Assembly (NCBI GenBank): GCA_951406725.2
Contig: OX597834.1
Coordinates: 34,720,001 to 34,784,000 of the forward strand
Length of the DNA stretch: 64,000 bases
Direction of reading: 5' to 3'
DNA from: Octopus vulgaris
Taxonomy: Eukaryota
In this document: piece by piece, positions 1-64,000 of the stretch
Layout of the letters: each line of letters opens with the position of its first letter
Position numbering within the stretch: position 1 is the first letter of the stretch
Notes under the pieces: generated by a model
Database searches by the model: none
Told to the model about the DNA's origin: nothing
The model's input: only the letters and a program-made list of their open reading frames with translations
Made by a program: the position numbers and the translations under genes

Positions 1-100
1 TCGCTGATGGAGGTGGTGTTTCTTCGTTTGTTTTTCACCTCTTCGCGACCTCTGTAATACACACAAATGGGGGCAAAAAAGGGGGCCAGAAAGAAATTAC

Positions 101-259
101 CTGAGAACTGTTGTCTTCGCTAACTGTCCTCCACCTCCGCAGGAAGTATTCACTGGGCATGCGCACGGCTGGCTTATGCCCAGCAGCTTTGTACAAAGAG
201 AGGGAAATGCTTCTAATGATATTAAAATCAGCAGTGACGGCTTTTGCTATCGGAAGCAT
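101..259 (-). CDS. Probable first coding exon of an unidentified gene running off the left edge
   Basis: ATG at 259 after an A-rich context; 53 codons MLPIAKAVTADFNIIRSISLSLYKAAGHKPAVRMPSEYFLRRWRTVSEDNSSQ ending at donor CAG|GTAATT (100). GC-richer than flanks; R/S/A/L-rich like a targeting peptide. No homology recognised. Confidence 0.5.
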
Positions 260-1074
260 TTTATTTTTATTCCGTTTTTTTTTTCCCCCATCCGATGTGT
301 CATGGGTTTGGTTGATAAAAATAAGAAATTAAAAAGAAAGTAAGAGAGAAATAAAAATGCGTGTTATTATTATTTTTTTTTTTTTGCTACCAAGAGTATT
401 TTCAAGTGAAGGGTTAAATGAACCTGATTTGAATAATGGTTTAATACGATGCTGTAGAAGATGTTATATTTTCCATTCAGTGAATAAAGATGAAAAAAAA
501 TCCATACTCGAAAAAGGGGAAAAAAAAATAAAGGGGTGTGGAACAAGATCGTCCAGATTAATTTTTAAATATTCTAGAAAAAATATTTTAAGACCAACTT
601 ATTTACAAGAAGAATGATAATTGTTTTTGCTTCTGATTAGCAATATGGCAATATGATTGCCATTGCCATATATAGACAACAGTAATGTATATTGTTAGAA
701 TATGTTTATTAAGTGAATTAAGTGATGGATATATGCAAAGATTGTTGTTAAAAGTCTAATTAAAGATTCATGGAGTAAAGTTTAGATAAAGGTTAATTTG
801 CCAGAGGTTAACAGATAACAAGAATGAGCAATATGTGTAAGGTGTGGAATTTCGTTTACCTTGGTGGTAGAATATATTTATCAACCTGCTGATGCAATAT
901 GTGTATTATTAATAGTTTAGTTAAAATTTAATAGAGTTTAAATAGGACATGTCTGGTGACAAAAACAGTCAATAGGTAACATGATGAAGGATTTCTTTTA
1001 TATAGGGACAGTGAAATGTTTTGTACAGAATTGGCAAAATCTTATTCTTTTAACAACTCTGAAATTGGTACTTG

Positions 1075-1900
1075 AACTTAGATTACTCCAAGCTAAAAAG
1101 GCTACTGGCCCTGACAATCTCCCGTCTATTGCCCTCAAACAATGTGGTCCACAGCTGGCCTCTAGCCTCACCCAACTCTTCAACATAATTCTAGAAAGGA
1201 ATAATGGAGATATTACCCAATATCTCAATATTTGGAAACAGTCTACATGTGTCTCATCTCGAATAATAACCCTTCTGATCATGTTAACTATTGTCCTGTC
1301 ACATTCACTTCCAGTATAGTATTTCAAATGTGATGGAGACAGCCACTAAAAACACCTTGAATTTTTCTTACTCTTGAAAGACACAGCTTGTGTAAAGCCA
1401 GATCAATTGATAACCAGCTTTGCTATGTCACTCAGCTTGAGAAATTTATTAAAAACCATGATGTTAAATTCAACTTCAAATCACACTATTGAAGAATGAC
1501 TGACGGGAGTATTTCTAACCTAAACTCTATCAATTCTGGTGTGCCTTGAGATTCACTGTTCATGACTACACTCTTTCTCATAGCTATTACCTCTGTACCT
1601 ATGCAGATGATACCATCCTTCATTTCTCTTTAACTTTCTGCATGCAAGTGTTAGATATAGGCAGTCTCAAACATCTCACGCCAAATCTTCAGTAATTCCA
1701 TGAAAAGAAATTTAAAAGCACTTCCCAATGAAGTCATGCAAATCTTGTGGCCATCCACAGTGCAAAGACTTAATCACAACATATATCAAGAATATATATT
1801 ATTACACACCTTCATCCAAAACATGAATAGCATGCAACTAGAACTCTAGAAGTCTTCAATATTGATATAAATGCTAAGTCTCACCACTTCAAAGGACAAA
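1075..1900 (+). mobile_element. Decayed CR1/L2/Jockey-type LINE reverse transcriptase fragment
   Basis: Translation contains KKATGPDNLPSIALKQCGPQLASSLTQLFN, the typical pre-RT motif (KA.GPD.I....LK....L...L..LFN); many stops and frameshifts follow. Confidence 0.7.
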
Positions 1901-2169
1901 ATGAGATAATCAGGCTTGGCTGTTTGAATACTGGTGATTTGGCACAGCTAACTGATTATTGAATGTGTTTTGGCAACTGTACTTTTTAGCACTAGAGGCA
2001 AACACACACATGCACAGAAATATTTACATACAGATAGTGACAGAAGGGGAGAGAGAAAGTAAGAGAGAGGGAGGCATTGCAGTTTTTTAATTGAATACAC
2101 CCAGTGCAAGCATAAGAATAGACTCAATGGTAGGTTAACAGAGAAAGTCATCTTTGTATGTGGCAGATG

Positions 2170-2800
2170 TTAGGAACAATAAGCATTAGACTCTCTCAAA
2201 TGCCCAGGAGGCTTCCTAGAGGTTGTTGATAGTTTCTATTACCTACATGACCAAATTTGCAGTGGCAAAGGATGTTCTGAGAGCATTGTCACTAGGATAA
2301 GAATATGATGGAGGAAGTGCAGAGAACTATTGCCTCTGTTGGCAACAAAACGATTCTCTTTCTCAGGATGAAAGGCAGATTGTATGATGCTTATGTATGA
2401 ACAGCTATACTCCATGGTAATGAGACATGGGCCCTGAATGTAGAAGACATGAATAGATGAAAGAGGAATTAAGTTAGTAAGCTCTGATGGATATGCAACA
2501 TCAGTGTGCATATATGACAAAGTGCAAATTTGCTGAGAGAAAAGTTGGGCATATCAGGAATTAAATGCAACATACAAGAGAGAAGACTGTGTTGATTTGG
2601 ACATCTAACGCATATGAACAGGGACAGCTGTATAAAGAAGTGCTGATTGTTTATACTGGATAGCACTCTTGGAAGAGAGAGACTCTGGATAAAATGGAAT
2701 AAAGTAGTGAGGGTTGATCTCAAAACATTGGGCCTCATGGAGGAGATGACAAAGGACCAAGATGTCCAACAATATGTTCTTGAGAAGATCTGTCCACCTT
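2170..2800 (+). mobile_element. Decayed RTE LINE 3' ORF fragment
   Basis: Clearly related to the better-preserved RTE copy at 10799-11320 (CSESIVTRIR...; terminal KTW...V..DL..LGL region). Confidence 0.7.
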
Positions 2801-3204
2801 AGTTAAACTGTGTTCTGGAAGTGCTGTATGTTCCACCCACATGTAACATTAAATTTTTCACTCGCCCTACCCTATTAAACCAAATGTGTCCTGGTGTAAT
2901 GTTGAAGAGAGTGAGGCTAATTGAGGTGAAATAATTGTACCATATTGTTGTTATGAGATGCGATTTAGATTTTTGTTGTGGACGGATGGCACGGGGTCCA
3001 AGTCTTCTCCTTCTCCTCCTCACTTCTCTCCTTACTGCACTATGCGTATCTCTCCCTCCTCGCTCCTGCAGCCCAATCCTGTCCTCCCTGCCTTACCAAC
3101 TGTATCATTGATATCCTGTCATCCATCCCTATATACCCAAGTTTCACCAGTCGCTCCATTCCTCTCCCACTTTTTAGAAGTTGTTGGAGAGTTTCTATGA
3201 CTTC

Positions 3205-3560
3205 ACCAAATCCCAAATTCTGCCTTACTAATTCCCCCAACTGTAATCCCATGGATTACTATGTGTGGGACACAGATGTGAAAGACACCAATTACTCTGC
3301 TTGCAACACCAATGCTGAGCTGGTGGCTAAGATTAAGGAGGTTTTTGAAGATCATCCCAAGCATACAGTGAAGAATAAATGCACCAGATTCTGGAGCTGT
3401 CATAAGACCATGATGGAAGCTGAGGGCAGCTACTTTGAGTTGCCCTAATCTAGTTGATATTTTTGATTTTTTCAAAATACTTTTATTCTTGGATGATGTT
3501 GTGTGTTTTCTTTTTCATTTATGCAAACTGTCAAAGTTAACCACCCAAGCATCCTATATA
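3205..3560 (+). mobile_element. Tc1/mariner (DD37D/maT-like) transposase C-terminal fragment
   Basis: NSPNCNPMDYYVW matches the SPD(C/L)NP(L)DY.VW third-catalytic-residue motif. Confidence 0.7.
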
Positions 3561-3935
3561 TATATAATACAAATAAGAAAATGAAGAACCAAATTTAGTT
3601 TGTTCATCAACTTTCGGATATTAGAATGTTGGATTATTTATTCATTCAACAAAATGAGAACCTCGGTATCATACATATATATCTTAAAGAAGTGATTTTA
3701 ATGATTTCAATAATTTATATTATGACTTTTATAATTTGTATTCTTATCTTTTATGTATTGAATTATAAGATATATATGTATGATATTGAGGTTCTCATTT
3801 TGTTGAATGAAGAAATAATCAACATTCTAATATCCGAAAGTTGATGAACAAACTAAATTTGTTATAATAAAATGTTTAATCTAATTTCCTGCCCTATTCT
3901 GTTTTTGTTTCATCATCATCACCACCACCACCAAA

Positions 3936-3966
<31 letters not shown>

Positions 3967-5164
3967 TCATCATCATTTAACATCTGTTTTCTATGCCAGG
4001 AAGAGTTGAATGGTTTGACAAGAACCAACAAGCCAGAGGACTGTGCCAAGCTCCAATGTCTGCTTTGGCATGGGGGATATAGCTGGATGTCCTTCATTAA
4101 TGCCAACTATTTTATCATGTGCTACTAATGAGGTTGCTGGTGATGGGTTGTTTGATCTGCTGAGAGGAAGCATCATGGTTTAGTCATTATCATTTCACTT
4201 GATCGGCCAATTAATTGACCAATCAGCATTGAGCCATCACATGATTCAAGAACTTCTAGAACTTTCTGAAAAGGCTTATGAAGAGATGAATTATTGGCAC
4301 TAAACTTCAGTGTGGAGACCTGTTGTGGTGAGAACTGCATTCTCATTTTCATACACCAGGAGGAGCTTTCTAGCATGCCAAAGAAGTTGTTTTAACAACT
4401 TTGTACTCATATTTCTGTTCTCCAGCCAAGCAGATAGAAAATTAAAATTGCCAGCTTGAATTTAGCATGATATTTCTCCAGTTGTGATAAAGTCATCACA
4501 GAGCTATACAAACCAGCTATTTTGTCATAAACTACAGAGTTTGTCTCTTCCAAAGTGTATAACTTCTTGTCCATAATCTTCATTCAGAGATTAACATGCA
4601 AAACACCATGTGTATTAATTAAACTTTTATTAATTGTTTACAAGCCTTGTATATCGTTTAAAACCAGCCAGTAACCCGACACAAACATTGTAGAAGAACT
4701 ACCTACCCCATGACTTGCTTATATGCTATCTACTCATTGAAATAGCATGTAAGAAGCTGAATATTCCACAAACAAGCATGCTTTTTGAATTACAGGTATT
4801 ATCAACCTGGCAGACTTCTATACAGATCCTGTCAGCCCAGTTTTACTCCCCAGAAGCAAGTGGAGTTGAAATTATAAAAAATTCTAGTTGCTCATGATAC
4901 TATGCAATGGGATTGAACTTGGGACTTCAAGGTTACTAAGCAAACTTCTGAACCACTCAGCCATACTTTGCACGCTACGCGCGCGCGAGCTTCTATCTAT
5001 CTATCTATCTATCTATCTATTTATCTTACATACATACATACAAATATTTATATGTGTGTGTGCGTGCGTGTGTGTATATATATTTATATCTGTCTTTCTA
5101 TCTATATATCGATTGATAGATAGATTGACAGATACATACATACAAATAAATAGATTTAGGTATG

Positions 5165-5325
5165 TATACAGAGATAGATAGATAGATAGATACATACATA
5201 CATACATACATACATACATACATACATACATACATACGTACGTACATACATACATACATACATACAAATAAATAGATTTAGGTATGTATACAGAGAGAGA
5301 GAGAGAGAGAGAAAGAAAGAAAGAG
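5165..5325. repeat. Compound microsatellite (GATA)n(CATA)n(GA)n
   Basis: Direct reading of tandem tetra- and dinucleotide runs. Confidence 0.95.
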
Positions 5326-5411
5326 AATCTTATCAATATTTGAATGTAAACAAGTCTGCCATGGCAAAAGTTCGTTTCGTATCTCTCATTCCACATTTTT
5401 CTAGAATTTAC

Positions 5412-5614
5412 TTCGACGCTACTTGTCTCGTGTCACCAACCGAACGACTTCCTTGAGAAAGCAAACAATTTCTTTCATCTTCAACTTCGCCCTGACCAAT
5501 TCGATATTGCATTGGTCTCATAAATAAGTCTAGAGCGGCCACATAGCTTCCAGAAGCCTCTAATTTTCCCCTCGTTGTTGCTCTATCTGTCATAACGTAT
5601 TCTCAGAAACTACA
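5412..5614. promoter_or_regulatory. Putative bidirectional promoter of EDF1 and the left-hand gene
   Basis: CpG-retaining segment; inverted CCAAT boxes GACCAAT (5494-5500) and ATTGGTC (5511-5517); - strand donor GAA|GTAAAT at 5411; EDF1 ATG at 5615. Confidence 0.55.
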
Positions 5615-5689
5615 ATGGCGGAGTCCGACTGGAATGAAGTCACTTACATTGGTAAGAGAGCGAAAGCTGGACAGCTTAGATCGAAACAG
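5615..5689 (+). CDS. EDF1: Endothelial differentiation-related factor 1 / multiprotein bridging factor 1, coding exon 1
   Basis: MAESDWNEVTYIGKRAKAGQLRSKQ matches human MAESDWDTVTVLRKK...AKSKQ; donor CAG|GTAAAT. Confidence 0.95.
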
Positions 5690-6696
5690 GTAAATCTTAC
5701 GAGCAACAAAGCAAAAGGCTTCACTACAGCTCATCTTATCATGTATATCACCATTAATTTTATTAATTCTATGTGTACCTGGATTATTATTGCCTTTCCT
5801 TTGCGCTGTCGTTCCTTTTTAACACTGCTTCTTCTCTTTCTCTCTACCTGTTTACAGCGATTTGCACCTCTACCACCCAAACTATTTTTGTTGACGTCGA
5901 CATTAAAGCAATTAAGAATCTTAAGCAAACACTCTTAAAAAAGGTTTTTGGTATATGCTCCTGTTGTTTATTTATTTTGTTTTGAAAGGACATACTACCA
6001 ACAATAATAACAAATAAAGTTCAGAGATTTAAGAGTCTGCATTTGTGAAATAGCAGCAGTGCGTTAATAATGTGTTGCATCGGGTGATTTGCACCTTGTA
6101 TGGTTATTAGAATATACCTTTGGGTATACAGAAAAGTCTAGAACAACACGTAGAGAAAGCTATTTTATATGACTTTGATGTCACAATGAATACGTGATTA
6201 TTTTCAAGAGAAGAAAAGAAACCCAACGAACATGGGACAGTTTTATTCTGCCATGTGGTTGATTAGGTGCCCCCTCAACAGTCCCCTACAACAGCCAAAC
6301 TTTTTGAGTCTTGGCTATTTGTTGAATGTATTAATGGTTTCTAAGTGTTTTTTACTAATTTTTCACATGTCGATTACTGGTGTCTCACCAAATATATTGC
6401 TGTGTCTTCTGCTGGATCACACGTGCCTCGTAACTCGACATGTATTCCCAGTTTTGTATTACCTGCGTGTCTCGGTATATCAAAGACTGATCTTGGATTC
6501 TGAGGTTTGGGTTTAGTTTCATTGATAACTACCTAAACAGAGGGAAGTGTGTGTGTGCGTGTATATATATATATGTAGTTATGTACGTTTGTATGTGTGG
6601 GTAACAGAAACCCTTTTTTCCCACCCCTAACACTAAACCCCCATATAATAAAAACACTTTCTTGTAATGTATCCAGTACTTATACCGAAGTTATGT

Positions 6697-6760
<64 letters not shown>

Positions 6761-7277
6761 TATATAATTATATATGTGTGTGTGTACTTCCTTCCATACT
6801 TTATATGTAGCGGACGCAGTCATGGCCGAAGTGGGCATGGAATTTCGTCACGCAATCAGCGGATCCCGGGCCCAAGGTCCCACTGCATGGCACCTTGTAC
6901 AAGTGTTTGTAATTCTTTAATTTAACTTCGGGTAACCACCAAACGTTGTGGGGTGAAGCTGGACAAGCGAAAACTGTGCGGAAACTTCGTCAGATGCATT
7001 GTAACATATTGCATCATTCACCTGTCACCCGAGAAGGGCACACGTGTCGCTGAAATATTCGGCCGCTTAGACGTTGATCTAACGAGCAGATATTTCAGCT
7101 GGTCGAACATCTGCGTGCTTAACGACAAAATCGACGAAGGGTCCATTGTGTGGAACATGGACGTTAAATGATGATGATGATAATGATATAGGTGTGTGTG
7201 TGTGTGCTTTTATTTAACGCACAAGTGTCCAAATAATCTTCAAAAATGTGCACCCTTCTTAGGAGAAACGATCGCGA

Positions 7278-7324
<47 letters not shown>

Positions 7325-7325
<1 letters not shown>

Positions 7326-7696
7326 TCTTTTACTTGTTTCAGTCATTTGACTGCGGCCATGCTGGAGCACCACCTTTAGTCGAGCAGATCGACCCCAGAA
7401 CTTATTCTTTGTAAGCCTAGTACTTATTCTATCGGTCTCTTTTACCGAACCGCTAAGTTACAGGGACGTAAACACACCAGCATCGGTTGTCAAGCGATGT
7501 TGGTGGGGAAAAACACACACACACATATACATACATACGACGGGCTTCTTTCAGTTTCCGTCTACCAAATCCACTCACAAGGCATTGGTCGGCCCGAGGC
7601 TATAGTAGAAGTCACTTGCCCAAGGTACCACGCAGTGGGAGTGAACCTGGAACCATGTGGTTGGTAAGCAAGCTACTTACCACACACCCACTCCTG

Positions 7697-7697
<1 letters not shown>
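7325..7697 (-). mobile_element. tRNA-derived SINE family A, near full length
   Basis: Reverse complement of the copy at 22500-22880 (A/B-box-like head, internal microsatellite, conserved tail). More than 12 related copies occur in the window. Confidence 0.9.
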
Positions 7698-7735
<38 letters not shown>

Positions 7736-9944
7736 CTCGTTTTCCTTTCTGTTGAAGAGCGTAGGCTCGGAATGTAAAAGACTTTCTGACTTTCCCAAGC
7801 ATCAAACTAATACACCTGCTTCTTGTTTATACACCTGTCTTCGTCTTCTGTTTTTCTGTAAATTTCAACTACATGTAACTACATATCCATTAAACATTAA
7901 CTGTCCGAAAAAAAGAGGACTTAATGGTAGAGATAAATATCTTTGTCACAACTTTCCTGAATACTTTGCATACCTGCAAGGGAAACTCAGAATAGAATTA
8001 TTATATTTGGTATATGATAATCATCACCATCATTGTAATGTTTACTTTTCTGTACTTGCATGGGTCAGCTGAAATTCATTGAGGTAGATTTTTTTTTTTA
8101 TGGTTGGGTAATCTTCCTGTCATCGGTCCTCACCTGTTTCCAAGAAAAGTGATATTTTTCCTAAGAATTACAATCAAACAATATTTCTATGACTGGAACA
8201 TTTGTTGACAATTATCATGCAATGTTAAGTGAAGGAGACACACACACATGCTTATCCATATACACATGGATGTTTTCAGTTTCATTCTACCAAAATCCCT
8301 CACAAAATTTTTCTTGTCCTATGACTACAGAGGAAGATGTTAGCACTAGGTGTCATGTTGTGGAACTGAACCCAAAACCATGCGGTTGTGAAGTGAACTT
8401 AACCACAAAGCCATGCTTGTACCTTCCCATATGTGTGTCTAAACCATACTTGCACATACAGATTGTTTAGATACACACATACACACACAGTCTAAATGAT
8501 CTGTAACATGTTTGGCACCTTACGAATTTCCTATTGACTTCTTTATAATATGTAATTAAAGATGAGCCAACACAGCCGCTTGACCTTTGGTTATTGTTGA
8601 AATACTTTGCATCTTAGATTTGCTTGTGCATGGTTGACCTGCAGCTGAACAACAAAAGCAACAAAATTAAAGAGGTAAACCAGGGATTTAGAAGTAAGCA
8701 TGAGTTTATTGTCTTCTTATATTTAGTTTTCCTTTGGTTGCAAAGCTCAAAAAATGTTGGGTATATCGTGTATGATTGCAATTTTTCCTGGTTATTCGCC
8801 TCGTTTTTATGGTGTTAGTATTTTCTCTGTTTTCATGTTTGCTTTCCCTTGCTTGCCTGGGTTGGACAGAGTTTATCGAAGAAGATTTTCTATGGCTGGA
8901 TGTCCTTCTTGTTGCCAGCCCTCATCTGCTTCCAAGCAAGAAGCTCATTTTATAACCATGTAGTTTCAAGTTCATTGGGCAAGTGTCTTCTACTATAGCC
9001 CCAAGCCCAACCAATGCCTCTTGAATGAATTTAGTTGCAGGAAACTGTATACAACATTGTCATATATATATATAAAATACAAAATGGGACAAGAACGCAA
9101 AACATCCGGACAGTTAGGTGATACAAAAAGAGGACAACAAAACATCCGGACAGACGATACAAAGAAAACATGGACGGGTCATTTGAAATTTTCTTTCCTC
9201 AGTCAAATAGTAGATTATCTTTACAATTTCGGCTGATTATACTTGAGATTGCTCCAATCTGGCCAGCCCCAAAGAAAAACTAAGCTAAGAACATTAGATT
9301 CCTTGGAAGAAAGCAGCGAATATATACAACAACAAGGACGGAAAAAAAACGGACAATGTTACACACATACAATAAAAATAATAACAGGACATAACAACAG
9401 GTGTCTTTCGACTAAGGATGAATTAAATTAAGCTGGCGTGTGTGGAAATGAAGCCTTACAGCAGGGATACAAGATTTTAACATGGGGAGGAATATCGATG
9501 TTGCACGGACAACGGCCAGATCTGTTTGTGTGTTTGCCACCCTCACACACTGCCAGTGATGATTTGTTTACATCCCCATAATCTAGCAGTTCGGCTAAAG
9601 AGATCAATAGAATAAGCACGAGATTTGAATAAAAGATATGTACTGGAGTCAGTTTGTTGCATTAAACTTTTCAAGGCAGTGCTCCAGCACATCTACAGTC
9701 CAGTGACTGAGACACGTAAAAGATAAAGTTTGTTTTAGTAGTTTGAGCAGCTGCCTAGAATGGTCTGATAGTTATTTGAGTGCTGGTTCTAGCTATTTAA
9801 TCTCTGTCAATGATTAAGACAAATGGGTGTCTAAGGAAGGGGTGGAAGACCTCAATGTCGCTTTCTTGTTAAATCAATGACAACAAATGTGTTTTGGTAG
9901 CATGTTTAATGTTTTAATTCTTGGTTTTTCAATCACTTTTGTAG

Positions 9945-9996
9945 GCTGTTACTACTGCTCAAAGAACAGGTGCTGCTGTGGAGACTACTAAACGAT
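9945..9996 (+). CDS. EDF1: EDF1 exon 2
   Basis: ttttgtag|GCT...; AVTTAQRTGAAVETTKR (human AILAAQRRGEDVETSKK); donor T|GTAAGT, phase 1. Confidence 0.95.
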
Positions 9997-10284
9997 GTAA
10001 GTTTTTCCTTTAGTTGAAACATTCTTTTGCTGATCAATTATTAACAGTAAAATATTATAACTGTATCATGTAAGTCTGTTTTATTTAAATAATAGCTTAT
10101 AGATTAACCAGAGAGATAGGCAGAAGCATGGATGTGTGGTTTAGAAGCTTGCTTTGTAACTACATAGTTTTGGGCTTGGTTCCACCATGTGGAACCTTAG
10201 GCAAGGGTCTTCTACTAAATCCCCTGGCTTACCAATGCCTTGTAAGCGAATTTGGTGGATGGAGATTGTGTGGAAGCCCATTGT

Positions 10285-11320
10285 CATCATGGGTTGGATG
10301 GTTTGACTGAGGACTGGCAAACCAGAAGGCTGTATCAGACTCCAATCTGATCTGGTAAGGTTTCTACAGCTGGATGCCCTTCCTAATGTTAACCACCCGG
10401 AGAGTGTAGTGGGTGTTTTTTCTTATGTGCCACTGGCAGGAGGGCCAGTCAGGCAGTACTGGCATCGATTACGCTCGAATGGTGCTTTTTACGTGCCACC
10501 GGCACAGGACCAGTCAGGTGGCACTGGTATCAACCACATTTGTATGGTGCATTTTATGTGTTGCTGGCATGGGAACCAGTCCAGTGGGACTGGCATCGAC
10601 CACGCTCAAATGATGCTTTTTATGTGCCAGTCAGGCGGTAGTGGTATCAGCTATGACAATGATTTCACTTGACACAACAGGTCTTCTCAAGCACAGTTTA
10701 TTGCCCCATGATTGAAGGGTACTCTCAAATGGGCTGGTTATGTTACACTGGCGTAAGCCACGGTTACGGTCTCACTTGGCTTGCCAAGTCTTCTCAAACT
10801 AAGCATGTCTCCAAAGGTCTCGGTTACTTGTCATTGCCTTCATGAGGCCCAACGTTCGAAAGTCATGCTTCACCACCTCATCCCAGGTCTTCCTGGGTCT
10901 ACCTCTTCCACGGGTTCCCTCCGCTGTTAGGGTGTGACACTTTTTCACACAGCTGTCCTCATCCATATGCAACACAACCAAACCAGTACAGTGATCTCTC
11001 TTGCACACCACTACTGATGCTTTTTATGTCCAACTTTTCTCTCAGGGTGCTTATACTCTGTTGTGTATGCACACTGACATTACACATCCAGTGGAACATA
11101 CTAGCTTCATTTCTTGCAAGCTTACGCAAGTCCTCAGCAGTCACGGCCCATATTTCACTGCCGTGTAGCATGGCTGTTCACACATATGTCATACCTTTCA
11201 CTTTGAGCGAGAGGCCTTTTGTTACCAGCAGAGGTAGGAGCTCTCTAAACTTTGCCCAGGCTTTTCTTATTCTAGCAGGTATGCTCTCAGAGCATCTACC
11301 CACGCTACTGTCTTGGTCAC
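10285..11320 (-). mobile_element. 5'-truncated RTE LINE: ORF C-terminus plus long 3' UTR with internal tandem units
   Basis: ARIRKAWAKFRELLPLL..KG, MLHGSEIWAVT, GTRGRGRPRKTWDEVVKHD are RTE-type C-terminal motifs. They run directly into the UTR shared with many short copies. Confidence 0.88.
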
Positions 11321-11667
11321 CTATATATATATATATGGAGCAAATATTTCAAGAGAAAATATTTGCAAAGATATTATTGACTCTATTATTATCTTGTGTA
11401 ACAATTAAAAATAATGGGGCATGGCTTTCCATCATGGTAATGCATGCTGAGGAAGATGAGGTGATAATGTCAGTCCAGAAACCAGTCCTCGTAAGTCCAA
11501 ATATTTGAATGTATGTTGAAAGATTGTCCTAGTCCATTTGCCTGCAGATAGTTGATTTCTGTAGTTATCAGTTTTTTTGATTATTTAAATAAGAGTTTTG
11601 ACTCTTATTTCCCGCAGGTATACATACTTAGTATGTCCTTTGGTTAATTTTAAGCCTTCAGCTATAT

Positions 11668-11704
<37 letters not shown>

Positions 11705-11883
11705 GCGATTTTTTTTTCCCCTGTCTTCCCTTCTCAGGATCTTTCCTTCTCCTATGTTTCCGACGAAGAGCTCCGCTCGAAACGTCAAACCCTCCTTCTT
11801 TCCTGAGCGTCCAATAATACTTTATTTGTTCCACGTCCTTGCGTTGTTGTTTTTTTTGTTTTTGTTTTCTTGTTTGGATTAAC

Positions 11884-11917
<34 letters not shown>

Positions 11918-13056
11918 TGCAGTTAGGCAGGCATGGCTGTGTGGTTAAGAAGTTTGTTTTGGTCAACTATGTAGACACTGACAGCTGGTGCCCTCTACTT
12001 TAGCGGCAGATTGATCAATATCTCATGAAATTTGGTAAACAGAAACTAGCAGTCTGTTACATATATACATATGTGCACTGAGTGTGAGTTCTAGTCTTAA
12101 CAGGTGCAGGCTGATTGTAAACAAATGTGATGCTACTTATACAAATAGTGTTATTTATTCACAGTACACCATGTAAGCATATCCAGGCTGTTTGTTTGAT
12201 AACCTTGGTTATTATTGTCTTGCATGGAAACGGGTGAGGGTTAGCTTCAAGAAGGGTATCTGCCTGAAGAACATTTTAACCCAACACAGACTCGTCTGAT
12301 CTCTGTAAGGATGGGAAAGTAAATGTTGAAATGGTGATGGTGATGTGTTTGTATGTCTTTTGTTTACTTTTGTTTCTGCTTTTCCATGGGTGATTTTCTG
12401 TGCTTGAGAAGTCTCGTCATTCATGCTGGTGACACGTAAAATGCACCCTTCAAAATGTTGGGCAATACGCTGTGCTTGAGAAGACCTGTCAAGCCAAGGG
12501 AAATCGTAGTTTTGGCCAATGCCTGTGTCATGTAACTAGCACCCAGGCCACTGACACATAAAAAGCACCCTTCGAACTTTGGGCCCCATGGAGGCAGTGT
12601 CAAGTGACTGAGACCTTTGGCAATATACTGTGCTTGAGAAGACCTGACAAGCCAAGTAAGATCGCAGTCATAGCTGATGTTGGTGTTTTGTAACTAGTAC
12701 CCATGTCAGTAGCACGTAAAAGGCACCCACTACACTCTTGGAGTAGTTGGCATTACAAAGGGCATCCAGCTGTAGAAACCATGCCTAATCAGATTGGAAC
12801 CTGGTGCAGCTCCCCAGCTTACCATTTTTCAGTCAAACCATCCAACTCACACCAGCATGGATACCGACATTAATGATGATGATGATGATGATTTACTTCC
12901 TAATGCTCTTTTCATCACCAGCCTATATCTGTTTTTCATGTAAGGGCTCTCTTATTCCAAATGTCTTCAAAGGCACAATGCCAGCAGATAGTTTCTTGTC
13001 ACAGGAAATGATGTTACAGCTTGTAGCTCAACATTTTCAGAGAAACACATAGGCAC

Positions 13057-13400
13057 ATCATCATCATCATCATCATCATCATTTAACGTCCGTTTTCCAT
13101 GCTAGCATGGGTTGGATGGTTCAACCGGGGATCTGGGAAGCCAGAAGGCTGCACCAGGCTCCAGTCTTATCTGGCAATGTTTCTACAGCTGGATGCCCTT
13201 CCTAATGCCAACCACTCCGTGAGTGTACTGGGTGCTTTTTATGTGCCACCTGCACAGGTGCCAGGCGAGGCTGGCAACGGCCACAGTCGGATTGGTGTAT
13301 TTTATGTGCCACCGGCACGGAAGCCAGTCGAGGTAGCGCTGACATCGGCCACGAGTCGGATAGTGCTTTTTACGTACCACCAGACCAGGGATCCTGGCTG
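13057..13400 (-). mobile_element. RTE 3'-UTR-derived repeat with (GAT)n tail
   Basis: catcatcatttaacgtccgttttccatgctagcatgggttgg...; related copies at 12440-12890, 16520-16888, 20545-20790, 40082-40292, 48557-48716 and 63370-63590. Confidence 0.88.
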
Positions 13401-13639
13401 GTTCAATTCGATTTCGATTTCGCTTGCCCCAACATGTCTTCGCAAGCAAAGGGGGTTGGCATGGGTGCACACCTATATATAATTTTTTTAAGTGTATTGT
13501 TACAGATTTTCTCTTGAATTTAGAGTCAGCACCGAAAGTTACGATATTTTGTATACGAATACATCTATGTAAACTATGCAATCAAAGATAGCAAAATAGG
13601 TGATGGGTGTATACGTGTATTTCTGGAGTTCTTGCTCCT

Positions 13640-14230
13640 TGAAGCTAGCATGTTCCACTGGATGGGTTAGGGTTAGGGTGCATGCCTGACAGAATGTAAA
13701 TGATTTAAGTGGAAAACTGGGTATAAGAAACATCAGATGTTGTGTACAAGGGGGAAGACTGCACTGGTTTGGTCTTGTGATGCATATGGATGGGGACAGC
13801 TGCATAAAGAGGTGCTGAGCTTTAATTGTGAAGGGAACCTGCGGAAAGGGGTAAACCCAGGAAGACATGGGATGAAGGGGTGAGAAAGGATCTTCAGACT
13901 CTGGGCCTGACTGAGGAAATGACAAAGGACCGGGAGGTGTGGCGATTTGCTATACATGAGAAGACACATCAAGCTAAGTAAAATCCCTATTGTCCATACG
14001 TACAGGCTTGCTGTTTATAAGTGCCGATGCCACATAAAATGCACTCGTGCTGATGCTGTGTAAACACACCTGTGCCAGTGGCATGCAAAAAGCACCCAGC
14101 ATACTCTGTAAAGTGGGTGGTGTTTGGAAGGCAACTTGCCACGACAGACAAATGGAGTCTGTGCAGCTCTCTGATTGGCCAGCACCATGTCAAACCATCT
14201 AACCCTTGCCAGCATGCAAAAACAGATACT
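13640..14230 (+). mobile_element. RTE LINE 3' end (ORF remnant plus UTR)
   Basis: Remnants of LHWFGLVMHMDGDSCIKRC and GKPRKTWDEGVRKDLQTLGL followed by the same UTR family. Confidence 0.8.
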
Positions 14231-14653
14231 AAAGATACATCGCTTAAATGGCCACTGAGTTTAGCAGTATTGGATAGACCAATTTACATATCGAACCCAT
14301 CCCTGGCAACTGGCACATGCATATCAATTGTTGGTAGGGACTCTGTATTTCATTTTGCAATTATAATATACTCTATGTCAATGTATATATTGGGGGGTTC
14401 GTAGTCTTGCAAGCTGCATAGTGACCTCACTTGTACTGGTGATATGAAAAAGCATCCAGTTCACAATGTAAAGTGGTTGCCGTTAAGAAAGGCATCCAAC
14501 TGTAGAAATCATGCTGTAGCAGACGTTTGAATGCAATGCAGTCCTTGGACTCACCAGATCCCATCAAACTGTCCTATCTGTGCCAGCATGGAACATGGAC
14601 TTTTATTGATTCCTTGATTTGATTAACCATTCTCTTCTTTTTAATACTTTCAG

Positions 14654-14814
14654 TCAGTGCTGGTCAAAACAAGCAACACGCTGCTAACATTAATGCAAAC
14701 AAACTCGACCAAGAAACTGAGGAGCTGCACATCAGTAAAGTTAGCATTGATGTGTCTCGGCTCATTCAACAATGTCGACAAAGGTGTAACATGACCCAAA
14801 AAGAACTGGCCACT
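14654..14814 (+). CDS. EDF1: EDF1 exon 3
   Basis: tttcag|TC...; FSAGQNKQHAANINANKLDQETEELHISKVSIDVSRLIQQCRQRCNMTQKELAT; donor GTAAGC. Confidence 0.97.
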
Positions 14815-14861
14815 GTAAGCTATCCATGTTTTAATTTTTCTTTCTCTTTATAGTTGCTGTT

Positions 14862-15165
14862 GTTAGTTAGTTAGTTAATTTTGGCTCAAAAAGCAAAAAG
14901 CAAGGCCATGTAGGGGGACATGGAGTTAAGTACAGGGTGGTGTTCATGTAAAGAGTTCAGGCCACTTGAGGTCAAGGGAGACTTTGAACAAAGCGGTCGT
15001 CGGCATCTTCACCATCTCGTCTGGCAGCTTGTTCCACGGATCCGCAACCCGGACGGAGAAAGCTCCTCTCCTTCGATTGAGATGAAATCGTCGCAGGTAG
15101 AGCTTTTCGGAATGACCCCACAGCCGACGCTCTGGAGCAGTTGTTGTCTAGTCCTAGCTGGTCCC
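14862..15165 (-). mobile_element. CR1-like LINE 3' end with (CTAA)n tail
   Basis: GHSEKLYLRRFHLNRRRGAFSVRVADPWNKLPDEMVKMPTTALFKVSLD matches the CR1 terminal motif (FS.RV...WN.LP). The same tail recurs on + at ~53278-53345. Confidence 0.8.
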
Positions 15166-16019
15166 TGACTAAAAACAACTCTGATAAAAAGGTTTCTACC
15201 TCTGGAGACCCTTTGTATCATTTACTACTTTACAGGGGATACTGGGTGCATTTTACTATGGTATCATGGCTATACAAGGGGTTGCTGAAAAGTTCCTGGC
15301 TTTGGGTTAAAGAAAATATGGGAGGATCTGTTAATTATGATTTTATTCAACATATTCCCCTCTCTGATTCATACACTTATTGCAGCAGTCCTTCAGTTTT
15401 TCAAGCTTTGATGGAAAATGAGATGAATAGATTATTACTATTAAGATGGTGGATCGACTGAATTGGTTGAGCATTGAATGAGATACCTTGTGGTAGTTAA
15501 GTCCTGACTTCTAATCACACTGAGGTCTATTTTGCCTTTTATCGTTCTGAATCGGTAAAATAAAATACCTGTCAGATACCAGGGTTGATTTAGTGGACCA
15601 TACTCCTCATACTCCTACTCTGAATTTCTTACCCTGAACTTATACGGATTAAATTGGATTGCCCATGTTCAGTCCATTGCAAGGTGAAGGCCTTGGCATG
15701 TCCTTTCCACCCGAGTGTGGTCTGCTGTGAAGTTGAGCTTGTGACCATGCTGGTTGGATGGAGCCTACTCTGCTGCCCTGGCTCGCACAGGGATGCAGTT
15801 TTTATACTCGTGCCCAGTAGTAGTTATGTGGATTACATTTACCCCAGTGTTTAACTGGTACCATTTTATTAACATTGAAAGGATGAAAGGCAAAGTTAGC
15901 CTTGGTGAAATTTGAACTCAGAACGTAAGGATAGGCAAAATACCGTGAAGCATTTCACCCAGTGTGCTAACAATTCTGCCAGCTCTTATTATATAAGAAA
16001 CTATTATTACAAAAGAAAA

Positions 16020-16474
16020 ATTATTATTATTGTTATTATTATTATTATTATTATTATTGAGTGAGAGAGCAGTGCATGCCATCAAAGTGACACTGGGGTA
16101 AAATATACGAAGCCCAATATACCCATCATGACTACCCGTCTGATAAGGGTACACCAGGCACATGCATCACAACCATATGTGCGCGACATGGTGATCTCAT
16201 ATCAAGATAAACAGCGCATGACCTTGCAGGTGGGGGCCCAGTTAGAATTTTCTTCAGGTTGAGTAGCCCATCCTGCTCAAAAGGTCCCTGAATAAGGGTT
16301 GTTTAAGGATGTTGAAAGAACCACCCATGTTTCCAGAGGTGAACTATTCAAACCCCAAAGAATCCCTCTCAACACATGGCTATGATGCTCCCCCACTACT
16401 TCTGCTCGTGATCAGAGATGCACATATCGTCAGCCACTAAGGGACATGCTCAACTGGTTAAGGTCAAACAACTG
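16020..16474 (-). mobile_element. Retroposon 3' end with (TAA)n tail; second copy at ~29238-29770
   Basis: About 380 bp highly similar between 16090-16474 and 29238-29620; (TTA)n run at 16020-16058. Confidence 0.75.
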
Positions 16475-16519
16475 TATTATTATTATTATTATTATTATTG
16501 TGTTGAATTGAAATTGATC

Positions 16520-16888
16520 AATGGAAATTGCAGATGTGTTACCAGTGCCGGTGGCATGTAAGAGAACCTTCCGTTTCGCGACCGTTGCCAGCACCGCCCC
16601 GTTTCGTGTCCGTTGCCAGCCTCGCCTGGCCCTCGTGCCGGTGGCACATAAAAAGCACCATCCGTTCGTGGCCATTTGCCAGCTCTGTCTGGCACCTGTG
16701 CGGGTGGCACGTAAAAAGCACCCACTACACTCTCGGAGTGGTTGGCGTTAGGAAGGGCATCCAGCCGTAGAAACACTGCCAGATTTGACTGGGCCTGATG
16801 AAGCCTTCTGGCTTCACAGACTCCAGTAGAACCGTCCAACCCATGCTAGCATGGAAAACGGACGCTAAACGATGATGATGATGATGAT
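16520..16888 (+). mobile_element. RTE 3'-UTR-derived repeat, young copy
   Basis: CpG-rich, three GGCAC(G/A)TAAAAAGCACC-type units, ends in (GAT)n. Confidence 0.88.
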
Positions 16889-16957
16889 TAAACAACTTTT
16901 TCCTGCTTCAAAAGTATTTCTCATTCTTCAACTTTGAATGTTTTTTATTTTTTTTAG

Positions 16958-17051
16958 AAAATAAACGAAAAACAGCAAGTGATTAATGAATATGAATCTG
17001 GAAAAGCAGTGCCAAACCAGCAAATTCTTGGTAAATTGGAACGAGCTTTGG
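16958..17051 (+). CDS. EDF1: EDF1 exon 4 (helix-turn-helix)
   Basis: [31 protein letters not shown]; canonical AG/GTAAGT. Confidence 0.97.
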
Positions 17052-18101
17052 GTAAGTAATTCTTTAAAAATATCTTTCAATTGTTTCAGTCATTGGGCTG
17101 CAGCCATGCTGGGGCACTGCCCTCAAAGGTTTTATTAGTTGAACAAATCACTTTCAGTACTAAGTTGGGTTTTTTTTTTTTTCCTGAGTCTGGTCCTTCT
17201 ATTGGTCTCCTTTGACAACCGGCAAGTTACAGGGATGTAAACAAACCAACACCGGTTGTCAAGTACTGGGGGTGGAGCAAATGCAATCACACGCACAACA
17301 GGCTTCCTCACAATTTCCTTCTACCAAATTAACTCACAAGACATTCGTTGGCCCAGGGATATGGTAGAAGACACTTGCCGAAAGTGTCATGAAGTTGGAT
17401 TGAACCCCAAACCATGTTAGCACGCCAGACGAAATGCTTACCGGTATTTCGTCAGCCATTACGTTCTGAGTTCAAATTCTGCCGAGGTTGACTTTGCCTT
17501 TAGTAAAGGAATCATCATCATCATCATCGTTTAACGTCCGTTTTCCACGCTAGCACTGGTTGGACGGAATAAGATGCTTTATTTCACATTGTTTTAGTCC
17601 ACCCAACTGGCAAAAATAAGTTGTATCTGTAATAATCAAAAGGCCAGCCTTGTTATATTCAGTGTCACACTGAATCTCCCTGAGAACTATATTAAGGGCA
17701 CACATGTCTGTGGAGTGCTCAGCCACTTGCACGTTAATTTCGTGAGCATGTTGTTCTGTTGATCAGATCAACTGGAACCCTCGTCGTCTTACTTGACAGA
17801 GTTCCAGAAGGAAAAGAGGATTTGTATATGACAGCCTTCTTTCAGTTTCCATTTACCAAATCCACTCTCAAGACTTTGGTCAACTTGGGGCTATGGCAGA
17901 AGACTCTTGCCCAAGATGTCATACAAGTGGGACTGAACCTGAAACCAAATGGTTGGGAAGCAAGCTTCTTACCACACGGCCATGCCTGCATCTAATGATT
18001 TAGAATTATTAATATAAGTGATTTCAATGTTTGAATTTTTCTTTTTTGTGTGTGTTTTTCCCAAAATATTTATATAACAAGTTATTTTCAATATTTTACA
18101 G

Positions 18102-18151
18102 GCACAAAATTGCGTGGCAAAGACAAGGGCAAACCATTTACCAAAAAGTAG
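18102..18151 (+). CDS. EDF1: EDF1 exon 5 with stop
   Basis: ttttacag|GC ACA AAA...; GTKLRGKDKGKPFTKK* (TAG 18149-18151). Total CDS 432 nt; AATAAA signals near 18580-18600. Confidence 0.95.
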
Positions 18152-19018
18152 CAGCAGTTCCCCTCTTGTACACCTGCCATCACTGTTGATGTTTTTTTTT
18201 ATTTTAAACTAAGTGGTGTATTTTTTTTTGAAATCTTCTTCAAGATTAAGTCAGATTGTTGCATTTATTCCTTGTGGCAATACTCTCTCTTTTTTTTTTT
18301 AAGTAAAAAAAAAAAAAAGGCCAAGTTATGTTTGTGATTACAGTCTGAAATATCTATTGCTTGGATAAAAAAATAATAGCAGCTAAAAACTAATTCCTTC
18401 ACTTTGCAATGATCTCTTTTTTTTTTCCCACTTGGCGTGATTGGACATTTACCAATATTTTTTTTTTTTTCGCTGCTCTAATTAAACACAGCTAGAAATT
18501 TTTGACAAAAAAAAAATTTTAATGCTAATTATAATAATAAAAGAAAAACAGAAATGTAAATGAACTTTTAAGGAAAAAATAAATACTTTTTTAAAAATAA
18601 ATTTATTACAAATTTATTCATTTTTCCAAATGTTTTAATTTTTCTCACTTGTTAACTGTTGAGACACGACATCCTTCAAAACTTCCATGCCTCCCGAAAT
18701 TTGCCAACAGTACATCTGATGCCCACCTTCTACTTTTTTTTCTTCCTTCTTTTTTTTCTTTTAAGATTTTTTCACTGTTCACTTCCTGTGCATATTCTAT
18801 GTATTGTTCATGCAATTTTGGTTACATTTTTTGATGAGTTCTAGTGCACCTATGCATTGTATACAATAAGTTCGTTATTATTATTACCATTTATGCCTTC
18901 CTTTCATTATAACTTTATTTCAGCTGCCTTAGTACCAGGCATCCTCCAGAGGCCAAGAGTAGCAAGGGTACTTTTGTTTTGCTATGCATGCTAAAATTAT
19001 CACCATATTTATTCCATT

Positions 19019-19572
19019 TTAGTTGGAGAGTGCGTTCTGTAGTATATGGGCTGCACCTATCAAGCTTATCTTTTGTAGTTCACGGAGATTGGAGTTACCA
19101 GGAAGTTGCATAATATTGTATCCTCGAGCAAGAGGCTTTATTTCACGTTGCTTCAGTCCACCTGACTGGCAAATATAAGTTGTATCTGTAATAATCAAAA
19201 GGCCAGCCTTGTTACATTCTGTGTCACACTGAATCTCCCTGAGAACTACATTAAGGGTACACATGTCTGTGGAGTGCTTCTTTATCATTCCCAATGCACC
19301 AATTGCTACTGGTATTATTGTAGTATTAAGCTTCCACATTTTTGTGATTTCAATTTGTAGATCTTTATAGTGAGAAAGCTTTTCATATTCCTTCCTTGAG
19401 ACATTTTGATCTTGTGGGACAGACATATCTATTAACAGACAAGTTCCTCTGTTGTAGTCCTTGATCACAATGTCTTTTCAATTGGAGTCAATTTTTCTGT
19501 CTGTCTGTAGTGGGAAGTTCCAAAGGATGGTGACGCCCTCACCATTTACTGCATCCTCTGGATGGTGTCTGT
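19019..19572 (-). mobile_element. R4/Dong-like non-LTR element, restriction-like endonuclease domain, with nested SINE fragment (~19125-19278)
   Basis: ILWNFPLQTDRKI...DIVIKD...CLLIDMSVPQDQNVSRKEYEKLSHYKDLQIEITKMWK...PVAIGALG...LQKISLIGAAHIL matches the REL-domain pattern. Confidence 0.8.
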
Positions 19573-21206
19573 ACATTATTACATTATTATTATTATTATT
19601 ATTATAGTGAAGATTTTTTGGTAAGATTGAAAAAATTGTTTTATATATAAATCTCTTTTTCCAGCTAGATTGTTGTGCTCTTTCCTGCATAAGATTGGTC
19701 TGGAACCCAGACAACTGAAGAAAGTCACCAAGGATATATGTATGGCAGCTTAAGGTGGTGGAGTTGACAAGAGACTGCATGTGGAACCCTTCCACAGGCA
19801 AAAACTAACTCCATTCTTGTTGCGCCACTACAAGCTAAGGAGCAAAACACCTGTGACCCTGAGATACCTGCTGATGATACAGAAGGGCATCTGACATTGA
19901 AATGGATTCAAAAGAAGAGCTTGCTAGGCTTCTGGCTAGCTCCTGCAGTATTTATGTGGGGCAAAGTATCTGATGTTTATTTCACCTGACTGTCAAAGCA
20001 TGTGGTGTAGTGAGTTAAATGTTGAGAGCACAATTATCAGGTTATAGGTTCAATTCTCAGACCTGGAGATGTGTGGTGTTGTTCAGCAAGGCACTTCATT
20101 TCACATTGCTTCACTCCATCATAGTCATCATCATCATCACCATTGTTTTAAAGGTGGCAAGCTGGCTGAACTATTAGCATGCCTGACAAAATGCTTAGTG
20201 GAACTTCGTCTGTCTTTATGTTCTGAGCTCAAATTCCACTGAAGTCGACTTTACCTTTCAATTCTTTCGAGTTGATAAAATAAATACTAGTTAGGTACAG
20301 GAGTTAATGTATTTGACTTTCCCATCCTCTCAAAAGAACTGCTGGTCCTATGCCAAATTTGAAATCATTATCATCATTGTTTTAACTTTCACTTTTTCAT
20401 GTCTGCATGGGTCGGACGGAATTTGTTGAGGTAGATTTTCTACAACTGGATGTTCTTCCTGTCACCAGTATTCACCTATTTCCAAGCAAGATAATATTTC
20501 TTCATGGTTAGACATGTTTTTTATGGTACACTGAAAATGAGTGACATCATCATCATCATTTAATGTCTGTTTTCCATGCTAGCATGGGTTGGATGGTTCG
20601 ACCGAGGTCTGGGAAGCCAGGAGGTTGCTCTAGGCTCCAGTCTGATCTGGCAGTGTTTCTACAGCTGGATGCCCTTCCTAACGCCAACCACTGTGAGTGT
20701 AGTGGGTGCTTTTTACGTACCACCGGCACAGGGGCCAGAGGAGGCTGGCAATGGCCACAATTGGTTGGTGCTTTTTACGTGCCACTGGCACGAGTATCAC
20801 AACTACAATTTCCATTTGATTTCTATCATATAATATCCAGACAGATACGCACACACAACTAGGTTTTTTCAGTTTTCATCTACCAAATTTATTGAAGAGG
20901 CTTTGGTAGGCCTTGGGGCTATAGTAGAAGACTATGCACCATATAATGTGTCTGAACCTGAAACCATATGGTAGGTTAGCAAGTAAGCTTTTTAACCACA
21001 CAGTCCTACCTGCACCTATCACAGTTGAAAATGTATACTAGCAATAGTTGGGGCAACAGATGGGCATCTTGCACAGAGGAAAGTCTTGTATTCACAGCAC
21101 TTACTGAAACCGGGGTAAGCTCTGGCATAATGAAGTTATAGGGTCCAAAACTTTCTTAAAAATGTAAAAATGTATTTTGAATAAATGATACAAAAAAAAA
21201 AGTCTA

Positions 21207-21634
21207 TTAACCCTTTAGCATTTAACCTTTTTGTTACTGTATTTCTTTTGAGATGCTCTGTTTTTCTTTCAATTAATTTTAGATATAACAAAGAATTTAG
21301 TAAAATAACTTCGTTATCATTAAGCTAATGTTAGGAACATAAATTGAGACTAAGGTTTGGTGGAAGATTTTAATTCAAAACTTATGAAAACAAGACATTT
21401 GTACTAAAGAGCTAGAGCCAGTTTCAGCCGGGTTGGTAACGAAAGGGTTAAACCAGCCATATCTGGCCAAAATTTTCCATTTGTTTTATGTTCAAACTAA
21501 CCAGATCCCGGCTCTCACACCTACCCTACAATGTTATTCCACATTAAACAATCACATCATTGAAATCTCAAGGATAAAACAATGTGAATCAATAAGCATT
21601 GTTTGATAGAGTAACCTGAACAGTGAAGGGTTAG
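21207..21634. mobile_element. Nested piggyBac-like MITEs (inner element 21222-21451)
   Basis: TTAA-CCCTTT...AAGGG-TTA(G) outer termini; inner TTAA-CCTTTTTGTTAC...GTAACGAAAGGG-TTAA. The inner family recurs at 48488-48880. Confidence 0.75.
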
Positions 21635-22499
21635 AAATAATTTCTAAAATAATTATGCAAACTGTTGGCCAACACCAATGCCATCACCACTACTACTACT
21701 ACTTCCACCACCAGTGTCACTGCTACCACTAACACCACCACTACTATTACTGCTATAAGCCAATGTCAAAAACTCTGAAGAGTATTTAAATGCCTAGAAG
21801 TAGCAACCAGAACTCCCTCAAATCACTATTGCTTTTTTAAAAAATGGATACCTTGGATATTATAGACAGACTATCTGGAAAAGAAATGTCGGTATGCTTG
21901 GTCAGTGCTGACCAGGTGTAAAAAACAACTAAAACTCACACAAGCTTACGAAGGGAGTATGCTAGAAGTAGCAGTAAAATTTCCTTCAAACTACACTTAA
22001 CCATTTTAAAAGTGGAAGGTCACACTGATTATTGTCTGAAAATATGCTGGGATGGTCATGGTTGAATTGCTTTGACCTCAAATCTGCTTTATCAGAGCTG
22101 ACCTTGGATTAAACAACAACAATAGCCACCATATTTTTATCTTTTATCTTTTACTTGTTTCGGTCATTAGACTCTGGCCATGCTGGGACACCACTGATCC
22201 CAGTACTTTTTTTTCCCTTTTCTTAAGTTCTTGGTACTTATTCTATCAGTCTCTTTTACTGAACTGCAAAGTTACAGGAACATAAACACACCAACACTGA
22301 TTGTCAAGCAGTGGCGGGGGAATCAATGACACACACACATATATATACGACAGGCTTCTTTCAGTTTCGATCTACCAAATCCAGTCCTACTGTGTGGTAC
22401 CTTGGGCAAGTGTCTTCTGCTATAGACTCGGGCCAACCAAAGCCTTGTAAGTGGATTTAATAGACAGAAACTGAAAGAATCCTGTTGTATATATACATA

Positions 22500-22880
22500 G
22501 GCGCAGGAGTGGCTGTGTGGTAAGTAGCTTGCTAACCAACCACATGGTTCCGGGTTCAGTCCCACTGCGTAGCATCTTGGGCAAGTGTCTTCTGCTATAG
22601 CCCCGGGCCGACCAATGCTTTGTGAGTGGATTTGGTAGACAGAAACTGAAAGAAGCCTGTCGTATATATGTATATATATATATGTGTGTTTGTGTTTGTC
22701 CCCCTAGCATTGCTTGACAACCGATGCTGGTGTGTTTACGTCCCTGTCACTTAGCGGTTCGGCAAAAGAGACCGATAGAATAAGTACTGGGCTTACAAAG
22801 AATAAGTCCCGGGGGCGATTTGCTCGACTAAAGGCGGTGCTCCAGCATGGCCGCAGTCAAATGATTGAAACAAGTAAAAG
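22500..22880 (+). mobile_element. tRNA-derived SINE family A, full-length young copy
   Basis: Head GGCGCAGGAGTGGCTGTGTGGTAAG...GGGTTCAGTCCC (A/B boxes), body, and tail ...GAAACAAGTAAAAGAG. Confidence 0.92.
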
Positions 22881-23689
22881 AGAGAGAGAGAGTATACGTG
22901 TGTCTTTGTTGTCTTCCATCACCACTTGACTACTGGTATTTTTATGTCCTCATAACTTCACGGTTCAGCAAGAGAATGATGGAATAAGTTCCAGACGTGA
23001 ATAAAAATAAGTACTGAGGTTGATTCGTCAGATTAAAATTCTTCAAGGCAGTGCCCCAACATGGCCACAGTCTAATAATGAAACGGGTAAAAGATAAAAG
23101 CTATGTGTGTCTTTTTGTCTTACCATCAATTTTAGGCAGTGCCCTCTTGGAACTTTCGACCTCCCCCAGGGAGGCAATACCGCCCACTTTGGGAGCCACT
23201 GCTTCAGATGTATGTATTGTAAGAAACGGATAGGTTTCTTTAGCATTTTACTTTATTCAACATACACAAGTTAATGTGGGAAAAAAACAAAATAGGAATT
23301 TTGGAAACTAGCTTTTAAACATCAACTGGCTATGGGGGTCCACCTGAATAAAATTGTAATCAAAGGCAGGGGTCCATAGATAAAAATGGTTGAGAACCCC
23401 TGCTCTAAGTTATAAAAACTAGCTGTCTTAAAGAAACCGCTAGGGAATAGGACCAGACCACACTCTTGTAGGGAAAGGAAAGAAGGAAGTCCTGCATACA
23501 TTACATTTAAAAGACGGGATGGTTATTGTTAGAACGTCTTAGTTCATTGAATTGCTCGGTTACAGTTGACCTAGGGTTAAAGAACACCAACAATGAAATA
23601 ATGATTAAATAAATAAATAAAACGAGCCAAGTGAAGGGAAATAACTGCTGTCTGACTGTTAGCCCAGCCATTGTGGCCCGTCGAGGCGA

Positions 23690-23807
23690 AGAAAACTTGT
23701 GAAGTGGACGATTTTAAACTGACAAATCATTTGTAGTTCGTTCACAATGGAGGGCAAACTTAGATGAAATACATCGTTAAAATTTCATCTGTTGCGATCA
23801 CAAATTT
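23690..23807 (+). other. BBS10: Putative non-coding first exon of BBS10 (start approximate)
   Basis: CpG-rich zone 23600-24100; donor TTT|GTAAGT at 23808; acceptor tttttcag| at 24833, upstream of the BBS10 ATG. Confidence 0.55.
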
Positions 23808-24894
23808 GTAAGTTTTCAATATAATTTTTAACGAGTCCAATGCTAAATTTCTGTTTAAGTTGTTACGTCGTCAATGACAACAAAGCCCTTCCTTCACGTG
23901 TCAGCCCGGAAGTCTTTACGCTGTCGCTCGACCCTTTAAAAATAGACGTTAAATCCCCTCAGATCACATTCGTTATCGTCTTGAAACAGGATGGAAACTT
24001 TCGGCAGTTTAATCTCAGATCGATATTTCTTGACCATTTTTCTGCATTGATCCCTTCACCACTTCACCGTTTCAATTTCCCCTACCGCCGTAGAAGAAAA
24101 AATGTCTTGTATACGACTCAAATTATTTTTGTATCTTTTAATCTCTCATTTGCTTCAGTGTTTGGATTGCGGCCATGCTGGAACATCGCAAATTGACCCC
24201 ACTACTTATTTTCAAACTGTGGTATTTCTTCTATCGTTTTCTTTTGCCCAACTGCAAAGTTCCAGGGACGTAAACAAACCGGCAACGGTTGTTAAGCTGT
24301 TGGGGCTTAACACGGATCTTGTCCATTTCGTGGCCAGCAACACACACACACATCTATATGAGTATTTGTGTTTATTCCCCAAACTGTTCAACAGCCGGTG
24401 TTGGTTTGTGTACATCCATATAGCACAGCAGTTCAGCAAAAACAAAAAAAAAAAACGATAGAATAAGTAGTGATCTTAAAAGCATAGGTACTGGGGTCAA
24501 TTTGTTTGACTAAACCCCTTATACATACATACATTGTACGTATGTATGTATTTTCACACATATCTGTTCTATTCATACGTGTGTGTCAAAATAACATCTC
24601 TTGTTATCTCTTCCTTCCTCTTTTTTCTGTCCCTTTCATTTCTTCCCTCTGAGAGTCTCCTTTGCTCTAATTTCCATTGTTACAGACTACCCCTTATGCA
24701 AATAGATGAAGATTAATTAAGACTGAATTACTGAGACAAAGAGTAAAATGTAATCGATATAGATTACATATTTGTTCAGTTGTCAATGATTTTCTTAAAA
24801 ATAACTAAAATCTATATTTCTGTCGTTTTTCAGATGGTTGTTACAGTCCCTGGGTAAAACAACTCAAGAATTCATAACTGTGAAATATTAACAA

Positions 24895-26613
24895 ATGGCT
24901 GCTATAAACTCCAGTGACATTTCTCTGTCAGATATTGTCCGAATTGTCTCATCGCTGTCTGACATCTGTGCAAGCTCCATAGGTCCCATGTGTGAGAAGA
25001 CTCTTTTCACAACTTCTACTGGATCGGTACAGTTTGTCACTAATGGCATTGACATTCTTAATGCTTTGCAGTTTTCTCATCCAGTCGCAAAGTTTGTGGT
25101 AAATTCTCTTCAGCATGTACATTCTGTGACGGGAGATGGCAGCAAATTATTTATTCTTTATATCACTGAATTAACACGGTCTATTGAGCTGCGAGTGAAC
25201 TCTTCTTCTCAGACAAATGGCACTCAGTTCAGAGAAAATATGCGTAGAATATCTCAGGGCTTGAGAAACTTTAAGCGTCTAATAATGGAATTTGAGTTCA
25301 GAAATCGTTTATCTTTTCTCAGTTCTATCAATTCTTCTGACTTTTTACTAAGCTGTTGCCATCTGAAGCAAGTTTGTAAATCAGTTTTATTGAGTTCTTT
25401 GTCTGACAAAGAATCGGTTTATTTCTCATCTCTACTCATTGATTTTCTTAGTTATGGTGTCGAATGTACCGATTCTTTACATCAAGTCATTGACTTTACT
25501 ATTAAACACTTTGATGTATTAATTCACAAAGATATTGGTCATTGTTACAGTTCTTCAAAGGTTCTACCTGGAATACTCATACCATGTGAAGGACCATTAT
25601 CCCTTGATCTATCATCTTCCAAAGAGGAAATTGTATCAGTCATTTTGCAGAATTTCTTAACATCTGATGAAGATGCAGAAACAACCGAAGCCACGTTTAA
25701 AATAACAGAGTCTTATGAGTTCAGTTCCTTAGTGGCCTTCCAATATCACCAATGTGAGGCCTTCATCAAGCAGTGTACGCTAAACAATGTAAAACTAGTT
25801 TGCTGTTGTCATGAGATTCCAAAATTTGCTGAAACTTTGTTCCAGCAACATGGCATTTATACTATTTCTTACTTACCTGAAGAATTCTGTGAGTTTTTTC
25901 AAACTGTAACCAAAAAGCAACCTCTTTCATGTATTAGAGACTCTCTCTGTGATAGTTCACTAGTTTCATTTGGTTTACATAAAAGGATTGTCATAAATGG
26001 TTCCACGTATCTTCAAATGACGCTGCTATCTTGCCCACTTTTGGTAAATGCCTCTTCCAGTCTTATACTCACAGCACCAACGTTAGGCATGGTTCACAGC
26101 TTATCCCAACAGATCTTTAAATGTTTGAAATCTCTTAGAATGTGCTTTGAAACATTTCAAATTCTGCCATTTGATCATGAAAATATTACTAATGAAAACC
26201 TTACTGTAACTGCGCCAACCCTGTCTTCAAATATCTTTACCATTCCTGCAATGACTTTCCAAACCAAAATGTTGCAATATAGTCAGGAAAGAACTTTTAA
26301 GAATATAGCTCACAATAATGATGATGATGATGATGGTGATATTCCATGGGAAATTCTTCATGATACATTTAGAAGTGTCTGCAGGAAAGTTTGTACATCA
26401 CAAAAATTTTGTCCAATTCAAATTCAGAATTGCTTACCTGAGCCTGATGAAATAAAAATGAATAACAATAATTCTGAGGAATTCTACAAAGAAGGAAGCT
26501 GGTTACCACTATACACAGAGTTTTATATCCTGCATTCTTCACTCCAAGTGGTGATTCAGCTTTTAAATATGGACCAAATAGTCAAAGTGAAAAGCATTAA
26601 AAAAAATGTTTGA
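24895..26613 (+). CDS. BBS10: Bardet-Biedl syndrome 10 protein (chaperonin-like), 572 aa
   Basis: N-terminus SSIGPMCEKTLFTTSTGSVQFVTNGIDILNALQFSHPVAKFVV...TGDGSKLFILYI aligns by eye with human BBS10 ([43 protein letters not shown]...TGDGAKTFIIFL); CCT-like C-terminal LLNMDQIV. Confidence 0.88.
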   Translation: MAAINSSDISLSDIVRIVSSLSDICASSIGPMCEKTLFTTSTGSVQFVTNGIDILNALQFSHPVAKFVVNSLQHVHSVTGDGSKLFILYITELTRSIELRVNSSSQTNGTQFRENMRRISQGLRNFKRLIMEFEFRNRLSFLSSINSSDFLLSCCHLKQVCKSVLLSSLSDKESVYFSSLLIDFLSYGVECTDSLHQVIDFTIKHFDVLIHKDIGHCYSSSKVLPGILIPCEGPLSLDLSSSKEEIVSVILQNFLTSDEDAETTEATFKITESYEFSSLVAFQYHQCEAFIKQCTLNNVKLVCCCHEIPKFAETLFQQHGIYTISYLPEEFCEFFQTVTKKQPLSCIRDSLCDSSLVSFGLHKRIVINGSTYLQMTLLSCPLLVNASSSLILTAPTLGMVHSLSQQIFKCLKSLRMCFETFQILPFDHENITNENLTVTAPTLSSNIFTIPAMTFQTKMLQYSQERTFKNIAHNNDDDDDGDIPWEILHDTFRSVCRKVCTSQKFCPIQIQNCLPEPDEIKMNNNNSEEFYKEGSWLPLYTEFYILHSSLQVVIQLLNMDQIVKVKSIKKNV

Positions 26614-26809
26614 TTTGAAAAATAAGTGCTGACACACTTAATGCAGGGAGGATGACAACCTGGACTAAACAAGGCTACAGCTGTATCAATGAAGTAAATG
26701 TTGAACAAGGCAAAAGTCAAACCAGCCAAACAAAAGCAAGGAAGAAAAGGGAAAAGAAATTGTTTGAAATGGATTCACACAATGTAGAGAGCGTGACAGC
26801 TTGAATTAA

Positions 26810-26889
26810 ACAAGACTACACCTGTATGAGGTGAGGAACTAGACAAGACTACGCCTGTATGAGGTGAGGAACTAGACAAGACTACGCCT
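26810..26889 (+). repeat. 33-bp tandem repeat, ~2.4 copies, in the BBS10 3' UTR
   Basis: Unit ACAAGACTAC(A/G)CCTGTATGAGGTGAGGAACTAG. Confidence 0.9.
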
Positions 26890-27441
26890 ATACTGAGTGA
26901 AGTGAAGAGAACAATGTAAAAGTCAAATCGATCTAACAAAAGGAAGGGAGATAATGTAAAATAAATTATTTTTTTAAACTGGATTGACCCCAAAATGTTT
27001 CGATTTTGTATTTGGTTTGCTAGATTCCCTGATGTGAAATCGTGTGTTGAAATATATTTTATTGTATCTCAGAACCATCGTTATGCTAATAATAGATACA
27101 GGCATTGGTTCTATTACATTTCTTTATTTATCAATTGTTAATTGGTTAACCATTTTTTTCAATTAACCAATTGACTGATTAACCATTTGGTCAACCAATC
27201 AATCAGCCATTCGTAACCACATTTATTACATACCCTTATAAAAGGCAGTGAAATATAATGATAATAACAATAATAATAATAGAGCTTTTGATAAATTTTA
27301 TTCACAAAGTGTGTTTGTAATAAGATAGATCTCTGTTTAATACATTTTGTCAGAACACTAAAAACATTTGAATAATCATTTAAACAGAAAAAATAAAAAT
27401 AACAATCCTTAAAAGAACCTATTTGGTCTTTGAGCACAATT

Positions 27442-27678
27442 CTACATACTTTTGGGACACAAATTTTCTATATATGTCTCCCTTTTAGAATATAAATAAC
27501 TGAGGAAAGACGACACTCTTTCTTTCCTTTCCCTTGTGTAAGACAACTCCTTGGAATTTCGATTAATGTTGAGCTCACTCGGACAATTGTGTACATTCTC
27601 AGAGTCTTTGTGAACACATCTGTAGTCTGATTCCAGCTGGATACTTTCACATTTCTCGTGGCTATAATTGACAGCTTC
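27442..27678 (-). CDS. DHDDS: Dehydrodolichyl diphosphate synthase, last coding exon
   Basis: tctag|GAA; EAVNYSHEK...RERKERVSSFLSYLYSKRETYIENLCPKSM* (human REERVQGFLQALELKR). Confidence 0.88.
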   Translation of the reverse strand, partial: EAVNYSHEKCESIQLESDYRCVHKDSENVHNCPSELNINRNSKELSYTRERKERVSSFLSYLYSKRETYIENLCPKSM

Positions 27679-28732
27679 CTAGAAGACAAGCAGTAAGAAA
27701 AAAATTTTATCAAATATTTTGTCAGGTCAAACAAAACTTTCATTAGTAAGATAACAGGGAAACATCGTAAGTAGGATAGAAAGGGAGGAGGATGAGAAGA
27801 AATCAAATAGAATGAAATGAAATAAAACAGGATAAGATACAATAAAGTGGGGAAATGAAATAAAATACAAAGCCTTTCATGAAAGGCATATTGCAGCTGG
27901 GTTTTCATCCAACAACCATTTAACTAAAAAAAAATTCTCAGTCTAATCATTCCATCAAACATTTTGGTAAACATGCGTTCTATCGGAATTATTGCCAACA
28001 GACCAATGTACGCTTTTCCATGCTTTCATTGGTTAGATGGAATTCAGTGTGGCAGATTTTCTGCAGACAAATGCCTTGCCTGTCACCAAACCTCACTTGT
28101 TTCCAAGTAAGGTAATATTTCCCCATAGCTGGACATGTGTTCACTGCACTTTGGAAATCAATGAAACTGGTTGTATAACACTGACACTTGTTCACAACTA
28201 TCACATGACGTCAAGGCTAGGAGACAGTAACACACACAAGATAAGCTTGTTACAGTTTCTGTCCACCATATCCAATCACAAGCCATTACTCAGCCTGTGG
28301 TAATAATAGAAGACATTTGTCCAGAGAGTCAAACAGTGGGGATGAATTTGAAACTGTGAGTTGGGAAGGGAACTTCGTAACCACACAGCCATTAAGATAC
28401 TTCATAAATTTTTCCATGTACAACAGTGGTTCCCAACCTTTTCACTAGCAAGGACCCCTTTTATTTAAATGATTTATCCCACAGACCCCTTTTTTATATG
28501 CACATACACACACACACATACATATATTTGAAATTTTGAATTTAGTTCATGAACCCGTTTGCGGACCCTGTTTACAGCAAACATTTCAAATACACCCTTT
28601 GCTATTTACTCTCCAATGCACGTTGTTACTGATAAGCATTTCATCAAACAACCAACCATATCATTTAATGAATGTTTTCAAATGTCTTCACCAAACATAC
28701 TATAAATCATAAAGCTGTTACAACAAGTATGT

Positions 28733-28943
28733 TGGTTATGCTTAGTTATTTGTCCATCAATTTGAATTTGGATACACAACAAACCATCACATGCCATCAA
28801 GCATTCTATTGAACAGTTTCATCAAACAACTATTTCCTGATATCTTGGCTATGCCTAGCTGTTTGTCCAACAATTTCAGCTTGGATACACAACAAACCAT
28901 CACACACAATCAAGCATTCTACCAAACAGTTTCATCAAACAGC
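28733..28943 (+). repeat. ~112-bp imperfect tandem duplication in a DHDDS intron
   Basis: TTGG(T/C)TATGC(T/C)TAG...TTGGATACACAACAAACCATCACA...CAGTTTCATCAAACA occurs twice. Confidence 0.85.
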
Positions 28944-28984
28944 CAGTTACTCTAATATACATTAATAAATGTAAGTGTACGTAC

Positions 28985-29092
28985 TTGAATTACATCATGG
29001 CTACGTTGATACTGGAGAATAGAGAGAAATAAATGCCAAATGGAAAATTCTGGCCATAGAACATTCAAGAAGGATAAACAGCTGAAACTGCT
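28985..29092 (-). CDS. DHDDS: DHDDS coding exon 6
   Basis: SSFSCLSFLNVLWPEFSIWHLFLSILQYQRSHDVIQ; AG/GT boundaries. Confidence 0.95.
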
Positions 29093-30176
29093 CTGAAATA
29101 TAAAAAAAAAAAAAAAAAAAAAAAACTGAATGAAAAAATATCATCCTCATCTTTATTCTTATTTGGCTTTTCATGCCTTTTGGGTTTCATAAAATACAGA
29201 ACCAATGAAATAAATACTAAAGTTGGTGGTGTTTATTTACACTGGGGTACAAATATATGAAACCCAATATACCCACCATGACTACACGTTTGATAAGGGT
29301 ACACCAGGCACATGCATCACAACCACATGTGTGCCACACAGTGATCTCATATCAAGATAAACAGCGCATAACCTTGCATGTAGGGCCCAGTTAGAATTTT
29401 CTTCAGGTTGAGTAGCCCATCCTGCTCAAAAGGTCCTTGAATAGGAGTTGTTTAAGAATGTTGAACGAAACACCCATTTTTCTAGAGGTGAATTATCCAA
29501 ACCCTAAAGAATCCCTCTCAACACACGGCTATGATGCTCCTCCACTACTTCTGCTCATGATCAGAGATGCACATATCATCAGCCACTAAGGGACATGCTC
29601 AACTGGTTAAGGTCAAACAACTGACAAGCAAATCTGTGGTATTCAGCAGAATATTTGCTGTGGCTCATCTTTTATACCAAGACAAAACAATGTACATGAT
29701 AACACTTCCAATCAGTTAAGATCAGAAGCCATGAGAGCCACTGCCTGGTACTGCATCAGAGCAGTTATTATTGTTTCTACTGTTTCACCTGCTACACTTC
29801 TGTATTGCTGAAATGTGTGCAGCATTGTGTGTTATTGTTTTTTTTTTTTTGTTTGGTGTTGGGAGAATACAAACACTTCCCAGTATTGTATTGCTTCAGT
29901 TTGTTTTGTTATGGTGTTTGGCTGGGGTCTTTTGTATTAGTGTCTGTATTGTATTGTATGTGTGTGCGTTGTTGTTGTTTTCATCATCATTGTCATCATC
30001 AACAACATCATTGTTCAGTATTGAACTGGATGACCTCAGCAGATGTAGAGCAATGAATAATTAGTTTTTCATGCAATCAAATTGTATCCTTCATGTGTTT
30101 AAGAGCCAACCCCATCCCACAAAATATATAGCTAGGTGGGTGTATGGATTGGTTGTAGGTAAACGAGGTTACTTAC

Positions 30177-30291
30177 CTGCCAAGCAAGGAAGCCACTGAG
30201 TCTCACTTCACCAGATGTTCGCACTACAAGATCCGGGTTGGGAGATCTGCCACTGTACATGCAGTTTTGGAGAACCTCTTCATCAATATCA
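30177..30291 (-). CDS. DHDDS: DHDDS coding exon 5 (RTSGE motif)
   Basis: SDIDEEVLQNCMYSGRSPNPDLVVRTSGEVRLSGFLAWQ; donor GTAAGT. Confidence 0.97.
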
Positions 30292-31145
30292 CTGCATCAA
30301 AGATAGAAATACTTGTAACAATCATGTAAAAAACGTTAGTTGACAACACAACAGTTTTATATGGAATTCTTTAAAAACTTGAAAAGTAAACATGACAACT
30401 GTATTGGACTTGACTGGATTACCTATGTTCAGTCCATTGCAGGTTGAAGGCCTCAGCATGTTCTTTCCACCAACCCCAGTCTGATGTGTAAGCCATGAAT
30501 CTGAGCTTGAAATCATACTGGTTTGATAAGCCTACTCTGCCACCCTTGGCATAGGAGTGTAGTGTTTTATACTAATACCCAGGAGTAGTTAAGTCAATTA
30601 CATCAACCCCAGTGTTCGACTGGTACTTATTTTATTGACCCCGTAAGGATGAAACGCAAAGTTAGCCTCAACGGAATTTGAACTCAGAACATAAGGATGG
30701 ATGAAACACTACTAAGTATTTCATCCAGCATGCTAACAATTCTGCCAACTGCATTAATAGCACAATACAACTACACTATACTGTATGTCAGGAGAGCGAT
30801 TATGCCAATAATAAATACACACACTTGTTCTATTTCAAGGCAGTGAGCTGGCAGAATTGTTAGCATGGTGGACAAAATATGTGGTGGAATTTCATCAGCA
30901 TCTATGTCCCGAGTTCAGATGTAACTGATAAGTACATCCGTCCCCTGAAATTTCAGGTCCAGTGCCTCCAGAAGAAAGGATTATTTCTGAATAGGTTAAA
31001 TAGTTTCCCAACAAACAAATAATAAATAAGTGAAATATAATGAGTGTATGTGTTTATCATTGGCATAACGACCCACTCAAGATACACACATGTATGCACA
31101 CACACCCAAAGATGAGAAATATATACATATATATATGTATTAGTG

Positions 31146-31465
31146 AAGGTGCATGGTTTAGTAGTAAAGGCATTCAGCTCACGACCATAAGGTCATGAGT
31201 TCAATTCCTGGTGACATGTTGTGTCTTCGAGTAAGACACTTTACTTCACATTGCTTCAGTTCACTCAATTGGCAAAAATGAGTAGTACCTGTATTTCAAA
31301 GGGTCAGCCCTGTCACACTGTGTCACGCTGAATCTCTTTGAGAACTACGTTAAGAGTACATGTGTCTGTGGAGTGCTCAGCCACTTGCACGTTAATTTCA
31401 CGAGCAAGATGTTCTGTCGATCGTATCAGCTGGCACCCTTATCGTCGAAACCAACTGAGTGCTCC
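31146..31465 (+). mobile_element. tRNA-derived SINE family D (CORE-like and Deu/Nin-like central domains)
   Basis: tRNA-like head ...GAGTTCAATTCC, then AGACACTTTA..CAC and CACTTGCACGTTAA; related pieces at 17570-17800, 19125-19278 and 38971-39150. Confidence 0.75.
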
Positions 31466-31483
31466 ATATAATATATACCTTAC

Positions 31484-31585
31484 CTTGTTTTGATCAGTCC
31501 TAGCTGCACAGCTTCAGTCACTTCCTTCAAAACACAGGTTATCTCTTCTTGGGAAGAGTAAGCAATACAGATGTTTAAAATGTTC
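31484..31585 (-). CDS. DHDDS: DHDDS coding exon 4
   Basis: RNILNICIAYSSQEEITCVLKEVTEAVQLGLIKT (human FLNVCFAYTSRHEI). Confidence 0.95.
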
Positions 31586-33060
31586 CTGCAAAATTCAATG
31601 TTAGATTCTTAGTTACAATTATTTACAAATAGTTCAAAGGTACTAGAACAATAAATTTAGGTGGTTATTTTGGACCATGTGATGAGAGGAAGGGGTCAAT
31701 GTTCTCAAAGATGAATGTATGAGGTAATATTTAGGGGAATAATCTAGCAGAATAAATTTTCGTTGTGTATTTATATAGGTGCAGGAGTGGGTGTGTAATT
31801 AGTAGCTTGCTTACCAACCACATGGTTCCGGGTTCAGTTCCACTGCGTGGCACCTTTGGCTAGTGTCTTCTTCTATAGCCTCAGACTGACCAAAGCCTTG
31901 TGAGTGGATTTAGTGGGCAGAAACGTGTGTGTGTGTGTGCTTGTTCCCCCAACATCGCTTGACAACTGATGCTGGTGTGTTTACGTCCCCTGTAACCTAG
32001 CAGTTCGACAAAAGAAACCAACAGAAAAAAGTACTAGGCTTACAATATATATATGACGGGTTTCTTTCAGTTCCCATCTACCAAATCCACTCAAAAGGCA
32101 GTGGTTGGCCGAAGGCTATAGTAGGAGTCACACGCCCAATGTGCCATGCAGTGAGACTGAACCTAGAACCATGTGGTTGGGAAGCAAGCGTTTTACCACA
32201 CAGCCACGCCTACCTCTATGTTCCAAAAGTTTTCAATGCCCTACAAAACTTTTAGTGGGTACACTTGCACCCTTTGTTCTCGAGCCTATGAATAACAAAC
32301 CATTGAAGGAACTCTGTATAGTGGTTGATCTGCTAGAAACAGCAGTCGAATTCTATTAAATCACCTCCTAACGTCTTTAAAAAGAAAGAGCATATAGAAA
32401 AGTAGATAGGATAGTCATGGCTAGAACACCTTCAATCAAATTTGTGATGAACCAGGGCTGATTTGGAGTAACGCTGCGATGGACTGGCGTCCCGTCCAGC
32501 TGGGGAACACATATACCATTGAAACCGGACCCATGAGCCTGGCTTGGCTTTGAAAGGGCGCATTAATTAATTAATTTATTTATTATATATATGTAATAAT
32601 TCAATCATATAATATGAACTTTATCGAATTTTGTTACATGGGAAATTCCCTGATCCGTGGTGCAAATAATGCTAGGAGATGCTGCCCTTAGTATCGGGCC
32701 CGATGCAAAGAACCGAACAACAGCAAAAGTAGTGATAATGGTGGGGGTAGCAGTAGTAAGAATAACAGCAGAGGTGAGAAGTCGGCAAGCAACCATCGCT
32801 TATTTCCCTTCATTACACACAAACAAAGCAGGACCAGCCTCTCTTATCTCCCTTCATCTTCCACAAGAATGGTAAGATATCGGGGCAAGTGCGACAAGAG
32901 ACGACGAAGCACCAACCCTCCCTACCACGCTTCTGTCGAACTCTACGAATAATCTATTCTCACAGGCGTTTAAAAAATTACCACCCATTCACAATTAGGT
33001 GGAACAATCGACAATTAGAACAACAGCAGAATTATCTTCGGACGTTTATACAGTAACATT

Positions 33061-33118
33061 ATGCAAATAAGATGCAACTGTAATTTTATACACACCGTAT
33101 ACTCTAAGTATATAAATA
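33061..33118 (+). promoter_or_regulatory. Putative Pol III type-3 promoter elements (octamer, PSE-like, TATA)
   Basis: ATGCAAAT 33061-33068; ACACCGTATACTCTAAGT resembles the U6 PSE; TATATAAATA 33109-33118, starting 31 nt upstream of G33140. Confidence 0.5.
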
Positions 33119-33139
33119 AGTTGCAGATTAGTAATTATT

Positions 33140-33323
33140 GAGGTCCGCGGTTACAGGTATTGATAACGTTCATTCTCCCTTTTCTCATTAGGAAGTGCGC
33201 GACTCAGTCTATCACCTTTATACAGTCTAGGCCTGTCGATCTTGCTAAGTTGATCCCGAATACCTCCATTCGGTCTCTTTAACTTAAACCAATGACCCTG
33301 TAGCGAACTTGACCTTACTTTTT
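33140..33323 (+). ncRNA. Candidate Y RNA-like Pol III transcript
   Basis: 5' GAGGUC-C-G pairs with 3' UUGACCUU (bulged C); upper stem GUUACAGG/CCUGUAGC and UAUUG/CAAUG; T5 terminator at 33319-33323; TATA at -31. Confidence 0.6.
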
Positions 33324-33404
33324 GTTTTTAAAAAATTTTTTTTTTCAGAGGAAATCGCTTCAAATTTTCGGTTTTGCGCATTCGTTCAAATTCTTCAGAT
33401 TATT

Positions 33405-33818
33405 GGATCTTTTCGGTTTGAACGGCAGTTTTTTTTAAAAATAATTTCCACGTAACTAAACACTTTTAAACTTCGTATACTGGTAGAATGTGTTTATAAA
33501 ACATCTTTTTCTCTTGGCTTTATTGAGAAAATTCTATGGTTTGTAAGATATTTGTTGTTGTTTTTTTCTGCAATTTCAACCAATCAATGACGTCTATTGA
33601 GGTAAAAAAACAAAAATATTCTGTGCCGTATGAATATGTCCCTCGTTTAAGAAACAGATTGGGTTTATTTACATTCGTGAAGAAAAAAAAGATACCCTTC
33701 CCCCCACCTCTAACCCTAAAACAGATTGAAATGCAATAGATCGATACTAGGGTCATAATTATGGGTGACAATTTCATGACACCGCTAGAAAAAACTGCCG
33801 TTCAAACCGAAAAGATCC
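33405..33818. mobile_element. Merlin-like non-autonomous DNA transposon (MITE)
   Basis: Perfect 30-bp TIR GGATCTTTTCGGTTTGAACGGCAGTTTTTT; 8-bp TSD AGATTATT (33397-33404 and 33819-33826). Confidence 0.85.
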
Positions 33819-36300
33819 AGATTATTTCTCATCTGTAGTATATGAAACCAGATAGTGATGGCGGGGGGGGGGGGGGATACGAGGAGGCCATCATCACTAT
33901 CGACAAAGGAGGACTTTAACGCGGTCTTGAAATCGTCAGAAAAACTATTCTGAGGAAATGAAATAGCAGCCAATTGACCTTAAATTTGCTTCACGATGAT
34001 GATGATGGTACTGTATGCCACAAACCAACGCCACCACCCATCATCACTAACAACAAAGTTGTCACTTTACGTAGTTTTAAAATAAGCCTTATAAACCTAT
34101 TTTTCATGACATGAAATAGCAGCCAATTAACCTCAGATTCGCTTCGACGGTGATACTGTGAACTACCACCAACACCACCTCCTTCTTCTTCTCCTCCTCT
34201 ATTAACAAAGAGGCCCCTTCACGCGGTCCTAAATTAGTTTTGAAACTATTTTGATCATATGAAATTGCTTTAATTCGCCTCACCGTCTTAAAAAAATACA
34301 TAGAACAACCTAACTATACAAAGAGACACCATGACCATGGTTGGATTGCATTTGATGGTAGGGCTGTTGACTCAGGGCTGACCTGGGGTTGCACAACAGC
34401 AGACGACATTGAACCAATGAAGCAGCTTCTTCGGATTCGCTCAATCTGCTAGAAATAGCAGCGAAATTTCCCTCAAATCGCATTCTAACGTCTTTAGAAA
34501 AAGATAGTGAATAAAATGTAATCCTGGCGAATACACTATATCCTTCATCTTTTACTCGTTTTACTTATTGGACTGCGGCCATGCTGCAGCATCATCTTGA
34601 AGGGTATTAGTTGAACAAATCGACTCCAGTACTTATGTAAATTCTGGCAATGATTCTGTCGGTTTTATGCTGCTAACCTACCTACGAGGACGTGAACAAA
34701 CCAGCAACGGTCGTCAAGCGGTGTGTGTGTGTGAAACAAACACAAACGCACACACATTATTTGTATCGTTTACCAAATTCTATCATAAGGCGTTGGCCAA
34801 CCCAGGACTATAGTAGTAGACATTTAGCCAAATTGCCGCGCGGTGGGGCTGAACCCGAAACCATGTGGTTGGGAAGCAAGCTTCTTAACCACATAGCCAT
34901 GTCTGTGCATATATCTAAAAGAAAATGTGATACACTGGTCGCGAATGGAACTTTTGATCATAGGTTGGCCGGATCAGGATGAGACCAAAGCGTCTGAACA
35001 ACAACAACGGTAATGAAAACCAAGGAAGTCTCTTCGTAGTCATTCGACTGCCTGCTAGAAGTAGCAGTCAAATCTCTCTCAAATCGTAGTCTTTTGTCTT
35101 AGAAAAGAAGGATAGGTCGGATAATAAGTTACTGAGTTAATCATGTCGAAGAAAAATAAAGAACCACTATGCTGTCTCATCATATGTTAAATTAGCAGTC
35201 AAATTTCACTCAGTTCACACAATACTGTGTGTTGTTTTTTAATGATACGTTAGATAGTTTTAGAAATTACGAAGTATGAATTTATTGTTACGGCATACTT
35301 GCATAGATAAATATTCTGCTTTAAAATATAAATCCAAAACAGAAGAATATATAATCATGAGCGAATAAAGAAAAATAGGACATTAATTCGACACTAAGTG
35401 CGTCAATCGACCGCACACTTAGGGATCCATATAAGATTTTATTAAAATTTATGTGCAATAATTTGTTTATACTTCTGCAATGCACAAAATACATTAATTT
35501 TTTTTATACAGTTTCCAATAATATTTAATTATTAAAAAATACAGTAATTGTTTTGTAAAGAATAAAATGTTTTGAATGACACAACAATGCACTATAATAC
35601 AAACGATGAAATATAATAACTTTTATAATTTAATCATCCTTAGTCTGTTGTGATATTTCGGAATAAAAATTCCTTCTTCAGATATCCCTAGAAATTGATG
35701 GAGTAATTTTTTTTTTTTAATGTATCGAATGACTATGAATAAATAGGAGTCAAAGGGGTTCATAAGCAGCAAAAAAGGGTTGAGAATCACTGACCTAGCA
35801 TAGAGCTGCTTCCCTCTCAAATGTTGTTCCTCTCACCCGCCGGGGATCTGAAGCTTGCAAGCCATGCAACAATCTCACTTTGTATAGTGCTGGTGCTATT
35901 TAAAAAGCACTCAATACAATCTGTAAAGTGGTTTACATTAGAACAGGAATCCAGCTTCAAAAACCATGTCAAAGCAGACACTGGAACACAATGTTGTCCT
36001 CTGACCAGTCAGATCCTGTCAACCCATACCAACATGGGTTGGATGCTTGAATGATTCGATGGATGGCATGGCTGTGTGGTAGGAGGCTTGCTTCCCAGCC
36101 ACGTGGTTCCAGGTTCAGTACTGCTGTGTGGCACCATGGGTAGGTGCCTTCTGCTGCAGCCTCAGGCTGGCCAAAACCTTGTGAGTGGATTTGATGGACG
36201 GATGCTGAAAGAAGCTTGTCATATATATGTATCTATATCATCATCATTTAACGTCCGTTTTCTGTGCTAGCACGGGTTGGACTTTATATATATGTATGTG

Positions 36301-36332
<32 letters not shown>

Positions 36333-36960
36333 AACTTAAGGCTATGTGAGGTTAGATTAGGTACCATGTGGGTGCAAAGGAAACATCTTAATAAAACAGC
36401 CATGCCTGTACTCTAGGTCTGAACACAGAGACAAAATAAACATCACCTGTAAAGACACTTGTTTAAGGTTCTAGTCAGTGGGACTGAACCTGAAACTATG
36501 TGGGTGCAAGACAAAACCTCTTAACCACACAACTGTGGTTAAGAGGAATTGTCATAACCACAGCTTTGTCTGCACAAACACAGAATAATAATATTTAATT
36601 GTAGGTAGGGACACTATATTTCGTTATCTAACTATAATATTCCACCAGGTATATCAAAGGCTTATAAGTGATGTGTTCATGGATGTGGATGATTAAAGGG
36701 TTGGATGTGATACTGAAGAAAGAGCAATTACTCCTGAAATATGTATATACATGCATTACCTATGTCTTTCTTTGGTCGCATTGTTTACACAGATGTATTT
36801 GTATGCAAAATATCGTAACTTTCAGTGTTGGCTCTAACTTTTACAGAAAACCTGTAGAGATAACTTCAACAAGGGAATAATAAATGTTCTCTCTGTCATA
36901 ACAGAGTGACTGACAGAATTATGGCATCAATTGTTGAGTAGTGATTGAGATATTGCTTAC

Positions 36961-37077
36961 CTGGAATTGTTTTTGAAAATTGTGACAATTTCAGCAATAT
37001 TCTCACGGATATCTTTTGGAAGCAAACTCAGATTACCAAACACTCGGATACACACTTCATTCTTCAATAATTCCTCT
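36961..37077 (-). CDS. DHDDS: DHDDS coding exon 3
   Basis: EELLKNEVCIRVFGNLSLLPKDIRENIAEIVTIFKNNS (human GVCIRVLGDLHLLPLD). Confidence 0.95.
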
Positions 37078-37235
37078 CTGAAATTAAATTAATAAACATT
37101 ATTTACATTTGACAGATATTTGTCCTCATCTTATTTGTTTTTAACACAATGTTTTGGCTGATATACCCTCTAGCCTTCATCAGGTGTCTTGGGGAAATTT
37201 CGAACCTGGGTTCTCATTCCTAAGGTATTTTTCAA

Positions 37236-37272
<37 letters not shown>

Positions 37273-37656
37273 CAGGTCACTGCCTGGAACCGAACTTGGA
37301 GACTTGGGTTACACTTCCACAATAGACAAAATATTTTAATAATTATAATTATACAATTTGTAATGATATTTAATCTTAAAATTATAATAGGATTTTTTAA
37401 GCATCAAATAGTTAGGAAGGTCCAACCAAGTAAAATAGGAACCAAAAGGGTCCATAGACTAAAAATGGTTGAGAAACACTGGATTAAGGTTTGGGTTGGG
37501 GGCATGAAGACCTTGGACACAAGGGTGAAGAGAGGAGGAGAGAAGAATGGGAAAAGGAACGCCTGAGTGAAGGTGGTATGAGTTCAACCAACTCTGAGGA
37601 GCAGAGGCCATTACAAAAACTCAAATTTTAGGTAACAATATAATTACATGACTTAC

Positions 37657-37799
37657 TTCTCTTGCAGAAGACGTTTGAATCTTTCTCGTGCTAAACCCAG
37701 CAAACAATCCACCTCCTCCTTCGACCGTTTGAAGTTGTCAATGCTGAAGGCATAAACGGTAACTTCAGTGATTCCAAGATTGTGGCACCAGTTCAGCAC
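37657..37799 (-). CDS. DHDDS: DHDDS coding exon 2
   Basis: [48 protein letters not shown]. Confidence 0.97.
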
Positions 37800-38557
37800 C
37801 TGCAGAAATAAAGAATGCCAGACATTTAATGTTTTGGTTGCTTGTAAATAGGAAACGTAGCCTCCATCACCAACCCCATTGGTAGTATTGGGTTGCCAGA
37901 TAAATGTTTTCATTTCTTTGCAGTGTCATTTGAAATAATATAAAAAAACATTTTTATTGTAGTGTTTTATGGGTTTTGTAGCTCTCTTCTTCATCTATAA
38001 CTTTTGTTAATTGTTTTTGAAATTTGGATAAGATTTACTTATTTGCAGATATGCCACAATGGAATGCCAAATAGGGAGAAAAAAAAAAAAAATCAGCATT
38101 TTCGGCACCTGCTTCTTTTTGCTTTCAATCAAGGATCCAAGGTTGCCAAAGCCCTTTCACCTGGTGTGCTAACGATTCTGCCAGCTTGCCACCTTAATAA
38201 TAACGATGATGATGATAATAATAATAATTATTTTAAATTTTTGCCACAAGGGAAGCTTGTGGGAGGTAGGGATAAGTCAATTACATCAACCCCAATGTTC
38301 AACTGGTACTTATTTTATCACCCCCTGAAAGGATGAAAGGCAAAGTTGACCTTGGTGGAATTCGGACTCAGAACGTCGCGAGGGGTGAAATACTGCTAAG
38401 CATTTTGTTCAACATGCTAACAATTCTGGCATCTTAATAAAAATAATGATAATAATAAAGAAGAAGAAGAGTAATTGTAGTGGTGGTGGTGGTAGTAGTA
38501 GTAGTCATAGTAGCAGCAGCAGTAGTAAGCAAGACATTAATATCTTTGTAATGTTAC

Positions 38558-38746
38558 CTCAGTAAGTGCAATAAATCCTTTGATATGTCCCTGAGATTGG
38601 TCTATTGAATTCTTGCTGGCAAAACGCCGGTTACCATCCATGATGAAGGCCACATGTTTCGGCATGGGACCAGTCTTTATTATTTGTGCACAGATACCTT
38701 GCAGCCATGACAACTCTTTCTTTTTAGGGATCCAAGACAATTCCAT
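38558..38746 (-). CDS. DHDDS: DHDDS coding exon 1 (acceptor precedes 38762)
   Basis: MELSWIPKKKELSWLQGICAQIIKTGPMPKHVAFIMDGNRRFA... contains the cis-prenyltransferase IMDGNRR motif. Joined CDS is 1011 nt, in frame. Confidence 0.97.
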
Positions 38747-38845
38747 CTTGTTTAATTTGGTTCTGGAGGAGAAAGGAGAGAAAAAAAAAAGCAAAAAAAT
38801 CACATTTTAGTCAATATCTGGATTTTACATCTGATAGACTGTAAT

Positions 38846-39625
38846 AAGACAAATACCTCACAATATAGTACAATAGTTTGACAAAGGCCTCACAACACAT
38901 CACAGCAGCTTGTCAGATACCTCACAACACATTCCCACAGTTAGATAAAAGACTTCATGATATTTTGCAGTGGAGGCATGTGGCCTAGCAGTTAGGGTGT
39001 TGGATTCATAATCATAAAATCGTGGTTTCAATTCCTGGACTGGGCGATGCATTTTGTTCTTGAGCAAAACACTTCATTTCATGTTGCTCCAGTCCACTCA
39101 GCTGGCAAAAATGAGTAATGTGGCAATGGACTGGCATCCTGTCCTCGGGATAAATGTATATATGCCACAGAAATTGGCGACCTTATAATACTTTGTGGTA
39201 GTTAGTAAAATAAAACCTCAAAATATATCACTGCGTTTAGGTACCACACAATATATGGTCACAGTTAGACAAGGACATGACAAGAACCTCACAGCACATC
39301 ACTGCAGTTACACATATACCTCACAACACATTGCTGTACTTAGATAAGGACCTTGCAACACATCACTGCAGTTAGACAGATACCCTATAAGACATTGTCA
39401 TAATTGGATAAAGGACTTCACAATACTTTTACAGCAGTTAGACAAATAGATCACAACGCATCACAGCAGCTAGATAAAAACATCACAACAAATTTCAGTA
39501 GTTAGACTAGGATCATACAACACTTCACTGAAATTAAGCAAGGACTTCACAGTATTTCACTGTAGTTACAGAAGGATCTCACAGCAATATCCCTGCAGCA
39601 AGACAAGCATTTTGCAAAACATCAT
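38846..39625 (+). repeat. Degenerate ~31-32-bp minisatellite, resuming at ~40440-40640
   Basis: Consensus near CAGTTAGACAAGGACCTCACAACACATCACTG; interrupted by a SINE at 38971-39180. Confidence 0.75.
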
Positions 39626-40000
39626 CACCTGAATGACATGATTAGGTGCAGCTGTGTGGGTGTTGACCATCTGGTATGGTCAACTGGACATGCAGCCTGT
39701 TTTGGTATTGGAGGAAAACACACACATACATACAAGTAGAAAGAATGGGAGAGAGAGATGACAATTTATTAATTGAGCATGATTCACATATAAACACTTT
39801 CCCTCTTTTCACACAGAGAGAAATAGACAGAAAGATAGATAGGTCACCAAAATGAGATGGTTAGGGGCTGCTGTTTGGGTGCTGATAATCTAGCATAACT
39901 AACTAGACATGCAGCCTGTTTTGGCACCAGTATATTCTGGTACTAGAAGCAACCACACACATAGAGAGAAATATACACAAAGAATGAGAAATATACACAT

Positions 40001-40033
<33 letters not shown>

Positions 40034-42914
40034 TTACAATTTATTAAACATGATTTACATAAACACTTTCCCTGTCCTCATATCATCATCATCATCATCG
40101 TTTAACGTCCGCTTTCCATGCTAGCATGGGTTGGACGGTTCAACTGGGGTCTGGGAAGCCCGAAGGCTGCACCAGGCCAGGCTGATCTGGCAGTGTTTCT
40201 ACAGCTGGATGCCCTTCCTAACGTCAACCACTCTGTGAGTGTAGTGGGTGCTTTTTATGTGCCACCGACACAGGTGCCAGATGAGGCTGGCGATGTTCAC
40301 ACACATAAATAGATAAACAGATAGATAGACGGGTGGAGGAGGAAGGACAGTATAAGAGAAGCATTAAAATATCTGATATGAAATTGTTGGCATCAAATCA
40401 GCAATACGAAATAGGCAGAGCCCAAATGGCTGTGTAAAACATCTCATACCCAAACATCACAACAGTTAGACAAGCATCATACAACATGTTACTACAGATT
40501 AGGTAAATACCTTACAACAATCTTCACAAAATTTAGACAAACAGCTCACAATGCAAGTTGTTAGACATGTCATAAGAAATTACAGTACCGAGTACATCAT
40601 AACAATTATGATTGTAAGGAGAGGTAATATCCTCGCAACATATCCTAAAACCAAGGTGTCACATGAAAAAGAAATGGTGTGGGTGCTGGTGCCATGTAAA
40701 AAGCATCCAGTACACTTTGTAAAGTGGTTGCCATTAGGAAGGGCATCCAGCTGTAGAAACCAAACCAAAACAGACTATAGAACCAGGTGTGACGCCTGGC
40801 CTTGCTGGTTCTTGTCAAGCCATCCGACCCATGCCATCACAGAAAATAGATGTTAAACGACGATGATTTACAAGGAGTCATTGATTGAATATGGTTGTTG
40901 TTTAAATACAAGTTAGACCTAATTGAGCAGAGCTATGTTCCATTCCTTCCTTATATCTGGAAAGGAATACATTATCTTCCGTTTCTATGAAAATATGGCA
41001 TGATTATTTTTTAGGCATTTACTCGTTTTGGTCATTGGACAGCAGCCATGCTGGGGCACCACCTTGAAGAGTTTTAGTCAGACAAATTAGCCTCAGTACT
41101 TTTTCTTTATGTTTGGTATCTGTTCTATCGGTCCTTTTTGCAGAACCGTTAGATTATAGGGGACGTAAACAAACCAACAGCGGCTGTCAAGTGGTAAGGG
41201 GACAAGCACAAAGACAAAGGCACACATATCTACAGATAACAAGCTTCCACACAGTTTCCATTCAACTAAATTCACTCATAAGACATTGATCAGCGGTGGG
41301 GGGGGGTTACAGTAAAAGGCACTTGCCCTTGGGTGTCGCGCAGAGGGACTGAACCTGGAACTACGAGGTTGCAAAGCGAGATTCTTAATCACACAGTCGT
41401 GCCTACGCTTAGAAAGACATTAAAATATTGATGCTTTAATTTTTGTGGGGTTTTTATCTTTTTCAAATGAAAAACAAAACAAAACAAAATTACAATTTAT
41501 TTAGTTAAAATTTTTCCAATGAAAATTCGTGAAGAGAAAAATAAAAAAAGTCGACTCATTATAATAATTATCTCCCTTGCTCTGCATAACCAGCTGATGA
41601 CCTTTTCACAGGTTATTCACCTCACCTTTTACAGTGCACACTGACAATACGGTTGTGTGGTAAGAAGCTTGCTTCCCAACCACATGCTTCCGAGTTCGAT
41701 CCCACTGCATAGCACCATGGGCAAGTGTCTTCTACTACAGTCCAGGGCTGACCAAAGGCTTGTGAGTGGATTTGGTTGACGGAAACTGAAAGAAGCCCGT
41801 CGCATGTATATATATATGTATTTATTTATGTGTGTTTGTCTTCCTCCCAATGCTGAACAACCGGTGTTTATGTCCCCGTAACTTAGCGGTCCGGTGCAAA
41901 GAACAATAGAACAATGGAAAAAAAAGAACAAAGAACAATGGAAAAATTTAAGAGCTGGAGTCGACTCGTTCAAACAAAAAAACCCCTCAAGGTGGTGCTC
42001 AAGCATGGCCTCAACCCACTGACTGAAACAAGTACAAGATAAAAGATATCTTTACATTTTGACACCTGATCATCGCCATGTGTTTTATCCTTGGATATTC
42101 ACAGTCCTAAACTAGATTTGAAATCAGAATTTTTCTTTCAAAATTAAAATTATCCATAAACGAAGTAGTTCTAACCATGTCGTCCATCCCACCTTTCAAA
42201 AAGAACTAGAACTAAATTATCTAATGTGTCCTTCCTTTCTCAGACGATAGAGTGTGTCTATAAAGTAGACTTTGCGTGTTGAGCGATATCTATCGTGGTT
42301 CAATGGCCTATGAACACTGATGTAGTGGATAAGGGCACTATTGCACTAAGTTCGGAAATAATGGTTCTACCAAGCCGAGACTATGCACGTTCTAGTCGAA
42401 ATGTAGTGTTGATATAAATTTTGCAAACATGCACTTTAACGATAATCATCAGAGATCAAACTGATGACGGAAATGTAAATAATGCGTGAATGTGTGTGTG
42501 TGTGTATACATTTATACCCGTCCGTTTTTCGATGCTAACATGGCTTTGATGACTACATATAATCGAAACATATACCGTAAGATCGCCCTTAAGAAATTAC
42601 TAGTTTGCGCACGGGTGTGTATAGTGTATGTGTGTGTAATTTCAATCGGCAGAAAAAACCTGGCAGAACAGCACATCAGACAAATTGCTAAGCGGCATTT
42701 CGTCCGACTTTATACATTGTGAGCCCAAATTCCGCCGGGGTTTGACTTTACCTTTCATCCTTTTGGGATCGGCAAAATAAGTAGCTGCCAACAAGAACTG
42801 GGGTCGACGTCATTGACTTCCCCCTCCACTCAAAACTACTAGCCCTCTGCCAAAATTTGAAACCGCTTTTTAATCCGGTAGAAGTTACAAAGTGACTCAA
42901 GGGTCAAAAGCCGC

Positions 42915-43096
42915 TATACACACATACATGCATACATAAATGCATGCATACGTACATACATATACATACATACATATACATGCATATATATACATACATA
43001 CATACCTGCATACATACATACACATGCATACATACATACATACATACATACATGCATACATACATACATGCATATATTCATACATACATACATTAC

Positions 43097-43128
<32 letters not shown>
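42915..43128. repeat. (CATA)n/(TA)n microsatellite
   Basis: Direct reading. Confidence 0.95.
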
Positions 43129-44820
43129 CGATCGTTTGTAGAAAAACATAAATCCGGATAAGAAGCACACTCTAAGATGCAGACCATATTTTGAAGTGGT
43201 CTTAGGCCAACAGGTTCGGGGTCTGACGATACGCCGTAAGACCAAACGTTTTATGGACGGGAAACCTAAGGTAACCTCAAAAACCGGCCTCCCCTCCATT
43301 ATAACACACACACACACACACACATGTATCGAATTCTGGTTGTTTGCCAACACACATTTAGCTGAGATTCTTTAAACGAATCCAAGCACACACTTTGTTG
43401 TGAGCATCTACTAATAATAAACATGTTTTTAGTAATGATGTACTCAGAGACAAACACCTAAGCACTAAAGAGACATGTTCACACTGAACATAAATGCAGA
43501 TGCATACATCTACATATATACACAACCCCAACTCTACCACTTATTTACAAACCCAGGGAACTTTCTTAACTTTAAAATTTAGTCGCATTAACTCCATAAA
43601 GAACTTAATTTTTAACAAATTACAAACATACACGCAACATGGTATGTACATTTACATAGTATATTGCACACACACACACACACATTAAAATCCTCAATAG
43701 AAAAAAACCCCATAAAATCACTAAGATAGAGAAAACGATTGCATCCCATCAAGGGTCCAAGTACAGGTTAAACCTTACACGTTGACATATTTTAAGGAAA
43801 CATTGCCTCCCCAACTTTCTAATAGTAGATCTGTTGTTCAAAGTATCCGGATTAAAAGATATTTTATTAACGATATTGTAGCTGTAGTTTATTCTACATA
43901 CCCCCATCAACCTTGATCAAAAGTATTCCAACCGTGACCTAACCATTGTTTTAAGGGTTATAAATTCTACAAAATGTTCTGCTCGCCTTCGTACGAGGCG
44001 ACAGGCTGTGATCTGAGTGATTTGACTGCTATTTCTAACAGGCTGAACGACCACATAAAGGCTACATCGTTTACGCGTTTAATTTATTTTTCATTTTTGA
44101 TAAAAAATATATATTTAGATTAAAGTGTATTACAAACTAAGGTGTGTGTGTGTGTATGTATACACGCTGGAGTATATAAACTAAGGTGTATAGAGACGAT
44201 GATGTAGCCGAAAGACACATAAGCAAAATGGATCGAAGATCGAACGAGAGGATTTCTATTGTTATGGTTGTTAAGCTGGAAATCAGCCCCGATGAGCCAA
44301 GTTTATAATCAAAGACATTCCAGTCGTGTCATCCCGTTTTATTACTATTATTATTGTTATTATTATTATTATTCAAATATTGCATCGAAGACTACATTAT
44401 CCGATGCTTTCGTTCCATATTTTCCAAAGACGGAAGAAGCATGTGATTCGATGTAGATTTTGCCGTTGTGCTGTTATTTCTAGCACGTCTAGCGACCACT
44501 TGGCTCGGCTGGAAACTTTGTCGTCCTCTATTTATATAATACACGTCGCTCTGTGTTAATAATAATAATACAAACACGAAAGAGGATCATACAAATGGCA
44601 CTGATAAAACGAGCGCGAGTATGACACGTCGCATTAATATATCGCCAACCTTCTTCACATTAAACAGAATCCACGTTGGAAAGGATCGACGGTGGTGAAC
44701 ACCCTCGAAAATGGGATTTCGAGCCACGATAATGTCCCGATGTAATTAAAGAAACAAGAATAGATGCGAGAGTAAACGATAGATAGACAGATAGATAGAT
44801 AGTAAATGAGCGCTACTTAC

Positions 44821-44930
44821 TTTGTTTTTAAATGCTACTACAAACAAACGAATTTAAGAAAGTGATATCGATTTAGTGATATCACATTTGTTGGTTAGAT
44901 TTGGTGAGGAATTCCAAGAAAGACTTGGGG
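44821..44930 (-). other. Candidate non-coding 5' exon of DHDDS (upper boundary approximate)
   Basis: - strand donor AAA|GTAAGT at 44820 inside a CpG-retaining zone (~42200-46000); GA/GATA microsatellite immediately upstream. DHDDS coding exon 1 has a splice acceptor, so an upstream exon is required. Confidence 0.4.
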
Positions 44931-44955
44931 AGTGAATGGAAGAGAAAGACTGAAA

Positions 44956-45006
<51 letters not shown>

Positions 45007-45056
45007 GATAGATAGATAGAAAGACAGGCAGATAGAAATAGAGCGACAGATTAAAT

Positions 45057-45104
<48 letters not shown>

Positions 45105-46134
45105 AAGACAGGCAGATAGATAAAGAGAGTAAGGGCAAGAAAGAAAGATATATAGAACACAGGATCAACCGGTGGAAGAGACAGACCGAATAGAGAGTGA
45201 AAGAGACAGAGGGGAAAGAGAGAGAGAAAGATGCTAGATAAATAGAGAACTTAGATAGATAGAGAGACAGAAGAGTTGAGTTGAGACTCTATGGAAGATA
45301 AAGTAATATATCTATATATAAATGACACACACGTCAGTTTTAAATTGTCGGTAGGTGACACAAATTATCGCTTAGTATAACATAACTATACTGGCAGAGA
45401 ACACACACGCAAAGTCAGAAAGACTGTCAGGCAGAGAGATTGGTGTATGAACAGCGTTAAAACCATTTCAATTGGGTGACTTCGGGAGACCTTAAAGATT
45501 CAGTAGTTAAAGATAACAAAAAGCGGGTTGGGTAGTCGTAATTTTATCGCGAATTTCCCCATTCTTGTTCTTTGCTTAGTCCCCAAGTTGGCCCTGAATG
45601 ATTAGACCTAAGATCAAAGACATTCCATCCATGACCATCCTGTCTTCTAGACGTAGAGTACCCAAGTGCAACATTATCAAATGTGTGCTTCCTATTATTG
45701 AGGACGATAGAGTATGATTTGAAATAGGTTTGGCTGCCGTTTCTAGCAAGACTGGAGAGGAGCGACTATGGAAAGGCTCAATTGTCGGTTCGTAACATTC
45801 GATTTTGTAACAGGAGCCGCAGTAAGGCTGTTGAAAGATTGAGAGAGGTTGCAGTTTCGCTTCTTGGTTCTAACTACCTACACAAGATCTATAATTTATG
45901 TACGGGCTTGGGTTACACACGAAATAGAATGGAACAGTGATGAGTTTTAAGACTCAACGCAATGAATAAAGGTTCTACATTAAAACAGCCTAAGTAAGTG
46001 TGTGTGTGTGCTGACGAAAGCCTTGTGAGTGGATTTGGTAGATGAAAACTGAAAGAAGCCCGTTGTGTGTGTGTGTATATGTATCGTCTGCCAAAAACAA
46101 ATCCCAAAGAAGCACACTCTAAGATGTAGAGTAG

Positions 46135-46375
46135 TATATATTAAAAATGGAGAAGGCTGGTTTACGGGATTGCCTTAGGTTTCCCGTCCTTAAAGGGTTT
46201 AGCTTTATGGCGTATCGTCAGATCTCAAAACCTGTTGGCCCAACACTTCCTCCATATCTTTAAGAGGTCTTGGGCCTACAGGTTTTGGGATCTGACAATA
46301 CATCATAAAGCAAAACCCTTTACAGACGGGAAACCTAAGGTAATCCCGTAAACCGGCTTCCCCATTTTTAATATA
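46135..46375. mobile_element. Foldback/MITE-like element with ~110-bp inverted arms
   Basis: Left arm TATATTAAAAATGGAGAAGGCTGGTTTACGGGATT... mirrors right arm ...AATCCCGTAAACCGGCTTCCCCATTTTTAATATA; a single-arm relative lies at ~43190-43300. Confidence 0.85.
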
Positions 46376-46384
46376 TTTATACTC

Positions 46385-46755
46385 TTTACTCTTTTACTTG
46401 TTTTCAGCCATGCTGGAGCACCACCTTTTTTAGTCGAGCAAATCGACCCCATGACTTATTCTTTGTAAGCCTAGTAATTATTCTATCGGTCTCTTTTGCT
46501 GAACCGCTAAGTTAAGGGGACGTAAACACAACAGCATCGGTTGTCAAGCAATGTTGGGGGGACAAACACAGACACACAAACACACATATATATATACGAC
46601 GGGCTTCTTTCAGTTTCCGTCTACCAAATCCACTCACAAGGCTTTGGTCGGCCCAAGGCTATAGTAGAAGACACTTACCCAAGGTGCCACGCAGTGGGAA
46701 TGAACCCGGAACCATGTGGTTGGTAAGCAAGCTACTTACTACACAGCCACTCCTA
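46385..46755 (-). mobile_element. tRNA-derived SINE family A
   Basis: Reverse complement of the 22500-22880 type; followed by an inverted tail copy at ~46780-47000. Confidence 0.9.
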
Positions 46756-48001
46756 CGTATATATGTATATATATATTTATGTGTCTGTGTGTCTATGTTT
46801 GTCCCCTCCCCCACAATCGCTTGACAACTGACGTTGGTGTGTTTATGTCCTCTTAGCTAAGCAGTTCAGCAAAAGAGATAAATAGAATAAGTACCAGGCT
46901 TACAAAAGAATAAGTCCTGGGATTAATTTCTTTGACTAAAACCCTTTAAAGCAGTGCTCCAGCATGACGGCAGTCAAATCGCTGAAACAAGTAAAAGAAT
47001 AAAACAAGAGTATATATTATACACGCATATATACCACACACACACGTCGAATTTGATGATGACTTAGTAACTGTCAAGAGGAAATAAATAAATTAGAAAA
47101 TAGAGTTATCATGTCCGTCTATTGGTAATTAAGGAAGAAAATGATTCCAAACAAATGTCAGCATATGTCACCTCAACAGGCTCCAACCTATACAACAGGA
47201 ATGAAATGATTGGACATAACTGTTAGGACATTCAACCTGTTTTGGTACTGGAAGCAGACTCTTACCCACACACACACACAAGCATGTGTGCACAACAATA
47301 TATAGAGAGAGGGGGAGAGATAGATAGACAGAGAGAGAGAGAGGATGGGAGAGAAATAGATATCAAATATGCATATAAACATAGATACTCAAACATATGA
47401 ACAGAGAGAGAAAGAGAGAGAATGAGAGCAATATTAGTTTCAAATTTTGGCACAAGGCCAGTGCAGTTGACCCCAGTGCCCAATTGGTACTTATGTTATC
47501 ATCCCTGAGAGAATTAAAGGCAAAGTCTACCCTGACGGAATTTGAACTCAGGACGTAAAGAGGTGCAAAATATTGCTAAGCATTTTGCCAGGTGTGTTAA
47601 CAATTCTGCCAGTTTGTTACCATAAAAGGGGAAAAATATTAATTTCAAATTTTGGCACAAGGCCAGCAATTTTAGGGGTCGGGGTTAAGTTGATTATAGC
47701 AACCCCAGTGCTCGACAGGTTTTTATTTTGTTGACTCTGAAAGGATAAAAAGCAAAGTTGACCTCAGTGGAATTTGATCTCAGAAACGTAAAGAAGTATG
47801 AATGCAGTTATGCATTTTGCTCAGCGTGCTAACAATTCTGCCAGCTCACCAGATTTGAATGATAGAAATATTAAAATGGTCAATGTCAAATAAGTCAGCA
47901 TCGAATCACTGATGCCAAAGAGGTAGCACCAAAAGGCCTCATACCCACCTCCTCTATTCCCAGAGCTATGGAAGTGGTAGTCTTTCACTGTCACACATAT
48001 G

Positions 48002-48221
48002 TATTTCTTTACTGCTCACAAGGGGCTAAACATAAAGGGGACAAACAAGGACAGACAAAGTGATTAAGTCAATTACATCGACCCCAGTGTGAAACTGGTA
48101 CTTTATTTATCGACCCCGAAAGGATGAAAGGCAAAGTCGACCTCGGCAGAATTTGAACGACAGACGAAATACAGCTACGCATTTCGCCCGGCGTGCTAAC
48201 GTTTCTGCCAGCTTGCCGCCT
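48002..48221 (-). mobile_element. SINE family B with a MetaSINE-like central domain
   Basis: Reads GGCGGCAAGCTGGCAGAAACGTTAGCAC...GCCTTTCATCCTTTCGGGGTCGATAAATAAAGTACCAG; relatives at ~15840, 20151, 30585, 38230, 42660 and 47435. Confidence 0.8.
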
Positions 48222-48487
48222 TTTCGACACACTTTACTCACTGCTGCAATAAAAGGTCCACCATCTCTCACTCCCAACAAGTTTCAGCCATTAGTAATCA
48301 ATGAAGATTATGATTGAGTATGCAACACTTCAACAAGGGATGCAGTCATGGATAGGGGTGAAGAAAACTGACCCCTTACATCCAGTACTGGATTAACCAT
48401 TAAGCAAAATAAACATGTGCTTAGGGAATCAATGGAAGGGGTTCACCACAGAAATGGTAGATGGTTTACGGCACAAAAGAAATCACA

Positions 48488-48880
48488 TTAACCCTTTTGT
48501 TACCACATTTCTGCTGAGATGCTCTGTGCTTCTTTCAATTAATTTTAGATATAACTACACGCACGGAATGGTTGGCATTAAGAAGGGCATCCAGCTGTAG
48601 AAACACTGCCAGATCAGACTGGGCCTGGCGCAGCCTTCTGGCTTCCCAGAGCCCATTTGAACCATCCAACCCATGCTAGCATGGAAAACGGACGTTAAAC
48701 GATGATGATGATGATAATAAAGAATTTAGTAAAATAACTTAGTTATTATTAAGCTAGTGTTAGGAACATAAATTGTGATTAAGGTTTGGTGGAAGATTTT
48801 AATTCAGAACTTTTGAAAACAAGACATTTGTATTACAGAGCCAGAGGTGGTTTCAGCCAGGTTGATATCAAAAGGGTTAA
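48488..48880. mobile_element. piggyBac-like MITE carrying an inserted RTE-tail repeat (48557-48716)
   Basis: TTAA-CCCTTTTG...CAAAAGGG-TTAA; internal sequence matches 21222-21451. Confidence 0.8.
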
Positions 48881-50607
48881 ACTTGCTAAAATAATATTTG
48901 GGATGCCTTTTCTCTGCTAAGTATAGAAGCAGATGTGTTACATAAGATTAATTTTGAGGATCTGATCAAAGACTTTGCAATTAAAAAAAGTAGGAGAAAG
49001 CTTTTCAGATATCAATAAAGTGGAAGTATGCAAAAATAAACATTATTTTCCCTCTTACTGTTTGTTTTGTTTCATTTTGAAAAACAAAAAAAATTATTTT
49101 ATAATTTATTGTCTATATTTTGAATTACATATACATGGGGGCACCAAAATCTTTTGTGAATTTTCTATCCCAAGCCCAATCAAAATGCCTGAAACTTGAT
49201 ACGCCAATTGAATGCCAGCTAGCTGTGTGTGATTGGTCGGAGAGTTGGACAGTACTCGCATGTATGTGCGCATGCACGCAGCTGTATATGCATGCACTAG
49301 CACTATGACCCGGCAACACCGGGTTATAGGGTTAGACTTTTGATATCAGTTAGTCTGCTGCTTTAACCTTTGTGCTTATAGGAGCAGGGTCCATGGTCCC
49401 ATTTCTGTGAGAAGGAAATCTTTCCTTGAATTTGTCACAAATTTTAGGCAAAATGATCAGATAGTTGATCTCCAAAAATATTGATTTTTGCTTGTAGACA
49501 GTTTGAAGACTTGATCCAAAGCATGGATGATTTAAGATACACACAAAATTCCTTGGCTTCTATTCCCTTTTGGACCACCAACAGAGTATGACCATACTAT
49601 GCTGCTTCTCTTATTCGAGATGTATTGTCACATAAACCCTGCAGTGTCCAGCCCTAGGCCTTCAGTGTTATGTGTCATTACACATTTATCTCAAAAAATC
49701 AGTTGCCATGTTTTAAGAACTTATCCAGTTCCCAAATTCTTGGCAATGTTGTAAACAGGTGCATCCTTTGTGTCCAACTGCAAGATGAGATTAAAAGCAG
49801 AATGTGTTGTATGATTCCCAGGAAGGAGTTTCAAATGCAAGTAAAAATTTCCTGAAAAAAAATCATACATAGATCTAGAAGACTATATCAAGACACCTGC
49901 TTCTGTCCTTCAATTGTATTTTCACACCCCTAATACTAAATCCCTCTCAGCCAAGGGATTGTCATGTAGGAAATTGGGGACCTCACAAGTGCTCATAACA
50001 TGAAAAAAGCACCCAGTACACACTATAAAGTGGCTGGCATTAGGAAGGGCATTTAGTTATAGAAACCATGGTAGACATTGGAACTCAGCATAGCCTCCAG
50101 ACTTGTCTGTTCATTCATGTCTGACCCATGCCAGTATGGAAAAAAAATGGATGTTAAATGGTGATAATCATGAAATCAAATAAATATAAAACTTTGTTAC
50201 AAAATATAAAAATAAGTTGATTAAAAACAAAAAAAATTCCCAAATATTGCAACAGTGCAACTGCAATAATTAAATAGGTATTCGTTTATGTTGATGGATT
50301 TTGGTAAGCAACAAATTGACCGAGAATGTTGAATACCAATGAAGCAAATTCTAGCTTCCTCTTGTCAAACTTTGTAAAAAATAATTGGATAGATTGCCCT
50401 TTGATCCACACTAAATTTAGCTTCATTATCATTGACAAATACTATTGATGTGTCAGCCTTATGTAATATTTTGTTTTCAGGGCATATCATTGAAAGGTCA
50501 AGAATGGCAATAAAAGAACTTTAGGACCGAGATACCTGGTGCCTGGTCGTACATAAGAAGACCCGTACCCCGCAGCAGAAGTGTTAAGATCGATCCTGCT
50601 GGTGGTG

Positions 50608-50775
50608 GTGCCACATAAAAGTGCCCCTGCAGTGTCACATAAAAGCACCTGTGCAGTGCCACGCAAAGGCACCCATGTGATGCCATGTCAAAGCACCTGT
50701 GTGGTGTCATGTAAAAGCACCTGTGCAGTACCACATAAAAGCACCTGTGTGATGCTGTGTGAAAGCCCACCTGCA
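50608..50775 (+). repeat. 24-bp tandem array (~7 units) within an RTE 3'-UTR repeat
   Basis: Unit near GTGCCACATAAAAGCACCTGTGCA. Confidence 0.88.
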
Positions 50776-50929
50776 CACTCTGTAAAGCGGTTGGCATCAG
50801 GAAGGGCATCCAGCATAGAAACCATGCCAAACCAGACTGAAGTCCAGTGCATCCCCCACCTCTGGTCAAACCCTCCAACCCATGCCAGCATGGACAACAG
50901 ATGTATGATGATATTGATTGAGTGATTGA

Positions 50930-51671
50930 TTAACCATATCTTCCAACACCTGATCAAAAGTGCACAAAGCTGATCACAACACAGGAAAATCTGACATTGA
51001 GGCACATTTGCTTTCCTGGAACATTTCCTAACCAAGGATGAGTGTTGACTTCATCACTTTGAGCCAGAAACAAAAAGGTAATCCATGCAGTGGAAACACC
51101 CCCTCCTCACCTGCTCCAAAGAAAGCCAACATCCTTTCATCTGTAGGGAAGGTAAGAGCTTCAGTTTCTTGGAATGCAAAAGACATTGTGTCTATTGACT
51201 ATCTTCAAATGAGCCATACCATCGTGGGAGAGTACTATACCAACTTGCTGAGGCAGTTACAAAAGGCTATCAAGACCAAACACCTGAGAAACTGACAAAA
51301 GGGGTCTTGTTTCATCAGGACAATGCTCCAATACATAAGGCCTTGGTTTTAAAGGCCGCTGTGCATGACTGTGGCTTTGAAATGGCTGACCTCTCTCCTT
51401 ACTCTTCTGATTTGACTATCATCTACTCTCCAACATGAAAAACCCACTTGGCTGGAAACCAGTATCACAGTGATAAGGAAAATCACATTTGCTATTGATG
51501 ATGTTTTTGATCAACAGAATGACAGCTTCTTCACCGATGAGATTCAAGCACTGCAACATCAATGGAAGTATGTTGACTGCAAGGGGGGAGTATGCTGAAA
51601 AATAAACCTCATTTGGTCATATTCCATGAGAGTATCTTCATCAGCCTTTGAACTTTTCAGCTGCCCCTCGT
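50930..51671 (+). mobile_element. Decayed mariner (DD34D) transposase with right TIR
   Basis: SMQWKHP.SPAPKKA, VGKVRASVSWNAKDIVSIDYL, GVLFHQDNAP, SPYSSDL; TIR ...GAACTTTTCAGCTGCCCCTCGT. Confidence 0.85.
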
Positions 51672-51742
51672 GTGTGTGTGTATGTTATATATATATATAT
51701 ATACATATATATAAATATATACACACACACATATATATATAT

Positions 51743-51788
<46 letters not shown>

Positions 51789-51794
51789 ACATAG

Positions 51795-51835
<41 letters not shown>

Positions 51836-51875
51836 AACACACACACATATATATATATACATGTATATATCATAT

Positions 51876-51981
51876 ATGAGTGGGTGGTGAAAAGTTTCTG
51901 GCTTTAAGGGTATTGTGAAAGGCCTGATCTTCCTGTATTTTCTTTTACCCAAAGCTGAGAACTTTTCAGCACCTCCTTGTA
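51876..51981. mobile_element. ~105-bp mariner-derived MITE
   Basis: TATGAGTGGGTGGTGAAAAGTTTC...GAACTTTTCAGCACCTCCTTGTA; a related TIR occurs at 15272. Confidence 0.65.
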
Positions 51982-52169
51982 TGGGTGCAATGGGTAAATT
52001 GTTGCCATTTTATATTGTTAATTTCATATCGTTTGTTTTTGATTTTGCTGACTACACAGTATAGTAGGGTCAGTTGGGCACTGTCTGTGAGAAAAAGAGC
52101 ACTATGATGCAATTCACTCAGCCAGGAATTTGGAAACGACATGCTGTGCTGTGCTGCTTGGCATTCGTG

Positions 52170-52570
52170 ACAGAAACTCCAATAGGAACAGATGGTGAAT
52201 ACACAGAACAACCATTGGCTTGCTGTGTCCCCAAAACATGTACCGAGAGTGATAAAAATCAAACATCCAGTCAACATCATGGTGTTTGGAGTGATCACTA
52301 GTAATGGTGATGTTATGCCTCCATTCATCTTCCCACACGGCCTCAAACTCAACATGGAGGCCTACATCAAGTGCCTGGAGGCAGTAGTGTTGCCCTGGGT
52401 GAAGAGGATGGCTGCTGGATGACCATATGTCTGTCAACAGGACTATGCCCCATGCTACACAAGCAGGAGAACCCAGTTATGGCTATCAGACAATTTCTGC
52501 AACCACATCACCCCTAACATCTGGCCATCTAATTACCCAGACTGCAACCCCTTGATTATTATGTATAGGG
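52170..52570 (+). mobile_element. Tc1/mariner DD37D-like transposase fragment
   Basis: KHPVNIMVFGVITSNGDVMPPFIFPHGLKLN...QQDYAPCY...IWPSNYPDCNPLDYYV with an internal stop. Confidence 0.85.
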
Positions 52571-55500
52571 CACATAATAAGCCCAGTACTTATTTTATTG
52601 TCTCTTTTGCCGAACCGCTTAATTACGGGGACGTAAACACACCAAAATTGGTTGTCAAGTGATGTTGGGGTGGGGTGGGGGGAAAACATATACCCACATG
52701 ATGGGCTTTTCATTTTCCATCTACCAAATCCATGGCCCAAGGCTATAGTAGAAGACACTTGTCCAAGGTGTCATGCAGTGCAACTGGACCCGGAACCATG
52801 TGATTGGTAAGCAAGCAACTTACCACACAGCCACTCCTGCACCTATATACATGTATCTTTACATGTTCATCATGATTATCAGGTGTATGTGCATATATAA
52901 GTATAAAGAAGCATTGGATTCATGATTGTAAGATTGTGGTTTTGATTCGTGAACCGAGCATGAATGTCTATGGAATTGCCCCTAAAAAGTTCCCCTCCGA
53001 GGCACAAGTCCAGGCAAGGTTGTTTTATGGAAGACTAGCAGTCAACCATGCATACCAGCCTCCGTTCTCCATGATACCCATGTTTCTCCATTTTCTTATT
53101 TGTATTATAAATTAATGGTAAAATATTTCTTTACCTTCACCCATTTAATACAATAAGTAAGTTAATTGCATTGCAATTAAAAACACTTGTATATTAAGAA
53201 TTTGGGTATTATACCAACAGTATATTGGATAAGTATTATCCCTTAGTGGGTTGGATCCATAACCCCTAACTTACTTGACCCCTGTACATAACTCCATGTC
53301 CCCCTACATGGCCTTGCTTTTTGAGCCAAAAAATTAACTTAACTATATTATAAATATATTATATACTCATTAAACACCCATTATTTTTGTGTGTATATAT
53401 GTATATATATTCAGGTAGTTGTCCATATATGAGAAGTAATAGCACACTCAATATTATAGAACAAGTATACTTTTATATTGTCCACCAATATATTACTGGT
53501 TATGGTATACCATATCCAGTAACATAATTATATATGTATAGTGGGTCAATATTTGTATACAGCTCTATCTATCTATCATATTAATGATTATATAAATTAT
53601 ACTTTAAGTATATATATTAAATAAATTAGATTGTATTGTATATATTCATATATATAATGACTTATATGCTTATATAAACAGGATTATACAGATTATATAT
53701 ATGTATTTAAAATGGACTGTAAATTGGACATAGAAATTGGATTATATATAATCATGGACATATATATATATATCTATCTATCCATAAGATTATTATATAC
53801 ATAAAAAGTATTAGATTACATATACATGTATAAGAATATATATATGTGTGTGTATATCTATATAACTATCTGTCTATCTCAATATTTCTCTTATAATTCC
53901 TTACTTGCATATAACCTCCGCTACTGGGACATTATTAATCTATTGAATATACAAGCATTTTCTGAAGATAAGGTTATACTAACATGCACACACATGTATA
54001 TATCCAACACTCCAATACCACTATCTACCAGATAGAAAAAAGAACCCCAAATATAATAGATGCTATGACACTCCTCCTACATAAAAATAATGATTCTAAA
54101 CCAGATGATAAAGATAAATTATGTTGGTCTATATAAAAATAACGAAACGAAAAATCTTAGGGTTAATAGAAGGCAAAAACGAATTTAATGTCAGTTTCAG
54201 ATATTTTTCTGTTCACATGAAATAAAAGACAAAGTAACTATAAAAAAAATGAATCCAAACGAAAAACGAAGAATACCCGGAAAAGTAAAGAGAAAAAGGA
54301 TTGGTCGAGGAAATGCGTGTGCCAGCTGTTTAGTCAGCTTAGTCGATTTAGTGGATAATCTAGCGGAATAATGTACCCCAACATTGGGACCAGTGTAGTA
54401 GCTTGCTTGCTCATCACGCACATACAGAAACCCACTGTTATTGCATACACACACGTGAACTCACACTCGCCATAATCTCTGCAGCCATTATGATTACTAT
54501 AGCGTAGAGGCGACACTCGATAAAACTCTTGGCAGGGCGAATCAATGATCCGGTTTCATATCCAGAGTTATTTTATTTTATTTTCTCTCACATTGCCTAA
54601 TAATACTCTTTGGGAATACATGAATGACCCAGCATCTTATTTCCCTTTACTTTTTTCCCCCACTTACTATCAAACTAGCGTTTGCGGCTGTTTACTTATT
54701 ATAGCGAAGTTAGAGTCGGCCTCTTCCGTCATGAAACACATTATAGTTTCATATTCATTATTATTAATATTACTATGATTTTTAATTATAATTACTGTTT
54801 CCGTCTTTCAGTAAGAATAGAAAATAAAATAAAATAAAACCTTTTAACCATTAAGTTTCTCCGTCCTGAAATGTCACATCTCAGGTTTCGATTACAAACT
54901 ACATGACTCCTTACTTGATAGTAGTAATTACTATACTAAGTCTTTCTCCTTTTGGTTTCCCTTTTAAGCATGGCTTTAATATTTTTTTATTACATAAAAA
55001 GAAAAAAAAATCTTTTTGCTTTAATTTAATAAGTTAAAAATAAAATAAATTGTGCTATTCGCTTTGATATTTGTACTCACCCGTTCGTTCGAGCTGAACG
55101 ACATCGGGGGCTGTGGCTATTCTTTATGATGACGTTGCTAACTGACTAGCAGCCATTAACGTTAAAACATTACCTCCCCTCTTCCTACCACTGCACTCAC
55201 ACTATCTCGCTAGCTGAATAAAAGAAAAATAGTGCGGTATCGATCGAACATAGAGATATATAGTAGAGAAGAAAAAATCATGTGTTACGCTAAATTCATA
55301 AGAATACGGCAGTAATAAAATACGTTTATGGCTAAAATAAGTATTAAGTTGCTTGCCGTGCAGTGAAAAACGAATTGGCAATATAGTGCGGAAGTAAAAA
55401 AAATAAAGAAATAAATAAAACAAACATAAAAATAAGCGAAGGACGAAAAATGAAACAAAAACAACAAACGTCAGGCGCCGCTGTACGAAGCAATGGGAGA

Positions 55501-55645
55501 TATTAATACGCATGTAAATAGTTCGGGCGGCGAATGTCGTTGTTCGCTCAATGACTACTCCATAAAATATGGCTATGGCTAGTTCACTAATTCTTAATAC
55601 AACAGCGTACAACTAGTAAGGCATGCAAACATATAGAATCTGAAT

Positions 55646-55694
55646 ATGTCGGAGGAAAGAGGCGGAGATAAAGGTGGAACGCAATTAGAACTAG
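55646..55694 (+). CDS. PHIP: PHIP/BRWD-family (WD40 + bromodomain) protein, exon 1
   Basis: MSEERGGDKGGTQLEL; donor G|GTAAGT in phase 1 joins ELYFLIA as in human [23 protein letters not shown]. Confidence 0.85.
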
Positions 55695-56058
55695 GTAAGT
55701 GTATAAAACAGATTTATTATTGTTATTTTGTGTTTTATTTCCCTTTCGGTGTGTGTGTCTTGAGGTTTTCCTGAAAAGCAAAAAGCAAAAGAAAAACCCC
55801 TCCGACGACTGCGACCACCGTTGTTTGTTATCTTTTTATATATTTACATGTGTTTGTAGGGGCAATAAAAGAAATGTCATATCAGAAACATATACCCTCA
55901 CTATATATCTATATACATTTATATATATATATATATTATATATAGATATGTGTGTATGGTTCCCCCCAGGAAGGGCACCGAACACAATAATAATAATGTT
56001 TAATAGTAATAAACCACAATATAAACAAGACTCTCACTTTCTGTTTTCCTTTTTGCAG

Positions 56059-56117
56059 AGCTCTACTTTCTAATTGCCAAGTTTCTGGAGTCTGGGCCGT
56101 GTAGCAAGGCAGCTGAA
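56059..56117 (+). CDS. PHIP: PHIP/BRWD exon 2
   Basis: ELYFLIAKFLESGPCSKAAE (human [20 protein letters not shown]). Confidence 0.95.
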
Positions 56118-56383
56118 GTAAGTGATTATTGTACAAGTATTAAAAAAATTCCCCCATTATAGTTTAATAATTAAAAGAAACCCTTCTATTGTTTAATATT
56201 TAAAGAAAAAAACCCTACGATTTAAAGAGAAAAAGATCCGACCGATTCCTCTCTTCGCGTGTTTTCTTTTTAAATCTTTCCCCTTTTTTTCTTCTCCTTA
56301 AATATTTTATCTCAGCATTTCTTTCTTTATTTCCTTAATTATTATTTATGTAACCCCTGTCTTTTTTTCTTTTTATTTTACAG

Positions 56384-56413
56384 GTGTTGCGTCAAGAGAT
56401 ACACCAACACAAG
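56384..56413 (+). CDS. PHIP: PHIP/BRWD exon 3 (30 nt)
   Basis: ttttacag|VLRQEIHQHK|gtaaac (human VLIREVAEKE). Confidence 0.9.
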
Positions 56414-56758
56414 GTAAACGGGTTGGCCTGAGAATCGCTCGCGGGCCTCCACGCACGTTTTTCTTTCTTTTTTTTCTTTCTCCTGGCTGCCTAGTAACCA
56501 GACTCACTGGACGCTTTAATTTCACCCCCCACACAAAAAAAAATCTTCAATCATCTCCACATTTCTTTTAAAAACTTATTTTCCACCTTAATTCCTCTTA
56601 TTCTCTTCTCCAAAACTTTCCCTTTTCTTTCTTCCTTGCCCCCTTTTCCTTTCCGCTTTCACTTTCTTGCTCATTTTTTTTCCTTTTTCTTTTTTCTGTT
56701 CTTTCATTTCTCCGTATATATTTATAAATCTCTTGTTTTCTTTTCATTATTCTTCCAG

Positions 56759-56818
56759 CTTTTACCCAAAAGACTTGATTGGAAAGGCGGAGAACATTTG
56801 AAAACTTACGAAAACTTG
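56759..56818 (+). CDS. PHIP: PHIP/BRWD exon 4
   Basis: LLPKRLDWKGGEHLKTYENL (human [20 protein letters not shown]). Confidence 0.95.
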
Positions 56819-59800
56819 GTGAGTTTTGTTTGGAGAGAAAAAAAAAAAAAACCTACCAAACTTTAAAAATTTTATTTTTTATGTTTACAATACGAAGAAT
56901 TTGGTTTCGAAGAAGTGAAAGGTGGAAATAGGTATTTTTTAAAGAAAGAGAAATTTGGGCGGAGGTAAGAGTTTGAACTCATCTGCTGAATATATCGTGG
57001 AAAAAAACCCCGTCTTAATTGTAATTAATGGTTAGTTTTAGTTAATTATTTTGATATGCTTATATCGAGTTTGGCTGAGTGAGTGCCTGTGTGTGTGTGG
57101 TGGGGTGAAGATAGAGACGGGTGGGAAGTAATTCCTCTTGTTTGTGTCCTACAACAACACGAAATATCGAGGTTTTGGAAGAAAGAAGACGACGACAATG
57201 ATGATGATATCACGGGCGAACTGTGCGTGACAGCCAATCAAAATCCGCCTACTGTTTCGTGTCACGGCGAAACCCCCTTTCCTCTCTCGCATTACTTATG
57301 TTTCCTCGCGACCGTCTCTGACAAACGTGCGATCTGATTGGCTGCTTTATTCATCTCTCACACTTCACTACAAAATTAAGTTTCCTCCTCAAACCCACAG
57401 TGGCCTTATCAATTTTCTATGACGGTTTTCGCCCAACATATTTTTCCACACTCACATATTTCCTCATATTAAATATCGCTTCCCCACCCATAATATATAT
57501 TTTTTTAAATTTCCACAATAGTTCCTTACTGCTCCAAGATGCTTTATTTCAATACCAACGACTAAATTAATTTCTTCCCCGTCCTCATTTCTGAAGCTAC
57601 ATAAAAAGACTTCGTCTCTATTTTTCAGACGAGTTTTTAAACCAATTTTTCTGGTTTTAAATTAATTTCTTTTTACTTAGATCTGCCCAGAATAAAATAT
57701 ATAGTTGTTGAAAATTAAATATTTCAAATGAAATAATCAGTTAAAAGTTTGTGGATGGGAAAAACAGTGAAAATCTTATTTAAAACCAAATTGTAGTGAT
57801 AATTGGTGTTGGGAAATAGCTTGCCATATGATGTTGTGTTTATAAACTGAGAAAATGTTTATTTTGGAGTGCGACTTCCACGAGGTTTTTTCTTTACCTG
57901 TTCCTCTGTTTATATTACCATCGAAACTGCTAAATTGCTTTTGTTCTCGCAACAAATTCGTGGATTTTTCTTCTCGACCCATTCTTCTAGATATTTTTCA
58001 AGAATAATAAATCCCGAAAAATATTAGATTTTCCAAAATAATCACATGTTTTTGTGTTGTACACCTGATTTGTGTGACAGCAAATGTGTTTTTTTTTTTT
58101 ATGAGGGATCAGGAAGCATTTCGTTGGAAACGAAATTTGAAATGTTATATTTGCGATAAATTTCTCTTTTTTTTTCTTTGGTTTTATTAAGAAAATATTC
58201 TAAAATGAATTATATTGTGTTTGGAATCGATCGGAATGTGTGTGCGTGTGTGTCTGCTATGTTCTTCCGTGTTTAAAGATGGTCCGATCTCGCCATAACA
58301 TTTGAAGTAAAGCGACGACCATTGGCGGTGTTTGAGGATTTCACAAATAAATTCCTATTGACCATTAATTAAATGTGCAGTCTTTCGATTGTTCCGAATC
58401 TGTTGGTAACCAGTCGTAGTTTGTCTTTGCATCGTATTTCAATCGTTGACCTATTCTCTCTGTTCGTCGGCAGTTTCGGCCATCGTTTAGTCTTGAAACA
58501 TTAGTCCCTCTCAACATTAGTCATGGCGACTGTTACATTAAACATTGTCGAAGAATTAAATAAATGTCTAATTCGAATTTCTGTTTTACTGATCCTTCTA
58601 CGAAATCTATGAATAATCGCATTCTGCTCTGACTAGTTCCTTCTATAGCTGATATCCTCCTCGATTGTGAGTGAGGCTTTTCTCTCCTCCCCTTCATTTG
58701 TTGTTCACACAGAAAGCCATGATGTTTTGACCTAGATATTAAATCCTTTATTTCGACTCGAACATTTCTGCTTTCAAACTAAACAATCCGACCCTATTTC
58801 TCCCTTGTTATCGTATCGTCCGTTTTATTTAATAGTTAAGGTAGAATAAAATGCAGTAATAGTTATTACTGCCGTCTAAGTTTCGCTTCTTCGAACTCTA
58901 ACGCAATGTCTATTTCCTTGCTCTTGTATATTTCTTGCTTACACACCTCAACTCCAAATGACTCACATTATTTTCTCTGCTCGTTTCCAACTGATATATT
59001 CCGACCAAAATTTCTATAGTTTGGTGTAAACCTTTCGCTAACTTTATTTCTCATGTTAGACAAGTATCCATAAATTTCGGGCCTGGTGTATCATCCTCAC
59101 AAAAGCGCTTGTCTACTAGTTTTACATAACTACAGCTTTACTACTAAACTCTTAAAACGATGGCTTTTGTTTCACTTACCGTTTCTCATTTATTACTTGC
59201 TTTTTCTGTTTCTAAATTTTACCGATTCCCTTTGATTAGTATCTTATAACAGTGGTGACAAATCTCACGGAATACATGAAATATGGGAACTATATATGTA
59301 GATCTGTGTTAGCAAAGCTTCTGTAGAAGCAGATCACATGGATATTCCATGTTAATGTCGGTTGTCATTTAAAAAAATTTTTTTAGAGATCTGTGCAAAA
59401 CAGTATAGTTAGTCGCCTCTTAATTTAATTTGAAGTCAGTAATTTTGCTGTAACCGAATCTAATAGTTTTTATGAATCTTTTATAAAGACTTCCTCGTTC
59501 ATGGAAGGTGATAGTCATTTAAAACGACTCCCACTTCTTTATTTGGTTCAAGCGAGATTGATCAAACTTTTAAAAATGTCGCCCAAAAAGTAGGAAATTT
59601 TGGGGGTTGTTTTTGTTTCTAGTTTGAGATATTTGTCCAACAAATTTAGTTTGGCTGGTTGGAGCCTGATTTTATTTATCTGATCCCTACGAATTAGATA
59701 TTGTAATGTTTGTTGGACAAGAATGAATTAGCTTTTATTGTTAAAACCCAATGCATAAGCTGGTTTTAATATTTTGGACAAATTTGCATTGGATTTAGAG

Positions 59801-61088
59801 ATGAGTAAAGTTAATCTGATATTAAATTCTGTTTAGTAAAAGATAAAGATATCATTGATAATTTAAGCTAATTTCTCATTCTGTTCTGACTTAAAGGTGG
59901 CCATGCCTTTCCATACTTGGGCCACTACCATAACTCTGTAGAATATTGACATTATCTTGGTTGCATGTTTAGTTTTAATCTTTTAATACCTGTACGTGTG
60001 TAGGGTAATATTTTTCTACAAAATGTTGGAATATATTTTAGCCAGAATTGAATTTGATCCATGGTTTATATATTAAAGAATTAAATGCTGGCTAAATCAT
60101 TCTGAAAATTAAGACAATAGGTGTGTCTTTAACAAAGCTTCATTCTTTAAGTATTTTGATTTTTCTACAACTGTCTTGTCTCTCTTTCAGATATTATTAA
60201 GCTGTATTTATTATAAGATTAAAGTATAACAACAAAATTTTTCTAAAATAGATATATGGAACTATCAAATTCTGTTGAAGGCAATTTCAGTGAGAATTGA
60301 TTTGAAGTCATAAATCAACTTTGGATGTTTTGTATCTTATACAGAATGTGTATTCAAAAATGAAATCCTTTTTTTCCTTAGACTATTAACCTTATCTTTT
60401 AGAGATGAAATATTTTTATCTAAACTACATTTCAATAATTTTGATCTCCAATCATCAAATATTTTATTTCTGGTTATATAATAGTAGACTGATTCCAAAT
60501 TAGGAAGCTTCATTTCTACACTAACAGCGATGACATTCTCACTTAGGAACTGATAACTCTTAGAAAATTAAGTTAATACAAAATTTTTTAGTTAATTTAT
60601 TTTGTAAATTAGTTTTATAGAGATGCAAATATAAGTCAGCAGATGTTCATCATACATTGGTTGTGTGGTGTCTAAACGATATCTATAGCACAGATTGGTT
60701 TTGATGTCTAAAAAGGGTAAAGATACCCTTCGGTCACAAATGACCAAGGGATTGCATCTAGAAAGTTCCCCTCTGAGGCACAAGTCTGGGCAAGGTTGTT
60801 TATGGAAGACCAACAGTCACCCATGCATGCCAGTCTCCCCTCTCCACGCCACCAATGTTATCCAAGGGAAAGGCAAAGGCCAATATAGCTTGGCACCAGT
60901 GATGTTGCAACTCATTTTCACAGCTGAGTGAACGTGAGCAACATGAGATAAAGTGTGTATGCAATGTCTATTTTAATTTGATTAAAGTTTTTCAGTGGTT
61001 GAATGGGGGTATATATATGTGTGTTCCAAGTGTTGGTTGATAATGTTTCTGGATTTGATTTTTGTTTTTTTATAATTTCATTTTCTAG

Positions 61089-61301
<213 letters not shown>

Positions 61302-61745
61302 TAGTATTTTTAATTATTATAAATAATTGACTAAAGATGTTGGTTTGTTTCTCTTTTTCTATTGCTTCTTCCTGATTGATCTATTGATCTGTGAACTTTA
61401 TCAGTAAAGCCAATCATCTGCAGTTTGGTCCCTTATGAGATGTTAAAGGTATCGTTATGGATGGACCCATTATATGACTAATTTTGTTACTATTTTTACT
61501 ATATTGCTGTTGTAGAAAGATCCAAAAGGCATCTCTGGTTATATGGGTATATAATCTTTTGTATATAATCCATGCACCTTGATGTTTAACCAAATATCCA
61601 TTATTGGTTGTGTGACATCTACACATCGTCTACACCATATGTTGGTTGTGTAAAGTCTAAACAATATCTACAACATAGATTGGTTTTGATGTCTATGCAG
61701 TGTCTATTTAAAATGGTTTGATCAGTTTTTAAATGATTGGATGTG

Positions 61746-61798
<53 letters not shown>

Positions 61799-61833
61799 GA
61801 ATCCCTTAACCGACATATTGTCTCTCTCTTCAG

Positions 61834-61929
61834 ATTCTCAAGTAATAAAATGGAAGCTTGCTCATCATGTTGCTACATTGCACCAAGCACCATTGCTGCC
61901 TCCATTGAACATTGCCACTCCAAATTACA
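61834..61929 (+). CDS. PHIP: PHIP/BRWD exon 6; gene continues beyond the window
   Basis: cttcag|AT..; DSQVIKWKLAHHVATLHQAPLLPPLNIATPNY; donor GTAAGT; phase consistent. Confidence 0.88.
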
Positions 61930-62123
61930 GTAAGTAACATTCATTTTACTAGTTTCACTCATTGGAGTGCAGCCTTGTTGTAGCACTGCCTTCAAAGATT
62001 TTTAGTGAATCTCCAACCTTCAGTCTGGTACATTTTTATTGATATCTATTTGTCAAACTACTAAGTTATGTGACATAAAGAGGTTAGGCATAAACATGGG
62101 TAATTTATATATTATATGGGTTC

Positions 62124-62167
<44 letters not shown>

Positions 62168-62342
62168 GTTCCTGTATACTTTATCAATTGATTCTTATAT
62201 AACCTAAATCATCATCGTCATTTAAACGTCTGTTTTTCATTCTGGCATGGGTTGGACAGCTGAACAGGAGCTAGTTACTATGGCCAAATGCTTTTCCTAA
62301 TGCCAACCACCTTAGGGTGTTTTCTATGTGGCACTATCATTG

Positions 62343-62725
62343 GCGTGGTTGTGTGGTAAGAAGCTTGCTTCCCAACCATGTGGTTCTGGGTTCAGTCCCA
62401 CTGTGTGGCACCTTGGGTAGTGGTTCAGTTCCACTGTGTGGCACCTTGGGTCTTCTACTATAGCCTCGGGCTAACCAAAGTTTTGTGAGTGGATTTGGTA
62501 TACAGAAACTGAAAGAAGCCTGTTGTAAATATGTGTGTGTGTGTGTGTATCTTTGTGTCCAATGTTGGTGTGTTTCTGTCCCTTTAACTTAGCAGTTCAG
62601 CAAAAGACACTGATAGAATAAGTACTAGGTTTACGAAAAATAAGTCCTGGGATTGACTTCAACTAAAACCATTTAAGGCGATGCTCCAGCATGGCTGCAG
62701 TCATTACTGAAACAAGTAAAAGAAT
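62343..62725 (+). mobile_element. tRNA-derived SINE family A with an internal ~30-bp duplication
   Basis: GGTTCAGT(C/T)CCACTGTGTGGCACCTTGGGT occurs twice (62389-62451). Confidence 0.85.
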
Positions 62726-64000
62726 ATAAAATTTAAGTAAAACAAATTTTATATAGGCCTGTGATGAGTCTTAGGACCCATGGAACCAAAGCTTAACCCG
62801 GTTTCCGTGGCATGTAAGGGACTGAGATTATAACATTCCCTCTTTGATCAGAATGCTGGTCCGTTGCAGGGTTAACTTCCCAGCTATTACTGGAACTTGT
62901 TTATTACTAAGTGGATTGGAGCAATGTGAAATAAAATACTTTGCTCAAGAACTCAACACTCTTCCCTGTTCAGGAATCAAAACCAGAATCTTATCATCAG
63001 GAGCACAATACCTTAATCACCTGGCTATTTACCTTCATTAAATTGTTTATAACTTATAAATGAAATGAGTGAAAACCAGCTGAGATCAATAAAGACTTGA
63101 CAGTTTGTAAATCAGTTTCAGATTGTGCTTTTCTACTCTCACCTGTTTGATATTGGGCTGATTACAGATGTATTTTTAAAAAAAATTTTGGTAGGAAAAA
63201 GGTAATTAACAAATCTATAATATATACATGCTATATAAAAGTTACAAATTATTGGTAGATAGATATCAGCAACATGAAGATGACTTTATATCAGATGTCA
63301 TTAACGGATGTCAAATGATGAGGATAATATTGAAAGCTTACCTTTACAGTTTCCATCCACCGTACGAGCATGGTCACTGCTAGTGCCGCCTGACTGGTTC
63401 CCGTGCTGGTGGCACATAAAAAGCACCCACTGCACTCTTGGAGTGATTGGCATTAGGAAAAGTATCCAGCTGTAGAAACTTGCCAGATCAGCTTGGATCC
63501 TGGTGCAGCCTCTGGGCTTGCCAGTGCTCAGTCAAACTGTCCAACCCATGCCAGCATGGAAAGTGGACGTTAAACGATGGTGATGATGATGTGACCACTT
63601 CATGTCTCTTCTTCTTTAAGGCCCTTCATTCCCTATGAAGCATAGTCCATCAACAACTTTTTCTCCCTGTTCTTAACTCTGGATGGTCATTTCTATGTCT
63701 CTCCAGTTGCTTTCTGCCCTATCAAATCTGCTTTGGTATCCTACCTCCTGCACATTCCTTGTGCATTCCAGGTCAAGGCCCAACATGTAATGCAGGATGT
63801 TGGGTTTCCTAACATGTGGCCTCTGTCCCCACTTGTGTTTCAATTACTCTGGTCAGTTTGACTGTAAATGGGTCATCCTGTGATGGACTGGTGTCCCATT
63901 CAGGGTGGATGCTGTGACCTCAGTTACTGATAAACCATAGAATCTGGGTAACCAGTCCTATAAGTCCCAGGACCCAAGATAGTAATTACTGTTATTGTTG

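Follow-up and report, generated by a model that had tools for sequence, protein, structure and literature searches.

The genome of Octopus vulgaris very probably holds, antisense in an intron of a DHDDS-type cis-prenyltransferase gene, an independent gene with a U6-type promoter and an oligo-T end for a Pol III Y RNA of 184 nt with predicted binding to Ro60. The gene lies in a window of 64,000 nt (assembly GCA_951406725.2, contig OX597834.1, positions 34,720,001 to 34,784,000 of the forward strand), the whole of which is called the window here. An earlier note on this window had proposed a Y RNA-like gene. Our analyses support this reading, and none of the refutation tests that we ran refuted it. 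The element is a candidate cephalopod partner of the RNA quality-control protein Ro60, and likely so because it combines a U6-type promoter, a conserved body, copies that are restricted to this body and a Y RNA-like shape. Its features are collected in Table 1.

Table 1. Features of the candidate Y RNA gene and of its host intron, in window positions.
Feature	Positions	Strand	Basis or remark
Host intron, DHDDS-type cis-prenyltransferase gene	31609..36956	-	approximate; bounded by the adjacent open frames
Upstream promoter element, octamer-containing, PSE-like	33060..33079	+	at -80; common to U6 genes
TATA box	33109..33118	+	at -31; U6 genes have TATA at -30
Candidate Y RNA body	33140..33323	+	about 184 nt including the U tail; body-only copies, cross-species conservation
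Ro60-binding helix (predicted), 5' strand, with bulged C33146	33140..33149	+	derived base at C33148, where older copies have A or G
Upper stem, 5' strand, then UAUU	33150..33162	+	pair probabilities; without GUG-CAC
Pyrimidine-rich loop tract including the internal T4	33169..33190	+	19/22 pyrimidines
Internal stem-loop with CCGAAU/AUUCGG hairpin	33246..33286	+	pair probabilities 0.81-1.0
3' strand: upper stem, GAA bulge (33305-07), C33308, lower stem	33290..33316	+	C33308 is T in older copies
Pol III terminator, T5-G-T5	33319..33329	+	sequence; 3' ends of copies

Promoter and terminator

The candidate gene has a TATGCWAATNAG-type element at -80 and a TATA box at -31, the latter being the TATA-type TATATAAATA that the earlier note had correctly placed at 33109. 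Both have counterparts in the U6 genes of the same genome, where 7 of 29 loci carry TATGCWAATNAG at -77 to -79 together with a TATA box at -30 (30 U6 loci were fetched; L028 was left out, and the 29 correctly oriented ones were counted). The proposed comparison with U6 genes thus returned a -80 element common to both, and it altered the reading of two upstream motifs. The octamer ATGCAAAT is indeed present at 33061, but its role had been misassigned: since the same motif and the TATA box stand at matching distances in U6 genes, the octamer is the U6-shared -80 element. The "PSE-like string" at 33085-33108 is absent from U6 genes and shows 4 substitutions in organism C, a related organism, and on these grounds we rejected it as a promoter element. 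The -80 element and the TATA box show no substitution among the differences listed for organisms C and E; these 30 nt without change are, on their own, weakly significant (p 0.06).

The promoter motif is not proof by itself, because motif plus TATA has 147 matches genome-wide, many of them in repeats, versus 12 with a control pattern. The promoter with GGTCC at the start site is found only twice in 2.8 Gb, and the second occurrence is AT-rich, without a Y-like body or 3' arm. Neither this search nor the one with RF00019 found another Y-like gene in the genome. At the other end of the element, T5-G-T5 at 33319-29 is present as described before, as is the internal T4 at 33180-83. Judged by its sequence, the gene would hence have both the external Pol III promoter and the oligo-T terminator of a Y RNA gene.

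The same motifs were met in other settings. The ATGCAAAT core also occurs at -42 to -44 in 17 of 20 U1 loci. In a U1 cluster at G000:C18:48.97-49.21 Mb (L118-L135) ATGCAAAT lies about 35 nt nearer to the start than in U6 genes, and two further U1 loci are without it. The ATGCAAAT core is absent within 250 nt of the best 7SK locus, which has a TATA box. The promoter motif with TATA often heads dispersed or tandem repeats (L052, L069, L071, L073, L075, L076), one of which, L071, gave no Rfam match, and a hammerhead-like CTGATGA...AAA core stands near the expected start in 3 of the 27 distinct promoter-motif loci that were read. At least seven U6 genes form a tandem array at G000:C1:139.42-139.43 Mb (L029-L033, L058, L064), with a variant 5' stem-loop and a promoter spacer of their own; two single U6 genes of other types adjoin this array.

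Copies elsewhere in the genome

The element had been called non-repetitive, which proved wrong. With promoter, body and terminator as the query, we found at least 29 other matches at no fewer than 26 loci, and all of them are restricted to the RNA body. The element is not a high-copy repeat, and the test on this point did not refute the gene. A pattern of 20 nt from the 3' arm, with 1 mismatch allowed, hit five places, all at loci that had been found previously. Two loci, L008 and L009, duplicate L019 and L015, and the copy tables omit them. L010 and L015 each consist of two pieces in back-to-back orientation.

The ends of these copies coincide with the predicted ends of the RNA. A 5' arm is present at 18 loci. 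In six of these the copy opens precisely at 33140, and in three more at most 2 bases away; the remaining ones are shortened at the 5' end, and none of the 18 runs into the upstream flank. Of nine copies with a 3' arm, four stop in the T run and none passes it, and copies read through the internal T4. In the chimeric pseudogene L005 (G000:C24:43467051-43467308), a complete U6 (92 bits) is fused directly, in the same sense, to G33140 and so precedes the initial 150 nt of the element; this fused U6 was the sole match above a gathering score when 10 copy loci were scanned with Rfam. Two papers describe such chimeras in mammals, for U6 and for Y RNA, and trace them to RNA ligation or template switching (PMC11838501, PMC6789731). 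Three of the five T-tailed copies have a downstream partner in common with U6 and vault RNA copies. The search for target-site duplications around L002, L005 and L019 gave just chance-level matches of 7-8 nt. Many vault pseudogenes are fused to the same repeat tails.

One copy is permuted. L019 (G000:C11:20324828-20325017) is 190 nt long and runs from 33210 to the 3' end and then from 33140 to 33217, with 8 nt of terminal redundancy. Its template could have been a circular RNA, a head-to-tail dimer or an end-to-end template jump, so that the permuted copy may record a circular form of the RNA. From the copies we infer that an abundant, discrete and U-tailed RNA was once made from G33140, and that it would have been reverse-transcribed by the same retro-machinery as U6 and vault RNA.

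Assembled contigs contain the stretch in 20 of 24 sequencing-run rows, and no RNA run is listed among its holders. The contigs of three runs that we guessed to be RNA cover 33078-33329 only, and those of a fourth run extend upstream; the guessed-RNA contigs open 33-62 nt before the predicted start, contigs of organism C span the whole stretch, and we do not take coverage as evidence of a transcript. In the contigs of run X21 of organism E the promoter is covered and the body is not, a gap that proves nothing.

Conservation across species

When the element is compared with organism C, the body is kept and the flanks have diverged; the conservation test set in the earlier note did not refute the gene. 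There is 1 substitution in the 184 nt of the body against 33 in 367 nt upstream (Fisher p 1.7e-5, differences listed). The contig behind this comparison spans 32773-33395 and has 46 differences in all, 9 of them outside those listed. An independent contig of the same organism (33107-33327) has 7 differences, which are the 6 listed upstream plus 33265. The two differences in the body, the substitution at 33265 and a one-base indel at 33262, both fall in the hairpin loop of the internal stem-loop (Table 1), and the large loop of the RNA is as conserved as its stem. By this comparison, strong purifying selection acts on the RNA body across species. In the helix discussed below organism C is derived as well, and it reads GGUCCGC.

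Fold and the predicted Ro60 site

Folding of 33140-33323 pairs the two ends in a terminal helix of 6 bp (33140-45/33311-16), above which stands an upper stem of 8 bp; in both, the pair probabilities are 0.88-1.0. An AUUG/CAAU extension of the upper stem has a pair probability of about 0.7, and internal hairpins are predicted as well. The end pairing claimed earlier is therefore recovered in both terminal helices. The motifs on which that claim was built are also where they had been placed: GAGGTC at 33140-45, GACCTT at 33311-16 and C33146; GTTACAGG at 33150-57 and CCTGTAGC at 33297-304; ATTGAT at 33159; CCGAAT at 33256 and ATTCGG at 33268. In the predicted fold the lower and upper stems flank an internal loop, as they do in Y RNAs. 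The large loop has 139 nt, of which 61% are pyrimidines, and includes the pyrimidine tract of Table 1. For the whole element the folding energy is no better than chance would give: z is -1.14, and 26 of 200 shuffled sequences do equally well. A descriptor of the site, drawn up after the site was known, has 1 match in the window versus 0 in 200 shuffles.

According to passages of a review, the Ro60 site is a short helix in which one C is bulged, with a bulge of 3 nt on the opposite side (PMC4726728). Other sources, again in passages, add that Ro60 contacts the GGUCCGA motif (PMC4201824) and that Y RNAs have a C-G pair and a G-U wobble beside the bulge and UAUU above the stem (PMC8973356). In the corresponding register the element has GGUC/GACC, the bulged C33146, G33147-U33310, a C33148.U33309 mismatch, G33149-C33308 and, as the 3-nt bulge opposite, GAA at 33305-07. 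The single bulged C of the earlier note thus holds in part: the sequence permits this homology-based register, but in the predicted fold a 4x6 internal loop takes its place, and the bulged register receives a probability of about 0.01. This probability becomes 0.79 with A at 33148, and 0.14 with all three old alleles.

The copies offer a view of this helix in the past. Positions 33149/33308 are G/C in the window, L002 and L004, and A/T in L010, L015 and L019, with no discordant pair among the loci that have both arms. L006 has T at 33308, and its 5' arm must be shifted by one base to give A at 33149; the 3' arm of L007 was left out of the covariation count, a deletion joint overlapping it. One-armed copies have, at 33149, A in L012 and L013 and G in six; at 33308 they have T in L016 and C in L003 and L017, the last of these being 75% identical and missing its 5' arm. 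The shift from A-U to G-C is a single compensatory event in the master gene, and few copies record it. The pair concerned is unpredicted by the energy model and predicted by Y RNA homology, and its covariation supports the bulged register.

The neighbouring position 33148 has also changed. It is A in L012, L015, L019 and L006 (in L006 depending on the register), G in L010 and L013, and C in the present gene. L012 reads the canonical GGUCCGA, then AG. The present gene and organism C read GGUCCGC where Y RNAs have GGUCCGA, and this leaves a C.U mismatch inside the motif contacted by Ro60. The caveat raised earlier on this point is right in that the present gene lacks the A, but the A found at 33148 in older copies softens it. 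The bulged C33146 and the G-U pair are unchanged.

Ro60 and other RNA families

The same genome has a Ro60 ortholog with H187, the protein partner that a Y RNA calls for. Its TROVE exon matches Xenopus laevis Ro60 (1YVP) with E 1.5e-45 and keeps D181, R184 and H187, the last described as essential in Ro60 in passages of PMC4030889. Relative to X. laevis this exon shows K170R, Q173S, R174K and N175A. Exons for vWA_Ro60 lie 65 kb downstream of the TROVE exon on the same strand; a motif search of the first 35 kb found no middle exons. A second gene with a TROVE domain occurs at G000:C3:24.65-24.67 Mb (L081, L082), and from its sequence likeness we take it to be TEP1-like.

An Rfam scan of the element, which included the Y_RNA, ceY and sbRNA models, found no family at E<=10, and a search of the whole genome with RF00019 gave no match. 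Membership in some other Rfam family had been named as a refutation of the gene; no other family matches, and this test did not refute it. The models of earlier work also missed bacterial Y RNAs, as passages of PMC4201824 report.

We rejected 7SK, given that the element has no RF00100 match and no BLAST similarity to the 7SK loci, which are elsewhere (three genome loci score above the cut-off). One 7SK candidate, L099 (G000:C11:99736743-99737023), has 55.5 bits and a TATA box and is without the -80 element; L100-L102 look like copies. We also rejected vault RNA, a separate family of about 90 nt that has no BLAST similarity to the element: 20 of 29 genome matches to RF00006 are above the cut-off, and all are elsewhere. 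No box B was found in the element within 1 mismatch, and it has no tRNA boxes. The vault RNA genes L104, L108 and L112 (G000:C8) comprise at least three sequence types, some with TATA-like sequence upstream.

Comparison with known Y RNAs

The element resembles vertebrate Y RNAs (hY1, hY3, hY4, hY5; RF00019; 1YVP) in having a predicted Pol III gene with an external promoter and an oligo-T end, paired RNA ends, a GGUC helix that may be drawn with a single bulged C and the G-U pair, the 3-nt bulge opposite in that register, UAUU above the stem and a pyrimidine-rich loop, as well as retro-pseudogenes and chimeras with other RNAs. It differs from them in its present GGUCCGC, in the lack of GUG-CAC, in a lower helix of only 6 bp, and in being a single gene with no cluster found and no RF00019 score. 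Its length sets it apart too, as the earlier note had cautioned: the element, as delimited by the ends of its copies, has 184 nt versus 83-112 nt in human Y RNAs, and exceeds the known Y RNAs of animals by about 70 nt. The human range comes from passages of PMC4030889, where the loops are the variable part.

Like CeY of C. elegans and BfY of the lancelet, the element has an upper stem without similarity to that of vertebrate Y RNAs. Unlike these two it has a much longer, structured loop and no Rfam match, the Rfam scan being the sole sequence comparison here. It has the predicted Pol III stem-bulge architecture in common with nematode and insect sbRNAs, but it is a single gene and not a family, and we rejected an sbRNA since it has neither the A/GUG-CAC/U motif in the upper stem nor the UUAUC motif in the loop. 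With vault RNA it shares the predicted character of an end-paired Pol III RNA, GGTTAC near the 5' end and similar pseudogene chimeras; unlike vault RNA, the partner of the TROVE protein TEP1, it has no box A/B and is twice as long. For vertebrate Y RNAs and sbRNAs to act in replication, GUG-CAC and UUAUC are required, and CeY binds Ro60 and has no role in DNA replication, according to passages of PMC4726728. Because GUG-CAC and UUAUC are absent, the octopus RNA is probably of the CeY type, i.e. a Ro60 partner, and not of the replication type of vertebrates and sbRNAs.

Alternative explanations and proposed mechanism

Some of these observations could be accommodated by a conserved Pol III RNA, derived from or similar to a Y RNA, that no longer binds Ro60, or that binds a TROVE protein of the TEP1 type, and acts via its loop. 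Such an RNA might well have exchanged the GGUCCGA of older copies for GGUCCGC, have a bulged register that is thermodynamically weak at present and keep its whole loop as conserved as the stem in organism C. The second TROVE gene, TEP1-like by sequence likeness, and the GGTTAC that the 5' arm has in common with the vault RNAs of the genome point the same way. Yet the pair next to the changed base was kept by a compensatory change, with the bulged C and the G-U pair unaltered, Ro60 with H187 is present and no other Y-like gene was found. Moreover, the vault RNAs form their own family of about 90 nt without BLAST similarity, and the element has no box B. We consider this explanation improbable.

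Copies at 26 or more loci, one of them a circularly permuted 190-nt copy (L019), and repeat families headed by the same promoter motif would also suit the master copy of a small non-autonomous retroelement, a SINE- or retrozyme-like circle with an snRNA-type promoter and with end pairing used for copying. But the copy number, itself a lower bound, is low and resembles that of the U6 and vault pseudogenes. The copies also show damage, and the tails to which they are joined recur on copies of U6 and vault RNA. Since there is no hammerhead core and there are no tRNA boxes, we rejected a retrozyme or SINE master; the strong purifying selection on the body across species also speaks against it, and we give this idea very little credence. 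It is harder still to believe, to the point of being barely conceivable, that the element acts in cis as a conserved part of the DHDDS pre-mRNA or DNA, or folds merely by chance, and has no transcript of its own. Copies with the exact ends predicted on the + strand, one of them in the same sense behind U6, and a U6-type promoter and a terminator correctly spaced on that strand tell against it, even if the fold energy is not above that of shuffles, Rfam gives no match and the organism C contigs span the whole stretch and show no discrete transcript.

If the element is a Y RNA gene, as we favour, SNAPc and TBP would direct Pol III to start at G33140 and to stop in the T run. By analogy with known Y RNA biology, La would bind the U tail, and Ro60 would bind and stabilise the weak bulged helix formed by both ends. 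Other proteins might be tethered by the 139-nt loop, a scaffold that carries the pyrimidine tract and hairpins, and this loop might gate the access of misfolded RNAs to Ro60. One might speculate further that no other lophotrochozoan Y RNA has had real support before and that no animal Y RNA is longer; that its pseudogenes record a recent rewrite of the helix, from GGUCCGAA to GGUCCGCG plus the compensatory partner, that co-evolved with the changes in the RNA-binding helix of Ro60; and that the 139-nt loop is an extra domain tethering Ro60 to a cephalopod-specific partner. Taken jointly these propositions are possible, but we would not expect all of them to hold.

Significance for the Y RNA repertoire of animals

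Ro60 is widespread in animals, yet the listed Y RNAs cover few groups. Passages of reviews (including PMC4726728) list them for vertebrates, nematodes, Anopheles, Bombyx and Branchiostoma, and PMC4030889 relays the proposal that every organism bearing Ro60 has a Y RNA. The earlier note knew of no described cephalopod Y RNA. Within the openly accessible papers searched, we found no such description and no validated mollusc Y RNA either. For the golden mussel, an automated annotation table gives 9,316 "Y_RNA" genes, with no validation in the passages concerned (PMC10541798). The octopus gene is missed completely by standard models, which would explain the gap in known Y RNAs. Going by its sequence, it would supply a known class with a well-supported member that had been missing, from a new phylum, of unusual length and with a traceable change in the protein-contact motif.

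The gene provides a seed and a recipe for finding the Y RNAs of molluscs and annelids: a U6-type promoter, an end-paired helix with a bulged C and pseudogenes restricted to the body. It also makes two questions testable, namely whether the ancestral Y RNA of animals served solely as a Ro60 partner and had no replication motif, and how far the motif contacted by Ro60 can drift.

Genomic surroundings of the gene

The antisense location in a DHDDS intron that the earlier note had proposed is borne out, because exon frames of a cis-prenyltransferase flank the element on both sides on the - strand. Three of the four exon frames scanned with Pfam on that strand match PF01255. The element itself lies between host frames 36957-37088 and 31483-31608, both assigned by sequence likeness, with no Pfam hit. 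As the element has its own promoter on the other strand, its placement in this intron is probably incidental. A very high-copy repeat starts about 75 nt downstream of the terminator (window 33400-33800). Elsewhere in the window, a single open frame of 573 aa on the + strand (24892-26610) matches the TCP-1/cpn60 chaperonins (E 2.4e-25); it presumably resembles the single-exon BBS10/MKKS type.
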